Origin: Candidatus Binatia bacterium
GTDB taxonomy: Bacteria > Desulfobacterota > Binatia > Bin18
DNA length: 64,000 nt
Assembly (NCBI GenBank): GCA_963666315.2
Contig: CAXXHG010000018.1
Coordinates: 110,936-174,935 of the forward strand
Direction: 5' to 3'
A model generated the notes under the pieces. The model saw only the letters and a program-made list of their open reading frames with translations, ran no database searches and was not told the origin of the DNA. Below, piece after piece: positions 1-64,000 of this stretch. The position numbers and the translations under genes are program-made. Numbering within the stretch: position 1 is the stretch's first letter; each line of letters opens with the position of its first letter.

Positions 1-2
1 AC

Positions 3-245
3 GACGATGAGGAGATCCGCGGTATCCGGATCAAACAGGCCAACTTGGTTGGTCCGGCCGGCTATATCTCTATGGAAGACGGCTATGCCACGGAACTGGT
101 CCAGCAAGCTATCCAGCGTGAGCAGAGCGCGTGTTCAGTCCTCGAATTCGGCGGGACGGATAGGGCGGATCAGGAGAATCTTTTAACTGAGGCCGCGGTT
201 CGGGGCTATTGGAATTATTATCACGACGTTATGGGCTTCCATTAA
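3..245 (+). CDS. Aromatic ring-hydroxylating (Rieske) oxygenase alpha subunit, C-terminal part (salicylate 5-hydroxylase/anthranilate-type); 5' end outside window
   Basis: Frame is open from base 3: DDEEIRGIRIKQANLVGPAGYISMEDG...TEAAVRGYWNYY. This resembles the C-terminal motif of NagG/AndAc-type alpha subunits. Confidence 0.8.
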   Translation, partial: DDEEIRGIRIKQANLVGPAGYISMEDGYATELVQQAIQREQSACSVLEFGGTDRADQENLLTEAAVRGYWNYYHDVMGFH

Positions 246-287
246 GTTCCCCAACGCCTTCTCAACGCGTTGTTCACATTCTGTTAT

Positions 288-330
288 AAAAAAAAGAAAG
301 GGGCGGTCTTTTTGGGAACCGCCCCTTTTA
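288..330. terminator. Bidirectional intrinsic terminator
   Basis: AAAGGGGCGGT...ACCGCCCCTTTT hairpin with A/T tracts on both sides, between convergent genes. Confidence 0.8.
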
Positions 331-352
331 TGTGTCGATGTCTCTCAATCAA

Positions 353-1653
353 TTAGGCGGCTGCAACGTCAGGGACGATCTGGTCGCGTTTACCAGATGC
401 CGGCAGCGGCCGCGAGCCTGGCGCCTTTTCAAATGGCCCCGGCAGATCGAACTCTTTGGCCATTTCACGCATGGCGGGCAGCACTTCCGTACCCAGCAAA
501 CGCAAACAGGTTTTGCGTTGCTCAAAAGTCATCGGGCCATGATGGTACCACAGGCCCATGATGCCCGGCCGGAGTGTCTCACACATTTTTCGAATCTTTT
601 TGATAATAGTATCCGGCGTTCCCGCCATAATCAGATCACTATCCAGCGATGCTTGGAAATTCTCGCCGATACTCCGCTTGACTTCCCCAACATCAATGTC
701 TCCTCCTTGCGAGAAGGAGATGATTTCTGTACCTGTGCGCGGATCAGTCAGCGCCTTGGCCAAGCGCTTGGTCGCCGCCTTGGAGTTATAGCCCGGAGGG
801 AACATCCACTCAGCTCGGGCAAACGCACCAAAACCGCCGCCGAATACAAAGCCTCGGGCTAACTCGCGAGCCTTCTCTTCTGTTTCAGCCACACACACAT
901 TCTGCAAGTAGCCAAAGTTCTCTGGTCCGGCCTGATAGCCCTCTTGCTCCGCTGCATCGGCATACAAGTTCACCATCTCGATCGTCGATTCGGGATTGGT
1001 ACCCAGAGCAACATAAGGATAGCGGTGTTTGGCACTCCAGATGACCGTTTCCGGACTAATCAACCCTGGAACCCATTGTTGAGGCACGGGCTTCTGGATC
1101 GGCAACTGCCAGGGATTCACATTCCGGTAATGGTAGTGTTTGCCCTCATACCGCCACGGTCCCTTTCTCGTCCACGCCTGTTGGATAAAGTCATGGGCTT
1201 CGTTGAAGCGCTCCCGGTTATAGGCGGGATTGATGTTATTGGCGAGCTGTTCCGTACCAGCGCCACGCACCCAGCCCGGGACCAGCCGACCACCGGAAAT
1301 CATATCGATGGTGGCCAACTCTTCGGCCAGCCTTAGCGGATCGGCCACTGGGAGTGGATTGCCCAGCAGCACGATCTTCACCCTCTTGGTAATGCGGGCG
1401 AGAATCGCGGCTTCAACATCCATAACCCCACCGCCACAAAACGGCGTCTGGTGGTGCTCGTTCAGCATTCGATGCCGTCGAAGCCTAGCTCTTCTGCATA
1501 GACGCGCTCGTCCAGATACTCATTCAAGAGCTGGCCGCCTCTCTTGGGATCAAACAGTGTATTCGGGAGGCCAAAATAGCTGCTTCCATTTTCGATAATT
1601 GCATCCTCAGAGATATCCACGTATTCGCGTTCCGAGAAAGACATAATATGCAT
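353..1653 (-). pseudogene. LLM-class flavin-dependent oxidoreductase, frameshifted near 1469-1470
   Basis: ORFs 1462-1653 (..AEELGFDGI) and 353-1468 (MLNEHHQ..) join if the 2-nt GA is removed. The paralog at 14039-15376 reads GFDALMLNEHH continuously. Confidence 0.85.
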
Positions 1654-1760
1654 ACAAAGCCCTCCTTCTTCTTTTCTTCACATCAGTGAGTAACTGACTT
1701 GTGCTCGAGATTTACCACGAGCCACTAAACACAGACTTTTTCATACTTGAGGGGCATGTG

Positions 1761-1791
1761 GCAAGAGACAGCAAGAGACAGCAAGAGACAG
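1761..1791. repeat. Short tandem repeat (GCAAGAGACA)x3
   Basis: Seen directly in the intergenic sequence. Confidence 0.8.
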
Positions 1792-1843
1792 ACTGAGAAG
1801 AGGCCTGCTCATTCCAACGCTAGCCTGCGGAGCCGATCATGCT

Positions 1844-2260
1844 TCAGCCCTCAGCCAGCCCACTGCGCAATAATTCCGTATCCAAATATTCCACAACCGA
1901 CCGGACTTTGCCATCCGTAATGCGCCACACCCGGCAATAGGTATTGTTATAGTCTTTGCCGGTCTTAGTCCGAGCTCTCCCATGCGCCTGCTCGGCAACG
2001 TATTCCCCTTCAGCGATTAAGTTCTCGATGGTCATCTCGATCCGGCCTTCTTCCAGTCGTGCACTCAAGGCTCTTTTCAGCCCTTTGAGGAGTACGTCCT
2101 TGCCTTGAATACGTCCGGAGAAACGCGGGACCGTGCCGATCGGTGTAAAGGTGACATCATCGGCCGCATCCGCCAGGAAACCGTCCATATCCCCTCGGCT
2201 CATCGCCGCAATCGCCCGGCGAACTATGTCTTTATTGTGTTCGGTATTTTCGACGGCCAT
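1844..2260 (-). CDS. SnoaL-like / NTF2-family protein
   Basis: NKDIVRR...IAEGEYV...GKDYNNTYC.V.RITDGKV..VVEYLDT pattern; RBS GAGGAG. Confidence 0.85.
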   Translation of the reverse strand: MAVENTEHNKDIVRRAIAAMSRGDMDGFLADAADDVTFTPIGTVPRFSGRIQGKDVLLKGLKRALSARLEEGRIEMTIENLIAEGEYVAEQAHGRARTKTGKDYNNTYCRVWRITDGKVRSVVEYLDTELLRSGLAEG

Positions 2261-2387
2261 ACAGTCTCCTCTCTCACCTATAGAATTTCTTTTCTATTCC
2301 TACACGCAAGGGCTGATTAAGAAAGATGTTCTCCATTGACTTCCATGACGAGCTGGACGAGCTGGACGGGCTGTATGCAAAGGTAGA

Positions 2388-4079
2388 TTACCGGTTAGCC
2401 CGCAACATCTGGCCCGGCAGTGCGCCGGAATGTTCGCCCTGATTGAGCACGATCTGCCCATTCACAATCACATACTGAATCCCCTCAGCGTGCTGAACGA
2501 AGCGCCGCTCCCCACCCGGTAGATCGTTCAGCATGACCTTTTCCCCTGCAGCAACCGTGTGCCGATCAAAGACAACAAAGTCTGCGGCTTTTCCTGTTAC
2601 AATCAGACCTCGATCATTGAGACCAAACAGCCGGGCGGGCTCAGACGTAATACGCTCGACTGCGCGTTCCAGGCTCATGGCTTGGCGTTCACGCACCCAG
2701 GTGCCGAGCAGATAGGTGGGATAGCCGGCATTACACAACATATCGACGTGCGCCCCACCGTCAGACAGACCGATCAACACCCGCGGGTCGGTAATCACTT
2801 CCTCAACCAGATCGAGATCAAAATTCAGCATGGCCAAAGAAAATTCAGTCGCCAAATCGCCGGCCAAAGCCAAATCAAAAAAGGTGTCGAACGGATCTTT
2901 GCCTGTCTGCTGACTGAGTTCGGCAATACTTTTCCCCAGCCAGACCTGATGCTCGGGTTTGCCAACTTTACACACTTCGGTTTGCTGCCACTGGCCGCTG
3001 AACGCTTTCGGCGTGGCGGTGCACGCCGCACGAAATTGCGCGCGGAATAGAGGGTCGGCATAGATCCGCGCCTGTTCCTCGGCAGAGCAGTTGAACAACG
3101 CATGGCACACGTCATACGCGCCTAAAATAAAAGGGGTACGCAGATTAAACTGGAGCTCTGTCGGTTGGCAGCTCGCTTGGGGAATACCGCCGCGTTTAAT
3201 CAACCCATCGGTATTGGCCAGCAACTCGGTGTGCGCCGTAGGCTGGTCGCTACGCGTCTGCACCGACAGCCAGGTGACCGGACGTTGGCTTTCGACCAGC
3301 AGGAAGTCAATCAGCTCAAGGCTTCCGGACGGCAGGATGGATGACCCAGCGCCGCCCAGATTCACCTCAATCGTGCCACTGCCGAGATCGCGCAACACAT
3401 TCGCATAGACGCGCAGCTCGTCCCGACCGGCGAGTCGACACGCCAGCGGACGCCCCTTGAAACCCACATGTTGGGTCGCGACTGTGGTGGAAAAGCCTAA
3501 CGCACCGGCTTGCATGCCCTCTCGTAGGAGCACGGCAATGCGCTGCGTTTCATCCCGAGTGGCTTCCCGCTCTTGGGCGGCCTCGCCTATAACATAGGAC
3601 CGGATAGGCGACAGCGGCATCAAAAAACCAAGATTAATTCCCATGCCCGTCTTGAATGGAGCCGCCATAAAATCGCTAAAGCTCTCCCACTCCCAGGTCA
3701 CGCCTTTGGACAACACCTCGAACGACATGCCCTCAACATTGACCAGATCCCAGGCAAGCGTTTCTCGCTTGTCAGGCAGACAGGGTGCAAGACCCACTCC
3801 ACAATTGCCCATCACCACGCTGGTCACACCGTTCCATGAAGAACAGGAAACCAATGGGTCCCAGCAAATCTGGGCGTCGTAGTGGGTATGTGGATCAATA
3901 AAGCCGGGGGCGACAACCAGATCAGATGCATCGATCACACGTTTGGAACTCGCATTGAGTTTTCGGGTTGGATCGATTTCAACGATGTGGCCATGCGCGA
4001 CAGCAACGTCTGCCAGATATTGGGCTGCGCCTGTGCCGTCCACAACGGTTCCGTTTTTAATGAGCAGATCGTAGGCCAT
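2388..4079 (-). CDS. N-acyl-D-amino-acid deacylase family amidohydrolase
   Basis: YDLLIKNGTVVDGTG, PGFIDPHTHYD, GNCG and SDGGAH motifs. Confidence 0.9.
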   Translation of the reverse strand: MAYDLLIKNGTVVDGTGAAQYLADVAVAHGHIVEIDPTRKLNASSKRVIDASDLVVAPGFIDPHTHYDAQICWDPLVSCSSWNGVTSVVMGNCGVGLAPCLPDKRETLAWDLVNVEGMSFEVLSKGVTWEWESFSDFMAAPFKTGMGINLGFLMPLSPIRSYVIGEAAQEREATRDETQRIAVLLREGMQAGALGFSTTVATQHVGFKGRPLACRLAGRDELRVYANVLRDLGSGTIEVNLGGAGSSILPSGSLELIDFLLVESQRPVTWLSVQTRSDQPTAHTELLANTDGLIKRGGIPQASCQPTELQFNLRTPFILGAYDVCHALFNCSAEEQARIYADPLFRAQFRAACTATPKAFSGQWQQTEVCKVGKPEHQVWLGKSIAELSQQTGKDPFDTFFDLALAGDLATEFSLAMLNFDLDLVEEVITDPRVLIGLSDGGAHVDMLCNAGYPTYLLGTWVRERQAMSLERAVERITSEPARLFGLNDRGLIVTGKAADFVVFDRHTVAAGEKVMLNDLPGGERRFVQHAEGIQYVIVNGQIVLNQGEHSGALPGQMLRANR

Positions 4080-4116
4080 GGATATCCTCTTTTTGCTCTC
4101 GTTTTTTCACCCTCAC

Positions 4117-5592
4117 TTAGGCAGCGCCATTTGCCAGCAACTTGCCGACCGCATCCTCGACCACTGTCCCTTTGAAAAAATCAGGATTTGTCCCCGTCCA
4201 CAACGTCGTCGGATTGGTGAACACAAAGTCCCGAAAGTCATCTTCAGTAATTAGTCCATGTTCGACCATTTCGTACGCTTCTTCCAAGACTTCTTCCATG
4301 TCGGGCACATCCCAGTGGCCGATGTCCGAGCTGAATATGGCCTTGAGCCGCGCACCAAACGGATTCATCTTGGCATTAAACGCGGTAGCATTAATCGGGT
4401 CGTCGGCTTCGCAGCCGAAATAAAAATTCCGGACAAACAAGTCCTTAATATCCTCGGCTTTTTCAATTCCACAGCGCGCCCAGTCATCCAGCGCATTCGG
4501 ATCTTCCCGTGTACCGCCCATCAAGCTTTTTCCACCGGCCAGGTGGTCGAGATGTTCTTCTGCCCATTTACCGCCGTAGCGCTGGTACAGGTCGAGCAAC
4601 TGTTCTTGGTTCAGATTGGCCGGATCGTAGTTGCCCATTTTTTTGATATTGCGCTTCTCCCAGTGACCGATCATGTCCGCGTACAGATTGCACGCCCAGC
4701 CAACGCCGCTTTCTAAGAATCCAAACTTGAGCGTTGGGAATCGACGCGTCACTCCGCTCATAAACATAGCCTTACACAGCGCCTCGCCTGACGCGGCAAA
4801 ATGCCCGATGTGGTTATACATATAGTTTGAGACCGAGGTCCGGCTGCCCCAGCCCATGGCCGGCGAATGGAACGTCGGCGCGATCTTGAGTTCTACACAT
4901 TTTGCCCACACCGGGTCATAGTCATACGCGCTATCCAAGCAGAAGGTATCCAGCCAAAAGGCATGCTGGGCAACTTCCGGAGCCACGCGCTGTACGACGG
5001 GAATCGGCCGCTGCACATGACCGGCCATCATAACAACTTTGAGGCCGAGCTCGTTCACCACAAACTCAAGCTCTTCAATTGCCTCTTGCGGCGTATGCAT
5101 GGGAATAGCGGCAGCCGGAGTCATCTGGCTGGCATACTCCTTAAAATACTCGGCATGAAACGTGTTGAGCGCCCGACACGTTGCCCGGCGGAGTTCGTCA
5201 CTGTCGATATGCGGGAAGAGTAAGCCCAGCGTAGGATACAGGACGGTGAAGTCCAAGCCGATGACCTCCATGCGTTCGGACAAGAGCTGAGGCAAAATGG
5301 CGGTTGCGCGATCCAGCGTATTCTTTGTAGGCAAGGCCCACCACGGTGAACGCGTCACACGCTGATCCAGGCGTTCTTCAGGCGACAGCGAATACCAGCG
5401 AAACATCCGTCCCCAGCCACCGGAGTTGCGCTCGGGTGAGAGGAAACGCTTGACCATAGACTTGCCCCCGACCCGTTCCAGATAGTCGAAGAAGCCAGGC
5501 TCAAACTCAATCATATGTCCGTCCGAATCAATCACAGGATGATCCAGCTTGGCGCGGACTTCAGCGGATTTTGATGGGTATGTTGCTGGCAT
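4117..5592 (-). CDS. Amidohydrolase_2 family protein
   Basis: VIDSDGH, VLYPT, YDPVW, FLESG and SSDIGHWD motifs. Start moved to ATG at 5592 (AAGGAG RBS). Confidence 0.85.
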   Translation of the reverse strand: MPATYPSKSAEVRAKLDHPVIDSDGHMIEFEPGFFDYLERVGGKSMVKRFLSPERNSGGWGRMFRWYSLSPEERLDQRVTRSPWWALPTKNTLDRATAILPQLLSERMEVIGLDFTVLYPTLGLLFPHIDSDELRRATCRALNTFHAEYFKEYASQMTPAAAIPMHTPQEAIEELEFVVNELGLKVVMMAGHVQRPIPVVQRVAPEVAQHAFWLDTFCLDSAYDYDPVWAKCVELKIAPTFHSPAMGWGSRTSVSNYMYNHIGHFAASGEALCKAMFMSGVTRRFPTLKFGFLESGVGWACNLYADMIGHWEKRNIKKMGNYDPANLNQEQLLDLYQRYGGKWAEEHLDHLAGGKSLMGGTREDPNALDDWARCGIEKAEDIKDLFVRNFYFGCEADDPINATAFNAKMNPFGARLKAIFSSDIGHWDVPDMEEVLEEAYEMVEHGLITEDDFRDFVFTNPTTLWTGTNPDFFKGTVVEDAVGKLLANGAA

Positions 5593-5672
5593 GGGGTGCT
5601 CCTTCACTGCCGCCATAGCACTTTGTTGGTGGGTAAAAAAGCCATCTTATCCCGTCTTCTGATTTATCTATC

Positions 5673-5703
5673 GTAGGTCGGATTAGCGGAGCGTAATCCG
5701 ACA
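5673..5703 (+). repeat. GTAG-family REP element
   Basis: GTAGGTCGGATTAGCGGAGCGTAATCCGACA; related copies at 10384, 23389, 44961 (reverse) and 48721. Confidence 0.85.
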
Positions 5704-5893
5704 GAGAATTGGGCGAGCAACCTCGCCCCTCCACCCTCGTTGTCATTATCCTCACCACAACGGCTCGGACGCTAAACACGCGCCCTCGGACATTGCTCGC
5801 AGCTAGGCCCAGGCAATCTTAGGATCAGCCCAATTCAGACCGGCATCTATCAAACTCATAGGGGATACGCACCAGACACGGGCAAACACCCAC

Positions 5894-6847
5894 TTACGCG
5901 ACGCGGTGCAATAATGGCTCCCCAGCTCGTAAACGCCGGCAGTTCTCGAATGCAATCGCACAACTGCGTTCGAGTGTTTCAGGTGTGAGCCACGCAATGT
6001 GGGGTGTGACCACGACATTATCAAGTGTCAGCAGGGGGTTGTCCGTGTGAATGGGCTCGTCCGCGAACACATCCAGGCCGACCGCGCGGAGATGGCCTGA
6101 CTGAAGGGCTGCGATCAGTGCGGGTTCGTCCACCAATCCACCCCGAGCGGTATTGATAAAAACACTGCCCGGCTTCATGCGCGCAAAGGCAGCCGCATCC
6201 ATCAGGCGCGTGGTTTCAGGCGTGAGCGGAACGTGGAGTGAGATAATATCTGAAACACGAAGCAGTTCGTCAAAGGAACACGGCTTCCCCACAACCTGCG
6301 GCTTGGCTCGGCGGGCTGTATAGACCACGGTGGCGCCACAGGCATGCAGAATGGGAGCAAGATGCGCAGCCACCGCGCCATAACCAGCAAGACCAACGAC
6401 CCGACCGTTCAGTTCACCCAGCGTATCCAGCACAGCATGAACCTGCGGTTCGGCCTCCCAGCCCTTTTTCTGTCGCGTTGTCGTATCCCAAAAGGTAACC
6501 CGGCGCAGCGTCGCAAGCATGAGCAGCAGGGTCAGTTCGGCCACTGCCGGTGTGTTGGTTCCCGGCATATTGGCAACGGCAATGCCGCGCTGCCGGGCAG
6601 CGTCTAGGTCGATCGTATTCACCCCAACTCCAATCTTGTGTATGAGCCGGAGCTGTGGGGCGGCCGCTATCACCGCAGCCGTAACTGGCTCCAGCACGTG
6701 CAAGAGGACGTGAGCGTCTTGCATGGCCTCAGTAAAGGTCGCGGTATCGGCTTCATCCACAATGACAATATCGAGCCAGGCGGGCGCGTGCTGTTCCAAC
6801 TGACGCTGGAAACCAGGACTCGCTCGGTATTGGAGGACGGCCTTCAT
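5894..6847 (-). CDS. D-isomer specific 2-hydroxyacid dehydrogenase
   Basis: GxGxxA Rossmann loop (GYGAVA), INTARG, LDVF.DEP and TPHIA catalytic motifs. Confidence 0.92.
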   Translation of the reverse strand: MKAVLQYRASPGFQRQLEQHAPAWLDIVIVDEADTATFTEAMQDAHVLLHVLEPVTAAVIAAAPQLRLIHKIGVGVNTIDLDAARQRGIAVANMPGTNTPAVAELTLLLMLATLRRVTFWDTTTRQKKGWEAEPQVHAVLDTLGELNGRVVGLAGYGAVAAHLAPILHACGATVVYTARRAKPQVVGKPCSFDELLRVSDIISLHVPLTPETTRLMDAAAFARMKPGSVFINTARGGLVDEPALIAALQSGHLRAVGLDVFADEPIHTDNPLLTLDNVVVTPHIAWLTPETLERSCAIAFENCRRLRAGEPLLHRVA

Positions 6848-6859
6848 CTCGTACTTGGG

Positions 6860-8191
6860 TTATATCCGGGTCGGCAGGACGCTCCGACCGGCAAAGCGAG
6901 CCGCGTCTCCGAGCGCTTCTTCAATCCGAATGGTTTCGTTCCATTTGGCCGTGCGCTCAGAGCGGGTGATAGAGCCGACTTTGAGCTGTCCCGCGTCCCA
7001 ACCGATGGCTAGATGCACAATGGTTAGGTCTTCGCTTTCACCCGACCGAGCAGACACAATCGTCCCCCACCCCGCCACTTTTGCAGCATCCAATGCGGCT
7101 TTGGTCTCAGTCATGGTGCCGGCTTGGTTGGGCTTAATGAGGGCGGCGTTACACGCGCCATGTCTCACTGCTTCAGCGATCCGGTCTGCATTGGTGACAA
7201 GATAATCGTCGCCAATAACCTGGATATTTTCTCCCACGGCTGCGGTGAACCGGGCCATACCTGTGTCGTCATCTTCGGCAACCGGATCCTCCATGGACAC
7301 AATCGGGTAGCGGTCGATCCATTCCAGCAACATTTCGATCAAGCCGTCGCTATCCAGACGACGCTGTTCCAGTCCAAGGGTATACCCAGCGGCGGAACCA
7401 AATTCGGATGCAGCAATATCGAGCGAGATGCCAACCTGATCGCCTGGGATATAGCCGGCAGCCTCAATTGCCCGCACCAGCATTTCGAGCGCCTCTTCGT
7501 TTGAGTCGAAAACGGGCCACCAGCCACCCTCATCAGCCACCCCTGCCAGGCGGTCGCTTTTGGCCATGAGTGAACCAGCCGCAGCATAGATCTCAGCAGT
7601 CATGAGTACGGCTTCATCAAAGCTGCGTGCGCCGAGTGCCATCACCATACAATCTTGGATATCAATCCGACGGCCGGCATGCGCGCCGCCGCCAAAAATC
7701 TGGATCTCTGGCAAAGGCAGTCGAACCGGGTTGTCGCCGGCCAGCATGCGCCACACGGGCAGACCCGCAGCCTGGGCCGCCGCGTGGAGCACGGCCATAG
7801 ACACGGCGATGGTCGCGTTGCCACCCAGACGCGCCTTGTTCGGGGTTCCATCCAGCGCAATCAATGTTGCATCAACGCTCGCCTGCTGTGTCGCGTCCAG
7901 GCCATGCAGGCTGTCGGCAATCTCAGTTTGCACAGCCTGGACTGCACGCGATACACCAAACCTGCCGAGCCCGCCGAGCTCTGCTAACAGGCTGTCAGCC
8001 CTGTCTCCGTCACGCAGATCAATCGCTTCGTGACTCCCCCGCGAGGCACCGGCTGGCGCAATGGCGCGGCCGATCGCCCCGCCGGCCAGGGTCACCTCGG
8101 CCTCAACGGTTGGTCGGCCACGCGAGTCCCATACGCGACGGCCGGTGACATGGGTGATGCTTGTTGCGCTCACCGGGTTTCCTTTTGCCAA
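6860..8191 (-). CDS. Divergent enolase-family protein (phosphopyruvate hydratase-like)
   Basis: DSRGRPTVE, LDGTPNKARLGGNA, DEGG, GDD and LIKPNQ are present. It has SARSGE in place of SHRSGE and IQD in place of IQE. Confidence 0.85.
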   Translation of the reverse strand: MAKGNPVSATSITHVTGRRVWDSRGRPTVEAEVTLAGGAIGRAIAPAGASRGSHEAIDLRDGDRADSLLAELGGLGRFGVSRAVQAVQTEIADSLHGLDATQQASVDATLIALDGTPNKARLGGNATIAVSMAVLHAAAQAAGLPVWRMLAGDNPVRLPLPEIQIFGGGAHAGRRIDIQDCMVMALGARSFDEAVLMTAEIYAAAGSLMAKSDRLAGVADEGGWWPVFDSNEEALEMLVRAIEAAGYIPGDQVGISLDIAASEFGSAAGYTLGLEQRRLDSDGLIEMLLEWIDRYPIVSMEDPVAEDDDTGMARFTAAVGENIQVIGDDYLVTNADRIAEAVRHGACNAALIKPNQAGTMTETKAALDAAKVAGWGTIVSARSGESEDLTIVHLAIGWDAGQLKVGSITRSERTAKWNETIRIEEALGDAARFAGRSVLPTRI

Positions 8192-9198
8192 ACGTGGAGT
8201 AGGTCGACCAAGGTCTCGACAGGCTGCTGGAGCAGGCTAATAGCAACGCGCCGGACCTGAGCCCGATCTGCTTCTACACTCAGATATTCAACCGGGGACT
8301 TGCCATCAATACGACCCAAAAGCAGGCCGGGCAACAGATGCGCAACCCGCCGTTCGAACGCAGCCCAGGGCTCCCACCTGACGGCTTGAGCATAGGTCTG
8401 GGTAAAGACTTCGAAACACTGCATATACTGCTCGCTCCACTCAGGTCGCCACACGCATTTCAGCAGCAGATGATTCAGACAAAACGCCACGTCAAAGGCG
8501 GGGTCTCCATACCAAGCACATTCCGCATCGAGCAGCAGCGGCCCCTGGGGTCCAACCAGAATATTTTTGGGACTGACATCGCCGTGTACTAAGGCGCACT
8601 TTGTGGCCGCCGTTCTGTCTGCTAGCAGGCGCAGGCGATCGGCACACTCAGGATGCACCTGAGCGGTTGCCAACAAATAGGGTTCTATGCGTATGGAATA
8701 AAAGATATGGTCGGTCGCGAAACGGTTAGCAACATCGTCGTTATGAGCTGTCCCAGCATGAATCTGGACCAGACAGGCAGCCACGGCTTGTGCCGTCTCC
8801 GGGTGAATCACGCCGTCACGCAGTTGCTCTTTCCAGACTGGATAGGTGTGCGGATCGAGATAGGTCATCGCAAACAGACCCACTTGGGTATCGACCCCCA
8901 CGAGAGAAGGAACGGCCTGGGGAACGATACCGGCGGCCACACGGATCCACTCGACTTCAAAACTGTTGCGCTCGACCGGAGCATACCAGGTTGCGGCCAC
9001 ACGGAGCTGAGGCAGTGCGCGTTTGAGACAGATGGACCCGGTCGCTACATCTACGCGGACGATATCGGACGACACACCGCCGGTGAGCGGTGTGAGTCGT
9101 GGCCTCTCCCCTTCCTCTATCAGACCCATCCGGACTAAGGCTGCATAGAGTTCGTCTAGCTCATCTAGTTCGTTTGGGGATATGGTGCTGGCTCCCAT
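8170..9198 (-). CDS. APH / methylthioribose-kinase-like phosphotransferase
   Basis: GGVSSD loop, LK, HGDVSPKN catalytic loop, LDAE and GDPAFD. Confidence 0.85.
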   Translation of the reverse strand: MGASTISPNELDELDELYAALVRMGLIEEGERPRLTPLTGGVSSDIVRVDVATGSICLKRALPQLRVAATWYAPVERNSFEVEWIRVAAGIVPQAVPSLVGVDTQVGLFAMTYLDPHTYPVWKEQLRDGVIHPETAQAVAACLVQIHAGTAHNDDVANRFATDHIFYSIRIEPYLLATAQVHPECADRLRLLADRTAATKCALVHGDVSPKNILVGPQGPLLLDAECAWYGDPAFDVAFCLNHLLLKCVWRPEWSEQYMQCFEVFTQTYAQAVRWEPWAAFERRVAHLLPGLLLGRIDGKSPVEYLSVEADRAQVRRVAISLLQQPVETLVDLLHVWQKETR

Positions 9199-9211
9199 CG
9201 TCAGTAGAGCG

Positions 9212-10291
9212 CTAATAGGCTTTCATCACGTGCTCAGCAAAGTCTGCAAATACTTTCCGCGCAGACGCCATGGGCGGCAGCAGCGTGATCTCTTGTAGAC
9301 CGGCTTTTTCAGCTTGACGAATCTTGTCAATAATCTCAGCCGGCTCTCCCACCAGGCATGAACCCTGAATCGCCTCAGGGGTGATGAAGCGGCGCTCTTC
9401 CGGGACTAAGAATGTACAGTGGCCGTTATGCACTTGCAGATAACGCTTGTCTGGCGGCGTCTCCATGGCATCTACATAGGCACAATACTCTTCCCAGACC
9501 GGCTTAAAATACTGGGGCACAACTTCTTCGCTCGGTGTTTTGCTATAGATCTCATAGACATAATGGAGAATGCACGACACCATCGAGCCACACTCGTCAA
9601 TGACGCGATCTGAGTTCACGGCCTCCCCAGGCTGAAGCACGACCGAGGTGTTGAACGTCGCCATGCGAAAATCTCCACTCAGGCTACGTCCCGCCTTTTC
9701 AGCACCTTCACGTATCAAAGGCAGATGATAGCTCTCGACCCTGTCCGGTTGCTCGCCAAAAAAGACCAAGCCGTCCCCAAACTCGCCAACGGCTTTGAGC
9801 GCCCGGGGTGCATTGGCCGCAACATAGATGGGAATGGCGTCATCAAGATTAATAAAACCCAGATCAAGATGCAGGAAACGGATGGTCCGCGTTTCCCCGT
9901 CTCGGGTATAATCGACTTCCTCTCCGTTCAGGAGCGTTTTGATAACACGCAAATATTCCCGAAAGTCTCGAATTTTCATCGGATCCATGCCCATGACCCG
10001 CATGGCAGTATGGCCGGTGCCAATGCCGAGAAAGACCCGTCCGGGGGCAATGCGGTTAATCGACGCAATGGAATGGGCGGTGACCGGCGCAATTCGAGTA
10101 CCGGGGATGGCCACACCTGTCCCGAGCCGAATGCGCGACGTGTTGTGGGCGGCCAGGGCGAGTGTGGCATAACAGTCCGACCAGATCATCTGCGAGTCGG
10201 GTATCCAGGCGCGGTCATAGCCGAGGTCTTCGGCCTCTTTGATCAACTGCCAATCATCAATTTTGGTGGCAACACAGATACCAAATTCCAT
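9212..10291 (-). CDS. LLM-class flavin/F420-dependent oxidoreductase
   Basis: AEDLGYDRAWIPDSQ, TSRIRLGTGV and GRVFLGIGTG; close paralog of 23479-24558. Confidence 0.9.
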   Translation of the reverse strand: MEFGICVATKIDDWQLIKEAEDLGYDRAWIPDSQMIWSDCYATLALAAHNTSRIRLGTGVAIPGTRIAPVTAHSIASINRIAPGRVFLGIGTGHTAMRVMGMDPMKIRDFREYLRVIKTLLNGEEVDYTRDGETRTIRFLHLDLGFINLDDAIPIYVAANAPRALKAVGEFGDGLVFFGEQPDRVESYHLPLIREGAEKAGRSLSGDFRMATFNTSVVLQPGEAVNSDRVIDECGSMVSCILHYVYEIYSKTPSEEVVPQYFKPVWEEYCAYVDAMETPPDKRYLQVHNGHCTFLVPEERRFITPEAIQGSCLVGEPAEIIDKIRQAEKAGLQEITLLPPMASARKVFADFAEHVMKAY

Positions 10292-10383
10292 CTCATTCTC
10301 CTTTCACAGGTTCGGCGTTTACTACCCTGCCGCCATAGCACTTTGGCGATAGGTAAAAAAGGCTGCTTATTCCGGCATCTATC

Positions 10384-10414
10384 GTAGGTCGGGTTAGCGT
10401 AGCGTAACCCAACA
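10384..10414 (+). repeat. GTAG-family REP element
   Basis: GTAGGTCGGGTTAGCGTAGCGTAACCCAACA. Confidence 0.85.
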
Positions 10415-10744
10415 CTGAACGCTAACTCCGTGCGGAGAGTGCAGTTTTGTAAGGAAACCAGGGGAAACGAGCAGCAAGGAGGAGCGCGTTAATCTGATCC
10501 ATTCTGCGCTTGGCACAAGATTCAGGCACCGGGACCTACCAACTCCAGCATCTGCCCGTTTGTCCGAGCGGCTTTAGTCGCCTAACGCTCCGCCTCAGCC
10601 ACCGTGGCCCACCCCTATCCTTTCGGCTTCAGTCAGAGCCGCTAGCGCCACGCTGCCCAGGCTGGAGCGTCAAGCGCGTTTTCGCCTGTCCGATACCCAT
10701 TTTGTTGGTGGTCTGAGAGTGCATGGTAATCCCGCCCACAGTCA

Positions 10745-10842
10745 GATCCGCTAGGCTGTATACCTCTTGTCCCCTCCGATTCAACAGGTGAGTAGTGACT
10801 ATCGTCGTGCTCACGTCACGATGGCCGAATAATTCCTGAATG
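10745..10842 (-). pseudogene. Integron integrase (IntI-like) C-terminal remnant
   Basis: Translates IQELFGHRDVSTTIVTTHLLNRRGQEVYSLAD, compared with the IntI consensus xQELLGHxDVSTTMIYTHVLNRGGxGVxSPLD. The catalytic Tyr is lost and the rest of the gene is absent. Confidence 0.7.
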
Positions 10843-10936
10843 GCAAATCGGATTCCCAAAGAGGTTGACTGCTTTTGCACTAGGCTGAACCGATAGTGAA
10901 AGGGTCAGGCGGAGAAAAGTGTGGATGTGCCGCAAG

Positions 10937-10978
10937 AAACCCACCCCGGCGCTAAGCGCCACCCTCCAAGGAGGGGAT
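10937..10978 (+). repeat. REP-like palindrome (CCCACCCC..GGCGC/GCGCC..CCTCCAAGGAGG family)
   Basis: Related copies at about 29606-29648, 34732-34769 and 43956-44033 (reverse). Confidence 0.7.
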
Positions 10979-11133
10979 AGTAAAATGGGCGGGTGATCAG
11001 CCTAGGGGAAATACGTAGAGAGTTACTCCCTGGAGCAAGAAGACGGCAGGCTGCACCGACCTTGACGCCTCCCCCATCGGGCGCCTAATAAAAAACACCA
11101 GAAAGCAGGGGGCAAGGAGAAGGAGGAGGAGTC

Positions 11134-12030
11134 ATGGACTACGGTGTTGTGTTACCCCACCTCGGGGCGTTCGCGCGTGAGAATGTCGTTGAGCGCGTAC
11201 GCATTGTCGCGCAACAGGCAGAGGCTCTGGGCTTCAATTCGCTGTGGGTAGGCGATCATCTGATTGTGCCAACCAAGCTCAACTCCAAATATCCCTACCA
11301 CCCTGAAGGCCGCTTTCCCCTTGACCCGGCGGACAACTTCCTCGAACCGCTCACAGTGCTGAGCTATGTGGCCGCCCAGACCACCACCATCCGGCTGGGC
11401 ACCGGGGTGCTCATTATTCCGTACCGTAACCCAGTCGTCACGGCCAAGATGTTTGCCACCCTTGATGTGTTGTCTGGGGGACGCACCATTGTCGGCGCAG
11501 GCGTGGGCTGGATGGAAGAAGAGTTCGAGATTTTACATGCCCCGTACCATGAACGTGGGGCGCAGACGGACGAGTATCTCCAGGCTATGAAGATTCTGTG
11601 GACCGAACAGGAGCCACAGTTCGAGGGACGCTATGAAAAGTTTGCCGACATCAGATGTGAACCGAAGCCTGTGCAAAAGCCCCATCCACCGATTTGGATA
11701 GGCGGTCATAGCAAAGCAGCCCTACGCCGGACGGCAACACTAGCCGACGGCTGGTATGGACACGTGCTGTGGCGCAATCCAGATGCCCTGCCGCGTGAGA
11801 TTCAGACCATCAGACAATTTGCAGAGCAGGCCGGTCGAGACCCCGACGCTCTGACCTATGCCGCACTCGCCTACGAGCAAACGCCAGAAGACGTCCTCCG
11901 TGCCTTACCGCGTTATCAACAGGCCGGCCTTGATCATGTGGTATTGGCCTTCTTCATGTGGACACAGCACTTTGACGACATGCTGAAACTTATGGAACGG
12001 TTTGCCAAAGAAGTCGGGCTTAGAAATTAG
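11134..12030 (+). CDS. LLM-class, probably F420-dependent oxidoreductase (Rv2161c-like)
   Basis: AEALGFNSLWVGDH, RLGTGVLIIPYRNP, LDVLSGGR, GVGWMEEEF, PKPVQKPHPPIWIGG; strong RBS. Confidence 0.9.
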   Translation: MDYGVVLPHLGAFARENVVERVRIVAQQAEALGFNSLWVGDHLIVPTKLNSKYPYHPEGRFPLDPADNFLEPLTVLSYVAAQTTTIRLGTGVLIIPYRNPVVTAKMFATLDVLSGGRTIVGAGVGWMEEEFEILHAPYHERGAQTDEYLQAMKILWTEQEPQFEGRYEKFADIRCEPKPVQKPHPPIWIGGHSKAALRRTATLADGWYGHVLWRNPDALPREIQTIRQFAEQAGRDPDALTYAALAYEQTPEDVLRALPRYQQAGLDHVVLAFFMWTQHFDDMLKLMERFAKEVGLRN

Positions 12031-12425
12031 AGGTCACGACGATTTGACTCTTGCGCTTGGCCCACTTGCGCGAGCACCAATCGCATCGGAGAGAGTGTTC
12101 GGCTCAAAGGATTTACCATTAAGCCCACCGTCTCAAGAGTGACTGCTCCTAATAGTGGACCATCGTCGGCTTCTCCGAGCACGACTGGAGAAGTTGCACT
12201 GTATCCCTCAAGAGTAAAACGACACTCAGACACTCCCCGGGTGATAGTCGTTCCATCGGCAAGGGTAAATTCCACACTCCGTTGGGGCTTCAGTTTCAGG
12301 CTACGCCATAGATGAAGAGGAAGCACAGTGTAGACCGCCCCTGTGTCAACAAGGAAGCGAACATCTATGGAGCGACCTCGTCCGCTGGGTTTGGCTACCG
12401 TAGCACGGACATATGTGAGACCCAT
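12027..12425 (-). CDS. Clan AA aspartyl protease-like small protein
   Basis: FLVDTGAVYT catalytic motif, LADG and PLLGAVTLE. Confidence 0.85.
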   Translation of the reverse strand: MGLTYVRATVAKPSGRGRSIDVRFLVDTGAVYTVLPLHLWRSLKLKPQRSVEFTLADGTTITRGVSECRFTLEGYSATSPVVLGEADDGPLLGAVTLETVGLMVNPLSRTLSPMRLVLAQVGQAQESNRRDL

Positions 12426-12465
12426 TCTCTTTTCTCCTCAGACACGATTTCCGCTCGGTTCATTC

Positions 12466-13020
12466 TTACTCGGAGTAGGCCTCAGGTCGCAAGACAGCAA
12501 TGTAGGGCAGGTTGCGATAGTGCCCGGCAAAGTCGAGGCCATAGCCGACTACAAAGACATCTTCTATGACAAAGCCGCGAAAGTCGGCTTCACTGTTCAC
12601 AGCTCGCCGGGCGGGTTTGTCGAGCAGCACACAGGTTTTGACTTCGCTCGCGCCATGCTCGAACAGTGCTGCGCGGAGAAACTCCAAGGTCCGGCCCGTG
12701 TCGAGGATGTCATCAACCAGGAGAATACGGCGTCCCTGGATTTCTTTCTCAGCAGGAAAGTATTCAAGGCTGAGAGTTCCGGCCGCCGTCTCGTCTCGGT
12801 AGCTCGACACCGCGGCAAAGGTTAGTGCAAGCGGGAAGGACAGGCGCCGGATCAAGTCAGCCGTAAAAACACAGCCGCCTTTGAGCACGGAAACGACGGT
12901 GCATGCATCATCGCGGAAATATGCCCTGACTTCGCCTCCAATCCGGTCAACACCGGCTCGGATTTCTGCTTCCGTGAATAGGATGCGCTCAATATCTTTT
13001 TCCAATTCCGGCGTTCCCAT
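12466..13020 (-). CDS. hpt: Hypoxanthine phosphoribosyltransferase
   Basis: VLKG, SSY, LLVDDILDTGRTL PRPP motif, LLDKP and FVVGYGLD..YRNLPYI. Confidence 0.93.
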   Translation of the reverse strand: MGTPELEKDIERILFTEAEIRAGVDRIGGEVRAYFRDDACTVVSVLKGGCVFTADLIRRLSFPLALTFAAVSSYRDETAAGTLSLEYFPAEKEIQGRRILLVDDILDTGRTLEFLRAALFEHGASEVKTCVLLDKPARRAVNSEADFRGFVIEDVFVVGYGLDFAGHYRNLPYIAVLRPEAYSE

Positions 13021-13098
13021 CCCTTTTTGACCCTATCTCCGATTGACTCGCCACCAAGAAGCTTTTAGCACAAGACAAGAGAGGAAAGGAGAATAGTA

Positions 13099-13842
13099 GT
13101 GCGCCAAAAATTATTAACAGTCCTGTTTGGGGTTCTTTGTATCGGCCTGCTGACATTCCCTTCGCAAGCGGCAGACTGGGCAGCAGTCTTAGCCGACCCG
13201 GATCGTCCCGAGGCAGACCGGGCACGAGATGGCAATCGGAAGCCCGATCAGGTCTTGCAGTTCTTGGGTATCGGCCCAGGCAAGAAAGTCGCCGACCTGC
13301 TTGCCGGTGGAGGGTATTACACCCGTATCCTGGTCAAAGCCGTAGGGGAAGAAGGCGCGGTCTACGCAGGCAATAACCCCTTCTATATGCGTTTCGTAGC
13401 AAAGCCCTGGAGCGAGTTATTTGCCACACCAGCCTTTCAGCACGTGCACCGTATCGACGGACGTGCTGAGCAGATGGCTCTGCCCCAAGACGGATCACTC
13501 GATGCCGTCATCATGGTCCTGGCTTATCATGATCTTTTTCTGACGGATGAAGATCGAACAAAAATGAACGCGCGTATCTTTGCTACGCTCAAGCCGGGTG
13601 GCGTATACGGAATTATCGATCACCACGCTCAAGAGGGTAGTGGTACGACAGCGGTGAAGTCGCTCCACCGCATTGAGGAGTCGGTGATAACGAAAGAGGT
13701 TACGGCGGCAGGTTTTGTCTTAGCCAAAAAGGGTGATTTTCTGCAAAATCCCAAGGATGACCATACCAAGATCGTCTTTGATCCAGGCATCCGAGGCAAA
13801 ACAGATCGATTCGTACTGCGCTTTGAAAAGCCAGCGGAATGA
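13099..13842 (+). CDS. Secreted SAM-dependent methyltransferase-like protein (COG4798 type)
   Basis: Signal peptide, RD..RKP, GGGYYT, YHD, LKPGG..GIIDH and RGKTDRFVLRF. Confidence 0.85.
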   Translation: MRQKLLTVLFGVLCIGLLTFPSQAADWAAVLADPDRPEADRARDGNRKPDQVLQFLGIGPGKKVADLLAGGGYYTRILVKAVGEEGAVYAGNNPFYMRFVAKPWSELFATPAFQHVHRIDGRAEQMALPQDGSLDAVIMVLAYHDLFLTDEDRTKMNARIFATLKPGGVYGIIDHHAQEGSGTTAVKSLHRIEESVITKEVTAAGFVLAKKGDFLQNPKDDHTKIVFDPGIRGKTDRFVLRFEKPAE

Positions 13843-13878
13843 ACGGGAATACGGTTTCCATTTGATCACTGTCCATTC

Positions 13879-13935
13879 CCGTTCATGCTTCGACAGAGCC
13901 AGTCCTGAGCTTGCCGAAGGGCTCAGCACAAACGG
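13879..13935. repeat. REP-like palindrome (CTTCGACA / CCTGAGCTTGCCGAAGG family)
   Basis: CCGTT..TGCTTCGACAG...CCTGAGCTTGCCGAAGGGCTCAGCACAAACGG; degenerate relative at about 18300-18347. Confidence 0.65.
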
Positions 13936-13982
13936 GGACCCCTCGCACTTTACTGCGATACAGACACATCCCGCGTAGCAAC

Positions 13983-14013
13983 AAAAAAGGGCAGCCTGAA
14001 TAGACTGCCCTTT
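13983..14013 (-). terminator. Intrinsic terminator
   Basis: AAAAAAGGGCAG...CTGCCCTTT hairpin downstream of the 14039 gene. Confidence 0.75.
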
Positions 14014-14038
14014 CCTCCATCACAAGTCTGGTGAAGAA

Positions 14039-15376
14039 TTACTTCAGCATGCCCAAATCTTTGAGAGGCGTACGGTCCACCACAGGCAGTCGTCTTGTCC
14101 CTGGCTGGAGCTTGTTCGAGCCTGGACGGCGTTCAAACGGATCGACCAGCCCAAGTTCCTTGGCGTAGTCCTTCACCGCGGGACTCACCTCTTGTCCGAG
14201 CAACCGGATGCTGGTCATCCGATCTTCGTTGCCGACCTGGCCTTGAACGCTGAAGACTGTAAAAATACCCGGACGCAGGACACGCATGAGAATTTTAATC
14301 TTCTCGATCACGGTTTTGGGTGATCCTACAAGCAGCAGCAGATCTTTCTGCGCTCTATCATACGACTTAAGCAGTTTCCGGCGCACCTCGTCAAAATTGT
14401 CTCCGCCCGTTTCATCTTTGCCGGTCTGGGCCTGTTTGAGCCGCTCCTTACTCACACCCACCCATCCCCCGCTCGGACGCTGGGCCAGCAGACGAATGGC
14501 GTTCTTTGAATTATAGCCCGGCGGCAACGTATGCTCAGGCCGGGAAAAAGCATTTGCGCCACCGCCAAAGACAAAACCTTTTCCTAACTCCTGGGCTTTC
14601 TCATCGGTCTCGGCCACAAACACGCCCAGCAAATAGCCGAAGTTTTCCGAACCAGCCTGATAGCCGTTGTCGGCGGCTATATCCGCATAAATATCCCACA
14701 GATCACAGGTCGGGCCGAGCGACGTCACCAGCCCCAGATACGGATAGCTATGCTCAGCGCTCCAGCGCACAGTTTCCGGGCTGAGCACCCCGGGAATCCA
14801 CATTTGCGGATGCGGCTTTTGATACGGCAAGACCCACGGATTGACATGCCGGTAGTGAAAATGTTTGCCTTCGTAGCGCCACGGGCCCGGCTTCGTCCAG
14901 GCTTGAATAATGAAATCGTGCGCCTCGTTGAACATCTCTCGATTATAGGCCGGGTTGGCATTATTAAAGAACTGCTCACTGCCGGCGCCACGCACCCAGC
15001 CGGCCACCAGACGACCGCGTGAGATCAGATCGATCTCGGCCAGCTCCTCTGCCATACGCAACGGATGTTTGATCACCGGCAACGGGTTTCCAATTAAGAC
15101 GATCTTGGCTTTACTGGTAATGTGGGCCAAGATCGAAGCCTCAACATTCATCACGCTGCCCATACAGAAGGGGTTGCCATGGTGCTCGTTGAGCATAAGG
15201 GCGTCAAAGCCCATTTCCTCGGCATAACAATATTCGTCGAGGTAGTAGTTATAGTCGTCGGCCGCTTTTTCACGGTCAAAGTGCGAATTCGGAACGGCAA
15301 AGAAAGCCCTATTCTCCAGCACCGTGTCTTCGTCCAGATGGCGGTAGGGCCGTTCGGTAAAATATCCAAAGATCAT
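14039..15376 (-). CDS. LLM-class flavin-dependent oxidoreductase
   Basis: AEEMGFDALMLNEHH, PLRMAEELA and GWVRGAGSE; paralog of 353-1653. ATG at 15376 with AAGGAG. Confidence 0.9.
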   Translation of the reverse strand: MIFGYFTERPYRHLDEDTVLENRAFFAVPNSHFDREKAADDYNYYLDEYCYAEEMGFDALMLNEHHGNPFCMGSVMNVEASILAHITSKAKIVLIGNPLPVIKHPLRMAEELAEIDLISRGRLVAGWVRGAGSEQFFNNANPAYNREMFNEAHDFIIQAWTKPGPWRYEGKHFHYRHVNPWVLPYQKPHPQMWIPGVLSPETVRWSAEHSYPYLGLVTSLGPTCDLWDIYADIAADNGYQAGSENFGYLLGVFVAETDEKAQELGKGFVFGGGANAFSRPEHTLPPGYNSKNAIRLLAQRPSGGWVGVSKERLKQAQTGKDETGGDNFDEVRRKLLKSYDRAQKDLLLLVGSPKTVIEKIKILMRVLRPGIFTVFSVQGQVGNEDRMTSIRLLGQEVSPAVKDYAKELGLVDPFERRPGSNKLQPGTRRLPVVDRTPLKDLGMLK

Positions 15377-15483
15377 GCACAACTCCTTTTTGTGTAACTC
15401 CTATGTGAATGACGCTCTGTCATAGCAGAATCCCAAACAGGGTTGAACCGTCTTGCATACAACAAAGAACAGATTCCTACTTA

Positions 15484-15636
15484 GAATCACTAACAAAACT
15501 TCGTCTTATCCCTCTGGCCTGGATGCCTGCTTTCGCAGGCATGACACAAACAGGCCGTCATTCCCGCGTACGCGGGAATCCAGAGAAGCAGGGCTACACT
15601 TCGGGGACTGGCTTCAGCCCGTTTTGTTAGGCGCTC
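15484..15636. mobile_element. MITE carrying an internal REP doublet
   Basis: TIRs GAATCACTAACAAAAC / GTTTTGTTAGGCGCTC. Internal CTGGATGCCTGCTTTCGCAGGCATGAC and GTCATTCCCGCGTACGCGGGAATCCAG. Sister copy at 43741-43895. Confidence 0.75.
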
Positions 15637-15651
15637 TTTAAAAGACCCCAT

Positions 15652-16836
15652 TTAAAACGATCGCGGCAAGCCTATCTGCTCCCCAATAAAATTCAGGACC
15701 ATCTCGTCCGTAATGGGAGCGATCCGATACAAACGCGAGTCTCGCCAGTAGCGCTGCATGTCAAACTCCATGCTGTAGCAATACCCGCCCAGCACTTGCA
15801 TGCCGCGGTCGGCCGCCTGACAGGCTGTGTTGGCCGCGACGAGTTTGGCCATATTCGCCTCCATCCCGCACTCTCGTCCGAGCGACTGCAGCCAGGCGGC
15901 TTTATACGTAATCAGTGTGGCTAATTCAATATCCGTGCGCGTGCGCGCCAGCTCATGTTGCAGGGCCTGGAACTGGCCTATGGGGCGACCGAAGGCCTGG
16001 CGCTGTTTGGCATACTCTAGGGCATCGTGAAAGGCCGCCTGGGCCAACCCGAGACAAATGGCGGCGACAAGAATGCGTTCATTATTGAGCATAGGCAGCA
16101 AATCGTAAAAGCCATAGTCTTGACGGCCAAGAATGCTGCTGCGTGGCACGCGTACATCGGTATAAAACACTTCGAACGAACTGGTTGCCCGGATGCCCAG
16201 TTTATTGATTTTACGAATCTCAATGCCCTCAGTCTTGGGATCAACCAGAAAGATGGTGATCCCGTGCGTTTTTTTTGTGGCCTGCGGATCGGTGCGGGCA
16301 TAGACCACCATATAGTCTGCCAGGTGGGCACACGTCGTCCAGACTTTTGAGCCGTTGATAATAAAGTCGTCCCCTTCGGCGCGAGCGGTTGTTTTCATCA
16401 CATTGAGTATATCCGTCCCACCGTCGGGTTCTGTGACAGAAATAGCAAACATGGCCTCACCGCGCGCCAGACGCGGCAGCAGTTCCTGTTTTTGCTGCGT
16501 GTTCCCGGCAAAGGCTAAGGCTTTTGCACCAAAGCAGCTGGACATCATAAACGTCAGCGCAATCGAAGCACTCTTCTTTGCCATTTCCTCGACCACAATC
16601 ACCATGTCGAGAATGTCCCCACCCGTTCCCCCATACTCGGGATCAATAGGAATCCCCAGGTAGCCGGCCTCGGCCAGCTTGTCCCACACGTGGCGTGGGA
16701 ATTCTTCCTTCTCATCCATTTCCCGCACATACTCGGCCGGACACTCCTTTTCCACGAGTTTCTGAATGCCCTGGCGCAGCAAGTCTTTCTGCTCGCCCAG
16801 GTCGAAATTGAGATCAGTCTGCATATCCGTTTGCAT
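15652..16836 (-). CDS. Acyl-CoA dehydrogenase
   Basis: TEPDGGTD, INGSKVW, R.AFGRPIGQFQALQH, GGY and RYWRD motifs. Confidence 0.93.
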   Translation of the reverse strand: MQTDMQTDLNFDLGEQKDLLRQGIQKLVEKECPAEYVREMDEKEEFPRHVWDKLAEAGYLGIPIDPEYGGTGGDILDMVIVVEEMAKKSASIALTFMMSSCFGAKALAFAGNTQQKQELLPRLARGEAMFAISVTEPDGGTDILNVMKTTARAEGDDFIINGSKVWTTCAHLADYMVVYARTDPQATKKTHGITIFLVDPKTEGIEIRKINKLGIRATSSFEVFYTDVRVPRSSILGRQDYGFYDLLPMLNNERILVAAICLGLAQAAFHDALEYAKQRQAFGRPIGQFQALQHELARTRTDIELATLITYKAAWLQSLGRECGMEANMAKLVAANTACQAADRGMQVLGGYCYSMEFDMQRYWRDSRLYRIAPITDEMVLNFIGEQIGLPRSF

Positions 16837-16898
16837 TGAGTGGGTACTCCTATCTGAATCACTTCTCGGCGATACTCAGCGATAAATAATCCGAACGC

Positions 16899-17787
16899 CT
16901 ACAACCCAATTTTTTGCGCAAAGTCTTCGAGTACGTCTAATACGTGCTCGCGATCTTTACTCCAGTACGGCACTGGAGCCATGAAAAAGTCATAGCCTAA
17001 ATCCTGGTATTTCTTTATCTGATCGAAAAACGAGTCCATAGTCGGGGCATAGCCCGGACCGATCATGATCTCGACACTCGCAAAGTCGCGCCCGGCTTTT
17101 TCAGTCTCCGTTTTGAGGATCTCGACCATCTCTTGGAACCCGGTCACACTTTTCGGTACCGCCACCCAACCGTCACCAAATTCTGCAATACGGCGCATGG
17201 CGCGGGCGGAGTGTCCGCCGATCCAGACCGGGAGTGGATTCTGGACTGGCTTGGGTTCGCATTTGATTCCGCTGAAGCGACAGAATTCCCCCTCAAACTG
17301 TGGGTCGGGGTTCGTCCACAGCTCACGCATGATACGCAGATATTCATCGCTCAGCGCTCCGCGCCGCTTAAAAGGCGCGCCAAGGAGGCTGATCTCCTCC
17401 TCCATCCAACCGATACCAGCCCCCACGATCATGCGCCCGCGTGACAGCACATCGAGGGTGGCAAACATTTTTGCCACCCTCGATGGGATTCCGGTGAGGC
17501 AGAACGAGGACGGCCGTGCCGATGCGAACCCGCTGTGTAATTCCAGCCAGATAGCCCATGACCGTGAGCGGTTCCAGAAACGCCATCTCCGCCGGCAAGG
17601 GGAATTTACCCGATTTATTATATGGGTAGCGGGATTCGATATGGGTCGGGATAACAATGTGGTCGGGCAGCCAGAGGGAATCAAAGCCTAAAGCCTCTGC
17701 TTTCTGGGCGAAAGCCAGTATGGTATCGAGCGCTCCAGGTCCGGTTGCCAGCGGTCCGGTCATCGGGAGCGAGACTCCAACTTTCAT
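16899..17787 (-). pseudogene. LLM-class F420-type oxidoreductase, frameshifted by one extra base in a G run near 17478
   Basis: 17368-17787 (..VLPHRNPIE) and 16899-17684 (VAKMFATLDVLS..) join on removing one G; homolog of 11134-12030. Confidence 0.85.
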
Positions 17788-17804
17788 GCTTCCTCCTAGT
17801 CCCC

Positions 17805-18218
17805 CTAATCCATGGGCGGGTTTTGGGCGATTTGGGCGATATCGCTATCAAGCGTGAGCCACGATTGGGCGCTGTCACACCACAGTTGCGCCTCCGGCTT
17901 CAACCAGGAAGTGTCATCCAGCGTTCCAGCTTTAAGAAAATCCATAGTCGGCATGGCTTCAACCTCAGACAGGATAGGCGAGCCACACTTCCCGCAGAAT
18001 TTCCGAATGACAGCTTGGCCACTCGTCCCTTTATCACTAAAAGCCGACAGACTCCCATTGATTTTGAGAGTGCCCTTGGGAACAGCCACAAGCACAGAAA
18101 ACGCACTACTGGTTTGTTTTTGACAGTTTTTGCAATGGCATACCGCCATCATCATGGGGTCGGCATCGCAGGTATACCGAATACTCCCACACAGACATCC
18201 GCCAACGATCTTAGACAT
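17805..18218 (-). CDS. GFA / CENP-V family protein
   Basis: GGCLCG, CHCKNCQK and FCGKCGS zinc motifs. Confidence 0.92.
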   Translation of the reverse strand: MSKIVGGCLCGSIRYTCDADPMMMAVCHCKNCQKQTSSAFSVLVAVPKGTLKINGSLSAFSDKGTSGQAVIRKFCGKCGSPILSEVEAMPTMDFLKAGTLDDTSWLKPEAQLWCDSAQSWLTLDSDIAQIAQNPPMD

Positions 18219-18403
18219 ACACGTCCTCCTGTTTCGGTTGGTACTTTGGCCAATATCATGTGGTCTGGGGAGGATGAAGGGGTAAGGGGCCTCTATATCC
18301 GCTCACCCTGAGTTGCCGAAGCCTGTCCTAAGAAGGCTGAAAGGGGAGAGGAACGGTTCTTCCCTTGCCAAAGAGCAAGTAGGATACGTATAGGGAGGCT
18401 GTC

Positions 18404-18625
18404 TTGAAAACAAAACTCACTGTCACTATTGATAAGGAACTCATCCCGCAGGTAAAACAATACGCCCGGTCTCAGGGCGTCTCATTATCTCACCTGATCG
18501 AAACGACGCTGAGAGAGCTCAGTTCGAACGCAGGCACCTCTTTTTCAAATCGGTGGGGCGGGAAGTTTCGATCGGCGGATCGAGACGATGAACGCTATCG
18601 TGCGCTTGCAAAAAAGTATTTATGA
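18404..18625 (+). CDS. Ribbon-helix-helix antitoxin (DUF6364-like); cognate PIN toxin truncated
   Basis: MKTKLTVTID...KQYA...GVSLSHLIE...L.KKY. An overlapping ATG gives only MIFLLD.. before diverging. Confidence 0.75.
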   Translation: MKTKLTVTIDKELIPQVKQYARSQGVSLSHLIETTLRELSSNAGTSFSNRWGGKFRSADRDDERYRALAKKYL

Positions 18626-18723
18626 TTTTCTTGCTCGATCGGTACTGCGCGATTTCTTTTAGCCTCTCCCTTACTGACATGCAGGAGAACCGTAGGGCGG
18701 GTGGAACGTAGAGATACGTACCG

Positions 18724-18760
18724 AATCAGGCTGGGTCATCTGACTCAGCCTGATTTTCTC
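18724..18760. terminator. Hairpin / intrinsic terminator
   Basis: AATCAGGCTGGGTCA / TGACTCAGCCTGATT followed by a T-rich tract. Confidence 0.65.
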
Positions 18761-18774
18761 TTTTTCTATTTATC

Positions 18775-19242
18775 CTACTTGGCAGTCGGCCGTGTCACGC
18801 CGGCCATGGCCTCTTTGACCGTCGTCTTCAGAGGATACTGGGAGTAGTCGGCCTTGAGTTCAAGTGTATGGCCGTTTGGATCGGTGACGTACACAGAGGT
18901 GCCATAGCCTGTCGCGCCGTACAGCTCGACGGGTCCAAAGGTAATCGGAACGTCGTTGGCTTTCAAATAATTCACAATCGCATCGAAGTCACCGTGTAGG
19001 AGCAGACACACATGATCCACACCACGCTGGTCTTTTTCAGCCAGCGTTGCTCCTTCCGGCAAAACGCGTAGGTCGATCAGATTTCGGCCACAACGTAGCT
19101 GATACAAACCCATGTCTTCGATGACTCGCTCGACAGCAAGTCCGAGAATCTTTGTGTAGAAATGCAAAGTCTTTTCTATATCCGTGACCTGCAGCACCAC
19201 ATGATCAATGCCGTGAAATTGTATCGGGCAGTCGGATTTCAT
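18775..19242 (-). CDS. VOC / glyoxalase family protein
   Basis: GIDHVVL.V.D, FY..ILG, DHVCL and GATG.GTSVY..DP.G..LE. Confidence 0.9.
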   Translation of the reverse strand: MKSDCPIQFHGIDHVVLQVTDIEKTLHFYTKILGLAVERVIEDMGLYQLRCGRNLIDLRVLPEGATLAEKDQRGVDHVCLLLHGDFDAIVNYLKANDVPITFGPVELYGATGYGTSVYVTDPNGHTLELKADYSQYPLKTTVKEAMAGVTRPTAK

Positions 19243-19313
19243 ATATCCTCCTTTGTCATTTGGTGTAGGAACGAAACGTACTCATCGGCCTCAACTGACG
19301 CCCGAGGACATGC

Positions 19314-19640
19314 CTAGTCCTCCACCGGTACAAAACGCTTCACATCAAACCCATTAATAACTGCGGGGTTGTGAAACATCTCGACGGCGTTGGCCACTTC
19401 CATCAACGACAGGCTCATATGAAACAGCCGCTCGGCATCAAGCGGCATGTTATCGAGCGGCAACTGGTTGAGATATCCCATTACCGCCTCCAGACGCGGA
19501 GACATGCTGTCATAGAACTCCTGAATGTCTTCCATGCTACCAGCGAGCCGCTTGCTGGTGCGCTCCTGTTCTTTGGCCAACGCCCAGCCCACAAAGGGCT
19601 CAAGGTCGTCAAAAGCAGAGGGCAGTTTTTGCGCGGTCAT
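19314..19640 (-). CDS. Hypothetical protein tightly coupled to a Rieske oxygenase
   Basis: 108 aa, starting 3 nt after the Rieske stop; LP..F.DLEPF..W...E.ER..KR..SME.IQ.FYD pattern. Confidence 0.8.
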   Translation of the reverse strand: MTAQKLPSAFDDLEPFVGWALAKEQERTSKRLAGSMEDIQEFYDSMSPRLEAVMGYLNQLPLDNMPLDAERLFHMSLSLMEVANAVEMFHNPAVINGFDVKRFVPVED

Positions 19641-19643
19641 GGT

Positions 19644-20822
19644 TTATGCCTCGGCGTAGAAGCGTTCGAGCACTTTATGGAAATAGCGGATCTGCACTTC
19701 CTCGTCTTGGAAATACAGCTCTTTCTTCGCCCGTGAGGCAAGCCCGATATGGATCTGCTCGTGGGCGGTTGCGTCCTCTTGCAGGAGATCACGCAGCAGG
19801 CATTTGAAATATTCCTGGCCGACCCGTTGTCCGGCATTTTCAGCAGGACGGCAATAGAGCTTGATATCCCAATCGGTTTGATTGACTGCGTTGGGCCAGA
19901 AATTATACGTCATATAATAATCGTGCGAGACACCTTGAAAGAGCAGCAGGGCCATATTGGGAAAGATCGTGTAAAAGTCGAAGGGGCCAATGCGGGGTAA
20001 GCGATATTCGGTCTCGGCAACGCTGAATTGGACTGCCAGCTTTTCGGTCGCAGGTCCAACGCGATCATCGGGCGATTCTGACGAATACACACTGTGATGA
20101 TTAAACAGACGCACATCAAGCAAACGCGTATATTTGCCATCTTTCATCACACAAAACTGCGGAATAGTCCGGCGGTGCTGAAAGGGGATATGATACAGCT
20201 CGTTCTGGGCATCAAGAGCAACCTTCCAGTTAGCGTGTTCGTCAATTTTATACTGCCCCATCAAAGCCAATTCGCTAAAGCCGCCCCCCTCAAGCTGGTC
20301 AGCCACACCACCTAAGTATTCTCTGAGGCTCTCATTCGGCTTAGGATCAAGATTAATAAAGATAAAGCCTTCGAACACATCGGTATGGATCGGGCTCAGG
20401 CCCAGGTCACGCTTGGGGAGATCGAAGAAGTTCTCTTCATCCGACACCCAGGTGAGTTCGCCCTTGGTGTTATACGACCAAGCATGAAATCCGCAGGTAA
20501 GCGAGCCATTGCATGAGCCCTTCTCATCCCACACCAGCTTATTGCCGCGATGCGAGCACACGTTGTGAAAGCCGCGAACCACACCATCCTTGCCGCGCAT
20601 GATGAGGACCGACGCGTTGCACGCAACCAGATCTTTGGCAATATAATCACCGGGATTGGGAATCTCCTCTACCCGTCCGATATTCAGCCAAGCTCGCCGA
20701 AAAATCTTTTCTCGTTCGAGCTCGAAATACTCCTGGGAAATTAACGGTTCTGCGGATACGGGACCCGTACCAACTTCCGGATATTTTTTTGCCCAGCGTT
20801 TGTCGTCGATGACGGTTTGCAT
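19644..20822 (-). CDS. Rieske non-heme iron oxygenase alpha subunit
   Basis: CSH..CGFH Rieske ligands; ELYHIPFQH and ED mononuclear Fe ligands. Confidence 0.92.
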   Translation of the reverse strand: MQTVIDDKRWAKKYPEVGTGPVSAEPLISQEYFELEREKIFRRAWLNIGRVEEIPNPGDYIAKDLVACNASVLIMRGKDGVVRGFHNVCSHRGNKLVWDEKGSCNGSLTCGFHAWSYNTKGELTWVSDEENFFDLPKRDLGLSPIHTDVFEGFIFINLDPKPNESLREYLGGVADQLEGGGFSELALMGQYKIDEHANWKVALDAQNELYHIPFQHRRTIPQFCVMKDGKYTRLLDVRLFNHHSVYSSESPDDRVGPATEKLAVQFSVAETEYRLPRIGPFDFYTIFPNMALLLFQGVSHDYYMTYNFWPNAVNQTDWDIKLYCRPAENAGQRVGQEYFKCLLRDLLQEDATAHEQIHIGLASRAKKELYFQDEEVQIRYFHKVLERFYAEA

Positions 20823-20931
20823 AGAGGTCCCTCCTTATGGAACAACTGTACCCACTACCTATACTCGGTGAGGGAAGCGGGCGTCAAGCTATGGGAACTC
20901 GGATGTCCTCAATAGAAAGGGCAGCCACATC

Positions 20932-20960
20932 AAAAAGGGCAGCCCCATGGGGCTGCCCCT
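20932..20960 (-). terminator. Intrinsic terminator
   Basis: AAAAAGGGCAGCCCCATGGGGCTGCCC downstream of the nicX-like gene. Confidence 0.7.
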
Positions 20961-20990
20961 ACCCTTTCGTATGGATTCTCACCAACGCGC

Positions 20991-22043
20991 CTATCTTCCC
21001 GCCGCCCGCATATCTTTTGGTATCACGTCACCGTCTTGGACGATGAGCTCATCATCCAAGTAGAGCGTGCAGCCCTTCATGGGCAGATCCATGTGGCAGG
21101 CGGTGTCGTTCGTGCCGCCGAGCTCGGTATTGGGTCCAGTCGAGAACAGGACGTTGCCATAGAACGCGCGGCCATCCATGCCGATCGTTGGTGCGCCAGT
21201 GGCCAAATAATCCCAGCGCGCCAGGTCGTTCAGCCCCCAACCGATGTGCGAGATCGCAAACGCACGCGGGTCGTGAAAGCCGTCCATATAGTCCTTCACC
21301 AACATGGCATCAAAGCCGCCCTTACTATCAACGATCATGCCTTCCCGGATGGTGAACTCGATAGGTTCTTGGAGATATTTATTAAAAGGAAACAAAATAT
21401 CGCCTCGATCCATGACCACCTTTCCGTTCACCCCGGTCTCTGATCCTTGGGTGGCAAGGAAGCCGCCGGGCCAGTGATCCCAGCGGCCAGGCGCATCGGT
21501 AAAACCATATTCGGTCAGGACGGGATATTTGCCCAGCTCATAGCTGACATCGGTTCCAGCCGGATTGGTAAAGCGAAGATTGTGGGCTTTTGCCAAGCGT
21601 GCTTCAGCGGCCTCCACACGATCACGCAACTCTTCCGTAGGGAAAAGGCGCGCTAGGACTTCAAACGGCTCGACAACAAGTAGGATACGGGTGTCTGCGG
21701 CTTGGATCTCAAGCTGCTCTTTTGAGAAGAGCAGAAAGATCAGATCCACAACCAGATCAGCGCTTTTTAAGGCTTCAATGGCAGGCTTATTTCCAGAGAG
21801 GGCGTTCTGGCCGACTTCGCCCCCCACTTGTTGCCCCCCACCAGCCGTTCGCGCCGGCAAATTAACATTGAAAACATCAACGCCCAGCTCGCGCGCGGCA
21901 ATCATGAACGCGGACGCATACTCAACTGCTTGTTCCGCCTCAGACAGAACCGCAATGGTCTCGCCTTGTTTCACTTTGCACAGTTCGAGTTCCTGCCGGA
22001 ACAAGCTCACCATAGTATTGGTCTGACTCATAGACAGTGCCAT
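20991..22043 (-). CDS. nicX: 2,5-dihydroxypyridine 5,6-dioxygenase-like (M29 aminopeptidase fold)
   Basis: EYGF.D.PGRWDHWP.GF, SHIGWGLN, MD.RAFYGN.LFSTGPN.E.GG and CH.D.P match NicX, including the His/His/Asp Fe ligands. Confidence 0.8.
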   Translation of the reverse strand: MALSMSQTNTMVSLFRQELELCKVKQGETIAVLSEAEQAVEYASAFMIAARELGVDVFNVNLPARTAGGGQQVGGEVGQNALSGNKPAIEALKSADLVVDLIFLLFSKEQLEIQAADTRILLVVEPFEVLARLFPTEELRDRVEAAEARLAKAHNLRFTNPAGTDVSYELGKYPVLTEYGFTDAPGRWDHWPGGFLATQGSETGVNGKVVMDRGDILFPFNKYLQEPIEFTIREGMIVDSKGGFDAMLVKDYMDGFHDPRAFAISHIGWGLNDLARWDYLATGAPTIGMDGRAFYGNVLFSTGPNTELGGTNDTACHMDLPMKGCTLYLDDELIVQDGDVIPKDMRAAGR

Positions 22044-22097
22044 TGTTCCTCTCCTTTTTTATCCCTTTTCGTCCCTTTTCACCTTAGCCCTTTACCG

Positions 22098-23258
22098 TTA
22101 CTCGCCAAATACTTTGTCCAAATAGTAGTTCATCACATGATGCACAGCGATTTCATACTTCGACATAGGTCCTGGCTGATAGGCTCGGGACCGGAAGCCA
22201 CGCTGTAAAGACTGTACCATGCTCATGTCTTCCTCTAGCGCAACGTGCAGAAAATCCTCATAGACTTTGATGCGTTCCTTAAAATCCGGCAGATCAAAAC
22301 GCTGCTTGGGAAACAGCATGTGCACGAGGGCCATGCTGCGGTTCGCGTCAATAGGCCATTCGGTAATGTAATGGATATTATCCTGCCTGGCATAGAATCC
22401 CATATTCGGCTGGAGATGGCTAGAATAGCCCTTCTCCAGATGTTCGCCTGACAGCCAGGGCATGAAATCAAAGCGCGGCTTGCCATCATGGGTCATGGGA
22501 CTCACACCTTTGAAACGGCCATAATAACCCCACGGTTTGAGCTGGAATTCATATGATTCGAGGGGCTGATGCGGACCAAACGAAGAGGCGTGCAAAGTTG
22601 CCAGATGATAAATATCGACCAGATTCTCAGCCGTGGCTTTCCAGTTACAGTCATATTCGATGGCGAACTTTATCGCTAAACGCAGATCTTCGGGTTGGTA
22701 TGGCCCAAAGACCTCAGGAAAGTCGCCTAAGAATTCCAGTAAGCTCTGACTGTCCGGATTGAAATTGAGAAAAACAAACCCACCCCAGGTGTCGAGCTTG
22801 AGGGGTACGAGGCTGTACTGCTGCATATCAAAGTTCTCAATCTCTTTTGTATAGGCCGCAGCTCGGAGCCGCCCACACAGATCATACGTCCAGCCATGAT
22901 AAGGGCACTGGAACCGCTTGGTATTGCCCTGGCCAACCGCGACCTCGGTCCCGCGATGGCGGCAGACATTGTAAAAGGCGTTGAGCTGCCCGTCTTCATC
23001 CCGAACCACCATAATCGGTTCATCCGCAATACACAGCGTGAGATAGTCTCCTGGCTTTTCAAATTCCTCGACGCGTCCAACGCACAGCCAGTCTCGCAAG
23101 AAGATACGTTCTTTCTCTAACTCGTAGGTCTCTTGTGAGGTGTAAAAGTCACCCGGTAGATGCCGGGCTTGATGCAGGGGCGATTGGGTCGGTGCAATAC
23201 GGGACGCGAACTGCGACCCGACACCCTGCGTACCGTTCTCATGAGAAGACAGTGCCAT
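22098..23258 (-). CDS. Rieske oxygenase alpha subunit (choline monooxygenase-like)
   Basis: CRH..CPYH, ENLVDIYHLATLH and EED. Confidence 0.92.
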   Translation of the reverse strand: MALSSHENGTQGVGSQFASRIAPTQSPLHQARHLPGDFYTSQETYELEKERIFLRDWLCVGRVEEFEKPGDYLTLCIADEPIMVVRDEDGQLNAFYNVCRHRGTEVAVGQGNTKRFQCPYHGWTYDLCGRLRAAAYTKEIENFDMQQYSLVPLKLDTWGGFVFLNFNPDSQSLLEFLGDFPEVFGPYQPEDLRLAIKFAIEYDCNWKATAENLVDIYHLATLHASSFGPHQPLESYEFQLKPWGYYGRFKGVSPMTHDGKPRFDFMPWLSGEHLEKGYSSHLQPNMGFYARQDNIHYITEWPIDANRSMALVHMLFPKQRFDLPDFKERIKVYEDFLHVALEEDMSMVQSLQRGFRSRAYQPGPMSKYEIAVHHVMNYYLDKVFGE

Positions 23259-23388
23259 ATCAACCAGCCTCCTTTTGATTTGGCGTATACCGTTCGCTCA
23301 CGACCTGTCAAGCAAAAGTCTTGACACTCTTTCACCCCACTGCCAGACTCGCGTCGTAACCTACGTAATGAGCGAGGGGACAAATCGC

Positions 23389-23420
23389 GTAGGTCGGGTT
23401 TAGCGGAGCGTAACCCGACA
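23389..23420 (+). repeat. GTAG-family REP element
   Basis: GTAGGTCGGGTTTAGCGGAGCGTAACCCGACA. Confidence 0.85.
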
Positions 23421-23478
23421 TCGCCCTGATCGAACGAGAACCGCAGCTGAGACGAGCTGACCATAAGGAGGAAAGAGC

Positions 23479-24558
23479 ATGCAGTTTGGCGTTTGTGTTG
23501 CCACGAAAATCGATGACTGGCAAATGATCAAATATGCGGAAGAGCTGGGCTATGACAGGGCCTGGATCCCCGACTCACAGATGATCTGGTCGGACTGTTA
23601 CGCCACCTTAGCACTTGCCGCACAGAACACATCGCGCATTCGTATTGGGACTGGAGTTGCCATCCCTGGGACGAGAATCGCTCCAGTCACCGCTCACTCT
23701 ATTGCTTCTATTAATCGCATAGCACCAGGTCGAGTCTTTTTAGGTATTGGCACCGGCCATACTGCCATGCGGGTCATGGGTATGCAGCCTATGCGCATTC
23801 GGGACTTCCGGGAGTATCTACGGGTGGTCAGGACGCTGCTGCAGGGGGAGGAGGTTGAATACACCCTTCATGACACAACTCGGACGATCCGCTTTCTTCA
23901 TCAGGACTTAGAGTTCCTGAATTTGGACGATCCGATTCCGATTATTGTGGCCGCCAATGGTCCTCGAGCCCTGAAAACTACAGGTGAGTTTGGTGACGGA
24001 TGGGTCGCAGGGATGAAACCAGGACCGGAAGTCTTCCGTAACGATTTGCGTCAGGTCCAAGCAGGGGCAGAACAGGTAGGCCGGACGTTACCCGGCAGTT
24101 TCCATACTGCGGCTCTTACGACGGCCATCGTGCTTCGACCCGGAGAGTCGCTGACCTCGGATCGGGTTATTGAGATGTGTGGTTCTCAGGTCGCAGCCAT
24201 CATCCACTTTGTATACGAAATATATAAACAAACAGGCAGTGAGGAAGTCATCCCGGAAGGTTATCGAGGAATCTGGGATGAATACTGCGCCCACGTCGAG
24301 CAGATGGAGACGCCACAGGACAAACGCTACCTCCAGCTTCACAACGGCCACTGCACCTTTCTCGTGCCCGAAGAGCGCCGCTTTGTCACGCCTGAGGCCA
24401 TCCAGGCTGCGTGTCTGGTTGGTGAACCAGAAGAAATCATCCATCAGATCCGGGCAGTCGAAAAGGCTGGCCTGAAGGAAATCACACTCTTACCACCCAT
24501 GGCAGCAGCACGCGCGGTATTCAAGGACTTCTCCGAGCAGGTTATGCAGCGCTATTAG
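23479..24558 (+). CDS. LLM-class oxidoreductase
   Basis: Same length (359 aa) and near-identical N-terminus to 9212-10291; AGGAGG RBS. Confidence 0.9.
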   Translation: MQFGVCVATKIDDWQMIKYAEELGYDRAWIPDSQMIWSDCYATLALAAQNTSRIRIGTGVAIPGTRIAPVTAHSIASINRIAPGRVFLGIGTGHTAMRVMGMQPMRIRDFREYLRVVRTLLQGEEVEYTLHDTTRTIRFLHQDLEFLNLDDPIPIIVAANGPRALKTTGEFGDGWVAGMKPGPEVFRNDLRQVQAGAEQVGRTLPGSFHTAALTTAIVLRPGESLTSDRVIEMCGSQVAAIIHFVYEIYKQTGSEEVIPEGYRGIWDEYCAHVEQMETPQDKRYLQLHNGHCTFLVPEERRFVTPEAIQAACLVGEPEEIIHQIRAVEKAGLKEITLLPPMAAARAVFKDFSEQVMQRY

Positions 24559-24582
24559 AGAACAGGACTCAGGAGCATACAC

Positions 24583-24969
24583 TTACCGCTTGATCTGGGT
24601 GGGCGTAGGTGTAAAGCCATCCAATACAAACACTCGATCCCGCTTGTACAGACGTCCTTCGAGGACAATCGGGCGGCCTCGCATAGCCGGGCTTTGGATA
24701 GCGGTCAATAATTCCGGAGCACCGGCCAGGACAAAAGACTTTTGCATGGATTCCAGCACCCGCCAGGCCGGCTTGCCATTATCGCGGCGGTCTGTACTGC
24801 GAACATGCATCGTCCACGTCTGCTTGTTAATACGCATCCACAGCGTACGCGGATAATCGCCCGGTCCGTCCTCAGGACTTAAGAGTACGCCGGAAAGATG
24901 CATAGGCATGCCGTAAGAGATCCAGCAGCCTGATAGTACAAGAACAACGGCGAATACAACCCCTTTCAT
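24583..24969 (-). CDS. Hypothetical exported protein
   Basis: Hydrophobic signal-like N-terminus, GGAGG RBS; fills the gap between genes. Confidence 0.65.
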   Translation of the reverse strand: MKGVVFAVVLVLSGCWISYGMPMHLSGVLLSPEDGPGDYPRTLWMRINKQTWTMHVRSTDRRDNGKPAWRVLESMQKSFVLAGAPELLTAIQSPAMRGRPIVLEGRLYKRDRVFVLDGFTPTPTQIKR

Positions 24970-25063
24970 TCATTCCTCCCTTTGAGGAGCCACTCTTTCT
25001 CGTGCATATGTCTCACTGACGAGGCGAGCAAGGGTTGCCCTGCTTCGCGGCGGTGAACCTGAT

Positions 25064-26293
25064 ATGAGTCTGTATATGAGAAGGGAGATCCGACTCGGTC
25101 CTGGCCTACTCGTCACGGCGGCCTTTATCGGCCCTGGTACGGTCACTACAGCCAGCGTAGCCGGGGCGCAGTTTGGCTTTGCCCTATTATGGGCGGTTGT
25201 TTTTTCTGTCATTGCCACTCTTGTTCTGCAAGAAATGGCGGCACGACTGGGCGTCATTGGACGCTGCGGGCTGGGAGAAGCATTGCGGACTGCGATTCAG
25301 CATCCAATCCTCCGCCCTGGCCTCGCGTTCCTCATCATAGTCGGTATTGGCTGCGGCAATGCCGCATTTGAGATGGGCAATATCCTGGGTGCGGCAGTGG
25401 CCTTGGCCGACCTCTCTTCACTACCAGCTTCTTCGTGGGTACTTGTGATTGGCGGTCTTACTTTTTTCCTGCTCTGGTCCGGGGCCTATGCACCTCTAGA
25501 GCACATGCTGATCCTTTTGGTGGTCATCATGAGTAGCGTCTTCCTCCTCACAGCCAGCCTTGTCCAGCCGTCGCTGTCCGATATCCATTCCGGCTTCTTC
25601 ACGCTGACGATGCCTCCCGGTTCATTCCTTACTGTCATGGCGCTCATCGGAACGACAGTCGTCCCGTACAATTTGTTTTTGCACGCCAGTGCGGTTCAGA
25701 TAAAATGGCCGGTCACCGACCTCTCTCGGCAGACCCTACGAGCAGCGCGCACCGACAGCCTGGTCTCGATTAGTCTGGGCGGTTTACTGACTGTGGCGAT
25801 TCTAACAACAGCGGCCTCGACATTTTTTATGCAGGGCATTCCGCTGAAGAACGCGGCGGCTATGGCCACACAGCTTGAACCCCTCGTCGGCACAAGCGCC
25901 CGCCTCCTCTTTGCCAGCGGTCTCTTTGCGGCGGGGTTGACCAGCGCGATCACTGCCCCCCTCGCTGCCGCGTATGCCACAGTCGGGATACTGGGTTGGT
26001 CGACAAGTCTGAAGAGCAGAAACTTTCGGCTCGTGTGGACGAGCATTGTTTTGATTGGCACGGGCTTGGCTTTTTTCGGCACTCGCCCGATTCACGCCAT
26101 CTTACTCGCACAGGCAGCCAATGCATTTCTACTCCCACTCCTAACCGGCTGCCTCCTCTTTGTCATGAACCAGAAATCCCTTCTTGGTTCATACACCAAC
26201 GGAATTCTCGCGAATACGCTGGGCGGCAGTGTCTTTCTTATCGTCACCAGCTTAGGCATCTTTCAATTGCTGAGAACGCTTGGGATAGTATAA
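25064..26293 (+). CDS. NRAMP-family divalent metal transporter
   Basis: GPGLLVTAAFIGPGT, QEMAARLG, GTTVVPYNLFLH; multiple TM helices. Confidence 0.9.
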   Translation: MSLYMRREIRLGPGLLVTAAFIGPGTVTTASVAGAQFGFALLWAVVFSVIATLVLQEMAARLGVIGRCGLGEALRTAIQHPILRPGLAFLIIVGIGCGNAAFEMGNILGAAVALADLSSLPASSWVLVIGGLTFFLLWSGAYAPLEHMLILLVVIMSSVFLLTASLVQPSLSDIHSGFFTLTMPPGSFLTVMALIGTTVVPYNLFLHASAVQIKWPVTDLSRQTLRAARTDSLVSISLGGLLTVAILTTAASTFFMQGIPLKNAAAMATQLEPLVGTSARLLFASGLFAAGLTSAITAPLAAAYATVGILGWSTSLKSRNFRLVWTSIVLIGTGLAFFGTRPIHAILLAQAANAFLLPLLTGCLLFVMNQKSLLGSYTNGILANTLGGSVFLIVTSLGIFQLLRTLGIV

Positions 26294-26336
26294 GGCTGAA
26301 ACACAGACGCATGAGGCTAGAGGAAAAGGAGCTGCT

Positions 26337-27302
26337 ATGAAAATCGACGTGCATACCCACTTCATGTCAGAGCAGATGGCCCGCCACCTAGAGAAGCGCA
26401 GTCACTTTCCGTACACAAAATTCGTTGACGGCACCTACCACTTTCATTGCTGTCAGGGACTCACCGTCCCCATGGTCCCGCCCTTATACGACATGCAGGC
26501 AAAGCTGGCAGACATGGATGAAGCCGGCATTGATGTCGGGATTCTGAGCCTTGCCGTACCCGGCCCGGAGCTGCTGGGCGGAGCGCAGGCAGATGAGATG
26601 GCTCGAATCACGAACGATCTGCTGGCCGAGCTGATTGCCGGCCATCCAGACCGTTTCTGGGGCTATGCGACCTTGGGATTCGGCGATATCGAGGCCTCAC
26701 TCAAAGAGCTCGACCGCTGCATATCAACGCTGAAATTTCGCGGCTTGCAATTATATTCGAATATCAATGGGAAACCCTTAGATGCCCCGGAGTTTCGGCC
26801 GATTTTTGCACGCATCGCCGAACTTAAACGCCCGATTTTTATTCATCCGACCGTTCCATTGAATCAAAACTATTTGACCGACCTCGTGCCTGTACCCGTC
26901 CTCGCCTTTATGGTCGATAACACCTTGGCAGCCATGCGTCTGGCCTTGTCCGGCATACTGTCCGAATACGCCGCCGCACCGATCATTATTCCGCACGCAG
27001 GGGCCACGGTGCCGTATCTCATGGGACGGCTGGATAGCATGCTGGAATACTTCGGCGGAGCGGAAGCAATACAAGAGCCAAGCCGGTTCCTCAAAAAGCT
27101 GTATATGGATACCGTGGTCTACCAGCCGGAGCCGCTCCAGTGGTGTTTGTCTCTCATGAGCGCAGATCAACTCGTGCTCGGGACCGATCACCCCTATGGC
27201 GCGTGGCGTCGGCCTATCCAGTTGCTGGAGGAGGTTGCCTGCTCAGATAGCGAACGACAGCAAATCCAGCACGGCAATGCCGAGCGTTTGTTTCAGCCCT
27301 AA
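26337..27302 (+). CDS. Amidohydrolase_2 (ACMSD-like decarboxylase/hydrolase)
   Basis: IDVHTH, FIHP, HAGA, R and GTDHPY motifs. Confidence 0.88.
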   Translation: MKIDVHTHFMSEQMARHLEKRSHFPYTKFVDGTYHFHCCQGLTVPMVPPLYDMQAKLADMDEAGIDVGILSLAVPGPELLGGAQADEMARITNDLLAELIAGHPDRFWGYATLGFGDIEASLKELDRCISTLKFRGLQLYSNINGKPLDAPEFRPIFARIAELKRPIFIHPTVPLNQNYLTDLVPVPVLAFMVDNTLAAMRLALSGILSEYAAAPIIIPHAGATVPYLMGRLDSMLEYFGGAEAIQEPSRFLKKLYMDTVVYQPEPLQWCLSLMSADQLVLGTDHPYGAWRRPIQLLEEVACSDSERQQIQHGNAERLFQP

Positions 27303-27326
27303 ACAGCACGTCTGACGGAGGTCAGC

Positions 27327-27905
27327 ATGAGTCATCTCTTTGCCTATCTTTCTCGGATGAAATTCATCCGGCGGTGGGGTCTGATGCGCAGTACGTATCC
27401 GGAAAATATCCAGGAACACAGCCTCCAAGTCGCCATGGTTGCACATGCCCTCGCCCTGATTCGCAATCGTCTGTTTAGCGGCACTGTCAACCCCGAACGC
27501 ACAGCTGCCCTGGCGCTGTATCACGACGTCAGTGAGGTCCTGACCGGTGATTTGCCCACCCCGGTCAAATATTTCAATCCTAAGATTAAGACCGCCTATC
27601 AGGATCTTGAAGAGACAGCGCTACACAAGCTGTTCAGCATGCTGCCGGATCAGCTGAAAGCCGACTATCAGCCTTTCTTTAGTCTCGACCAAGCCGACGC
27701 CAGCCACCATGAGCTGGTGAAAGCCGCAGATAAACTGTGTGCCTATATCAAATGTCTGGAAGAAATAAGCACGGGTAATCAAGAATTCTCACAAGCAGAG
27801 CAGACGCTACGGAATACGGTCGAAGGCATTGATCTGCCGGAAGTGCGTTACTTCCTGGAGACGTTTATCCCAAGTTTCCGCCTCACCCTCGACGAGTTAG
27901 GGTAA
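27327..27905 (+). CDS. yfbR: HD-domain 5'-deoxynucleotidase
   Basis: RMK.I.RWGLMR..ENIQEHSLQVA, YHD.SE.LTGDLPTPVKY and ADKLCAY.KCLEE. Confidence 0.92.
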   Translation: MSHLFAYLSRMKFIRRWGLMRSTYPENIQEHSLQVAMVAHALALIRNRLFSGTVNPERTAALALYHDVSEVLTGDLPTPVKYFNPKIKTAYQDLEETALHKLFSMLPDQLKADYQPFFSLDQADASHHELVKAADKLCAYIKCLEEISTGNQEFSQAEQTLRNTVEGIDLPEVRYFLETFIPSFRLTLDELG

Positions 27906-28028
27906 ACGGATAGGAAAAAAAGAAAACGGCAACAACGATACCGCAGGCAGGCATTCTGCCTGAACCCAACCAACATGCTCTGTTTTTGGTCGTCCGGGTC
28001 AAAGACCTTTCTCCTGTGGCAAAAGCGG

Positions 28029-28613
28029 CTAGCCGCTAGCAGCCTGAGCCAAAGCACGCTGTTCTTCAAGATCAAAGAAGAGCTCTTTCCCTGGGTTTTT
28101 CATTTCAGGACTCTCGCCCAATCTCACTATGCGGGCAACGATCTTGCCAGGTGCGATGTCGAGCAAGCCAATAGTCCCGAGGCGCGTAGACCACAAATGC
28201 GGATGGGTCGGGCTGCCGGAGTTAATCTGGAGGACACCGTCTCGATAGTCGAGGCGCTCAAAATGGGTATGCCCGGTGATGATAATGTCCGCGTGTTCTC
28301 CCCCTAGATACATCTCTTCGAGTATCGCAATCGGACGCTCCTCAGGCTCCATATCGTGAATCATGGCAATCCGCCAACCTTCCAGCTTGAGCCACTGTAT
28401 GTCATCCAGACGCACGTCTTCCCATCCACCGTCATTGTTGCCGCGAGCCGCCAAGGTCGGCGCAATCTTTTCAAGCCAGTCCAGCACTCGTGATGAAACA
28501 ATATCCCCACCGTGCAGAATGAGGTCTACGCCCTCAAAGGCAATCCTCACTTCCTCCCAGAGGTCACGAATTGTGCTGGGTAGGTGTGTGTCAGTCAGCA
28601 GGCCAATGCGCAT
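28029..28613 (-). CDS. YfcE/MJ0936-type metallophosphoesterase
   Basis: DTH, HGGD, GNND, GHTH and NSGS motifs. Confidence 0.9.
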   Translation of the reverse strand: MRIGLLTDTHLPSTIRDLWEEVRIAFEGVDLILHGGDIVSSRVLDWLEKIAPTLAARGNNDGGWEDVRLDDIQWLKLEGWRIAMIHDMEPEERPIAILEEMYLGGEHADIIITGHTHFERLDYRDGVLQINSGSPTHPHLWSTRLGTIGLLDIAPGKIVARIVRLGESPEMKNPGKELFFDLEEQRALAQAASG

Positions 28614-28673
28614 AGGTTTTTCCTCTCAAGTAGCAGCCCGCATCGGCTAATTTTCTGATAAAGTTTCCCCTCT

Positions 28674-28883
28674 TCACCGCACGTCCACCGAAATATCTTT
28701 CGTCTGCACCCCTGAATACTGAGGCGAAATTTCATCTTCGATCATCATTTTCTAGGCATCTCGGATATTCTCTTCGAACTCTTCGAGACTCTCCCCTTGT
28801 CTGAAAATTCCTGGAACTTCTTTCAGTCTTCCGACATGCCATCCATCGTCTATCCAATATTCAAGTGAGAATTGGCGTTCGAT
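28674..28883 (-). pseudogene. HicB-like antitoxin remnant followed by a truncated hicA start
   Basis: ERQFSLEYWIDDGWHVGRLKEVPGIFRQGESLEEFEENIRDA*KMMIED... The start codon reads ATC and there is a TAG at 28752-28754. An overlapping GTG gives MKRGNFIRKLADAGCYL. Confidence 0.75.
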
Positions 28884-29070
28884 GAAAATTCCCTCTTTCC
28901 TGTGTGGATTGATAACCTCCAGACCTTATGGACGGATACTTTCTTTGTCCGAGTTTGCACGGTTTCACCCTAACCTTGTCTCACTATGAGAACAAGAGAA
29001 AGCTACCGCGTTGACACGGCACAGCAGCCAGCATAGGCAAAAGCTCGACCCAACGAGCTGAGGATCCATC

Positions 29071-29496
29071 ATGCCTCTATCCGCGCACGGAAAACCGGAA
29101 TCCTTCCTCGCCAGCCTCCAAAACCTCCGACGTCAGAGTGACCAATATAGTCGATTCTTGCGCGGGCTGTTTCTGCATAAGCATTCGCTGCTGACCAACC
29201 ATTTCGCCCAGCTCTTCGCAGTGAATCAAATCACCCAACAGCTCATCGGAGCGCTGTATATCGTTGAAACGTGCAAAGCAGCTGGCAATGCGGAACGGGC
29301 GCTTTTTCATGCCCTCATGGACGGTCTGTTTGACGAAGCTTTTGATGCCATTCAGATTGTGAAACAGGCGTTTCTCGACGCTGGGCTTGAGCAGAGAAAC
29401 GAACAGCTCACCGCCGGGCTTACAGGAACTCTCCTTGAGATCAGACGTACTTATCAAGAGACGAGAGACAAACCTGTTTCAGCAGAGGTCTCATGA
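29071..29496 (+). CDS. Hypothetical helical protein
   Basis: 141 aa ORF with GAGGA RBS; no recognisable motif. Confidence 0.55.
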   Translation: MPLSAHGKPESFLASLQNLRRQSDQYSRFLRGLFLHKHSLLTNHFAQLFAVNQITQQLIGALYIVETCKAAGNAERALFHALMDGLFDEAFDAIQIVKQAFLDAGLEQRNEQLTAGLTGTLLEIRRTYQETRDKPVSAEVS

Positions 29497-29651
29497 GTAA
29501 GCGAAACTTTTTCTGAGCAACTCGCGTTCTCTCCCTCTCCCAAGAAAGACCCAAACAAGGAGACACCCTCTCCTTCAGGGTTCTCAGGGAGAGGGAACCA
29601 ATGGGGGAACCCGCCCCAGCGCTTCGCGCGCGCCTCCAAGGGAGGAACCTT

Positions 29652-32105
29652 TTATTTTTTTTGTCCGACCATCCAGTAGACTGCTTCGACAATATTCTCA
29701 GTTGCAATTCCGTAGCGGCGATATAAATCATCCTGAGCCCCAGACTGTCCAAACTCGGTCACGCCAAGACAGGTCGTGTGTGTCGATAACGCTCCACCGA
29801 TGAAGGATAAGGTATGAGGGTGGGCGTCGTGTACTGTGACAACCGGAGCGCTTCTCTCAGCAACCGGCACTAGTTCTTCGATCCAGCTTGTCTGCACTTC
29901 TCCGTGCATACGTTCTTGTTGTGTCGTCATATGATTGTGAAACAATACATCAGCGCTGGTGACGTTGAATATATTGGCAAAGATGCCGGACTGCTTGAGC
30001 TGTTGGGCAGCTTTGACCGCTTCTGGAACCATCGCGCCTGAGACAAAGATATGCACTACATTCTCGCCGGGCGTATACCTTGCTTCAGTCTGACAATCAA
30101 TCAGTCGGTAGCCCCCTCGAAGCACCTGCTGGCGAAGGCTGTCTTCACTCTGTGTCGCAAGCACGGCATTAAACAACGCTTGATCTATGGGCTTGGTGGA
30201 TAAGCGCAGATACGCACTCTTGCCATGCTGCCGGTCTTGGAGTTCTGCCAGAGCCGCAAGTAAAATCCACTCGAGTTCAAGCGCAAAAGCCGGTTCATAA
30301 TACGTGACCCCTGGCAATTGGACGCCGATACCCGGAGTAATGAGTGATTGATGCGCTCCCCCTTCCGGACTCAGGCTGATTCCCGACGGGGTCCCAATGA
30401 CAATAAATTTCGCCTGCGAATACGTTGCGTAAATAAAGGCATCCAGCGCTCGGCACACAAACGGATCGTAGACCGTGCCAATCGGGAGGAGAGTTTGACC
30501 ATACAGCTCGTCGGTCAAGCCAAAGGCGGTCAGGGCTAAGAAGAGGTTGTTCTCGGAAATGCCGAGTTCAATATGTCTGCCAGTTGGATCTTCGCGCCAG
30601 TCGATAAGAAGGGAGATACCGGACTCCCCAAAGAAATTCTTCTTCTGGCGGCGGGAGTACACGCCGACTTTGTGAATCCAACCACCCAGATTAGTAGACA
30701 TGGCAACATCAGGAGAAATCGTTACCAAGTAGGGCGCAATCTCGGGCTGACGGCTGAGCGCGAGAAAGATGCGGCCCAAGATGGACTGGGTAGACAGAAC
30801 ACCCTTGTATGTCCCCCCCAATCCGGCAGGAATCTCAATTGAAGGCAGTGCAGACGACTGAGGCCGGCCCACCCGCCAGTCTCCCTCCTCTAGCCGTTCG
30901 TTGATATAGCGGGCCTCTTCGCTCTCTGCAGGAAAAGCGGCGAACTCTTCGCCTTCAGGCACCCCAAGACGTTGGCGTACATCTTCGATCTCCTTCGGCT
31001 TGAGCAACCGAGCGTGATTGGCCGGATGCCCGGCCAGGGGGAGATTCCACCCTTTGATGGTGTAGGCAAAAATGACCACAGGCTGGGTTTCAATGGCAAA
31101 CGCTTGGACGAACGCTTCGAGCACGCGTTCAAGGTCGTGTCCACCGAGATTGGCAAGCAACTCTTTGACTGTGTCTGGCTCGTAGCCGGCCAGGAGCTCG
31201 GCCATGGCCTCATCTCTTTTTCCCCCACGCTGAATCAAGCGGTCTCGAATAACCGACCCGTCTTGGAGCAGCAGGCTCTGGTATTCCTCATTGCTCATCT
31301 CATCGATCTGGGCCTGGAGCTTGAGTCCATACGGTTTACGGAAGATGGTTTCAAGCTTTTTCCCGTATTTAAGATCGATAATATGCCAGCCATTGGCCCG
31401 GAACATTTCTCGAAGTTGCTGGGCACGGCCATCCGGCACGACACGGTCCAAACTTTGACGATTGAGGTCAACAATCCACAACAAGCGCGCCAGGCGCTGC
31501 GTGTAGGCTTCGCCCAGGGCCTCCCAAATATTTCCCTCATCCAGCTCGGCATCGCCGACAAGCGCAATATGCCAACTCGACGCCAAAGCGTCCGACTTCT
31601 CGTTCTTCTTGTTCTCGATCTGTTCAGCATGATCCAGAAGATAATCCCGCACCAAGGCAGCAAAGAGTGGGGCGACCGCCCCTAATCCCACCGATCCGGT
31701 CGAGAAATCGACCTCGTCAGGGTCTTTGGTCCGCGACGGATAGGCCTGGAGGCCTCCGTATTGACGAAACGCTTTAAGCTTTTCTTGGGGCAAGACGCCG
31801 CGCAGGAATTGAATGGCGTGGAAAACCGGCGAAGCATGGGGTTTGATCGAAACGCGATCACCGCAACGCAGGAAATAGAAATACAGGACCGTCAGGAGAG
31901 TCACGACCGAGGCGGAACTCGCCTCATGCCCGCCGACTTTCATCCCGTCTGGATTGGGGCGGACAAAGTTCGCGTAATGCACCATATAGGTCGACAGCCA
32001 CAGGACCCGTTTCTGGATGCGATCGAGCATTTCCAGGTCGTACAGATCCCACTGCTGCTCAGAGGTTTCCGCTCCACTGTCTGTCGATACGTGAGACTCG
32101 CTCAT
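29652..32105 (-). CDS. Pyruvate dehydrogenase E1 (AceE/transketolase-like)
   Basis: KVGGH.ASSAS, KPHASP, STGSVGLG, GDAELDEGN..E TPP motif and EGGAHQS. Confidence 0.88.
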   Translation of the reverse strand: MSESHVSTDSGAETSEQQWDLYDLEMLDRIQKRVLWLSTYMVHYANFVRPNPDGMKVGGHEASSASVVTLLTVLYFYFLRCGDRVSIKPHASPVFHAIQFLRGVLPQEKLKAFRQYGGLQAYPSRTKDPDEVDFSTGSVGLGAVAPLFAALVRDYLLDHAEQIENKKNEKSDALASSWHIALVGDAELDEGNIWEALGEAYTQRLARLLWIVDLNRQSLDRVVPDGRAQQLREMFRANGWHIIDLKYGKKLETIFRKPYGLKLQAQIDEMSNEEYQSLLLQDGSVIRDRLIQRGGKRDEAMAELLAGYEPDTVKELLANLGGHDLERVLEAFVQAFAIETQPVVIFAYTIKGWNLPLAGHPANHARLLKPKEIEDVRQRLGVPEGEEFAAFPAESEEARYINERLEEGDWRVGRPQSSALPSIEIPAGLGGTYKGVLSTQSILGRIFLALSRQPEIAPYLVTISPDVAMSTNLGGWIHKVGVYSRRQKKNFFGESGISLLIDWREDPTGRHIELGISENNLFLALTAFGLTDELYGQTLLPIGTVYDPFVCRALDAFIYATYSQAKFIVIGTPSGISLSPEGGAHQSLITPGIGVQLPGVTYYEPAFALELEWILLAALAELQDRQHGKSAYLRLSTKPIDQALFNAVLATQSEDSLRQQVLRGGYRLIDCQTEARYTPGENVVHIFVSGAMVPEAVKAAQQLKQSGIFANIFNVTSADVLFHNHMTTQQERMHGEVQTSWIEELVPVAERSAPVVTVHDAHPHTLSFIGGALSTHTTCLGVTEFGQSGAQDDLYRRYGIATENIVEAVYWMVGQKK

Positions 32106-32176
32106 AGGTCGCCCTTCTCTCTGGCAAAGAGATCATTCATGAGCAATGGCTGAACACGGATACGAACGGGCTCGCT

Positions 32177-33307
32177 TCAGATGCCGAAGAACTTAGCGGC
32201 GTTCTCACCCAAAATTTTATTGACAGATGACTCTGGCAGACGGCTCAGCGATGTACGCGTTTTCTTCACCGGCTCGGTAAACCCTTCGGCATGCGGATAA
32301 TCCGAACCGACAAAAAATTTACTATCCCCAACCAATTCTACCATATATGGCAGGGTACGTTCGGTCGGGTCGGCAGAGATCCAGATATTCCGCTCAAAGT
32401 ACTCACTTGCCGGGCGTTTCATTTGGGTCGTGTGGCCCATATAGCTGAACCGGTAATCAAGCCGATCAAGCCACTCGGCGACCCAGCCGCTAGCAGATTC
32501 TATCGTTGCCACACGCAGGCGCGGGAAACGCTCGAAGACACCGTCGTAGACCATAGTCGTGAGTGCCATGCGCGGGTCCTGAATCACATTCATGCTCAGG
32601 AACATAAAACCCGGATCACGGTCACAATACCATTCGTTACCGATATATTTTTTGTGGACAACCAGATGGAGGCCAACGGCAATGTCCAAATCTTGCGCCG
32701 TCGCCCAGATAGGATCAAAGTCCACATGGCCAAAGCTCTTGCCCGCTATCGGAAGGGCGCCAACAAAGACACCGCGCAGCCCGTCTTTGGCAAGTTGCTT
32801 GACTTCCTCGACAGCGGCGGCAGGATGACGCAACGAAATATGTCCGAGTGGATACAGCCGATCCGAGTGTCCCTGACACATCTCCACCGCCCAACGGTTA
32901 TAGGCACGACAATGGGCCGCAGCCAGTTCCGGGTCTTCGACCAGATCCTCCCAGAACAGGCCGAGAGTGGGATAAATGAATTGGCTCTCGATACCCTCGC
33001 TATCAAGAAATTGGAGTCGTGTGTCCATATCCCCAAGCGAATGACTGAAAGCTGCAGCCGGATCAAAGGACTTCAGGCCCTGGCCGGCTTCTTTTTGTCC
33101 ATAACCCACGGCAACACCAAGGAGTTCTTCTATACTGAGATCGCCCGAATGGTCGATCTTGAAATCTTCAACCACAATTGCGTAGCGGTCATTTTTAGGG
33201 TCTTGTTCAAACCGCAAGCAGCGAGAACGATATTTCGGGTCGATATACTGCTCCCACAAATCAAGCGGTTCCATGAAATGACTGTCAGCATCAATAATGC
33301 GCGTCAT
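32177..33307 (-). CDS. Amidohydrolase_2 family protein
   Basis: IIDADSH, IYPT, AYNRW, ERFP.L and GSDYPH. Confidence 0.9.
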   Translation of the reverse strand: MTRIIDADSHFMEPLDLWEQYIDPKYRSRCLRFEQDPKNDRYAIVVEDFKIDHSGDLSIEELLGVAVGYGQKEAGQGLKSFDPAAAFSHSLGDMDTRLQFLDSEGIESQFIYPTLGLFWEDLVEDPELAAAHCRAYNRWAVEMCQGHSDRLYPLGHISLRHPAAAVEEVKQLAKDGLRGVFVGALPIAGKSFGHVDFDPIWATAQDLDIAVGLHLVVHKKYIGNEWYCDRDPGFMFLSMNVIQDPRMALTTMVYDGVFERFPRLRVATIESASGWVAEWLDRLDYRFSYMGHTTQMKRPASEYFERNIWISADPTERTLPYMVELVGDSKFFVGSDYPHAEGFTEPVKKTRTSLSRLPESSVNKILGENAAKFFGI

Positions 33308-33319
33308 AGTGCCTCTACT

Positions 33320-34198
33320 CTAAACGTTCCCGACTTCTCTCATCGTCGCGACAAACTGCTTTACCTGCCCAAAGAGTTCGTCGGGCTGGTCCGTAGTCGT
33401 CAGCATATATAACCCTTGTACTCCTGCTGCTTGATACGCTTGCGCTTCTGCGACAGAGACATGCGCGCCCACAAGCGTTGTAATCTCCAACTGAGTAGCA
33501 TCGCGCCCGGCCTCTTCCATCAGAGACTGCAGTGTCTCACATTTGTTTTGGATAGCATCCGGAGACAGAAAGACTGGCTGCCAGCCGTCTCCCCAACGCG
33601 CCACGCGGCGTAGCGCGGGCAGAGTATTGCCACCAATCCAAATCGGAGGATGCGGTTTTTGAACGGGCTGAGGTCCAAAATTTACATCGCGATCAATCGT
33701 TCCGTACGCTGTGCTCAGACGTGGATGCTCATCCGTCCACAGCGTTTTCATCACATTGAGACAGTCTTCGCTCAACGCGGCGCGATCGGCGAATGGGACA
33801 CCCAGAAACTCGAATTCGTCCTTCAGCCAGCCTATCCCTACCCCGCAGATAATACGTCCGCCAGACAAACGATCCAGCGTCGTGAGCATCTTGGTCACCG
33901 CCACCGGATGGCGATACGGTAGGATAATCACGCTCACTCCCAATCGCACTCGGGTCGTAATTGCAGCCAGAAATGCCAGGGTTGTGAAACAGTCCGGCCA
34001 ATCATGCTCCTGGTATACATGCCAGGGCGGATTATCCATTTTCAGTGGGAACGGGGTCCGAATTTTTCGTGCCGGCAGGACATGGTCACCAATTAAGATA
34101 GCCTCACAGCCCAGTTCTTCCACTAATTGAGCCATCTCCCGCAACACCGCAGGATCAGTCACCGCCGCCCCGCTATTCACGTGTATTCCGTATTGCAT
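33320..34198 (-). CDS. LLM-class F420-type oxidoreductase
   Basis: GDH, RLGVSVIILPYRHP, LDRLSGGR, GIGWLKDEF and PVQKPHPPIWIGG. Confidence 0.9.
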   Translation of the reverse strand: MQYGIHVNSGAAVTDPAVLREMAQLVEELGCEAILIGDHVLPARKIRTPFPLKMDNPPWHVYQEHDWPDCFTTLAFLAAITTRVRLGVSVIILPYRHPVAVTKMLTTLDRLSGGRIICGVGIGWLKDEFEFLGVPFADRAALSEDCLNVMKTLWTDEHPRLSTAYGTIDRDVNFGPQPVQKPHPPIWIGGNTLPALRRVARWGDGWQPVFLSPDAIQNKCETLQSLMEEAGRDATQLEITTLVGAHVSVAEAQAYQAAGVQGLYMLTTTDQPDELFGQVKQFVATMREVGNV

Positions 34199-34278
34199 AC
34201 GTCCCCTCTTTTGTTTCTCTGAGTAAAGAGTCAGCCTGGACGTTAACGCGGAGCGCCAGACAGGGTCAAGGGAAAAGA

Positions 34279-34698
34279 TTAAATAAAGAGATCAGAAGAG
34301 ATTTTGCGATACGTGGTCCAGCTCAGCGTATTAAGGACGGGAAACAGAAACCCAAGAATGCGGCCCAACGAGACGGCTTCAAACGCGCAAATCGCCACAT
34401 AGCCGAGAACAAGAAACCAGCCTACTCCATAGGCAAGAAAGGGACCCGAAGTGGGATACGTGTATGCAATTTCTCCTCCGGCAACCGGCAGCATAGTAGC
34501 CAGCTCCGCGTAGCACAGGCCAATAAGAATAATCAGTCCTGCGCTGCCAAGAAAGGCAAGACTCGTGCCCAACGGACCGGCGCTTTGGAGCCAGTCGCCG
34601 ACCACAATCATCCAGCCCACGCCAATAATAGAACCAAAGGCGATGGCAAAAAAGCTAAACGGCCCGAGGTGTTTCTTGAGGATAGAGGTTTCAGTCAC
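34279..34698 (-). pseudogene. APC-family amino acid permease, N-terminal fragment only
   Basis: LKKHLG..IAFGSIIGVGW, AGP and YAELATMLPVAGGE; ends after 139 aa. Confidence 0.8.
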
Positions 34699-34838
34699 AC
34701 TAGCGGTCTGTCACAGATCCCTCTGAGGGGAAACCCACCCTGGCGCTACACGCCACCCCTCCAAGGAGGCGATTATGCGGAACTTGACAGCTTTCTCGAA
34801 GTCGCCTCTTCTCGTGTTGTGAGGGAGGTACGCCGCCC

Positions 34839-34973
34839 TCAGGGGCGCGATTGTTTTTTCTTCTTAGATGGGACACTCAAGAGCCCGGTGAGGACCTGCT
34901 CAAAATCCAGCGGAGCTCCAGGAGCGGCAAGCCGGGGAGTGGCGCCGGAGGGCGGCGGCGCCTTCTTTTTCAT
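34839..34973 (-). CDS. 44-aa passenger peptide of the IS1595 element
   Basis: AGGAGG RBS right after the transposase stop; MKKKAPPPSGATPRLAAPGAPLDFEQVLTGLLSVPSKKKKQSRP. Confidence 0.5.
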   Translation of the reverse strand: MKKKAPPPSGATPRLAAPGAPLDFEQVLTGLLSVPSKKKKQSRP

Positions 34974-34988
34974 CGGAGGCCCTCCTGG

Positions 34989-35861
34989 CTACCCGGCGAT
35001 CAGCACCCGCTCAAACAAGTGGGGATCGGTGCGGTAATTATGCCGAAAGGTGAACTCATTGAGGTAAAACGGCAAGTAGCGCTGAGACACATGATGAAAC
35101 GCGCCCATGATCCCGCGCTTGAGGAGCGACCAGAAGCTCTCAATGGTCTGGGTGTGGACCGGCCCGCGTACATATTCCCCCGCGCCGTGGCGGACGGTAT
35201 CATGCCGATAACCGGCGTCGGCTAGGTGACGGTAGCCCGAGTGCTCATCGGTCACGACCAAGTCCGCGTGGAGGGACACCGTCGCGGTAACGAAGCCCTG
35301 CAAAGTCGGGGTGTCCGGTGTGCTGATGACTTTCGCCACCACGAGCCCCTGGCGGGCCAGAGCGCCGATCACCGGAATTTTCCCTGCCGTCCCGTTAAGG
35401 GGCCGGCGTTTGGCTTTTGGCTGGTTCCGCTCTTTGCCGCCCACATACGTTTCATCGACTTCCACCTGCCCCACCAGCTGGGGGACGGCCTCCGTCGTCA
35501 TCGCCGCCCGGATCCGGCGACACATCGACCACGTCGTGCGGTACGACCCCGACCCGATCATCCGATGAATTTGCAGCGCACTCATCCCCTTTTTACTCTG
35601 ACATAGCAGATAGATCACCTTGAACCAGATTGTCAGGGGATACTTCGTATTCTCGAACAGCGTGCCCACCAACGGCGAGAAGCGGTATCCCTGCTTGTTG
35701 CACTGCTTACATTGCCACTTCCAGGCCCGGGACACTTTATAGACCTTGGCGCTCTGACACCGCGCGCACCGCACCCCCGTCGGCCAGCGCAGGCCTACGA
35801 GATAGGCTAGACATTGCTCCTCGGTCCTAAACTGCTCCTCCAGTTCTTGTAATGTCAGCAT
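34989..35861 (-). CDS. IS1595 (ISXO2-like) DDE transposase
   Basis: Zn ribbon CARC..CKQC, VEVDETYVGG, VTDE..GY, HTQTIESFWSLLKR and YLNEF.FR. Likely start at 35861. Confidence 0.93.
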   Translation of the reverse strand: MLTLQELEEQFRTEEQCLAYLVGLRWPTGVRCARCQSAKVYKVSRAWKWQCKQCNKQGYRFSPLVGTLFENTKYPLTIWFKVIYLLCQSKKGMSALQIHRMIGSGSYRTTWSMCRRIRAAMTTEAVPQLVGQVEVDETYVGGKERNQPKAKRRPLNGTAGKIPVIGALARQGLVVAKVISTPDTPTLQGFVTATVSLHADLVVTDEHSGYRHLADAGYRHDTVRHGAGEYVRGPVHTQTIESFWSLLKRGIMGAFHHVSQRYLPFYLNEFTFRHNYRTDPHLFERVLIAG

Positions 35862-35969
35862 TCCCCTACTTGAGCACAGCATGGCCTTGGTGTCATGCTG
35901 TGCATACTGGCCTCCTTGGAGGCTGACAAGGGTAGGTAAAAGCACGTAAGTTGCTGAACTTCCCCGCCT

Positions 35970-36076
35970 GTAGCCTGGATGAAGCGGAGTGAAATCCGAG
36001 ACCCGCGTAGGGGCAAAGCATTTCTCAGTAATCCGAACGTCCTGGTGGCAAGTCGACAGAAATGCTTTGCCCCTAC
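35970..36076. repeat. GTAG-family REP cluster, including an inverted pair at 36007-36076
   Basis: GTAGCCTGGATGAAGCGGAGTGAAATCCGAG and GTAGGGGCAAAGCATTTCT...AGAAATGCTTTGCCCCTAC. Confidence 0.8.
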
Positions 36077-36079
36077 CGA

Positions 36080-37120
36080 CTACCGATATAACGGTTTCAG
36101 ATCTTGCGCGAGTTCCGCTAAGTCCGGTGGTCCGACAATGAGACCGTCTTTGACAATTTGCTCATCGTCAAGCCAGAGCGATTGCTTGGACAGCACTGCG
36201 TCTGGATGGTTCTCTCCGCCACCCGGCATCCAAAAGGGGAGTCCTAAGCCTACCGCGTTATAGCCCGGCACACGCTGGTCCTCAAGAAAGCAATTTCCCG
36301 TATATCGCGCAGCAGGATGGATGCCGCAGGTGAAATGAATGATATATCCGAGCCCTTCGCCGCTGGCCCGTTTCAGCGACCGTTCGAGCACGGCTCCTTC
36401 GGCTACGCCACCCGAAATGTCTTGGACTGTTCCGTCTATGGTCAGACTAATAGGCTCTTCCAATGGCGTGTAGTATTCGTGGAATACGGTATCGAATTTC
36501 ACAACGCCTTTGACCGAGTCCTCCTTGGGCATAATCATAACCGTACCTGGTACAAACAGGGCGCCCGGTCCGTTGGCCCGGCATGTTCCCATGGCCATGG
36601 GCTCCCCAACAGTGAAAGTCACATCCGTACCAACCCGATTGGTAATACGGCCCTGGGCGCCTTTCTTTTCCACGAGTAAGGCATCAAAGGCTTCGGTTAC
36701 GGCAAAGAGTTTGTCTAAATCGACTTTAGCGAAGAGTCTCACCATAGACTCGGCATTCAATCCCGCTGCCAGATAGTAACGCGTGCGCTTATTCTCCATG
36801 GCCTCATCAAACGCGTGCGAGCCCGCCATATACGGGAAGTTGAGATCTATCCACACGTCGCAGTTCTTGACCGCCGCTCGGACTGGGTCAGAAATATACG
36901 GATCACCCAGTGCACCCTGAAACGGTAATTGTGGAGAAATGAGTAGGGCGACCGGCGTATCAAGATTACGCGCTGCATTTTGAATGGCCTCGACTGTACG
37001 CATATCTGAGGCCGTATCAGCAGTGATAAGGACAGTCTCACCCGACTGCACCAACAGGACTTCGCGGATCATCGCTCCTGCCGCTTGCGCGAGTTCCGGA
37101 CCAAGATTTGAGATCAACAT
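36080..37120 (-). CDS. Distant NicX-like / M29-fold metalloenzyme
   Basis: GETVLITADT, GTDVTF, IHFTCG and NHPD give a His/His/Asp arrangement as in 20991-22043. Confidence 0.75.
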   Translation of the reverse strand: MLISNLGPELAQAAGAMIREVLLVQSGETVLITADTASDMRTVEAIQNAARNLDTPVALLISPQLPFQGALGDPYISDPVRAAVKNCDVWIDLNFPYMAGSHAFDEAMENKRTRYYLAAGLNAESMVRLFAKVDLDKLFAVTEAFDALLVEKKGAQGRITNRVGTDVTFTVGEPMAMGTCRANGPGALFVPGTVMIMPKEDSVKGVVKFDTVFHEYYTPLEEPISLTIDGTVQDISGGVAEGAVLERSLKRASGEGLGYIIHFTCGIHPAARYTGNCFLEDQRVPGYNAVGLGLPFWMPGGGENHPDAVLSKQSLWLDDEQIVKDGLIVGPPDLAELAQDLKPLYR

Positions 37121-37167
37121 GGCACGCTCCTTTTGTTGCCCTTCTTGGCTCTTTTGCCCATGTATAT

Positions 37168-38334
37168 TTACTCGGCGTCAAGGCGTTCGAGATAGTAATT
37201 GGCAATGCTGTGTATGGCGACCTCAAATCGGGACATCGGACCAGGCCGGAAATACTTGGACGACACGCCCTGCTGCAGCGATTTAATCATCAGAATATCC
37301 TCGGACAAAAATTCCTTGAGGAAGTCGTCGTAGACCTGCACCCGCTGCTGAAAGTCGGGTAGATCGAAATGCTGCTTGGGAAACAGCTGATAGGAGATGC
37401 CAACGGTTTTATCAACGCTTTCTCCTGGCCATACAGTCATAAAGCACAGGAAGTCATGGCGTGGGAACCACGGGATATTGGGACGCAGAAGGCTTGAATA
37501 TCCACCTTCAGCCAATTTGCCTGAAATCCACGGAATCGTTCCGAACAACGAGTCCCCATTCGGGGCTAAGGTCTTACCCTTAAAATAGCTGTGATACCCG
37601 CCGCGCACCGGCCGAAACTCGTACGATTCAAGCGGCTGCCAGGGCCCAAAGGTATTCACGTGCAGCACCGCGATATGGTAGATATCAGTCAGATTCTCGT
37701 TAACAAACTTCCAGTTACAATCCAATTCAAACGAGAATTTACTGGCCAGCCGAAAGTCCTCGTACCGATACGGCTTATAGGTCTGGGGAAAGTCGACTTC
37801 GTTCAACACATCCATAAGGTCCGGCGCATCAGGATCAAAATTCACAAACAAGAATCCTGCCCAGGTATCCACCCGGAGCGGCACAAGGCCGAAATCAGCA
37901 GTATCAAAGCCTTCCATTTCCTCGGAGTACGGTGCGTTGACCAACTTGCCCTGCAGGTCATAGGTCCAGCCATGGTAGGGACACGAAAATGCCTGCTGAC
38001 AGCCCTTGCCAAAAGGCGTGCCACTATCGGATTCGCCAAAAGCAACCTGGGTACCCCGGTGTCGGCACACGTTTGAGAACGCTCTGAGCTCCCCAGCCGC
38101 GTCTTTACAGACCACGATCGGTTCGCCGGCCACCCGGAAGGTCAAGTAATCGCCGGGTTGGTCGAGTTCTTCAACCCGTCCCATACACAGCCACTCTTTT
38201 TGGAAGATACGTTCTTTCTCTCGCTCGTATATCTCAGGCGAGGTATAGAAGTACGCTGGCATATGGCGAGCCTGGGAAAGCGTTTTTTGTGTTCGAGCCG
38301 CCCCCTCGTTCACAAGTTGTGGGAGTAATGTCAT
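37168..38334 (-). CDS. Rieske oxygenase alpha subunit
   Basis: CRH..CPYH, ENLTDIYHIAVLH and SED; paralog of 22098-23258. Confidence 0.92.
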   Translation of the reverse strand: MTLLPQLVNEGAARTQKTLSQARHMPAYFYTSPEIYEREKERIFQKEWLCMGRVEELDQPGDYLTFRVAGEPIVVCKDAAGELRAFSNVCRHRGTQVAFGESDSGTPFGKGCQQAFSCPYHGWTYDLQGKLVNAPYSEEMEGFDTADFGLVPLRVDTWAGFLFVNFDPDAPDLMDVLNEVDFPQTYKPYRYEDFRLASKFSFELDCNWKFVNENLTDIYHIAVLHVNTFGPWQPLESYEFRPVRGGYHSYFKGKTLAPNGDSLFGTIPWISGKLAEGGYSSLLRPNIPWFPRHDFLCFMTVWPGESVDKTVGISYQLFPKQHFDLPDFQQRVQVYDDFLKEFLSEDILMIKSLQQGVSSKYFRPGPMSRFEVAIHSIANYYLERLDAE

Positions 38335-38382
38335 ATGAATTCTCCTCTTTTTTGTCCACTAGCAGACATTCGGGCCTCGCTG

Positions 38383-39408
38383 TCAAGCTCTGACGTGCTC
38401 CTCAGCCAGACATGCTTGAATGGCCTTGTCGATAAAGGCCATATCGGTTGGATTCACGCCCATACCGGCGTAGTGCCCCCAGACGGATGGGATGGGCTTT
38501 AACTTGGCATGGGGCATACAGGCGACTTCAGCTTCACTATCCTCAGGCGGGAAATACAGATCGGTTTGACATGGCATAACAACGGCTTTGGCTTTGATTG
38601 AAGCGAGCGCCTTCTCGTGATCGCCGTCGAACCCTGGAGTCTCCCCTACGTTGTGTGTTTGCCAGGTTTTCACCTGAGACAGATAGTTGTTCACATCGCG
38701 CTGCAGAAAGCGTCCTTCCAAAGCGTTGACCATAAAGTCCTCGACCGTTGGATGGCCCAGTTCTTTGTAAAGCTCTTGACGATACCATGCCTGTGAAAAT
38801 CCCCAGCCAGAATAAACTCGGGCCATGGCTCGGAGTGCGCGTAAAGGCGGTTGGGTGTACAGCCCTCCCTCCCAAGCAGGATCAAGCTTGGGCACGCTGG
38901 CCATGCCCTCAAGAAATGCCCAGGTATGCGCCGTGGTCCGGGCGTGTCCGCACCACGGCGCAATACGTTCCATCATATCGGGATAGCTGACTGCCCACTG
39001 AAAGGTCTGCTGGGCGCCCATGGAATAGCCAGATACCATCTTGAGTCTCTTGATCTTCAGTTCTTCAGTGAGCAGCGTGTATTGCGCGCGGACATTATCC
39101 CGAATCGCAACGTGCGGAAAATACGGACCATTCTGCGGCTGCGGCGTATTACTCGGCGATGACGACAGACCGTTGGCAAACATATTGGTTGCAATGACAA
39201 AATATTTTGAAGGGTCAAAGCAGCGGCCTTTTTTGATGAGGGGTTCGTAGCCTTGGTGGGTTCCCGCAATATACGAACACAGCAGGATGGCGTTACTCTT
39301 TCGACTGCTCAGTTTGCCGTAGGTTTTGTAGGCCAGCTTCGCATCGTGAAGGATCATCCCGCCTTCGAGTGGAAAGTTGCCGAGAGAAAAATTTGTATAA
39401 TCAGCCAT
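38383..39408 (-). CDS. Homoserine O-acetyltransferase-like alpha/beta hydrolase
   Basis: LAYKTYG.L, GYSMGAQQ nucleophile, DLYFPP and WGH. Confidence 0.85.
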   Translation of the reverse strand: MADYTNFSLGNFPLEGGMILHDAKLAYKTYGKLSSRKSNAILLCSYIAGTHQGYEPLIKKGRCFDPSKYFVIATNMFANGLSSSPSNTPQPQNGPYFPHVAIRDNVRAQYTLLTEELKIKRLKMVSGYSMGAQQTFQWAVSYPDMMERIAPWCGHARTTAHTWAFLEGMASVPKLDPAWEGGLYTQPPLRALRAMARVYSGWGFSQAWYRQELYKELGHPTVEDFMVNALEGRFLQRDVNNYLSQVKTWQTHNVGETPGFDGDHEKALASIKAKAVVMPCQTDLYFPPEDSEAEVACMPHAKLKPIPSVWGHYAGMGVNPTDMAFIDKAIQACLAEEHVRA

Positions 39409-39445
39409 ATGCGCCCTTCTATCTCCTCCAGCCCATCAAGCTTAT

Positions 39446-40623
39446 CTAGCCCATTAAGCCCTCGTCATACATGCCACGAATTGGCTGATTTTCAGCAAAG
39501 CCGGTAAAGCGAAAAGCATCAAGGTCTGAGCCAGGCTGTTTGCCGTTGATAATCAACTCAGCCATCATCTCCCCGACCGCGGGCGCGAGCTTGAACCCGT
39601 GTCCGCTAAACCCCACCGCCATGTAAAAGCCACGAATCCCAGGCACAGCATCCAGGATGGGATGCCAGTCCGGCATAACGTCAAAAAATCCGGAATAGCC
39701 GCTGTGGAAATAACCGGACTCGAAAGGCGGAAAACGATGGGTCACATAGCCCGTCATCTCAACGGTCTTGTCGTAGCCCACGCCATGATCGTACTGATCG
39801 GGATCAACCCGGTCGTTGATTTCGATCGGATCGAGCGAACCAACCAGGGTCAGATCTTGCCCCTCGGGCCGTGTATAGATTTGACTGACGAAGTCGTAAA
39901 ACATGGGATGCCGGCGGCTGCTTCGCCTGGCCGCTTCACAAAGCAGATGTTATGTCGGCAGACTGTGAGCGGAATGGCTGCCTCGACCATTGCCGCTATG
40001 CGGTCGCCCCACGCCCCAGCAGCATCAACAACCGTAGGAGTCGAAAAGTTGCCTTGATTCGTCACTACCTCGGTGACAGCCCCGCCAGTGAGCTTGAGGC
40101 CCACGACTTCGGTTCCTTGATATAATTGCACCCCCAGTTCTCGCGCGCGCCGTATAAAGGACGAGGTCGTGTCCGAGGGGTCGGCATAACCCGAATCCGG
40201 CTCCCAGGCTCCGCCAGCAAAATCCTAGACACGAGTTCGGGGTTCAATTTCTCGAATTTCTTCGGGGGTAATCAAGCGGGTATTGATACCCACTTGCTGC
40301 TGCATTGCTACGACTTTTTTGAGAGTGGCAAAATCGCGCTCCGGCACTCCCATGAGATAGACCGTTTTTGTAAAACCGGCTGAGCTTCCGACGACATCGG
40401 CAAAGTTTTCAAAAACGTCGAGGCTGCGCCGAACCATGCGTGCTGTCACCTCAGTTGAGTAGTGCTGGCGAATACAGGCCGAGCTTTTTCCGGTCGCACC
40501 TGAGGCAATAAAGTTCTTCTCTAAGACGACGACATTTGTCGTGCCGCGCCTGGCCAGATTAAAAGCAATACTCGCTCCGGTCACGCCGCCGCCGATAATC
40601 ACAACATCCGCAGTCTCGGCCAT
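39446..40623 (-). pseudogene. FAD-dependent oxidoreductase (DAAO/sarcosine oxidase beta family), disrupted
   Basis: ADVVIIGGG..., WEPDSGYADP, PDWHPIL and GFSGHGFK. In-frame TAG at 40225-40227 and a frameshift (one missing base) near 39905. Confidence 0.85.
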
Positions 40624-40673
40624 AACTGCCTCCTTCACGTCATGCACATCATGGTGAAGTATCCTACCGAGGG

Positions 40674-41489
40674 CTATGCGCGACGTGCAACCCAGATTTG
40701 CTCCTGTCCATAACGAAAAGGCCGACGCCGAAAATCGCCGTACAGCTCCGCCACCTTGAAGCCGCATAATTCCAGCAGGTAACGCATCTCATGGCGATAG
40801 ATATAGCGCAGCCTGAGGGGTCGGTAGGTCTTGGCTATGACATGTCCTGCGTCGTCTAGTTCTTCAAAAATGATGTCCTCCTCAAGCATTTGACGGTCCA
40901 TGTCATAGTGCCGCGTGGTCCATACAACAACACGATTTCCGCTGCGCGGATGAATAAACTCGGAATCTTTCTGCAGGCAGGACGCCTGGAGCCCTAAATG
41001 AGAGGCTATCATCTCTATGTTGGGATCAAAGATGTTAAACACAAGGCGGCCATTATCAGTCAGGTGTTTACGCATACACGTCAGAGCACGACGTTGATCT
41101 CTTGGCGTCGTGAGATGGAGAAATGCACGGTAAGGAATCGTAATTAATGCAAAGCGCTTGCCCAAAGCGAAATCGCGCATATCGCCTTCAATCAACTCAA
41201 CTCGCTCCTGGGTTTCTGGGCTTGTAGCGACCAGCTTTTGCCTGGTGAGAGCGAGCATAGCCGGCGCCTGATCTAAACCGATCACTGCACAGCCGGCCTC
41301 GGCCATGGGGATCAAGATCCGGCCGGTTCCACAACCGATCTCTAACACTGGCGTATCGACCTGACGCGCCTCTTCAATATAGAACTGTACATCACCCACA
41401 AGGCCGGTTGAGTAACAATCATAAAACAGGGCGGCAATTTCGTCGTATTCTTGCTGATCGTATTCTTTCATGTCCAGATTCCCAGCCAC
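40674..41489 (-). CDS. Class I SAM-dependent methyltransferase
   Basis: VLEIGCGTGR, GDMRDF and HL..NGRLV. Confidence 0.9.
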   Translation of the reverse strand: MAGNLDMKEYDQQEYDEIAALFYDCYSTGLVGDVQFYIEEARQVDTPVLEIGCGTGRILIPMAEAGCAVIGLDQAPAMLALTRQKLVATSPETQERVELIEGDMRDFALGKRFALITIPYRAFLHLTTPRDQRRALTCMRKHLTDNGRLVFNIFDPNIEMIASHLGLQASCLQKDSEFIHPRSGNRVVVWTTRHYDMDRQMLEEDIIFEELDDAGHVIAKTYRPLRLRYIYRHEMRYLLELCGFKVAELYGDFRRRPFRYGQEQIWVARRA

Positions 41490-41720
41490 GCTACGCCATG
41501 CATTCTACTCAGTACGCTTCTTTTCATAGGCAGGCATACTGGCATATTCCATTTCCTTTGTGAATCAACTCCTCTTCCTATAAACAAGGGGAGAAAACTG
41601 TCTCGCCTGCAGGTCAGGTAGCAGTTATGTAGGAGGGGGCGGGGAACCCTTCTGGCTCAAAAACCAGTTAACACAAGAGAACACTGAGACCCGAATCAAC
41701 AGCGCTGGAGGAGAAGACTT

Positions 41721-43244
41721 ATGTCGGCCAGTAGTTTTGCACTCCCGGAAGACGTCTATAACCAAGCCCTTGTGGCCCATGTCCATCCACGCGACTGGAC
41801 GAACCCAGAGCCTGCTCCGAGATACAATCTTGTCGTCCTGGGTGGCGGTACTGCCGGGTTAATTACTGCAGCCGGAGCAGCCGGACTGGGCGCGAAGGTC
41901 GCCCTGATCGAACGAGAACATTTAGGCGGCGACTGCCTGAACGTTGGCTGCGTTCCGTCAAAAGCCCTCATTCGGGCGGCGCGGGCGTATGCGGATGTAC
42001 GCGATGCCGGGCAGTACGGCGTGGAAGTCCCTGAGGGAATACGCGTTAATTTCCCGGCGGTTATGGAACGCATGCGGCGGCTACGATCAGAGATCAGTCC
42101 GAATGATTCCGCCGCACGCTATCGTGACGAACTCGGCGTGGATGTATTCTTAGGCGATGGTCGCTTTGTCGATTCGGATACGGTCGAAGTAGACGGGAAG
42201 AAACTGCGTTTCCGTCGTGCGGTGATCGCCACGGGAGCCCGGGCAATCCCGCTCCCTATCCCCGGTCTCACCGAATCCGGCTATCTGACAAACGAGACGG
42301 TGTTCTCGTTGACCGAGCTGCCCAAACGGCTCGCCGTTATCGGTGCCGGTCCGATTGGCTGCGAACTGGCCCAGACGTTCGCCCGATTCGGATCGCAAGT
42401 GACATTATTGGAAGTCATGTCGCAAATCCTCATCCGCGAGGACAAGGACGCCGCCGCACTCATCCAAGCTGCCCTGATTCGGGATGGCGTCTCCCTCGCT
42501 CTGGGCTGCAACATCAAAGGTCTCACCCAAGACGGCCAGGACAAAGTGCTGAATATTGAAACGGATGGGGAAAGCCAGGAAGTACGTATTGACGAAGTCC
42601 TGCTCGGAGTGGGTCGCGCACCCAACGTTGAAGGGCTCAACCTAGAAGCGGTCGGAGTCGATTTCGATACCAAACAAGGAGTGAAGGTTGACGACCGGCT
42701 TCAGACAACCAATCCTCGCATTTATGCCGCCGGTGACATTTGCTCGCCGTATAAATTTACACACACGGCCGATGCGCTGGCACGCATAGTGATACAAAAC
42801 ACGCTGTTTCTGGGGCGCGCCAAGTCCAGCACGTTAACCATACCGTGGTGTACGTATACCGATCCCGAGATCGCCCACGTCGGCCTGTATGAACACGAGG
42901 CGGAACAACAAGGTTTTGCAATCCAAACCTTTACCCAAGAGCTGCAGTATATAGATCGGGCCATTCTCGCAGGCGAGACTGCCGGCTTTGTCAAAATCCA
43001 TACAAAAGCGGGCAGTGACGCCATCGTCGGGGCAACGATAGTCGCGCGTCATGCGGGTGAAATGATCTCAGAGATCACACTGGCCATGGTCGGCGGACTG
43101 GGGCTCGGCAGCCTGGCCAAAACCATACATCCCTATCCCACCCAAGCCGAGGCCATTAAACGCGCGGCGGATGCCTATAATCGCACCCGTCTCACCCCAC
43201 GGGTCAAATCGTTGTTTACCAAGTGGCTGGCCTGGACGCGCTAG
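41721..43244 (+). CDS. Pyridine nucleotide-disulfide oxidoreductase (mercuric reductase/LpdA-like, no C-terminal Cys-Cys)
   Basis: GGGTAG, GGDCLNVGCVPSK, GAGPIGCE and IHPYPTQAE. Confidence 0.9.
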   Translation: MSASSFALPEDVYNQALVAHVHPRDWTNPEPAPRYNLVVLGGGTAGLITAAGAAGLGAKVALIEREHLGGDCLNVGCVPSKALIRAARAYADVRDAGQYGVEVPEGIRVNFPAVMERMRRLRSEISPNDSAARYRDELGVDVFLGDGRFVDSDTVEVDGKKLRFRRAVIATGARAIPLPIPGLTESGYLTNETVFSLTELPKRLAVIGAGPIGCELAQTFARFGSQVTLLEVMSQILIREDKDAAALIQAALIRDGVSLALGCNIKGLTQDGQDKVLNIETDGESQEVRIDEVLLGVGRAPNVEGLNLEAVGVDFDTKQGVKVDDRLQTTNPRIYAAGDICSPYKFTHTADALARIVIQNTLFLGRAKSSTLTIPWCTYTDPEIAHVGLYEHEAEQQGFAIQTFTQELQYIDRAILAGETAGFVKIHTKAGSDAIVGATIVARHAGEMISEITLAMVGGLGLGSLAKTIHPYPTQAEAIKRAADAYNRTRLTPRVKSLFTKWLAWTR

Positions 43245-43282
43245 CACGACGCTGCGTTCCCTCGGCTCTGAGCAGCTGCTTC

Positions 43283-43537
43283 TTAACGGGCTGCGTACTG
43301 AACGGTCATTGTCCGCAGCCGCCTTTTCTGCATCCAGTCAAGGCGGCGCTGGAATTGCTGCCACCCCCGCTCCGGAGTTGCTTTGACATAGGATTGCTGC
43401 TCGATGTGACGCCCGGTCTGTTCCCCCGTAGCCGTCAGAAAGCTGACAGTAAGAAGACCCGCAAAGAGTAGCCTGGTCCCACGGTCAACCATTTGAGAAC
43501 ACAGCTTTTTTGTTTGATGAGAAGAGAAAACTCTCAT
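43283..43537 (-). CDS. Small membrane-anchored/exported hypothetical protein
   Basis: AAGGAG RBS 7 nt upstream, a hydrophobic stretch LLFAGLLTVSFLTA and an upstream sigma54 consensus. Confidence 0.55.
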   Translation of the reverse strand: MRVFSSHQTKKLCSQMVDRGTRLLFAGLLTVSFLTATGEQTGRHIEQQSYVKATPERGWQQFQRRLDWMQKRRLRTMTVQYAAR

Positions 43538-43578
43538 ACCCTACTCCTTTGAGTTCAGATCGAAGCTGCTCTAATTTC

Positions 43579-43593
43579 GCAACCTCCATGCCA
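43579..43593 (-). promoter_or_regulatory. Sigma54 -24/-12 promoter
   Basis: TGGCAT-GGAGG-TTGC on the minus strand, about 40 nt upstream of ATG 43537. Confidence 0.65.
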
Positions 43594-43740
43594 AACATTC
43601 GGCACCCCCTCTCTCTATCGGTCTCGCTCTCTAGCCCTATAAAATAGAGGGGCGGCTGGCATGGCATTTCTCTTGGTAAGCAACGCAGGGCCTACCAGAA
43701 GTGGCAGCGGTTATGGGAGGGCCAAGGAACTCGGGCTTAA

Positions 43741-43895
43741 GAGCCACTAACAAAACTCCGTCTTGTGCCGTAGGCCTGGATACCTGCTTTCGCAGGTATG
43801 ACACAAAAAGATTGTCATTCCCGTGGAAACGGGAATCCAGGGGGAGAGGCCGGGGTACTGAGAACTTATACTCTAGGCAGTTTGGTTATGCATTC
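43741..43895. mobile_element. MITE carrying an internal REP doublet (sister of 15484-15636)
   Basis: TIRs GAGCCACTAACAAAACT / AGTTTGGTTATGCATTC, flanked by TAA and TGA. Confidence 0.75.
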
Positions 43896-43955
43896 TGAGC
43901 AGAATGTGGCAATGGCTGATGAGGGTGGCGGAACGGTCGCGCACCGATCCGACTT

Positions 43956-44864
43956 TTACAAAATCTCTCTGCTTGGTAGGCGATTGGGAGGCGTGGCGCG
44001 TTCGACCTGAGGTCGGCGGCCGGGGTGGGTTTCCCTGCGGAGCCGCCACCCTTCAAACTGCAACCAATACCCGCCAAACTTCCGAACATTCAACACGCCC
44101 GTATCAAAAATCAGATACTGCCCTTTAATCCCAAGCAGCGTTCCAGCGATCTCTTGTGTTTTGTCAAAGTTGAGCGCTTTGACTTTGGTCGGATACTCGA
44201 GGACAGGGTAGGTAAAGGACCGAACGGCCTCTTCCTCAAGCAGGCTGATGCCCGCTTCTCCAGCGACCGCCCGTTGTTTGTCCAGTTCGTCACTACAGAT
44301 ACTACGCAGCTCTGCACTCTTGGCGCTCAGATCAGCCGGTTCCGGATCTCCCTTGAGCATACGCCGCCAGTCCGTTCGATCAGAAATATGTTTTTTAAAC
44401 ATCACTTCAAGCAGACCGGCCTGGTATCGACTCTGCACGCGAAAAACCGGCAGCGCTTGCACGGCACCTTGATCCATCCAACGCGTGGGAATTTGGCTGC
44501 CACGCGTAATGCCGACTTTGAGTCCTGACGAGTTCGCCACATACACTATGTGCGGCTGCATGCAGTGGGCTTCGCCCCATTCCGGCTCGCGACACGTGCC
44601 CTGATCGTAATGACACAGCTCCGGCTTGACGATACACAGGTCGCACTGCGCAAGGTCCCGGAAGCATGGATAACAATAGCCCTGATTAAAGCTCTTCTTC
44701 GTCTTGCGACCACAGACAACGCAATGAATGTCTCCGGTGAACGTAAGACACACAGTCTTTCCTAAGAGGGAATTCAGCGGAATCTGCTCCTCCCCAATAG
44801 GGAGTGTATAGGCAACGGGATTGCTGTCCGTTGTGATCATCTTGCGTATGTTGCCCTGCATCAT
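43956..44864 (-). CDS. DUF2797 domain protein
   Basis: C..CGRKTKKSF.QGYCYPCF, C..KPE.CH, KVGITR..Q.PTRW.DQGA and GIKGQYL. Confidence 0.9.
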   Translation of the reverse strand: MMQGNIRKMITTDSNPVAYTLPIGEEQIPLNSLLGKTVCLTFTGDIHCVVCGRKTKKSFNQGYCYPCFRDLAQCDLCIVKPELCHYDQGTCREPEWGEAHCMQPHIVYVANSSGLKVGITRGSQIPTRWMDQGAVQALPVFRVQSRYQAGLLEVMFKKHISDRTDWRRMLKGDPEPADLSAKSAELRSICSDELDKQRAVAGEAGISLLEEEAVRSFTYPVLEYPTKVKALNFDKTQEIAGTLLGIKGQYLIFDTGVLNVRKFGGYWLQFEGWRLRRETHPGRRPQVERATPPNRLPSREIL

Positions 44865-44960
44865 CTCTCCTTCTTACTCTGGCACGTGTTTTGTTGATAG
44901 TAGTGACCACTAGCTTCCCGTAGGGGGTGCCCTGCGCACCAAAAGTGAGATGGGGCGGGC

Positions 44961-44991
44961 TGTCAGGTTACGCTCCGCTAACCTGACCTAC
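44961..44991 (-). repeat. GTAG-family REP element
   Basis: TGTCAGGTTACGCTCCGCTAACCTGACCTAC (reverse-orientation copy). Confidence 0.8.
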
Positions 44992-45822
44992 GGGACTCCT
45001 CTTCTGGATCGAGCGGATAATGCTGCCGCCGATAGCGCAAGCACTCACGATTGAGCCGATGCCGAAAATCAACTCGCAACTGCCCTTCCCTACCGATGAG
45101 TTGGAAATCATCAGCAATCGTGACTCCTCCAATATCAAACAACACACGACAGTTCGGACAAAGACAGAGCATGTTCTCTGGAGAGTCCGGGCCATTGTGT
45201 GGGGCTTCGAGAGGCCGAATGTGGACAGCTTCCGCATACGGACCAGCAGAACCCTCAAGTCGGACACCGCAGATCTGACAGCGATAATGATAGAGCTGTT
45301 TGAGCTGTCGGGCGTGGACAGTCTCGCAAGCAATCATATAACCATCTGATGACTCGATCAGTTTATCCACTTCTATTCTGACAAGACGAAAACGCCAAAT
45401 AAAAACCCAGCCCGTCCAACTTCCCTCCAATAGTCCCCGACCGCATACAGCCCATAGTAACGGTAGCCCACGTCAGGGACATACGCTGAGCGGAAACCAG
45501 CCCCACGAATGAGACGAACAGGTAGGCTGTGTAATCGGTTCTGGGCGAGAGCGAGGTTTCCACGGCTTAAGGGTTGGTGGCCGATCTGTCTTTTAGTGTC
45601 CGGGTCACGTCCACCGTGTCCGGTATAGAAGATCACATCCCCAAAATCCTCACCATCTTCATAGCCACCGGCCAGGACAACCGAATCGGCCCCTTCACGT
45701 CCACTCCCAGAAATGCCTGCAACGCGAGGACGATGCACTCCAGATTTGGAGAGTTCCGCCCGTGAGGCGAACCGACTGCCCACGGGATAGCCGGGGATAC
45801 GACCAAAAATGCGCTCTGACAT
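44978..45822 (-). pseudogene. SRA(YDG)-HNH modification-dependent (type IV) restriction endonuclease, frameshifted
   Basis: SRA part: GVHRP..AGISG..SVVLAGGYED.D.GD..YTG.GG..GN.AL..PVRLIRG. HNH part: CQICG..YAE.VHIRPL..H.GPD...N.LCLCPN. The halves join with one extra T in the T5 run near 45401-45405. Confidence 0.82.
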
Positions 45823-45988
45823 ATCTTGATAAGTAGCGTACTAAGGCGGGCTTCGCGAACGATGGTATGTCAGTGCATGTATCCATACGGCCCAGCCCCT
45901 GTCCTTTCTATACCGGACTCAGCACGATAAGACGCGACAGGGAGAAGAGACGCTTAGCCCTGCCATAGACGTCTCTGTACAAAATTCC

Positions 45989-46819
45989 ATGACAGCCCGA
46001 TCATCGCCGCCTCAAGTCATCACTCAAAACTTGCAAAGCTGGCACGAACGTGCCGCCGCCTATCATCATTTGATCGCCTCGTGGCCGCTCTTCTCATGTT
46101 TGGCCGACCGCCTCATCGATCTGATTCCGCAGCCGTTTCAGGGAACAGCCATTGATCTGGCCGCCGGCAGTGGACTTGTCACGGAACGTCTTCTGTCTCG
46201 TTATCCTCAGACCCGTGTTCAACTAGTCGAGCCAGCAGCGGCTATGTTGGCACTGGCCCGCAAGCAATTGGGCACCCGTGTGTCTGACTACACTCAACTG
46301 CCGGCCGAAGAAGTCGGCGCGCTGACTACCAGAGCTGATGTGGTCCTGTGCAGCGCGGCTCTCCACCTTCTTGACGAGGCCAAAGTTTTTATCGGCCTTA
46401 CGCAGTGTCTGAAGCCAGGGGGTCTGTTTGTATGCAACTTGTGGTGGCATTCATGGGAACCAACCGTTGGTCCGGATTATACCTCAGTCTGGCAACCACT
46501 CGTCGAACAAGCCCTGGCAGATCTGAACGAACCGCGTGGTACATGGCCGCAGCCTTTGCCTCTAAGGGTACGGACAGAGGCGGGCATACGCGCAGCAGCA
46601 CAGGCAGCCCAGCTTACGCTTGAGACGATTATCACCGACACGGACACCATCACGAATCGCTTTTTTATTGACTTTTCTGCCATGTCTGCCACGTTTCTCG
46701 ACCATCTCTCCGCTTCCCAACGTGCCACGGTCATCGCGCGCGCGCGAGAAGGGGCGAACACTGCAGTGAAGGTGCAAAGCACGCGGTTTGTGTTTCGGCG
46801 AGAAACCTATTCAATCTAG
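45989..46819 (+). CDS. Class I SAM-dependent methyltransferase
   Basis: IDLAAGSG, EP...ML and LKPGG. Confidence 0.85.
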   Translation: MTARSSPPQVITQNLQSWHERAAAYHHLIASWPLFSCLADRLIDLIPQPFQGTAIDLAAGSGLVTERLLSRYPQTRVQLVEPAAAMLALARKQLGTRVSDYTQLPAEEVGALTTRADVVLCSAALHLLDEAKVFIGLTQCLKPGGLFVCNLWWHSWEPTVGPDYTSVWQPLVEQALADLNEPRGTWPQPLPLRVRTEAGIRAAAQAAQLTLETIITDTDTITNRFFIDFSAMSATFLDHLSASQRATVIARAREGANTAVKVQSTRFVFRRETYSI

Positions 46820-46844
46820 AAAGCAGGCAATCTAGAAAGCAAGC

Positions 46845-48731
46845 ATGACGCGAGAGCTTACCATTCAGTCGGTTATCCTCGGGCTCAGCCTGTCAGTCAT
46901 TATGGGGGCAGCAAATGTGTATCTCGGCCTCAAAGTCGGGATGACGGTGTCTGCGTCTATCCCGGCTGCTGTGATGGCGATGTTGCTTTTACGCCTGCTG
47001 CCCGGCAGCGGCACCATCCTCGAAGCCAACCAAGCCCAGACCGCTGCATCCGCAGGAGAATCCTTGGCGGCCGGTGTTATCTTTACCATGCCCGCGCTCA
47101 TCCTCGTCGGCGCGTGGCAAGAATTCGACATGCTGCTGACGACACTGGTTGCCTTTAGCGGCGGTCTGCTCGGCATCCTGCTCATGATCCCGATGCGTAA
47201 GGTTTTTGTCACGGGTTCGACAAGTGAGCTGAAGTTTCCCGAGGGCGTGGCCTGCGCTGCTGTGCTCCGGTCTGGCCAACAAACACAAACAGGAACGCAG
47301 AATGCACGACGGGTTATTCAGGGCGCTGTCTTTGGCTTGGTTTTTAAAGCTCTCGTCAGTTTTGTAGGTATCCTCAAGGGAACACTCGAAGGCGCATTCG
47401 TCCTGGGCCGCAGCATCTTTTATCTTGGCACTGATATGTCAGTCGCCCTGTTAGGCGTTGGCATGATCGTTCAGCTCAATATTGCCAGCCTCGTCTTCCT
47501 CGGTGGTGTTATCGGCTGGCTGATTGCCCTGCCGATCTTGAGCCTGGACACTGCTCTGCAGAGTAATCCGGTTGAGGCGGCGTATACGATTTGGTCGCAA
47601 CAGGTACGCTATATCGGGGTGGGGGCCATGGTGGTCGGAGGCATCACGGCTATCATCCACATCCGCCACGGCCTGGTCGAAGCCGCCCGTACCCTGATAC
47701 GGGGTTCTGGGCCGTCAGGTTCTGGACGGTCAGATTCAGCGCCGAATGCACAACACGACGATATTCCTCTGGCCTGGATTATCGTGCTGACCATAGGCTG
47801 CACGGTAGTCATTGGAGTGGTGTATTTTCTCTTTACAAACCGACTCGATGTGACCCTCACGGCAACGGCCATCATGTTAGTAATGGCCTTTTTCTTTACT
47901 GCAGTGGCGAGCTATATCGTCGGACTGGTCGGCAATTCCAACAGCCCGGTCTCGGGCATGACCATTACAACCGTCCTGTTTACGGGCGCTCTGCTACTGC
48001 TCTTTGGCTACACCGGAACAGCCGGCATGCTGGCAACCTTGGGCGTCGCAGCCATCGTGTGTTGTACGGCGTGTACAGCCGGAGATGTGTGTAACGATCT
48101 CAAGACAGGCCAGCTTGTCGGAGCATCGCCACGACGGCAACAGCTCATGCAAATTGGCGGTATCGCGGTTGCGGCTTTTATCATGGCCCCCGTGATGCAA
48201 TTGCTAAACGATTACACACCGGGCGGTATTGGTGGCAAAGAGCTTGCCGCGCCACAGGCGCAACTCTTTGCCAGCCTGGCGCGTGGTTTTTTTGGTGACG
48301 GTCAACTGCCCTGGAACCTTGTTGGAGTCGGGGTGCTTATTGGCCTCGCGCTAGTCGGACTCGATACGCTGCTCGAAAAACGTCAGGCGTCTTTTCGGCT
48401 GCACCTTATGCCCATTGCTGTTGGGATATATCTACCGTTTGGCTTGTCCGTGCCGATCTTTCTCGGTGGGATTCTCTCGGCCCGATTAGCCCGTAAAAGT
48501 CAACAACCGACGGAAACGGCGTCATCCCAGCCTGGCGTTCTGCTTGCCTCCGGAGCAATTGCCGGTGAGGCGCTCACCGGTGTTGGGATTGCGCTGTTTG
48601 CCAGCTTTGGTCTGTCCCGGCTTGAGCTCGGCCTTTCTGACGGGCTTCAGACAGGACTGACTATTGTGGCCTTACTCATTGCGCTTGTTTTCTTCTATCG
48701 CGACGGACAACAGCAAAGCGTGTCGGGTTAG
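46845..48731 (+). CDS. OPT-family oligopeptide transporter
   Basis: ANVYLGLKVG.TVSASIPAA, FPEG.ACA, NSPVSG, DLKTG and APQA. Confidence 0.93.
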   Translation: MTRELTIQSVILGLSLSVIMGAANVYLGLKVGMTVSASIPAAVMAMLLLRLLPGSGTILEANQAQTAASAGESLAAGVIFTMPALILVGAWQEFDMLLTTLVAFSGGLLGILLMIPMRKVFVTGSTSELKFPEGVACAAVLRSGQQTQTGTQNARRVIQGAVFGLVFKALVSFVGILKGTLEGAFVLGRSIFYLGTDMSVALLGVGMIVQLNIASLVFLGGVIGWLIALPILSLDTALQSNPVEAAYTIWSQQVRYIGVGAMVVGGITAIIHIRHGLVEAARTLIRGSGPSGSGRSDSAPNAQHDDIPLAWIIVLTIGCTVVIGVVYFLFTNRLDVTLTATAIMLVMAFFFTAVASYIVGLVGNSNSPVSGMTITTVLFTGALLLLFGYTGTAGMLATLGVAAIVCCTACTAGDVCNDLKTGQLVGASPRRQQLMQIGGIAVAAFIMAPVMQLLNDYTPGGIGGKELAAPQAQLFASLARGFFGDGQLPWNLVGVGVLIGLALVGLDTLLEKRQASFRLHLMPIAVGIYLPFGLSVPIFLGGILSARLARKSQQPTETASSQPGVLLASGAIAGEALTGVGIALFASFGLSRLELGLSDGLQTGLTIVALLIALVFFYRDGQQQSVSG

Positions 48732-48748
48732 CGTAGCGTAACCCGACA
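48721..48748. repeat. REP palindrome overlapping the OPT stop codon
   Basis: TGTCGGGTTAGCGTAGCGTAACCCGACA. Confidence 0.8.
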
Positions 48749-48775
48749 ACCATAGCCAAAGATAGTCTTTTTTAT

Positions 48776-49555
48776 ATGTATCAATACCTAAAATTATCAG
48801 ATGTACAAGATGAATACATTCTGACCAACGGCATCTACAATAATGATGTAGAAAACTATTATATCACGGATGATTGGTCTCCGGGGATGTACGAGGCACT
48901 TGCATTTGCGGGTTTTATCTCTATTTCGATAAAAGATGAGGAAGGGAAAGCTTATCTATTTCCTGAAATGCAATTTAGTTATGCCGTGTTACACTGGGAT
49001 AACTTGCATATATCAAAGCGCTTAAAAGATTTTATTGCTAAAAAAGTGCTAGCTCATAATTACGGCGTTTCAGTCAATAGAGATACCGAAGCGGTGTTTG
49101 ACGGTATAATACATTACCACGATGATAAGAATTGGATGATAGAGCCTTGCCTAGATGTTTTGTGAGCACTGCAGGATACTCAGCAGAAATACAATCTACA
49201 ACTGATGTCTATTGAATTGTGGGATGGCAAAAAATTGGTAGGAGGAGAGATTGGTTATATTATCGGGAGTATCTATACCAGCCTGACAGGATTTTTCGAT
49301 AGAGAAAATTATAGCAACTTCGGTAAAGTCCAATTGCTGTCGCTGGCATTACTTTTAAAAGAATCAGGATACGCATTTTGGAATATGGGACATCCGCATA
49401 TGGATTATAAATTAGATCTGGGTGCCATCGAGTATCAGCGACGAGACTTTCTCACTATGTGGATGAAATACCGTAATGGGAAATCTGAATGTGGGATGTC
49501 AGATAAATTTTTTACTTGCGATGAATTATTAGCCGATGTTATTACAAGTCATTAG
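48776..49555 (+). pseudogene. Leucyl/phenylalanyl-tRNA-protein transferase (Aat)-like gene with an in-frame TGA; AT-rich
   Basis: ORFs 48776-49165 and 49205-49555 are in one frame across TGA 49163-49165. Motifs LHISK.L, W, S.ELW...LVGGE.G...GS.YTSLTGF, YK..LGA. Confidence 0.75.
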
Positions 49556-49613
49556 ATAGCATCAAAAAGCAGGGTCCAATATTCATTTCAGTGATCTTGA
49601 TGAGGAGGTTGCA

Positions 49614-50126
49614 ATGGCACTCAGCTATCACGTAGGACAGCAGTTCCCCTCGCTGAGCCTGATCGATGATCGGGAGCAGGAGGTTTCGATCGCGGAGCTG
49701 GCAGGAGGGCAGCCGTTGGTCTTGGCTTTCTACCGGGGACCGTGGTGACCGAAGTGACAGGTTCAACTGCGGGAACTGGTCCAGTTCCATCAACGTACCG
49801 AAGTGTCCTATTGCCGACTGGCGGTTGTCTCCGTCGATCCTCCCCTCGTCCAGGCAGCCTTCAAGGCGGGCCTGAGTGCCCAATTCCCCTTCCTGAGTGA
49901 CACAAAGCTGATATTTACCGACAAGCTCGGCATCCGTGAAACGACCGACAGGTCTCACGGTCCCCTCCCCGTCCCCTTTACCTTCGCGCTTTTACCCGAC
50001 CTGACGATACACCGGATTTTCAATGGCTGGTACTTCGTTGGCCGGCCAACACAAGACGAGCTCCGCATCACCATTCGGGAGATGATGGGCAAGACCATAC
50101 AGGACGCGGACTTCAGAGGTGAGTAA
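49614..50126 (+). CDS. AhpC/TSA (peroxiredoxin-like) selenoprotein with a UxxU motif (Sec45, Sec48), 170 aa
   Basis: GAGGAGG RBS, ATG 49614, in-frame TGA at 49746 and 49755 in FYRGPWUPKUQVQL. The frame continues into track ORF 49803-50126 and aligns along its length with Cys paralog 52747-53586. Confidence 0.82.
49772..49788 (+). promoter_or_regulatory. Bacterial SECIS-like hairpin
   Basis: GGAACTG-GTC-CAGTTCC stem with an apical GGTC as in the E. coli fdhF SECIS, starting 14 nt after the second TGA. Confidence 0.65.
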
Positions 50127-50311
50127 CCCAGCAAAAAAGAGTTGGAACGATACAATGGAACGGGAAGAAGGAGACATAGCATCTTTCTTAAGCTTACGGG
50201 ATGAACGGCCCTCTACGCGCCTTCTAAAAAGGAGGGTAAGGTCTGGGATAAGATAATAATGTTGCACCGTCCCTACATGGATTGTATTCGTATTGTTGAT
50301 ATATTACCCCC

Positions 50312-50497
50312 ATGAAAGTTGGTGAGGTGTTACGGGTGCTTCGTGATGCTGGTTGGTATCTTATAACAACACGAGGGAGCCATCGGCAGTTTAAGCATCC
50401 CACCAAATCTGGCCGGGTCACTGTTTCCGGCAAGCCCAGCGACGATCTGGCTCCTGGTACTCTCAACAGAATTCTCAAGCGAGCTGGTCTCAAGTAG
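50312..50497 (+). CDS. hicA: HicA-family toxin
   Basis: L...GW....RGSHRQFKHP.K.GRVTV.G..DLAPGTL..IL..AGL. Confidence 0.9.
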   Translation: MKVGEVLRVLRDAGWYLITTRGSHRQFKHPTKSGRVTVSGKPSDDLAPGTLNRILKRAGLK

Positions 50498-50507
50498 GGA
50501 GGGCTGT

Positions 50508-50720
50508 ATGCGCTTTGCCATTGTGATTGAAAGAGCTGAGAACAACTACTCAGCCTACGTGCCGGATCTGCCGGGCTGTGTGGCTACCGGGGCAACCCTG
50601 GAAGAGACCGGGCGAACGATCCGCGAAGCGATCGAACTGCACCTGACTGGCATGCGAGAAGACGGCCTGCCTGTGCCGGAGCCCTCAAGTCAGGTCGAAT
50701 ATATCGAAGTCACGACCTAA
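50508..50720 (+). CDS. hicB: HicB-family antitoxin
   Basis: IVIE....YSAYVPDLPGC.A.G.T.EE....I.EAI.LHL..MREDG.P.P.P. Confidence 0.9.
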   Translation: MRFAIVIERAENNYSAYVPDLPGCVATGATLEETGRTIREAIELHLTGMREDGLPVPEPSSQVEYIEVTT

Positions 50721-50836
50721 CCAAGTTCCTGCACCATATTGCCGTCCGCTTGCAGCATAGAATAAACCTAACAGGACTTGGTTTGGGAGGCCAACGATGC
50801 GCACGTTAGCCATCTCTAGAGCTCCCCTCCAATAAG

Positions 50837-52524
50837 TCACTGCTCGCTCGATTCGACTACACCCAGACGTTGCGTATTCTCAAACCAGCGCAGGCGGACG
50901 TCTATCGTCTTCTGGTCACCGCTGCTCTTGTCACGCACGACCAGCCCTTCGACAATAATCTCGGCCCCATCAATCCGCGTTGTTGCACCAGAAACGTCGA
51001 AAGCGCTCAGAAACTCAGAGCCGCCCGGCTTGACGACCGTCACCGTACGCAGGGGTGTCGAGAAGACGGCACCGGAGGAAGTTTGGATTTCAACACGGAT
51101 GGTGTGTTCTCCAGTCGCAAGTACATTCCAGTTGAACAATAGCCCCCAGCCACTCCGCAGCGTATTGAGCGCGGGCAACTGTGGAAAGGCAGCCTGCACG
51201 TCACCGCGCTCAGAACAGCAGGGCACCGTCCCTCGCGATATCCCATCAATAAAGAGTTCGACCGGTGCGATGAATGCGCCGACTTAGGTAGCCACCGCCC
51301 AGCCGGCAATAAGGTCAATACCCGACACCGCCTGTTCAGCCTGGGGAACCTCCTGCTGTGCCATGATCGCAACACCCTCAGCCTCTTGTTCCGTATTCAC
51401 AAGACGCGCAATCGTTCCTCGAAGTCCAACCACATATATCTCGCCGGCCTCGTCTTCAGCAAAGGAAACTAGCAAGAGATCCGTATCGAGCACGACGGTC
51501 TGTGCTCCATTTTCATGTAGGAAGATCTCGCCTGTACAAAAATCACCGTAGACGTAGGCTCCAGTTGGCAGCGTCAAGGCGTTGCCCCGGTAGACGTAGC
51601 CGCCGGTAATGGAGCATCTGCCCTGCATATGATCGTATTCGATGAGAGGCGTTATGAAATTTTCGGCAAGACACGCGTCGGGTCCAAGGTCGGTACACAG
51701 GCTCCCCTCGAACACCCGCCAGCCATAGTTTCCGCCTATCGTGACAATGTCCACTTCCTCACGCTCATCTTGTCCGACATCGCCAGCATAGAGTTTATGC
51801 GTTACTCGATCAAAGGAAAACCGCCACGGGTTCCGTAAGCCGAATGCGAAGACTTCGTCTCGTCCTGATATATCACCAAAAAAAGGATTCTCTGGGCGTG
51901 AAGAATACGGCACACTTGCACTCTGCGGTTGGTCAATATCAAGGCGCAATATTTTCCCTAACAGGTCATTCGGATTTTGGGACCGGTTGTCCGGGTCGTT
52001 GCCCAAACCACCGTCACCTGTGGCAATATACAGCAAGCCATCCGGCCCAAACACGAGCATGCCACCATTGTGGTTGCTAAACGGCTGGGCGATGCTGAGC
52101 AGTACGACCTCTTGTACATCCGCTAGATCTGGATTCAGCACTGAGGCACGGTACTCGGCGATGACGGTCGTGCCGTCAGGGTCACGAGTGTAGTTCACGA
52201 AAAATCGACGGTTTCGCGCAAAGTCCGGATGAAAGGCAAGTCCCAGCAGCCCACGCTCGCCACCCGAAAGTATGCGCGATTGGATGTCAAGAAACACACT
52301 CGGCACTACTCCGCCAGGCTGGAGGACGAGAATCCGGCCGGCTTGCTCAAGCACAAACAAGCGCTGACTTCCGTCTCCGGCGTACGTGACATAAACGGGG
52401 CTTGTAAGGTTCGTTAACACCGGCTCAAGGCAACCGACTGCGCACCTAGATCTTGTACGAGTAGCAGGCTGATCCAGAGTCCGGAACACACACACAGGCA
52501 AATCGCTCTAAGAGCGTGTCTCAT
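50837..52524 (-). pseudogene. PQQ-dependent sugar dehydrogenase (GSDH) with a C-terminal Ig-like/unknown domain, disrupted
   Basis: [24 protein letters not shown]...GDGG, GKILR and [11 protein letters not shown]. The signal peptide lies in another frame (frameshift near 52430). An in-frame TAA at 51284-51286 separates the C-terminal domain (50837-51283). Confidence 0.8.
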
Positions 52525-52673
52525 AAGTGTCTCTGTGGCCAAAGCCCGCGCGAAAGCGGCGTGACCAAGGCGCCCGAAGCAGCCATATCCGCTGTGATAT
52601 GGCGATGCAAGGCAACGCTAGACACGCTGGTTGCAGCAGGGCGACGCCCAGAATGGACTTTTTAGACACGCTC
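52512..52673. mobile_element. MITE with IS5-family-like ends inserted in the 5' end of the GSDH gene
   Basis: TIRs GAGCGTGTCTCATAAGT / ACTTTTTAGACACGCTC flanked by TAA and TCA; internal palindrome GCCATATC..GATATGGC. Confidence 0.8.
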
Positions 52674-52746
52674 TCAAAATACTCCACATTCTTAATAAGC
52701 CTCACTTTCCAAGTCTCGTTTTTTAGATGTGTGGGCGAGGGCGAGG

Positions 52747-53586
52747 TTACGTAGACCCCGCGCGTCCGGCATGCCGGACGCGTACAACATGCCGGCCCTG
52801 CGCGCCCTCGACAATGTCGAATTCGACCACCTGGCCAGGGGAAAGTGACCGGTCGCCTTGTCCGGGTATACCGGTAAAATGAACAAAGAATTCTTCGCCC
52901 TCGTCCGCTTTGATGCGGCCTTGGCCTTTGGTAAACCAGAGCACCCGGCCCTTCCCTTTTCCAACAATGTTGAGATTGACAGCGTCTCTTTGACCCGCCC
53001 AGTACGCGGCTGGAATGCGGACGGATTTTACTCTGGGTGCCTCCCACGCCACATGTGGATAATCCGCCCGGCCGTGCATAAGAGCGCGCAGGTCTTGGCG
53101 TAGCTCTTCGACCGAAGGACGTCCGGCCAGCCACCAGCCATTGTAAATTTTGAAGATCGTGAGATCCGGTCTCAGGCAAAATGTGTGCGGGATCGCAATA
53201 TTCGGATATTCTCCATCGGTGTTGTCCATAATGCCGAGCTGGTTAATCACTGACCGGTCAGCGTCACTCAGAAAGGAAAACTCAGCTCCAAGACCGGCCC
53301 GATAGGCTGCGGTGACCCTAGGCGCGTCTACACTGATCGCCACCAGGCTGGCATAGTTGAGCTGTATTTCAGGATAAAAGCTGACGAGCTGACTGAGCTG
53401 TCTATGGTCTCTGGGACAAAAGAAGCCCCGATAAAAAACCACAATCAACGGGCGACCTTGGGTAAATCCGAGTCGGCGCTGAAATTCGTCGCTAACGCTG
53501 AAGTCCGAGAGCCGAACGCTCTCTCCAGTATGATCTGGCAGAATAAAGTCAGGCAAGCGTTGGCCGGGTTGGAGAGTCGTTCCCAT
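52747..53586 (-). CDS. AhpC/TSA redoxin (CPRD) fused to a C-terminal cold-shock domain
   Basis: N-terminal: PDF.LPD, FYRGFFCPRD, ISVD, FLSD. C-terminal: G.V.WF..G.G.I...G.E.FVHFTGI...G.RSL..GQ.VEF.I.EG..G. Confidence 0.88.
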   Translation of the reverse strand: MGTTLQPGQRLPDFILPDHTGESVRLSDFSVSDEFQRRLGFTQGRPLIVVFYRGFFCPRDHRQLSQLVSFYPEIQLNYASLVAISVDAPRVTAAYRAGLGAEFSFLSDADRSVINQLGIMDNTDGEYPNIAIPHTFCLRPDLTIFKIYNGWWLAGRPSVEELRQDLRALMHGRADYPHVAWEAPRVKSVRIPAAYWAGQRDAVNLNIVGKGKGRVLWFTKGQGRIKADEGEEFFVHFTGIPGQGDRSLSPGQVVEFDIVEGAQGRHVVRVRHAGRAGST

Positions 53587-53626
53587 ATCAGGGTTGTAGT
53601 CTAAGAGGTCGGCCCAGTCCTATACT

Positions 53627-55651
53627 TTACCCTAACAGGCGTGGAAACTCTTCCTGCCACTTTCGTTCAAACACCAGCTCGCCATCATGTTGGGCGACCA
53701 ACTCTATTTCCACCACAAACGTGGTCTGCGTACACCGTAGCGTGAGGCTGCTGTCCACCCCAACCTTCCAGCCCGGCCGCTCCAAACCGAGCTGACGTGT
53801 CATCACAGCCTGACAGCTGAGCGGCTGTCCTTCTTGCAAGGACAGAATTTTCCGGTTTGACTCAGACATGGTCAGATTTCGCTCTTCTAGATACGTCCGG
53901 AACGCAGACGAGGTCTCTAGTCTCGTTGTTCCGTCGGCCATGTCACGGTAAACGCCAAACGAACCCGCTTGCCCTTCAAACCGAGCAGGCGGGCTAGGCA
54001 CTTCAGGTGGGTCGAATACAGGCCTCAGCAACTCCGGGTGACGCGAGGGAATCACGGGCAGACTCAATTGGGTGGGATGTTCAGCATCGTGATACAGCGT
54101 CAGCGAAAACGGCCGAGGAGCCGGCCAGGCCAGCGGCCAGTCCGCACCAGCAATACTGAGCCGTACACGGTGGCCGGTCGCAAAAACATGCGAGATACTG
54201 CCAAGCTCGATAGTCACCCGGTACACCTGCCCTGGTGTCAGTGCTGCAGGCTGGGCATGACCGTCGCGGTGCGTCAGGTTCAGAATTCCACGTGTGACAA
54301 GCAGAGACGATCCATCGGGGGCGACATCACACAGCTTGACCGCCACCTGCGCCACAGCTTCTGAGACCGAGATATACAGCCTTACGCGGGGAAATCCCAG
54401 AATTTCCACATCGTCCTGTAGCGGCGCGCTCGTGAACGTCAGGGAATATGCATCATCCCCGCGCTGATCACGCGGCATGCCGCTGGGGCGAAACCCGGTA
54501 CACCAAAAGGGAGCAGCTAGCCCAACCGTTTGCGGCCCATTCCATTGATCTGATGAAGTCTGAGCAGGTGGTTCTAACTGAAAACTTCCGCCTTCTCCGA
54601 GAAACCAGGTTTGCGGAGTAGTCCGTGCCAGCGGCCATTCGGTTTCATAACGCCAGTATCCGGGGATAGTCTCCAGGTACGGCTCGGGTGGACGAGAGTC
54701 TTGAATCCAGACCGCCAAGAGCGGCTCGTCCATAATGCCGGTCTCAATATCCTTCAGCCAATAGTCCCACCAACGGACCATTTCGCGTAGAAAATCAATC
54801 TGCGGACCGGGCCGCGCAGTGTGCGGACGATCATGCAGCCACGGGCCTATCAGTCCTTTTCGTGGAACGCGCAAGTGTTCAAGAATATGCAGGACAAAGT
54901 TGTGATAGCTATCCGCCCAGCCGCCAACGGCAAAGACCGGACACTGAATAGCTTCCCAGCGTTCGCACACAGACCCGTGTTGCCAATAGGCATCCCGGGC
55001 TTGGTGCCGCAGCCAGGCAAAGGGCCATTGCGGCGTTTGCTTGAGCCGTTCTTGCCACAAAGTTTTCCACTCTTCTCCAACAATCTCGGGCAATGCGGGA
55101 AGCGCATTGAGCGCCACCATGCGGCCGGCCCAGGCGACGGATTCGTTCACCGGCAAACAGCCGCCGTGGTAGTGCACATCGTCGCTATAGCGATCAACCA
55201 GGGCATGCATGGCCAGAATGGCCTTAAGCTGCGGCGGGGCATGCATAGCGGCTTGGAGAGCGGTAATGCCTCCATACGACGAGCCCCACATGCCGAGCTT
55301 GCCGCTGCACCAGGGTTGGTCGGCCAGCCACGCAAGGGCGTGAAGACTGTCCTGTTGTTCTTTTGGAGTGTACTCATCTAGCGCAATTCCCGTTGACGCA
55401 CCGGTCCCACGTACGTCGAGACGCACCCCAACGTATCCTTTGCGGGCGAGATAACTATGCGTTTGCCAGTTGCGCGCAATCTTGTTGTCATCTTTTCGAT
55501 ACGGATCGTATTCAACAACCGCCGGAAACGGTCCGTCATGCGGGGCATCCGGCATATACAGCATGGCACCGAGCCGCACGCCGTCCGGCATGGGGATAGC
55601 GATATGCTGGACAATCCGAACCGGATAATCGGCTTGGTTCTGCCTGCTCAT
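53627..55651 (-). CDS. CocE/NonD family hydrolase
   Basis: IPMPDGVRL, PYRK, D.RGTG.S.G, GSSYGG, GGWAD.Y and IGPW.H. Confidence 0.92.
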   Translation of the reverse strand: MSRQNQADYPVRIVQHIAIPMPDGVRLGAMLYMPDAPHDGPFPAVVEYDPYRKDDNKIARNWQTHSYLARKGYVGVRLDVRGTGASTGIALDEYTPKEQQDSLHALAWLADQPWCSGKLGMWGSSYGGITALQAAMHAPPQLKAILAMHALVDRYSDDVHYHGGCLPVNESVAWAGRMVALNALPALPEIVGEEWKTLWQERLKQTPQWPFAWLRHQARDAYWQHGSVCERWEAIQCPVFAVGGWADSYHNFVLHILEHLRVPRKGLIGPWLHDRPHTARPGPQIDFLREMVRWWDYWLKDIETGIMDEPLLAVWIQDSRPPEPYLETIPGYWRYETEWPLARTTPQTWFLGEGGSFQLEPPAQTSSDQWNGPQTVGLAAPFWCTGFRPSGMPRDQRGDDAYSLTFTSAPLQDDVEILGFPRVRLYISVSEAVAQVAVKLCDVAPDGSSLLVTRGILNLTHRDGHAQPAALTPGQVYRVTIELGSISHVFATGHRVRLSIAGADWPLAWPAPRPFSLTLYHDAEHPTQLSLPVIPSRHPELLRPVFDPPEVPSPPARFEGQAGSFGVYRDMADGTTRLETSSAFRTYLEERNLTMSESNRKILSLQEGQPLSCQAVMTRQLGLERPGWKVGVDSSLTLRCTQTTFVVEIELVAQHDGELVFERKWQEEFPRLLG

Positions 55652-55654
55652 GCC

Positions 55655-57781
55655 TCAGCTCAAAGTGACAATCAAATTCTGTTCGGCATCAAGGCGAGCG
55701 TGTGCGTGCGTACCAATCACGACCGTGCATTCGCGCTCTTCGATAATTGCCGGTCCAGCAAGGGTCTCTCCAGGCGGAAGCGCGTACCGATCATAGACCG
55801 CGCATGGCACAAAGCCATCTTGCTCCGGCATATACACGGCCCGTTCGCCTTTGCGCGCCGCAGCCAGACTCAAGCCAGCAGCGGCGGCGCTCTGGAGCGT
55901 AATCTGGGGCTGCGGGCCAGAAGCCACCAGTCGCCAATTGACAATCTCAATATCAACGCCTGGATTGAGACGCTTGTATAAGCGCTCATACTCCACCTCA
56001 AAGACGTGCCGCAGGGCCGGGACCTCTTCCTGCGCGAGTCGTCCGGCAGGCAGCGGTACACGAATCTCAACACCCTGCTGTACGTAGCGCATATCCGCCG
56101 AACGGCTGAGTGTCACCTCACCCTCAACTCCGGCAGCAGTCAGCACGCTCCGGCCGCGTTGCTCCATGTCTGCATAGATACGTTCCAAAACCGCGCCGTC
56201 GAGTTCCGCTAATGTGGTGACATAACTCTGCACAAAATCGAATGCTAAGGGAGCAGTCAACATGCCAAAAGCCGAGGTCACACCGGCGGCCAGCGGACAC
56301 ACTAGCGTCTTGAGCTTGAGCCGTTCGGCCACACGATAGGCGTGCACCGGCCCCGCCCCCCCAAAGGCAATCACACTATACCCGCGCGGATCGCGGCCCT
56401 TCTCAACAAGGTGCATACGCGCGGCATTGGCCATGTTTTCATTCACGACTTGGTGTATGCCCCAGGCTGCTCGGGACAGATCAACCTTGAGCGGTTTGGC
56501 AATTTTTTCTTGAATCACATATTTGGCCTTATCCAAATTGAGGCGCATCTTCCCACCCAGGAAATAGTCCGGATTGAGATAGCCCAACACCACGTCGGCA
56601 TCGGTGACCGTCGGCTCCTGTCCGCCTCGGTCGTAACATACCGGGCCCGGCTCTGAGCCTGCACTATCCGGTCCGACTTTGAGCAGCCCCAGCTCATCAA
56701 TACGGGCAATGCTTCCTCCACCTGCGCCTATCTCTATCATTTCAATAACCGAAACTTTAAGCGGCAGCCCGCTGCCTTTTTTGAAGCGATACACCCGAGC
56801 GGCTTCAAAGTCCGTAGTTAATAACGGCTGGCCGTGATCTATAAGACAGATTTTTGCCGTCGTGCCACCCATGTCAAAGGAAATTACACGGTCGAGCTGC
56901 TGGGTCTGATCCTGCTGCTTCTGGTCGTGCGGCTTGAGGTTCTGGCGTTTGCTATAAAAACTCGCGGCTAAGGCTCCGGCGGCCGGACCGGACTCGATCA
57001 GCCGAATGGGATAGTCCCCGGCAATGGCACAGCTCGTGATCCCACCGTTTGACAACATAATAAACATGTCACGCGGCAACCCAAGGACACGCAGGTCCGC
57101 GTTGAGCTTGTTGAGATATGTCCGCGCCATCGGCTTGACATACACATTCGCAACCGTGGTTGAGGTACGTTCATATTCCCGAATCTCCGGCATGACTTCG
57201 CACGACAACGAAAGGACAAGGTCAGGGAAATGCTGGCTCACGAGTTGTTTGATGCGCAGTTCGTGTTCAGGATTTCGAAAGGAGTGCAAGAGACACACCG
57301 CAAGCGCCTCAACTCCTGCGTCGACTAAACCCTGAATGACCTGTACAGCCTCGTCCGCATCTAAGGGTGTCATGACCTGGCCGGTGTTGTCGAGACGTTC
57401 GTCGACTTCCCGCCGTAAATAGCGCGGCACCAGGGGCTCCGGATTTTCTAAGGAAATATCATAGATATCGTAGCGTCGCTCCCGACCGATCTCTAACGCA
57501 TCCCGAAACCCTTTGGTAGTGATCAGCCCGGTCTTTGCTCCTTTACGTTCGATAATCGCGTTGGTAATCAGCGTTGTGCCGTGGACCAAATGGGTTATGG
57601 CGTCCGCCGGAATAGTTCGTTCTTCCAGCAAACTGGACAGACCGCCCAGCACGGCCTCAGCAGGATCACGCGGTGTTGTGAGCACCTTCCCAATAATCGA
57701 CTCACCATCCTCGGATAAGAGAAAGATATCGGTGAAGGTGCCACCAATATCCACACCTACCCGGTAGTGTCCGTATGTCAT
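55655..57781 (-). CDS. Hydantoinase A / 5-oxoprolinase A subunit
   Basis: VGVDIGGTFTD, HGTT, EYER.ST, SGPAAG, DMGGTT, GAGGGS and GP.SAG..PGP. Start moved to ATG 57781. Confidence 0.92.
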   Translation of the reverse strand: MTYGHYRVGVDIGGTFTDIFLLSEDGESIIGKVLTTPRDPAEAVLGGLSSLLEERTIPADAITHLVHGTTLITNAIIERKGAKTGLITTKGFRDALEIGRERRYDIYDISLENPEPLVPRYLRREVDERLDNTGQVMTPLDADEAVQVIQGLVDAGVEALAVCLLHSFRNPEHELRIKQLVSQHFPDLVLSLSCEVMPEIREYERTSTTVANVYVKPMARTYLNKLNADLRVLGLPRDMFIMLSNGGITSCAIAGDYPIRLIESGPAAGALAASFYSKRQNLKPHDQKQQDQTQQLDRVISFDMGGTTAKICLIDHGQPLLTTDFEAARVYRFKKGSGLPLKVSVIEMIEIGAGGGSIARIDELGLLKVGPDSAGSEPGPVCYDRGGQEPTVTDADVVLGYLNPDYFLGGKMRLNLDKAKYVIQEKIAKPLKVDLSRAAWGIHQVVNENMANAARMHLVEKGRDPRGYSVIAFGGAGPVHAYRVAERLKLKTLVCPLAAGVTSAFGMLTAPLAFDFVQSYVTTLAELDGAVLERIYADMEQRGRSVLTAAGVEGEVTLSRSADMRYVQQGVEIRVPLPAGRLAQEEVPALRHVFEVEYERLYKRLNPGVDIEIVNWRLVASGPQPQITLQSAAAAGLSLAAARKGERAVYMPEQDGFVPCAVYDRYALPPGETLAGPAIIEERECTVVIGTHAHARLDAEQNLIVTLS

Positions 57782-57880
57782 GTTGGTTACTATACAATGG
57801 AAGTCTCTCCTTGTCAGCTCAGACAGATTAGACAGATCCGACTTGTACCCTGCGCGCAGATCAGGAAGAATACACACATA

Positions 57881-58867
57881 ATGAGAAACAACAGGCGGCA
57901 GCGGGGAAACGGAAACAGATCCCAGGACGGACGACGGCGTCAAGCTCGTAGTGGACAACAGCAGCGCGGCAGACGGACGGGGACACCCCCACCGTCAGCC
58001 ACGCTGCAAGAATTTCAGGCTCGGGTGCCGATTGCACCCATCCGCAAAATTCCCCTGGTCGGTCCGGATGCACCACTCACAATTCGCATCCTTGATGTGT
58101 TCTGCCCCATCGGCTTTGGACAACGGGCGATTATCCTGGCTCCGCCTAAGACCGGCAAGACAACGTTCTTAAAAGACCTGTGTGTTGCCATTGCGGCAGG
58201 GGCGCCAAAGGCTATTTTGTACAGTCTCCTGGTTGACGAACGGCCCGAGGAAGTCACCGACTTTCGTCGTGCCGTCCCAGCAGAGGTGTTTGCTTCCTCC
58301 AATGATCGGCCGCTTGAAGAACATCTGGAAGCAGCCGCCAGCTGCCTGGAACGTGCGGTTGGAGAAGCGCTTGCAGATAAGGACGTCGTCATCGTCCTCG
58401 ACTCGCTCACCCGTCTCGGACGAGCCCACAATCTGAATACGACAACCGGTCACACTATGAGCGGCGGCATTGATGCCGGTGCCCTTGAATTACCCAAACG
58501 ACTGTTTGGGGCGGCCCGACAGCTTGAAGATGGTGGATCACTGACGATCATTGCCACGTGCTTGATCGATACCGGCAGCCGCATGGACGAGGTGATCGCT
58601 CAAGAATTTAAAGGTACGGGCAATATGGAGCTTTTGCTCGAACGGCGTCTGGCCGACCGGCGTCTCTTCCCAGCTATTAATATTGCTGCTTCAGGCACCC
58701 GCAAAGAAGAACAACTGCTGGATCCGGACGCACTCAAAGCGTCACGTCTGTTACGACGCAAAGTCGCCGATATGAATACTGTCGAGGCGACGCAAGCCGT
58801 CCTCAGCGTGTTTGAGAAAATCGAGTCAAACGCCGCGTTGATTGAGCAGCTGGCGAGTGCAGGCTGA
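57881..58867 (+). CDS. rho: Transcription termination factor Rho, short form lacking the N-terminal RNA-binding domain
   Basis: [57 protein letters not shown] and SGTRKEE are all present. Only about 40 Arg/Gln/Gly-rich residues precede the motor. Confidence 0.9.
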
Positions 58868-58986
58868 GCTGCATAAGCGGGATGAACTCTGAGGAACAAA
58901 CCTTACCAAGGTGAACAGGGTTTGTACGGCCTAGCCTGGGATGACAGCTATGCGGCCTCTCGACTAGGCCAACCCTCTCGAGCCCC

Positions 58987-59457
58987 CTATCCTTCTACTT
59001 CCACGATCATTTCAATTTCCACCGCAATCCCAAACGGGAGCTGGTTCATACCAACCGCAGAGCGGGCATGACGGCCACGTTCGCCAAACAGCTCGACCAA
59101 GAGATCAGACGCACCATTGATCACTTTGGGTTGGTCAAGAAAATCCGCAGTGCAGTTGACAAAACCCAGCAGCTTGACGATCCGCTGGACCTTATCCAAA
59201 TCACCCAGTTCTTGCTTCATAGACTGCAAGATGTTGAGCATCACATGTTTGGCCGCCTCATACCCCTGCGCCGCGTCCATGTCTTTGCCTAGCTTGCCTT
59301 GAATGAACGTGACCTTGCCGTCTTTCTGCACACCGGGGCCATGCCCTGAGACGAACAACAGGTTGCCCGTTCGCACCAGCGGCAAATAATTGGCCACGGG
59401 TGTGGTGCTAGGGGGGAGCGATATACCCATCTCTTCAAGTTTTTTTTCGACTTCCAT
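58987..59457 (-). CDS. RidA / YjgF-family protein
   Basis: PVANY, LFVSG, VKL.GFVN, NGASDLL..FGERGRHARSAVG. Confidence 0.92.
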   Translation of the reverse strand: MEVEKKLEEMGISLPPSTTPVANYLPLVRTGNLLFVSGHGPGVQKDGKVTFIQGKLGKDMDAAQGYEAAKHVMLNILQSMKQELGDLDKVQRIVKLLGFVNCTADFLDQPKVINGASDLLVELFGERGRHARSAVGMNQLPFGIAVEIEMIVEVEG

Positions 59458-59475
59458 CCTCTTCTCCTTTAGACA

Positions 59476-61770
59476 TTATTCCGACGCTTTTACGGCAGTG
59501 AGCGCAGCCTGCCCGCGTCGGGTCAACCACACCGACAGCTGCTCCGTTGCTTCGACCACAAGCAGCTTGCGTTCGATGAATAGATCAATAGCTGTGAGCA
59601 ACTCCTGGTGCGGATACTGTACCAAAAACCGGTGGCCGGGCAACGTGGTGATGTTCGCTGTTGGCCGAGCTCCCATTTCTGTCGTGCCGCGCAGGAAGTG
59701 CGCGACCCCGGCGCGTGCCAGCTCACCGTCCTGGCTTTGGACCACGCGCAAGATGGCCCAGCCTACAGCGGTTGGAATGGGGTCAAAGGGAGATTGGGGG
59801 GTAGGGACTGGGGGTTGGGGATGAGGGGTTGATGACGTGTGTTGTTCCAGCGCTTCTTTGGAGCTTTCGCCTTGCGTCCGACTTTCAACGGGTTCAGTAT
59901 CGTTGGTATTGGCTCCCTGGGCAGTCGTCTGTGCTGACTTTTTCTGCGCTGCTGGTGACGCCAGTACGACAGACGGGTATTGGCCGGGAATCAAACGGAG
60001 CTGGCCAGTCTGAATCAGACGGTCTATTTGTTCAACAATTTGGTCCTGGGTGAGGCGAGTGAGTTTGCCGTAATGGGGGGATTCCTCGAGTCCGAGCTGC
60101 TTCATCTTGCGCGACCGGCTGCCGGCCAACACCTGAGCAATCCCCGAACGTCCCATTTTTCGTTTCTGCAGGTCACGCACGGCTCCAAGAATCACGTCCT
60201 GACTGTCTAAGGCACCGGGGATGCCAGGCCGCAACGTCTGTGAGGTCGTTGTGCCCAGGGTACCCAGGGTACATAGATCACACTGGCCGCAGTTTTTCCC
60301 GACCGGGACGCGTTCGCCAAAGTAACGCAAGATCACCGCACGTCGACACGCCGTCGTCGTCAGGTAGTCGAGCATCTCTCCCAATCGACGATAGTCCGCC
60401 TGTTGGCGCTGCTTGAGAAAAGAAAAGTCGAGCCGTAAGTCTTGGGGGCTTTTGTCCGTCCGCAGCTGAACGGCCTGAGCTTTCGGACCTGTGCGCTCAA
60501 CGTAACCCTTGTCTTGTAACACTGTCAGCGCAACATTGACTTTCTCTTCACTCAACTCGGGCACCCGGCCCGGGATCTCACGTGGTGACAGCCCGGTTCG
60601 CAACAGGCGGTAGATCTCGCGGACCTCACCGCCAGTGGGATAGCGCTGCTGGATAAAGAAACGTTGCAGACCGCTGTCGCGCTTATCATACAGCAGGAGA
60701 CATTGAGCAGATTCCCCATCCCGGCCGGCCCGGCCGGCCTCTTGGTAATAAGCTTCGAGCGAGCCTGGATGTTGATAGTGGATCACGGCCCGCACGTCGG
60801 GTTTATCAATGCCCATACCGAAAGCGACGGTGGCGACAATAATGCGGACTTTTCCTTGCAGGAAGGCTTGCTGATTCGTACGCCGAATATGCGCCCCCAG
60901 GCCGGCATGATACGGCACAGTCTTCACCTCGTGTTGATTGAGGAGAGCGGCCAGCTCTTCCGCATCGCGCTGACGCGCAACATACACAATACAACTCCCG
61001 CTGATGCCCTGCAGCAGGGCGACCAACATCTCGGGTTTGGCCTTGGTGACACATGGCACCACACTAAAGAAGAGATTCGGGCGGTCAAACGAGTTGACAA
61101 GCAGAAACGGATCAACCAGACCGAGTTGGACGGCAATCTCGCGCCGCACGGCCGGGGTGGCGGTTGCGGTCAGAGCCAGGACAACCTTGGGTTGGATCGA
61201 GGCAATAGCACTCCGCAGGCGTAAATAGTCGGGACGAAAGTCATGTCCCCAATGACTCACACAGTGGGCCTCATCGACCACAAACAGACTGACCGCCACG
61301 CGTTTGAGCCGATCAATAAAACCCGGCGCAGCAAAGCGCTCAGGGGCAACGTATAAGAGCTTGAGGCGCTGCTCAGCCAGTTGTTGAAAACGCTGCTCAA
61401 TCTCGGCCCGCGATAGGCTCGAATTCAGTGCCGTCGCATGTAGTATCCCCCGGGCGTGGAGCTGATCGACCTGATCCTGCATCAGAGCGATCAAGGGCGA
61501 GACCACAATAGTTACCCCTTCACGCAGCAACGCCGGGAGTTGATAACACAGGGATTTCCCGCCACCAGTAGGCAGAATGGCAACCGTCGAACGCCCGGCC
61601 AATACAGCTTCAACGATCTTGCGTTGACCTGGACGAAAGTCGTCAAATCCAAAGTGGCGCTGCAGTGCGGCTGCGAGCGTATCTTCCGTCACAGAACGAG
61701 TAGCCAGATCAGAAGGGGCAGCCGGATCAGCACGATCAGAAGGATCAACAAGATCAGAAGGACCAGACAT
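59476..61770 (-). CDS. recQ: RecQ-family DNA helicase with two C-terminal winged-helix (RQC-like) domains
   Basis: PTGGGKSLCYQLP, DEAHC.S.WGHDFRP, TATAT, YHAG, GMGIDK, QEAGRAGRDG and CRR..CGQCD.C. Confidence 0.9.
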   Translation of the reverse strand: MSGPSDLVDPSDRADPAAPSDLATRSVTEDTLAAALQRHFGFDDFRPGQRKIVEAVLAGRSTVAILPTGGGKSLCYQLPALLREGVTIVVSPLIALMQDQVDQLHARGILHATALNSSLSRAEIEQRFQQLAEQRLKLLYVAPERFAAPGFIDRLKRVAVSLFVVDEAHCVSHWGHDFRPDYLRLRSAIASIQPKVVLALTATATPAVRREIAVQLGLVDPFLLVNSFDRPNLFFSVVPCVTKAKPEMLVALLQGISGSCIVYVARQRDAEELAALLNQHEVKTVPYHAGLGAHIRRTNQQAFLQGKVRIIVATVAFGMGIDKPDVRAVIHYQHPGSLEAYYQEAGRAGRDGESAQCLLLYDKRDSGLQRFFIQQRYPTGGEVREIYRLLRTGLSPREIPGRVPELSEEKVNVALTVLQDKGYVERTGPKAQAVQLRTDKSPQDLRLDFSFLKQRQQADYRRLGEMLDYLTTTACRRAVILRYFGERVPVGKNCGQCDLCTLGTLGTTTSQTLRPGIPGALDSQDVILGAVRDLQKRKMGRSGIAQVLAGSRSRKMKQLGLEESPHYGKLTRLTQDQIVEQIDRLIQTGQLRLIPGQYPSVVLASPAAQKKSAQTTAQGANTNDTEPVESRTQGESSKEALEQHTSSTPHPQPPVPTPQSPFDPIPTAVGWAILRVVQSQDGELARAGVAHFLRGTTEMGARPTANITTLPGHRFLVQYPHQELLTAIDLFIERKLLVVEATEQLSVWLTRRGQAALTAVKASE

Positions 61771-61779
61771 ATGTCGGTC

Positions 61780-62079
61780 TCACCGTCCCTTTTGGGTTAT
61801 GTCCCGCCTAGGCGGTGGTGAGGGAGGATCTTGGGTCGCCTCTACCCCACGCTGGATGAAATCATCGACTACGGTGGGAAGCGAACTTTGCTTATAGCTC
61901 TTGAGCAGTTGCGGCAGGAAGACGATGAGGAAGAGTAACAGCACGGCAATCAAGAACACAAAGCGCAAAAATTTACTCACCGCGACAAGCAAAGCCACCC
62001 CACCGCCAAGGAGAATGAGTTGCACCTTGGAGAGGTTCTGGAGCCAGGTCCACGTGTCATACAGGGCGTCTAGATTCAT
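61780..62079 (-). CDS. Small membrane protein
   Basis: Two hydrophobic segments; sits in the co-directional gene run between nnrU-like and recQ. Confidence 0.65.
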   Translation of the reverse strand: MNLDALYDTWTWLQNLSKVQLILLGGGVALLVAVSKFLRFVFLIAVLLLFLIVFLPQLLKSYKQSSLPTVVDDFIQRGVEATQDPPSPPPRRDITQKGR

Positions 62080-62090
62080 AACACACCATC

Positions 62091-62783
62091 CTAAAACGTC
62101 ATTAAGGTGCCGCCAAACAGACCGGGGTGAAAACTCCGCACAAGATAGAAACTAATGAGACCGATTATAATGATACCCCAGCGCAACTCTCCAGTTGGAA
62201 AAGGCTGGCGCCGATTGAAAATCGCCCCAAACGGCATAAACGACGTTGCGGTCTGAAACTCCGCATAGCCGGGAATCTCCGTCCGCTTGCGCTCATCCTG
62301 GTGACGCGCACCAAGCCAAGCAAAGACCGCCAACCCACCAAAAAACATCAAGTCAGCCAAGGTCCCGTTCATGAAGCAGTGCGCCAGACCAAACACAAAG
62401 AAGGACGCAAAAGTTGGATGCCGGGTAATACGCGTGACCCCATACGCCTGAGGCTCGCCGCTGGCTAGCATGGAACTTGGTGGACGTGCGGCAAGCCCGC
62501 TAGCCAGCAGGGCAAAGGCCAATACCATGAGGAGCAGGTTCAGATCACGGGCCACGAGATACGGCCCGAAGGTAACCCACAACTGGGGCCCGGCATGTTT
62601 ATGCTCGCCATAATACATACACAGCGGAACGAGGGTCGCGATCGCTATAAGCGAGTAAAGGCCGAGGAAACCACGCTCCCCTAAGCGAGAGACCAATTTG
62701 GGCCGCAGGCTGGGGGACGACATGAGCATATGTGAGCCGCCAAACAACACCCACCACAGCAATAAGACAAACGATTCTTTCAT
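62091..62783 (-). CDS. NnrU-family membrane protein
   Basis: F..SH, R..L...LGERGF.G.YS, GVTRITRHP, AH...NG and TS..PF.A. Start ATG 62783. Confidence 0.85.
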   Translation of the reverse strand: MKESFVLLLWWVLFGGSHMLMSSPSLRPKLVSRLGERGFLGLYSLIAIATLVPLCMYYGEHKHAGPQLWVTFGPYLVARDLNLLLMVLAFALLASGLAARPPSSMLASGEPQAYGVTRITRHPTFASFFVFGLAHCFMNGTLADLMFFGGLAVFAWLGARHQDERKRTEIPGYAEFQTATSFMPFGAIFNRRQPFPTGELRWGIIIIGLISFYLVRSFHPGLFGGTLMTF

Positions 62784-62793
62784 GTGGTCTCCA

Positions 62794-63546
62794 CTAACGT
62801 GCCACATAGCCTCCGTCAATAATGAACGGCGCGCCCGTGGCAAACGAGGATTCATCACTGGCTAAGAATAAGGCCGCGTTGGCAATGTCCTCAGGCTGCC
62901 CCAGCCGTCCAATGGGTTCCATCCGTGCAACTTGCTCTTCCGGTCGATCGCCCATGACGCGCTGCGCCATCGGGGTTGAAATCACGCCGGGACAGATACA
63001 GTTTATCCGGATATTCTTCTTGGCATATTCCAGTGCGACCATACGCGTCATATTGATCACCCCGGCTTTGGCTGCGGCATACGCCCCGCTGCCGGGAAAC
63101 CCGACCAGACCGGCTATAGATGCCGTGCTGAGAATGACTCCACCGCGCTGCTTGATCATGTGTGGGATGACATACTTCATGCCTAAATAGACCGAGGTGA
63201 GATCAATAACGATGACCCGCTCCCAGGCATCCTCCGGGTAGTCGGCCAGCTTTGCGGACGGGCCTTCAATGCCGGCATTATTGAACAGCACGTCTATCCG
63301 TCCATACGTTTCGACAGTCGTGTTCAGCATGTTCTGGACATCGGCTGACTTGGAGACATCCGCTCGAATAAAGGCGGCTTGGCCGCCGGCGGCCTGGACT
63401 TGCTGCACGGTCTCTTGGCCGCCCTGCTCGTCATAATCCGCCACACTGACCGTTGCTCCTTCTCGGGCAAAGAGCAGGCAGGTTGCGCGCCCAATCCCTG
63501 AGCCACCACCCGTAATCAGGCTGACTTTGTCTTTAAGTCTGTCCAT
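62794..63546 (-). CDS. Short-chain dehydrogenase/reductase
   Basis: TGGGSGIG, NNAG, S, YAAAK and ICPG. Confidence 0.93.
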   Translation of the reverse strand: MDRLKDKVSLITGGGSGIGRATCLLFAREGATVSVADYDEQGGQETVQQVQAAGGQAAFIRADVSKSADVQNMLNTTVETYGRIDVLFNNAGIEGPSAKLADYPEDAWERVIVIDLTSVYLGMKYVIPHMIKQRGGVILSTASIAGLVGFPGSGAYAAAKAGVINMTRMVALEYAKKNIRINCICPGVISTPMAQRVMGDRPEEQVARMEPIGRLGQPEDIANAALFLASDESSFATGAPFIIDGGYVAR

Positions 63547-63560
63547 TCCGTCTATACTCC

Positions 63561-64000
63561 TTACGCTGCGCTTAGATGTTTCAGTACCGCTTCTGCCTCT
63601 TGCACGATGTCGTGTACGATCTGCCCGGCGGGTTTAATGTCATGGATCAATCGGCATGACTCGCCAGCGTACAGCGCCGTCTGCTCGATATCCCCTGTAA
63701 AACCAGGCATAGGCGGAAAGATGCCATATTTGGGAATGTCTACGGTTGTTCCCGCCATAGGCATAGTCCCAATAACGCTGCCTTCTCCGGGCCGCTGGCC
63801 GCTGGCCGGACGTCCCGCCGCCTCCCACGCGTCCATGGCTTTGTTGCGCAGGACTCTATGCGTGGCATCCGGCCAACCGACATCAAAAAGAGTCGTGTAG
63901 ACCGTGTCTTCGGCCTTCCCATCAACAATGCGCTGTTTGTATTCCTGCGTGACGAGAATCTCTTCGCTGGCGACAAAGCGGGTGCCCATGGAAACCGCCT
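63561..64000 (-). CDS. Nitronate monooxygenase-family protein, C-terminal part
   Basis: AVSMGTRFVASEE, WP...HRVLRN and YAGES..I.DIKPA. Confidence 0.85.
   Translation of the reverse strand, partial: AVSMGTRFVASEEILVTQEYKQRIVDGKAEDTVYTTLFDVGWPDATHRVLRNKAMDAWEAAGRPASGQRPGEGSVIGTMPMAGTTVDIPKYGIFPPMPGFTGDIEQTALYAGESCRLIHDIKPAGQIVHDIVQEAEAVLKHLSAA

Follow-up and report, generated by a model that had tools for sequence, protein, structure and literature searches.

The gene at 57881..58867 of the window, by which we mean the whole stretch of Candidatus Binatia DNA analysed here (64,000 nucleotides), encodes a short Rho paralog, P0001, in which a Rho motor is preceded by an arginine-rich tail in place of the N-terminal domain (NTD) with its OB fold. 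Sequence comparisons indicate that this motor-only Rho belongs to an old, selected and monophyletic family with a conserved basic tail, and canonical Rho was encoded in all 17 of the holder genomes examined. Our preferred reading, to which we assign a probability of about 0.45, is that P0001 could be an autonomous ring RNA translocase that captures RNA via polycationic tails and works beside canonical Rho.

Gene and domain architecture

The short rho gene, the gap before it and the parts of its product are as follows (nucleotide positions are those of the window and residues are those of P0001).

57782..57880, no strand: intergenic region of 99 bp between a hydantoinase-type gene and the short rho (direct reading)
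57863-57868: RBS-like AGGAAG, 12 nt ahead of the short rho ATG
57881..58867, plus strand: short Rho paralog P0001, 328 aa and a stop (stop-free translation)
57881..57991, plus strand: basic low-complexity tail, residues 1-37, rich in R, Q, G and N, with 12 Arg (composition, pLDDT)
57992..58081, plus strand: connector, residues 38-67, homologous to the NTD-CTD linker of canonical Rho
58082..58693, plus strand: RecA-type ATPase domain PF00006 (ATP-synt_ab), residues 68-271 (Pfam, E 7.8e-19)
58694..58864, plus strand: C-terminal helical part of the Rho CTD, residues 272-328 (1pv4 alignment, structure model)

PF00006 is the single Pfam domain of P0001; neither Rho_N (PF07498) nor Rho_RNA_bind (PF07497) gave a Pfam match even at E<=1, which is the outcome that the initial annotation had anticipated for such a scan. 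The alignment with E. coli Rho (1pv4) begins at residue 152 of 1pv4, and only 37 disordered residues lie ahead of the connector. The connector carries a predicted helix at residues 40-47, aligns to M. tuberculosis Rho from residue 328 onward and to the 8hsj chain from 140 onward, and is conserved in the family of P0001, referred to below as clade A.

Assignment of the remaining protein to Rho was supported by family models and by structure. The NCBIfam Rho model NF006886 matched P0001 with 354.7 bits (E 5.9e-106, cut-off 315) over model positions 130-412 of 413 only, aligned with residues 42-323, and the Rho motor occupies residues ~42-324. The score against TIGR00767, 340.5 bits, was below the cut-off of 509.45, and NF041509 (paralog_Rho2, a short form) gave 305.9 bits, or 306.7 when the genome was searched, against a cut-off of 628, with only positions 67-360 of 360 covered. 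P0001 fell outside the FliI, T3SS and F1 ATPase families, for which the best score was 79.5 bits against cut-offs of 380-750. Identity to solved Rho CTDs was 46-48%, and an AlphaFold2 model of P0001, built from a 22-sequence alignment (mean pLDDT 87.1), was superposed by Foldseek on Rho chains with an rmsd of 1.3-1.8 A over ~283 columns.

The possibility that an N-terminal domain had been overlooked can be addressed from the surroundings of the gene. The initial annotation had stated that only 99 bp lie between the ATG and a divergent gene, and this is the exact length of the gap, 57782-57880, that ends at the minus-strand start (57781) of the hydantoinase/oxoprolinase-type gene. It had also held that no domain could be hidden by a frameshift, and a search of the whole 4.99-Mb assembly agrees, as its sole Rho_RNA_bind match is the canonical rho on another contig; by the same result we rejected a split Rho with its OB domain encoded elsewhere. 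Conservation in L006 and L007, the two closest loci, extends over the last ~60 nt, with AGGAAG and the ATG among them, and the open frames of orthologs are of variable length 5' of the P0001 start Met. The sole promoter-like site in 57782..57880 points toward the minus-strand gene, and the 99-bp gap yielded none that would serve the short rho. Both flanks of the short rho are on the minus strand, with the hydantoinase-type gene upstream and a RidA-like gene, followed by recQ, downstream.

Motor motifs

The residue names and loop limits of the E. coli motor follow the Rho literature, in which residues 179-185 form Walker A, D265 Walker B, E211 the catalytic Glu, R212 the Arg valve, R366 the Arg finger, 279-290 the Q-loop and 322-326 the R-loop. 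The register was obtained by phmmer against 1pv4, with an offset of +91 for query positions through residue 186 and +92 afterwards, and places the motifs of P0001 as follows.

58142..58162, plus strand: Walker A (P-loop) PPKTGKT, residues 88-94 (E. coli 179-185)
58238..58243, plus strand: catalytic Glu E120 and Arg valve R121 (E. coli E211, R212)
Walker B residue D174 (E. coli D265)
58439..58474, plus strand: Q-loop segment, residues 187-198 (E. coli 279-290)
58568..58582, plus strand: R-loop DTGSR, residues 230-234 (E. coli 322-326)
58700..58702, plus strand: Arg finger R274 (E. coli R366)

The 1pv4 register bears out the earlier statement that Walker A and B, the catalytic Glu and the Arg finger are intact, and E120 and R121 were invariant across all 67 tabulated rows. 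The two RNA-contacting loops, which had been described as intact as well, call for some correction. The Q-loop segment is present, but the position of E. coli K283 is occupied by His (His191) in P0001 and in its 97%-identical relative L006; among 46 aligned family members the residue there is Arg in 34 and Lys in nine. An R-loop is likewise present at residues 230-234, but the EFKGTGN to which the name had been given is a different segment (residues 242-248, E. coli 334-340). Catalytic and channel-loop positions were all conserved in the 13 clade A rows and in the 18 rows of clade B, the other OB-less proteins of the phylogeny below. By these alignments P0001 retains predicted motifs both for central-channel RNA binding (Q- and R-loops) and for ATP hydrolysis.

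The arginine-rich tail

Translation of 57881..58867 gives, at the N-terminus of P0001, the very peptide that the initial annotation had quoted as an Arg-rich sequence standing where the NTD should be, and composition and the Pfam result agree with that description. The 44 residues that precede the motor carry a net charge of +10. The tail is predicted to be disordered because pLDDT in the AlphaFold2 model is below 50 at residues 1-4 and 6-32.

Similar tails were found in most of the clade of OB-less proteins. In 29 of the 31 clade members the stretch preceding the CTD measures 23-66 aa and has a net charge of +4 to +10; Arg is its dominant residue, accompanied by Gln, Asn, Gly, Pro and His. 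The other two have four residues in one case and 15 residues with a net charge of 0 in the other, and their starts may have been mis-called. Within the genus the tail retains a median identity of 50%, a basic composition and a central RGR(R/Q)NG stretch; across orthologs no conserved tail motif beyond composition was found. Since the tail is common to the clade and its composition is kept, a basic disordered tail is a feature of the family and not an oddity of P0001.

The initial annotation had likened this peptide to the arginine-rich motifs of lambda N and Rev. Lambda N and HIV Rev also have short Arg-rich peptides, but their likeness to the P0001 tail is compositional only, and the sequence of the tail is not conserved between orthologs. 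It is the charge of the tail that suggests it may bind RNA.

Close homologs and selection

Canonical rho was found in the same assembly (G000:C36:14051-15286; 698.6 bits, model positions 2-413), as expected if P0001 is the second Rho that the initial annotation took it for. The product is E. coli-like (611 bits to 1pv4) and is 48% identical to P0001 over the CTD (47.5%). The 74 closest database proteins are 64-96% identical to P0001 and 260-331 aa long, and carry PF00006 without either N-terminal Rho domain; PF07497 was present in only four among the 120 proteins listed. One genome per species was scanned, and close relatives (70-97% identity) turned up at 30 loci, of which 21 are titled Candidatus Binatia and several lie on closed or complete chromosomes; the others are titled as Methylomirabilota, Deltaproteobacteria, Thermodesulfobacteriota, Proteobacteria or "uncultured Enterobacteriaceae" MAGs. 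The 5' junction of the short rho recurs in independent assemblies and closed chromosomes.

Rates of substitution were compared by the method of Nei and Gojobori for the short and canonical genes of the same 12 genomes, and 22 of the 66 pairs were usable for both genes because synonymous sites were saturated in most pairs. Over these 22 pairs dN/dS was 0.065 (range 0.046-0.085) for the short core and 0.28 for the short tail, which is thus fast-evolving, and it was 0.027 for the canonical CTD and 0.067 for the canonical NTD. Non-synonymous divergence across all 66 pairs was 1.65 times as high in the short core as in the canonical CTD. Purifying selection on the motor core is therefore strong.

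These results bear on the simplest alternative, that the gene is a decaying or mis-assembled remnant of rho without function. The whole NTD is missing, and a published survey, in the group it sets apart as a Rho-like ATPase domain, calls this class non-functional (Moreira et al., 2024; NAR 52:8979, PMC11347177). Against such a remnant stand an intact frame in which every motif is present, the low dN/dS of the core, 74 closest homologs of the same architecture, the repeated recovery of the same junction in independent assemblies and closed chromosomes, and the position of the gene within an old monophyletic clade, and we regard a remnant as very improbable. Full-length close homologs combined with relaxed selection or a misassembly, the findings by which the initial annotation thought its own interpretation could be overturned, were looked for here and did not appear, because close homologs share the architecture and the core is under purifying selection.

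Phylogeny

A tree of 75 proteins was inferred from 283 columns of the CTD only (IQ-TREE, LG+C20, quick mode, with SH-aLRT as the only support measure), and because of this restriction the columns of the trait itself play no part in it. Clade A, the family of the window's protein with 13 rows, was monophyletic (SH-aLRT 100) on a long stem of 0.55. Together with 18 other OB-less proteins of ~300-347 aa it formed a multi-phylum clade of 31 rows, all of them OB-less (SH-aLRT 97). The resident canonical rho of G000, the genome of the window, and that of G162 were placed outside this OB-less clade, and a tree held to unite clade A and the resident canonical gene was rejected by an AU test (delta lnL 49.6, p 0.0065), with the group named after the tree had been seen.

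Eight other proteins without the OB domain by Pfam (P0186, P0188, P0131, P0261, P0157, P0229, P0138 and P0264) fell outside the clade, which suggests that OB loss may have happened more than once. Two of the eight are placed inside canonical groups and could be fragments.

Clade-specific substitutions were noted as well, at E. coli positions 137, 140, 192, 205, 232, 234, 255, 274, 306 and 332. Cys at E. coli position 192, Tyr at 205 and His at 274 are universal, or almost so, among the 31 OB-less rows and rare in the 36 OB-containing rows, and E255 of E. coli is Glu in 36 of 36 OB-containing rows versus none of the 31 OB-less rows. The residue at 255 is Leu in at least 12 of the 13 rows of clade A and mainly Asn, Gly or Val in clade B. 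Taken at the level of sequence, P0001 appears to be an old accessory paralog of Rho and not a recent truncation.

Distribution and coexistence with canonical rho

Every one of the 11 genomes sampled from the window's genus, counting G000, has the short copy, and so does the one genome sampled from a second genus of the family. No short copy was found in the three genomes from a third genus of that family or in the other families sampled, an absence that implies the gene is dispensable. These counts refer to a class sample of 121 genomes, in which the unpublished genome G233 was counted only as a genome with a canonical match. All 12 holders in this sample also carry a second match of canonical length, and the genes extracted for these matches have complete NTDs.

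In a wider sample of 151 genomes from the phylum, the OB-less copy was found in three genomes (G000, G110 and G108), and the second Rho copies of two others (G140 and G034) keep the OB region. Five distant holders (L021, L026, L029, L031 and L032) were inspected individually and all five also have a canonical rho, complete in three of them and cut by contig ends in two. Both genes thus occurred in 17 of the 17 holder genomes examined, and the presence of canonical rho in every one of them suggests an accessory role for the short protein, beside the resident Rho.

Predicted self-assembly and possible mixed rings

Three copies of residues 38-328 were modelled together with a 46-row alignment and gave an ipSAE of 0.47; the highest value among three controls was 0.00. 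The runs agreed in at least 92% of contacts, with partner pLDDT of at least 86. The ipSAE mark that this result passes had been calibrated on 30 solved homo-pairs, of which 20 reached it, and on 23 proteins solved as single chains, of which one did; the present job departs from that calibration in having three copies and its own alignment. The pass may reflect likeness only, since Rho hexamers have already been solved.

Residues 46 and 49-53 of the connector lie in the predicted subunit interface. Of 34 interface positions, 23 (68%) are identical to those of the resident canonical Rho, as compared with 47.5% over the CTD, and the 11 that differ include connector positions 46, 49, 51 and 52, as well as 141 and 143 on the facing side.

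This interface is pertinent to a second alternative, in which P0001 would be a modulator that co-assembles with canonical Rho, leaves each hexamer with fewer primary RNA sites and so tunes or poisons termination. The similarity of the predicted interface and the invariable presence of canonical rho in the holders are consistent with it, and hetero-hexamers have been raised, in the survey's treatment of shorter second Rho copies, as a possibility (PMC11347177). The two paralogs, however, are just 48% identical and have long been separate, several of the 11 differing interface positions are fixed in clade A, as would fit a self-specific interface, and a pure poison subunit needs no conserved basic tail. 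We therefore consider a modulator unlikely.

Genomic context

Comparison of 30 loci (L006-L035) revealed no partner in the neighborhood of the short rho. Upstream genes differ among them, as eight loci have the hydantoinase-type gene and many of the rest an operon for a Pot-type ABC transporter, and the sole recurring neighbor is the convergent RidA-like gene, among close kin. A dedicated NusG paralog was also sought in the genome, a 92% complete assembly, and rejected, the sole PF02357 match being one NusG-family gene.

Both observations concern a third alternative, that P0001 has no RNA-capture site of its own and would be placed on RNA by NusG or another adaptor, with the tail serving in localisation or condensates. 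The KOW domain of NusG binds to the CTD of Rho and promotes closure of the ring, even when the RNA contains no C, as stated in a paper that cites work from 2018 (PMC7819879), and the CTD that carries the NusG site is retained in P0001. The lack of a conserved neighbor across the 30 loci, apart from the RidA-like gene, and of a second NusG-family gene in the assembly speak against it, and of the alternatives in which the protein is functional we find this one the harder to credit, a little below mixed rings.

Other associations were considered separately. A mobile origin was rejected after a tblastn search of 72,556 plasmids, in which matches came from 59 records, all below 60% identity; the 15 plasmid matches listed all start at residue 43-45, and 10 of the 15 are annotated as rho or Rho. 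A role in a defence system was also rejected, as PADLOC gave one weak match (mad8, E 0.0043, 14.6 bits) that we attribute to P-loop noise.

Expression

Metatranscriptome contigs lying inside the ORF were recovered from three of four libraries (three studies), with lengths of 206, 151 and 155 nt and 0, 2 and 2 differences, respectively. Most of the ORF was without cover in the four runs, and many 35-nt matches at 58563-58597 belong to the rho of other organisms. These contigs give a weak hint that the short rho is transcribed, weak because DNA carry-over is possible and the contigs give neither strand nor transcript ends.

Proposed function

For a second Rho of this kind the initial annotation had suggested a different RNA specificity, loading by a partner or a modulating part in mixed hexamers, each of which may hold. 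Returning to the preferred reading, an autonomous tail-loaded translocase might operate in the following way. The CTDs of P0001 might assemble into a Rho-like ring, to which the three-copy models lend weak support. On its entry face this ring would bear six disordered, polycationic tails that capture RNA electrostatically, with little sequence preference, and stand in for the YC-specific crown of OB folds. The motor would then translocate 5'->3' along RNAs onto which canonical Rho is poorly loaded, with transcription termination, the removal of R-loops or RNPs, or some other process as candidate outputs. Such a protein would act beside the resident canonical Rho and not in its place.

A broader version would extend the proposal to the OB-less clade as a whole, as self-sufficient tail-loaded translocases without a sequence-specific primary site, which would provide a second, Rut-independent pathway of termination or RNA clearance for C-poor or structured transcripts beyond the reach of canonical Rho. 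We regard this version as conceivable and rather doubtful, ahead of the mixed-ring and adaptor alternatives and behind the proposal for P0001 itself.

The primary RNA-binding site of Rho is held to select its targets, and a conserved family that has traded this site for a basic tail of ~40 residues is in effect a natural experiment on whether the motor of Rho is able to load and work in its absence. Given that canonical Rho is always found alongside, these bacteria may possess two motors for termination or RNA clearance, each following substrate rules of its own. The question can be tested in a cultured holder, Colwellia psychrerythraea 34H.

Comparison with known systems

Structures of canonical Rho are available as PDB 1PV4, 3ICE and 5JJI. 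Like canonical Rho, P0001 has the CTD with Walker A and B, catalytic Glu, Arg valve, Arg finger and Q- and R-loops. Unlike canonical Rho, it is without the ~130-aa NTD, a helix bundle plus OB fold that forms the primary RNA-binding site, and its clade has Cys in place of Ala at E. coli position 192, Tyr in place of Ile or Met at 205 and His in place of Tyr or Phe at 274, and has lost E255.

Shorter forms of Rho have been described before. The "Type 4" or "Group B" proteins, names that go with PMC11347177 and D'Heygere (2013), keep the OB fold, as do those of NF041509, and are missing only the helix bundle. P0001 resembles them, and the proteins modelled by NF041509, in being a second, shorter Rho beside a full-length one; it differs from Type 4 and Group B, whose OB domain lies within the first ~25 residues and which have no Rho_N, in having no OB domain.

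Disordered basic segments on Rho are also known. A disordered basic insertion (NID) in M. tuberculosis Rho is reported to be needed for productive RNA recruitment, with 1759 putative Rut sites for the wild type versus 47 without the insertion in the figures given there (PMC13650167), and this requirement provides a precedent for the recruitment of substrates by a basic tail. The P0001 tail is similar to the NID and to the Bacteroides insertion region in that each is an Arg/Gly/Gln/Asn-rich segment, predicted to be disordered, on a Rho motor. Those insertions, however, sit in an OB-containing NTD, whereas the P0001 tail, of ~37 aa, stands alone.

The closest match was found in the survey by Moreira et al. 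of 2730 genomes/species, in which a "functional Rho" is defined by the joint presence of RNA-binding and ATPase domains (PMC11347177). Its supplement sets apart 28 sequences, each from a different organism, as a "Rho-like ATPase domain" group, described there, with no experiments in that account, as "not functional Rho factors" yet as well conserved and having the essential residues. The organisms on that list of 28 are cultured Pseudomonadota, Verrucomicrobiota and Chloroflexota, and Binatia are not mentioned on it. Among them are Colwellia psychrerythraea 34H, with a 419-aa Type 1 Rho and a 314-aa protein whose ATPase domain spans 33-313, and Bradymonas sediminis, with a 415-aa Rho and a 282-aa motor-only protein. 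Our literature search found no experiment on a motor-only or NTD-less Rho, and a review (PMC12360218) has no passage on Rho paralogs or truncated Rho.

As in the "Rho-like ATPase domain" class, P0001 consists of the ATPase/BCM-pocket domain only and occurs beside a functional Rho, and going by the survey's supplement the motor-only class is already in print, with P0001 as an addition from Candidatus Binatia. What the present analysis contributes to this class, matched here by architecture, is a basic tail found across the clade, monophyly and data on selection. Selection, phylogeny and co-occurrence together argue against the "non-functional" label that the published catalogue (PMC11347177) attaches to these proteins.

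Sequence features of P0001 and its neighborhood

Residue 191 of the short Rho paralog P0001, which lies in the Q-loop (window 58439-58474) and corresponds to E. coli K283, is a histidine instead of a basic residue. Histidine at this position was found only in P0001 and in the copy at L006, one of the two closest loci, while the next relative, at L007, and 34 of the 46 family members have arginine. A short direct repeat, AGACAGAT, lies within 57820-57840, between the divergent starts of P0001 and the hydantoinase-type gene, and could be an operator serving the divergent promoters. At L006 and L007 the spacing of the two copies is larger by about 19 nt.

57821-57828, first copy of AGACAGAT
57830-57837, second copy of AGACAGAT
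59476-61770, minus strand, RecQ-type helicase ORF, 764 aa (translation only)

As judged from its translation, the RecQ-type ORF carries a long C-terminal extension past the usual helicase core.

Distribution of Rho in related genomes

Five genomes of the class to which the window's genome belongs, four from family f84 (G169, G187, G238, G262) and one from family f3 (G076), with completeness of 95-99%, gave no Rho match to the P0001 query at E<=1e-20, and the NCBIfam Rho model NF006886 returned only 25-33-bit matches to ORFs of ATP-synthase-subunit length. It may be that rho is wholly absent from some lineages of this class.

Second Rho copies of another kind occurred in two genomes of the phylum sample:

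G140:C179:292-1365, locus L065, second Rho, 'Type 4' kind
G034:C158:7473-8537, locus L064, second Rho, 'Type 4' kind

The G034 copy contains one in-frame TGA. Matched model positions in these copies run from 48 or 50 to 411, indicating that the OB region is kept and the helix bundle is absent; unlike P0001, they are of the 'Type 4' kind, the short Rho class of Moreira et al. (2024).
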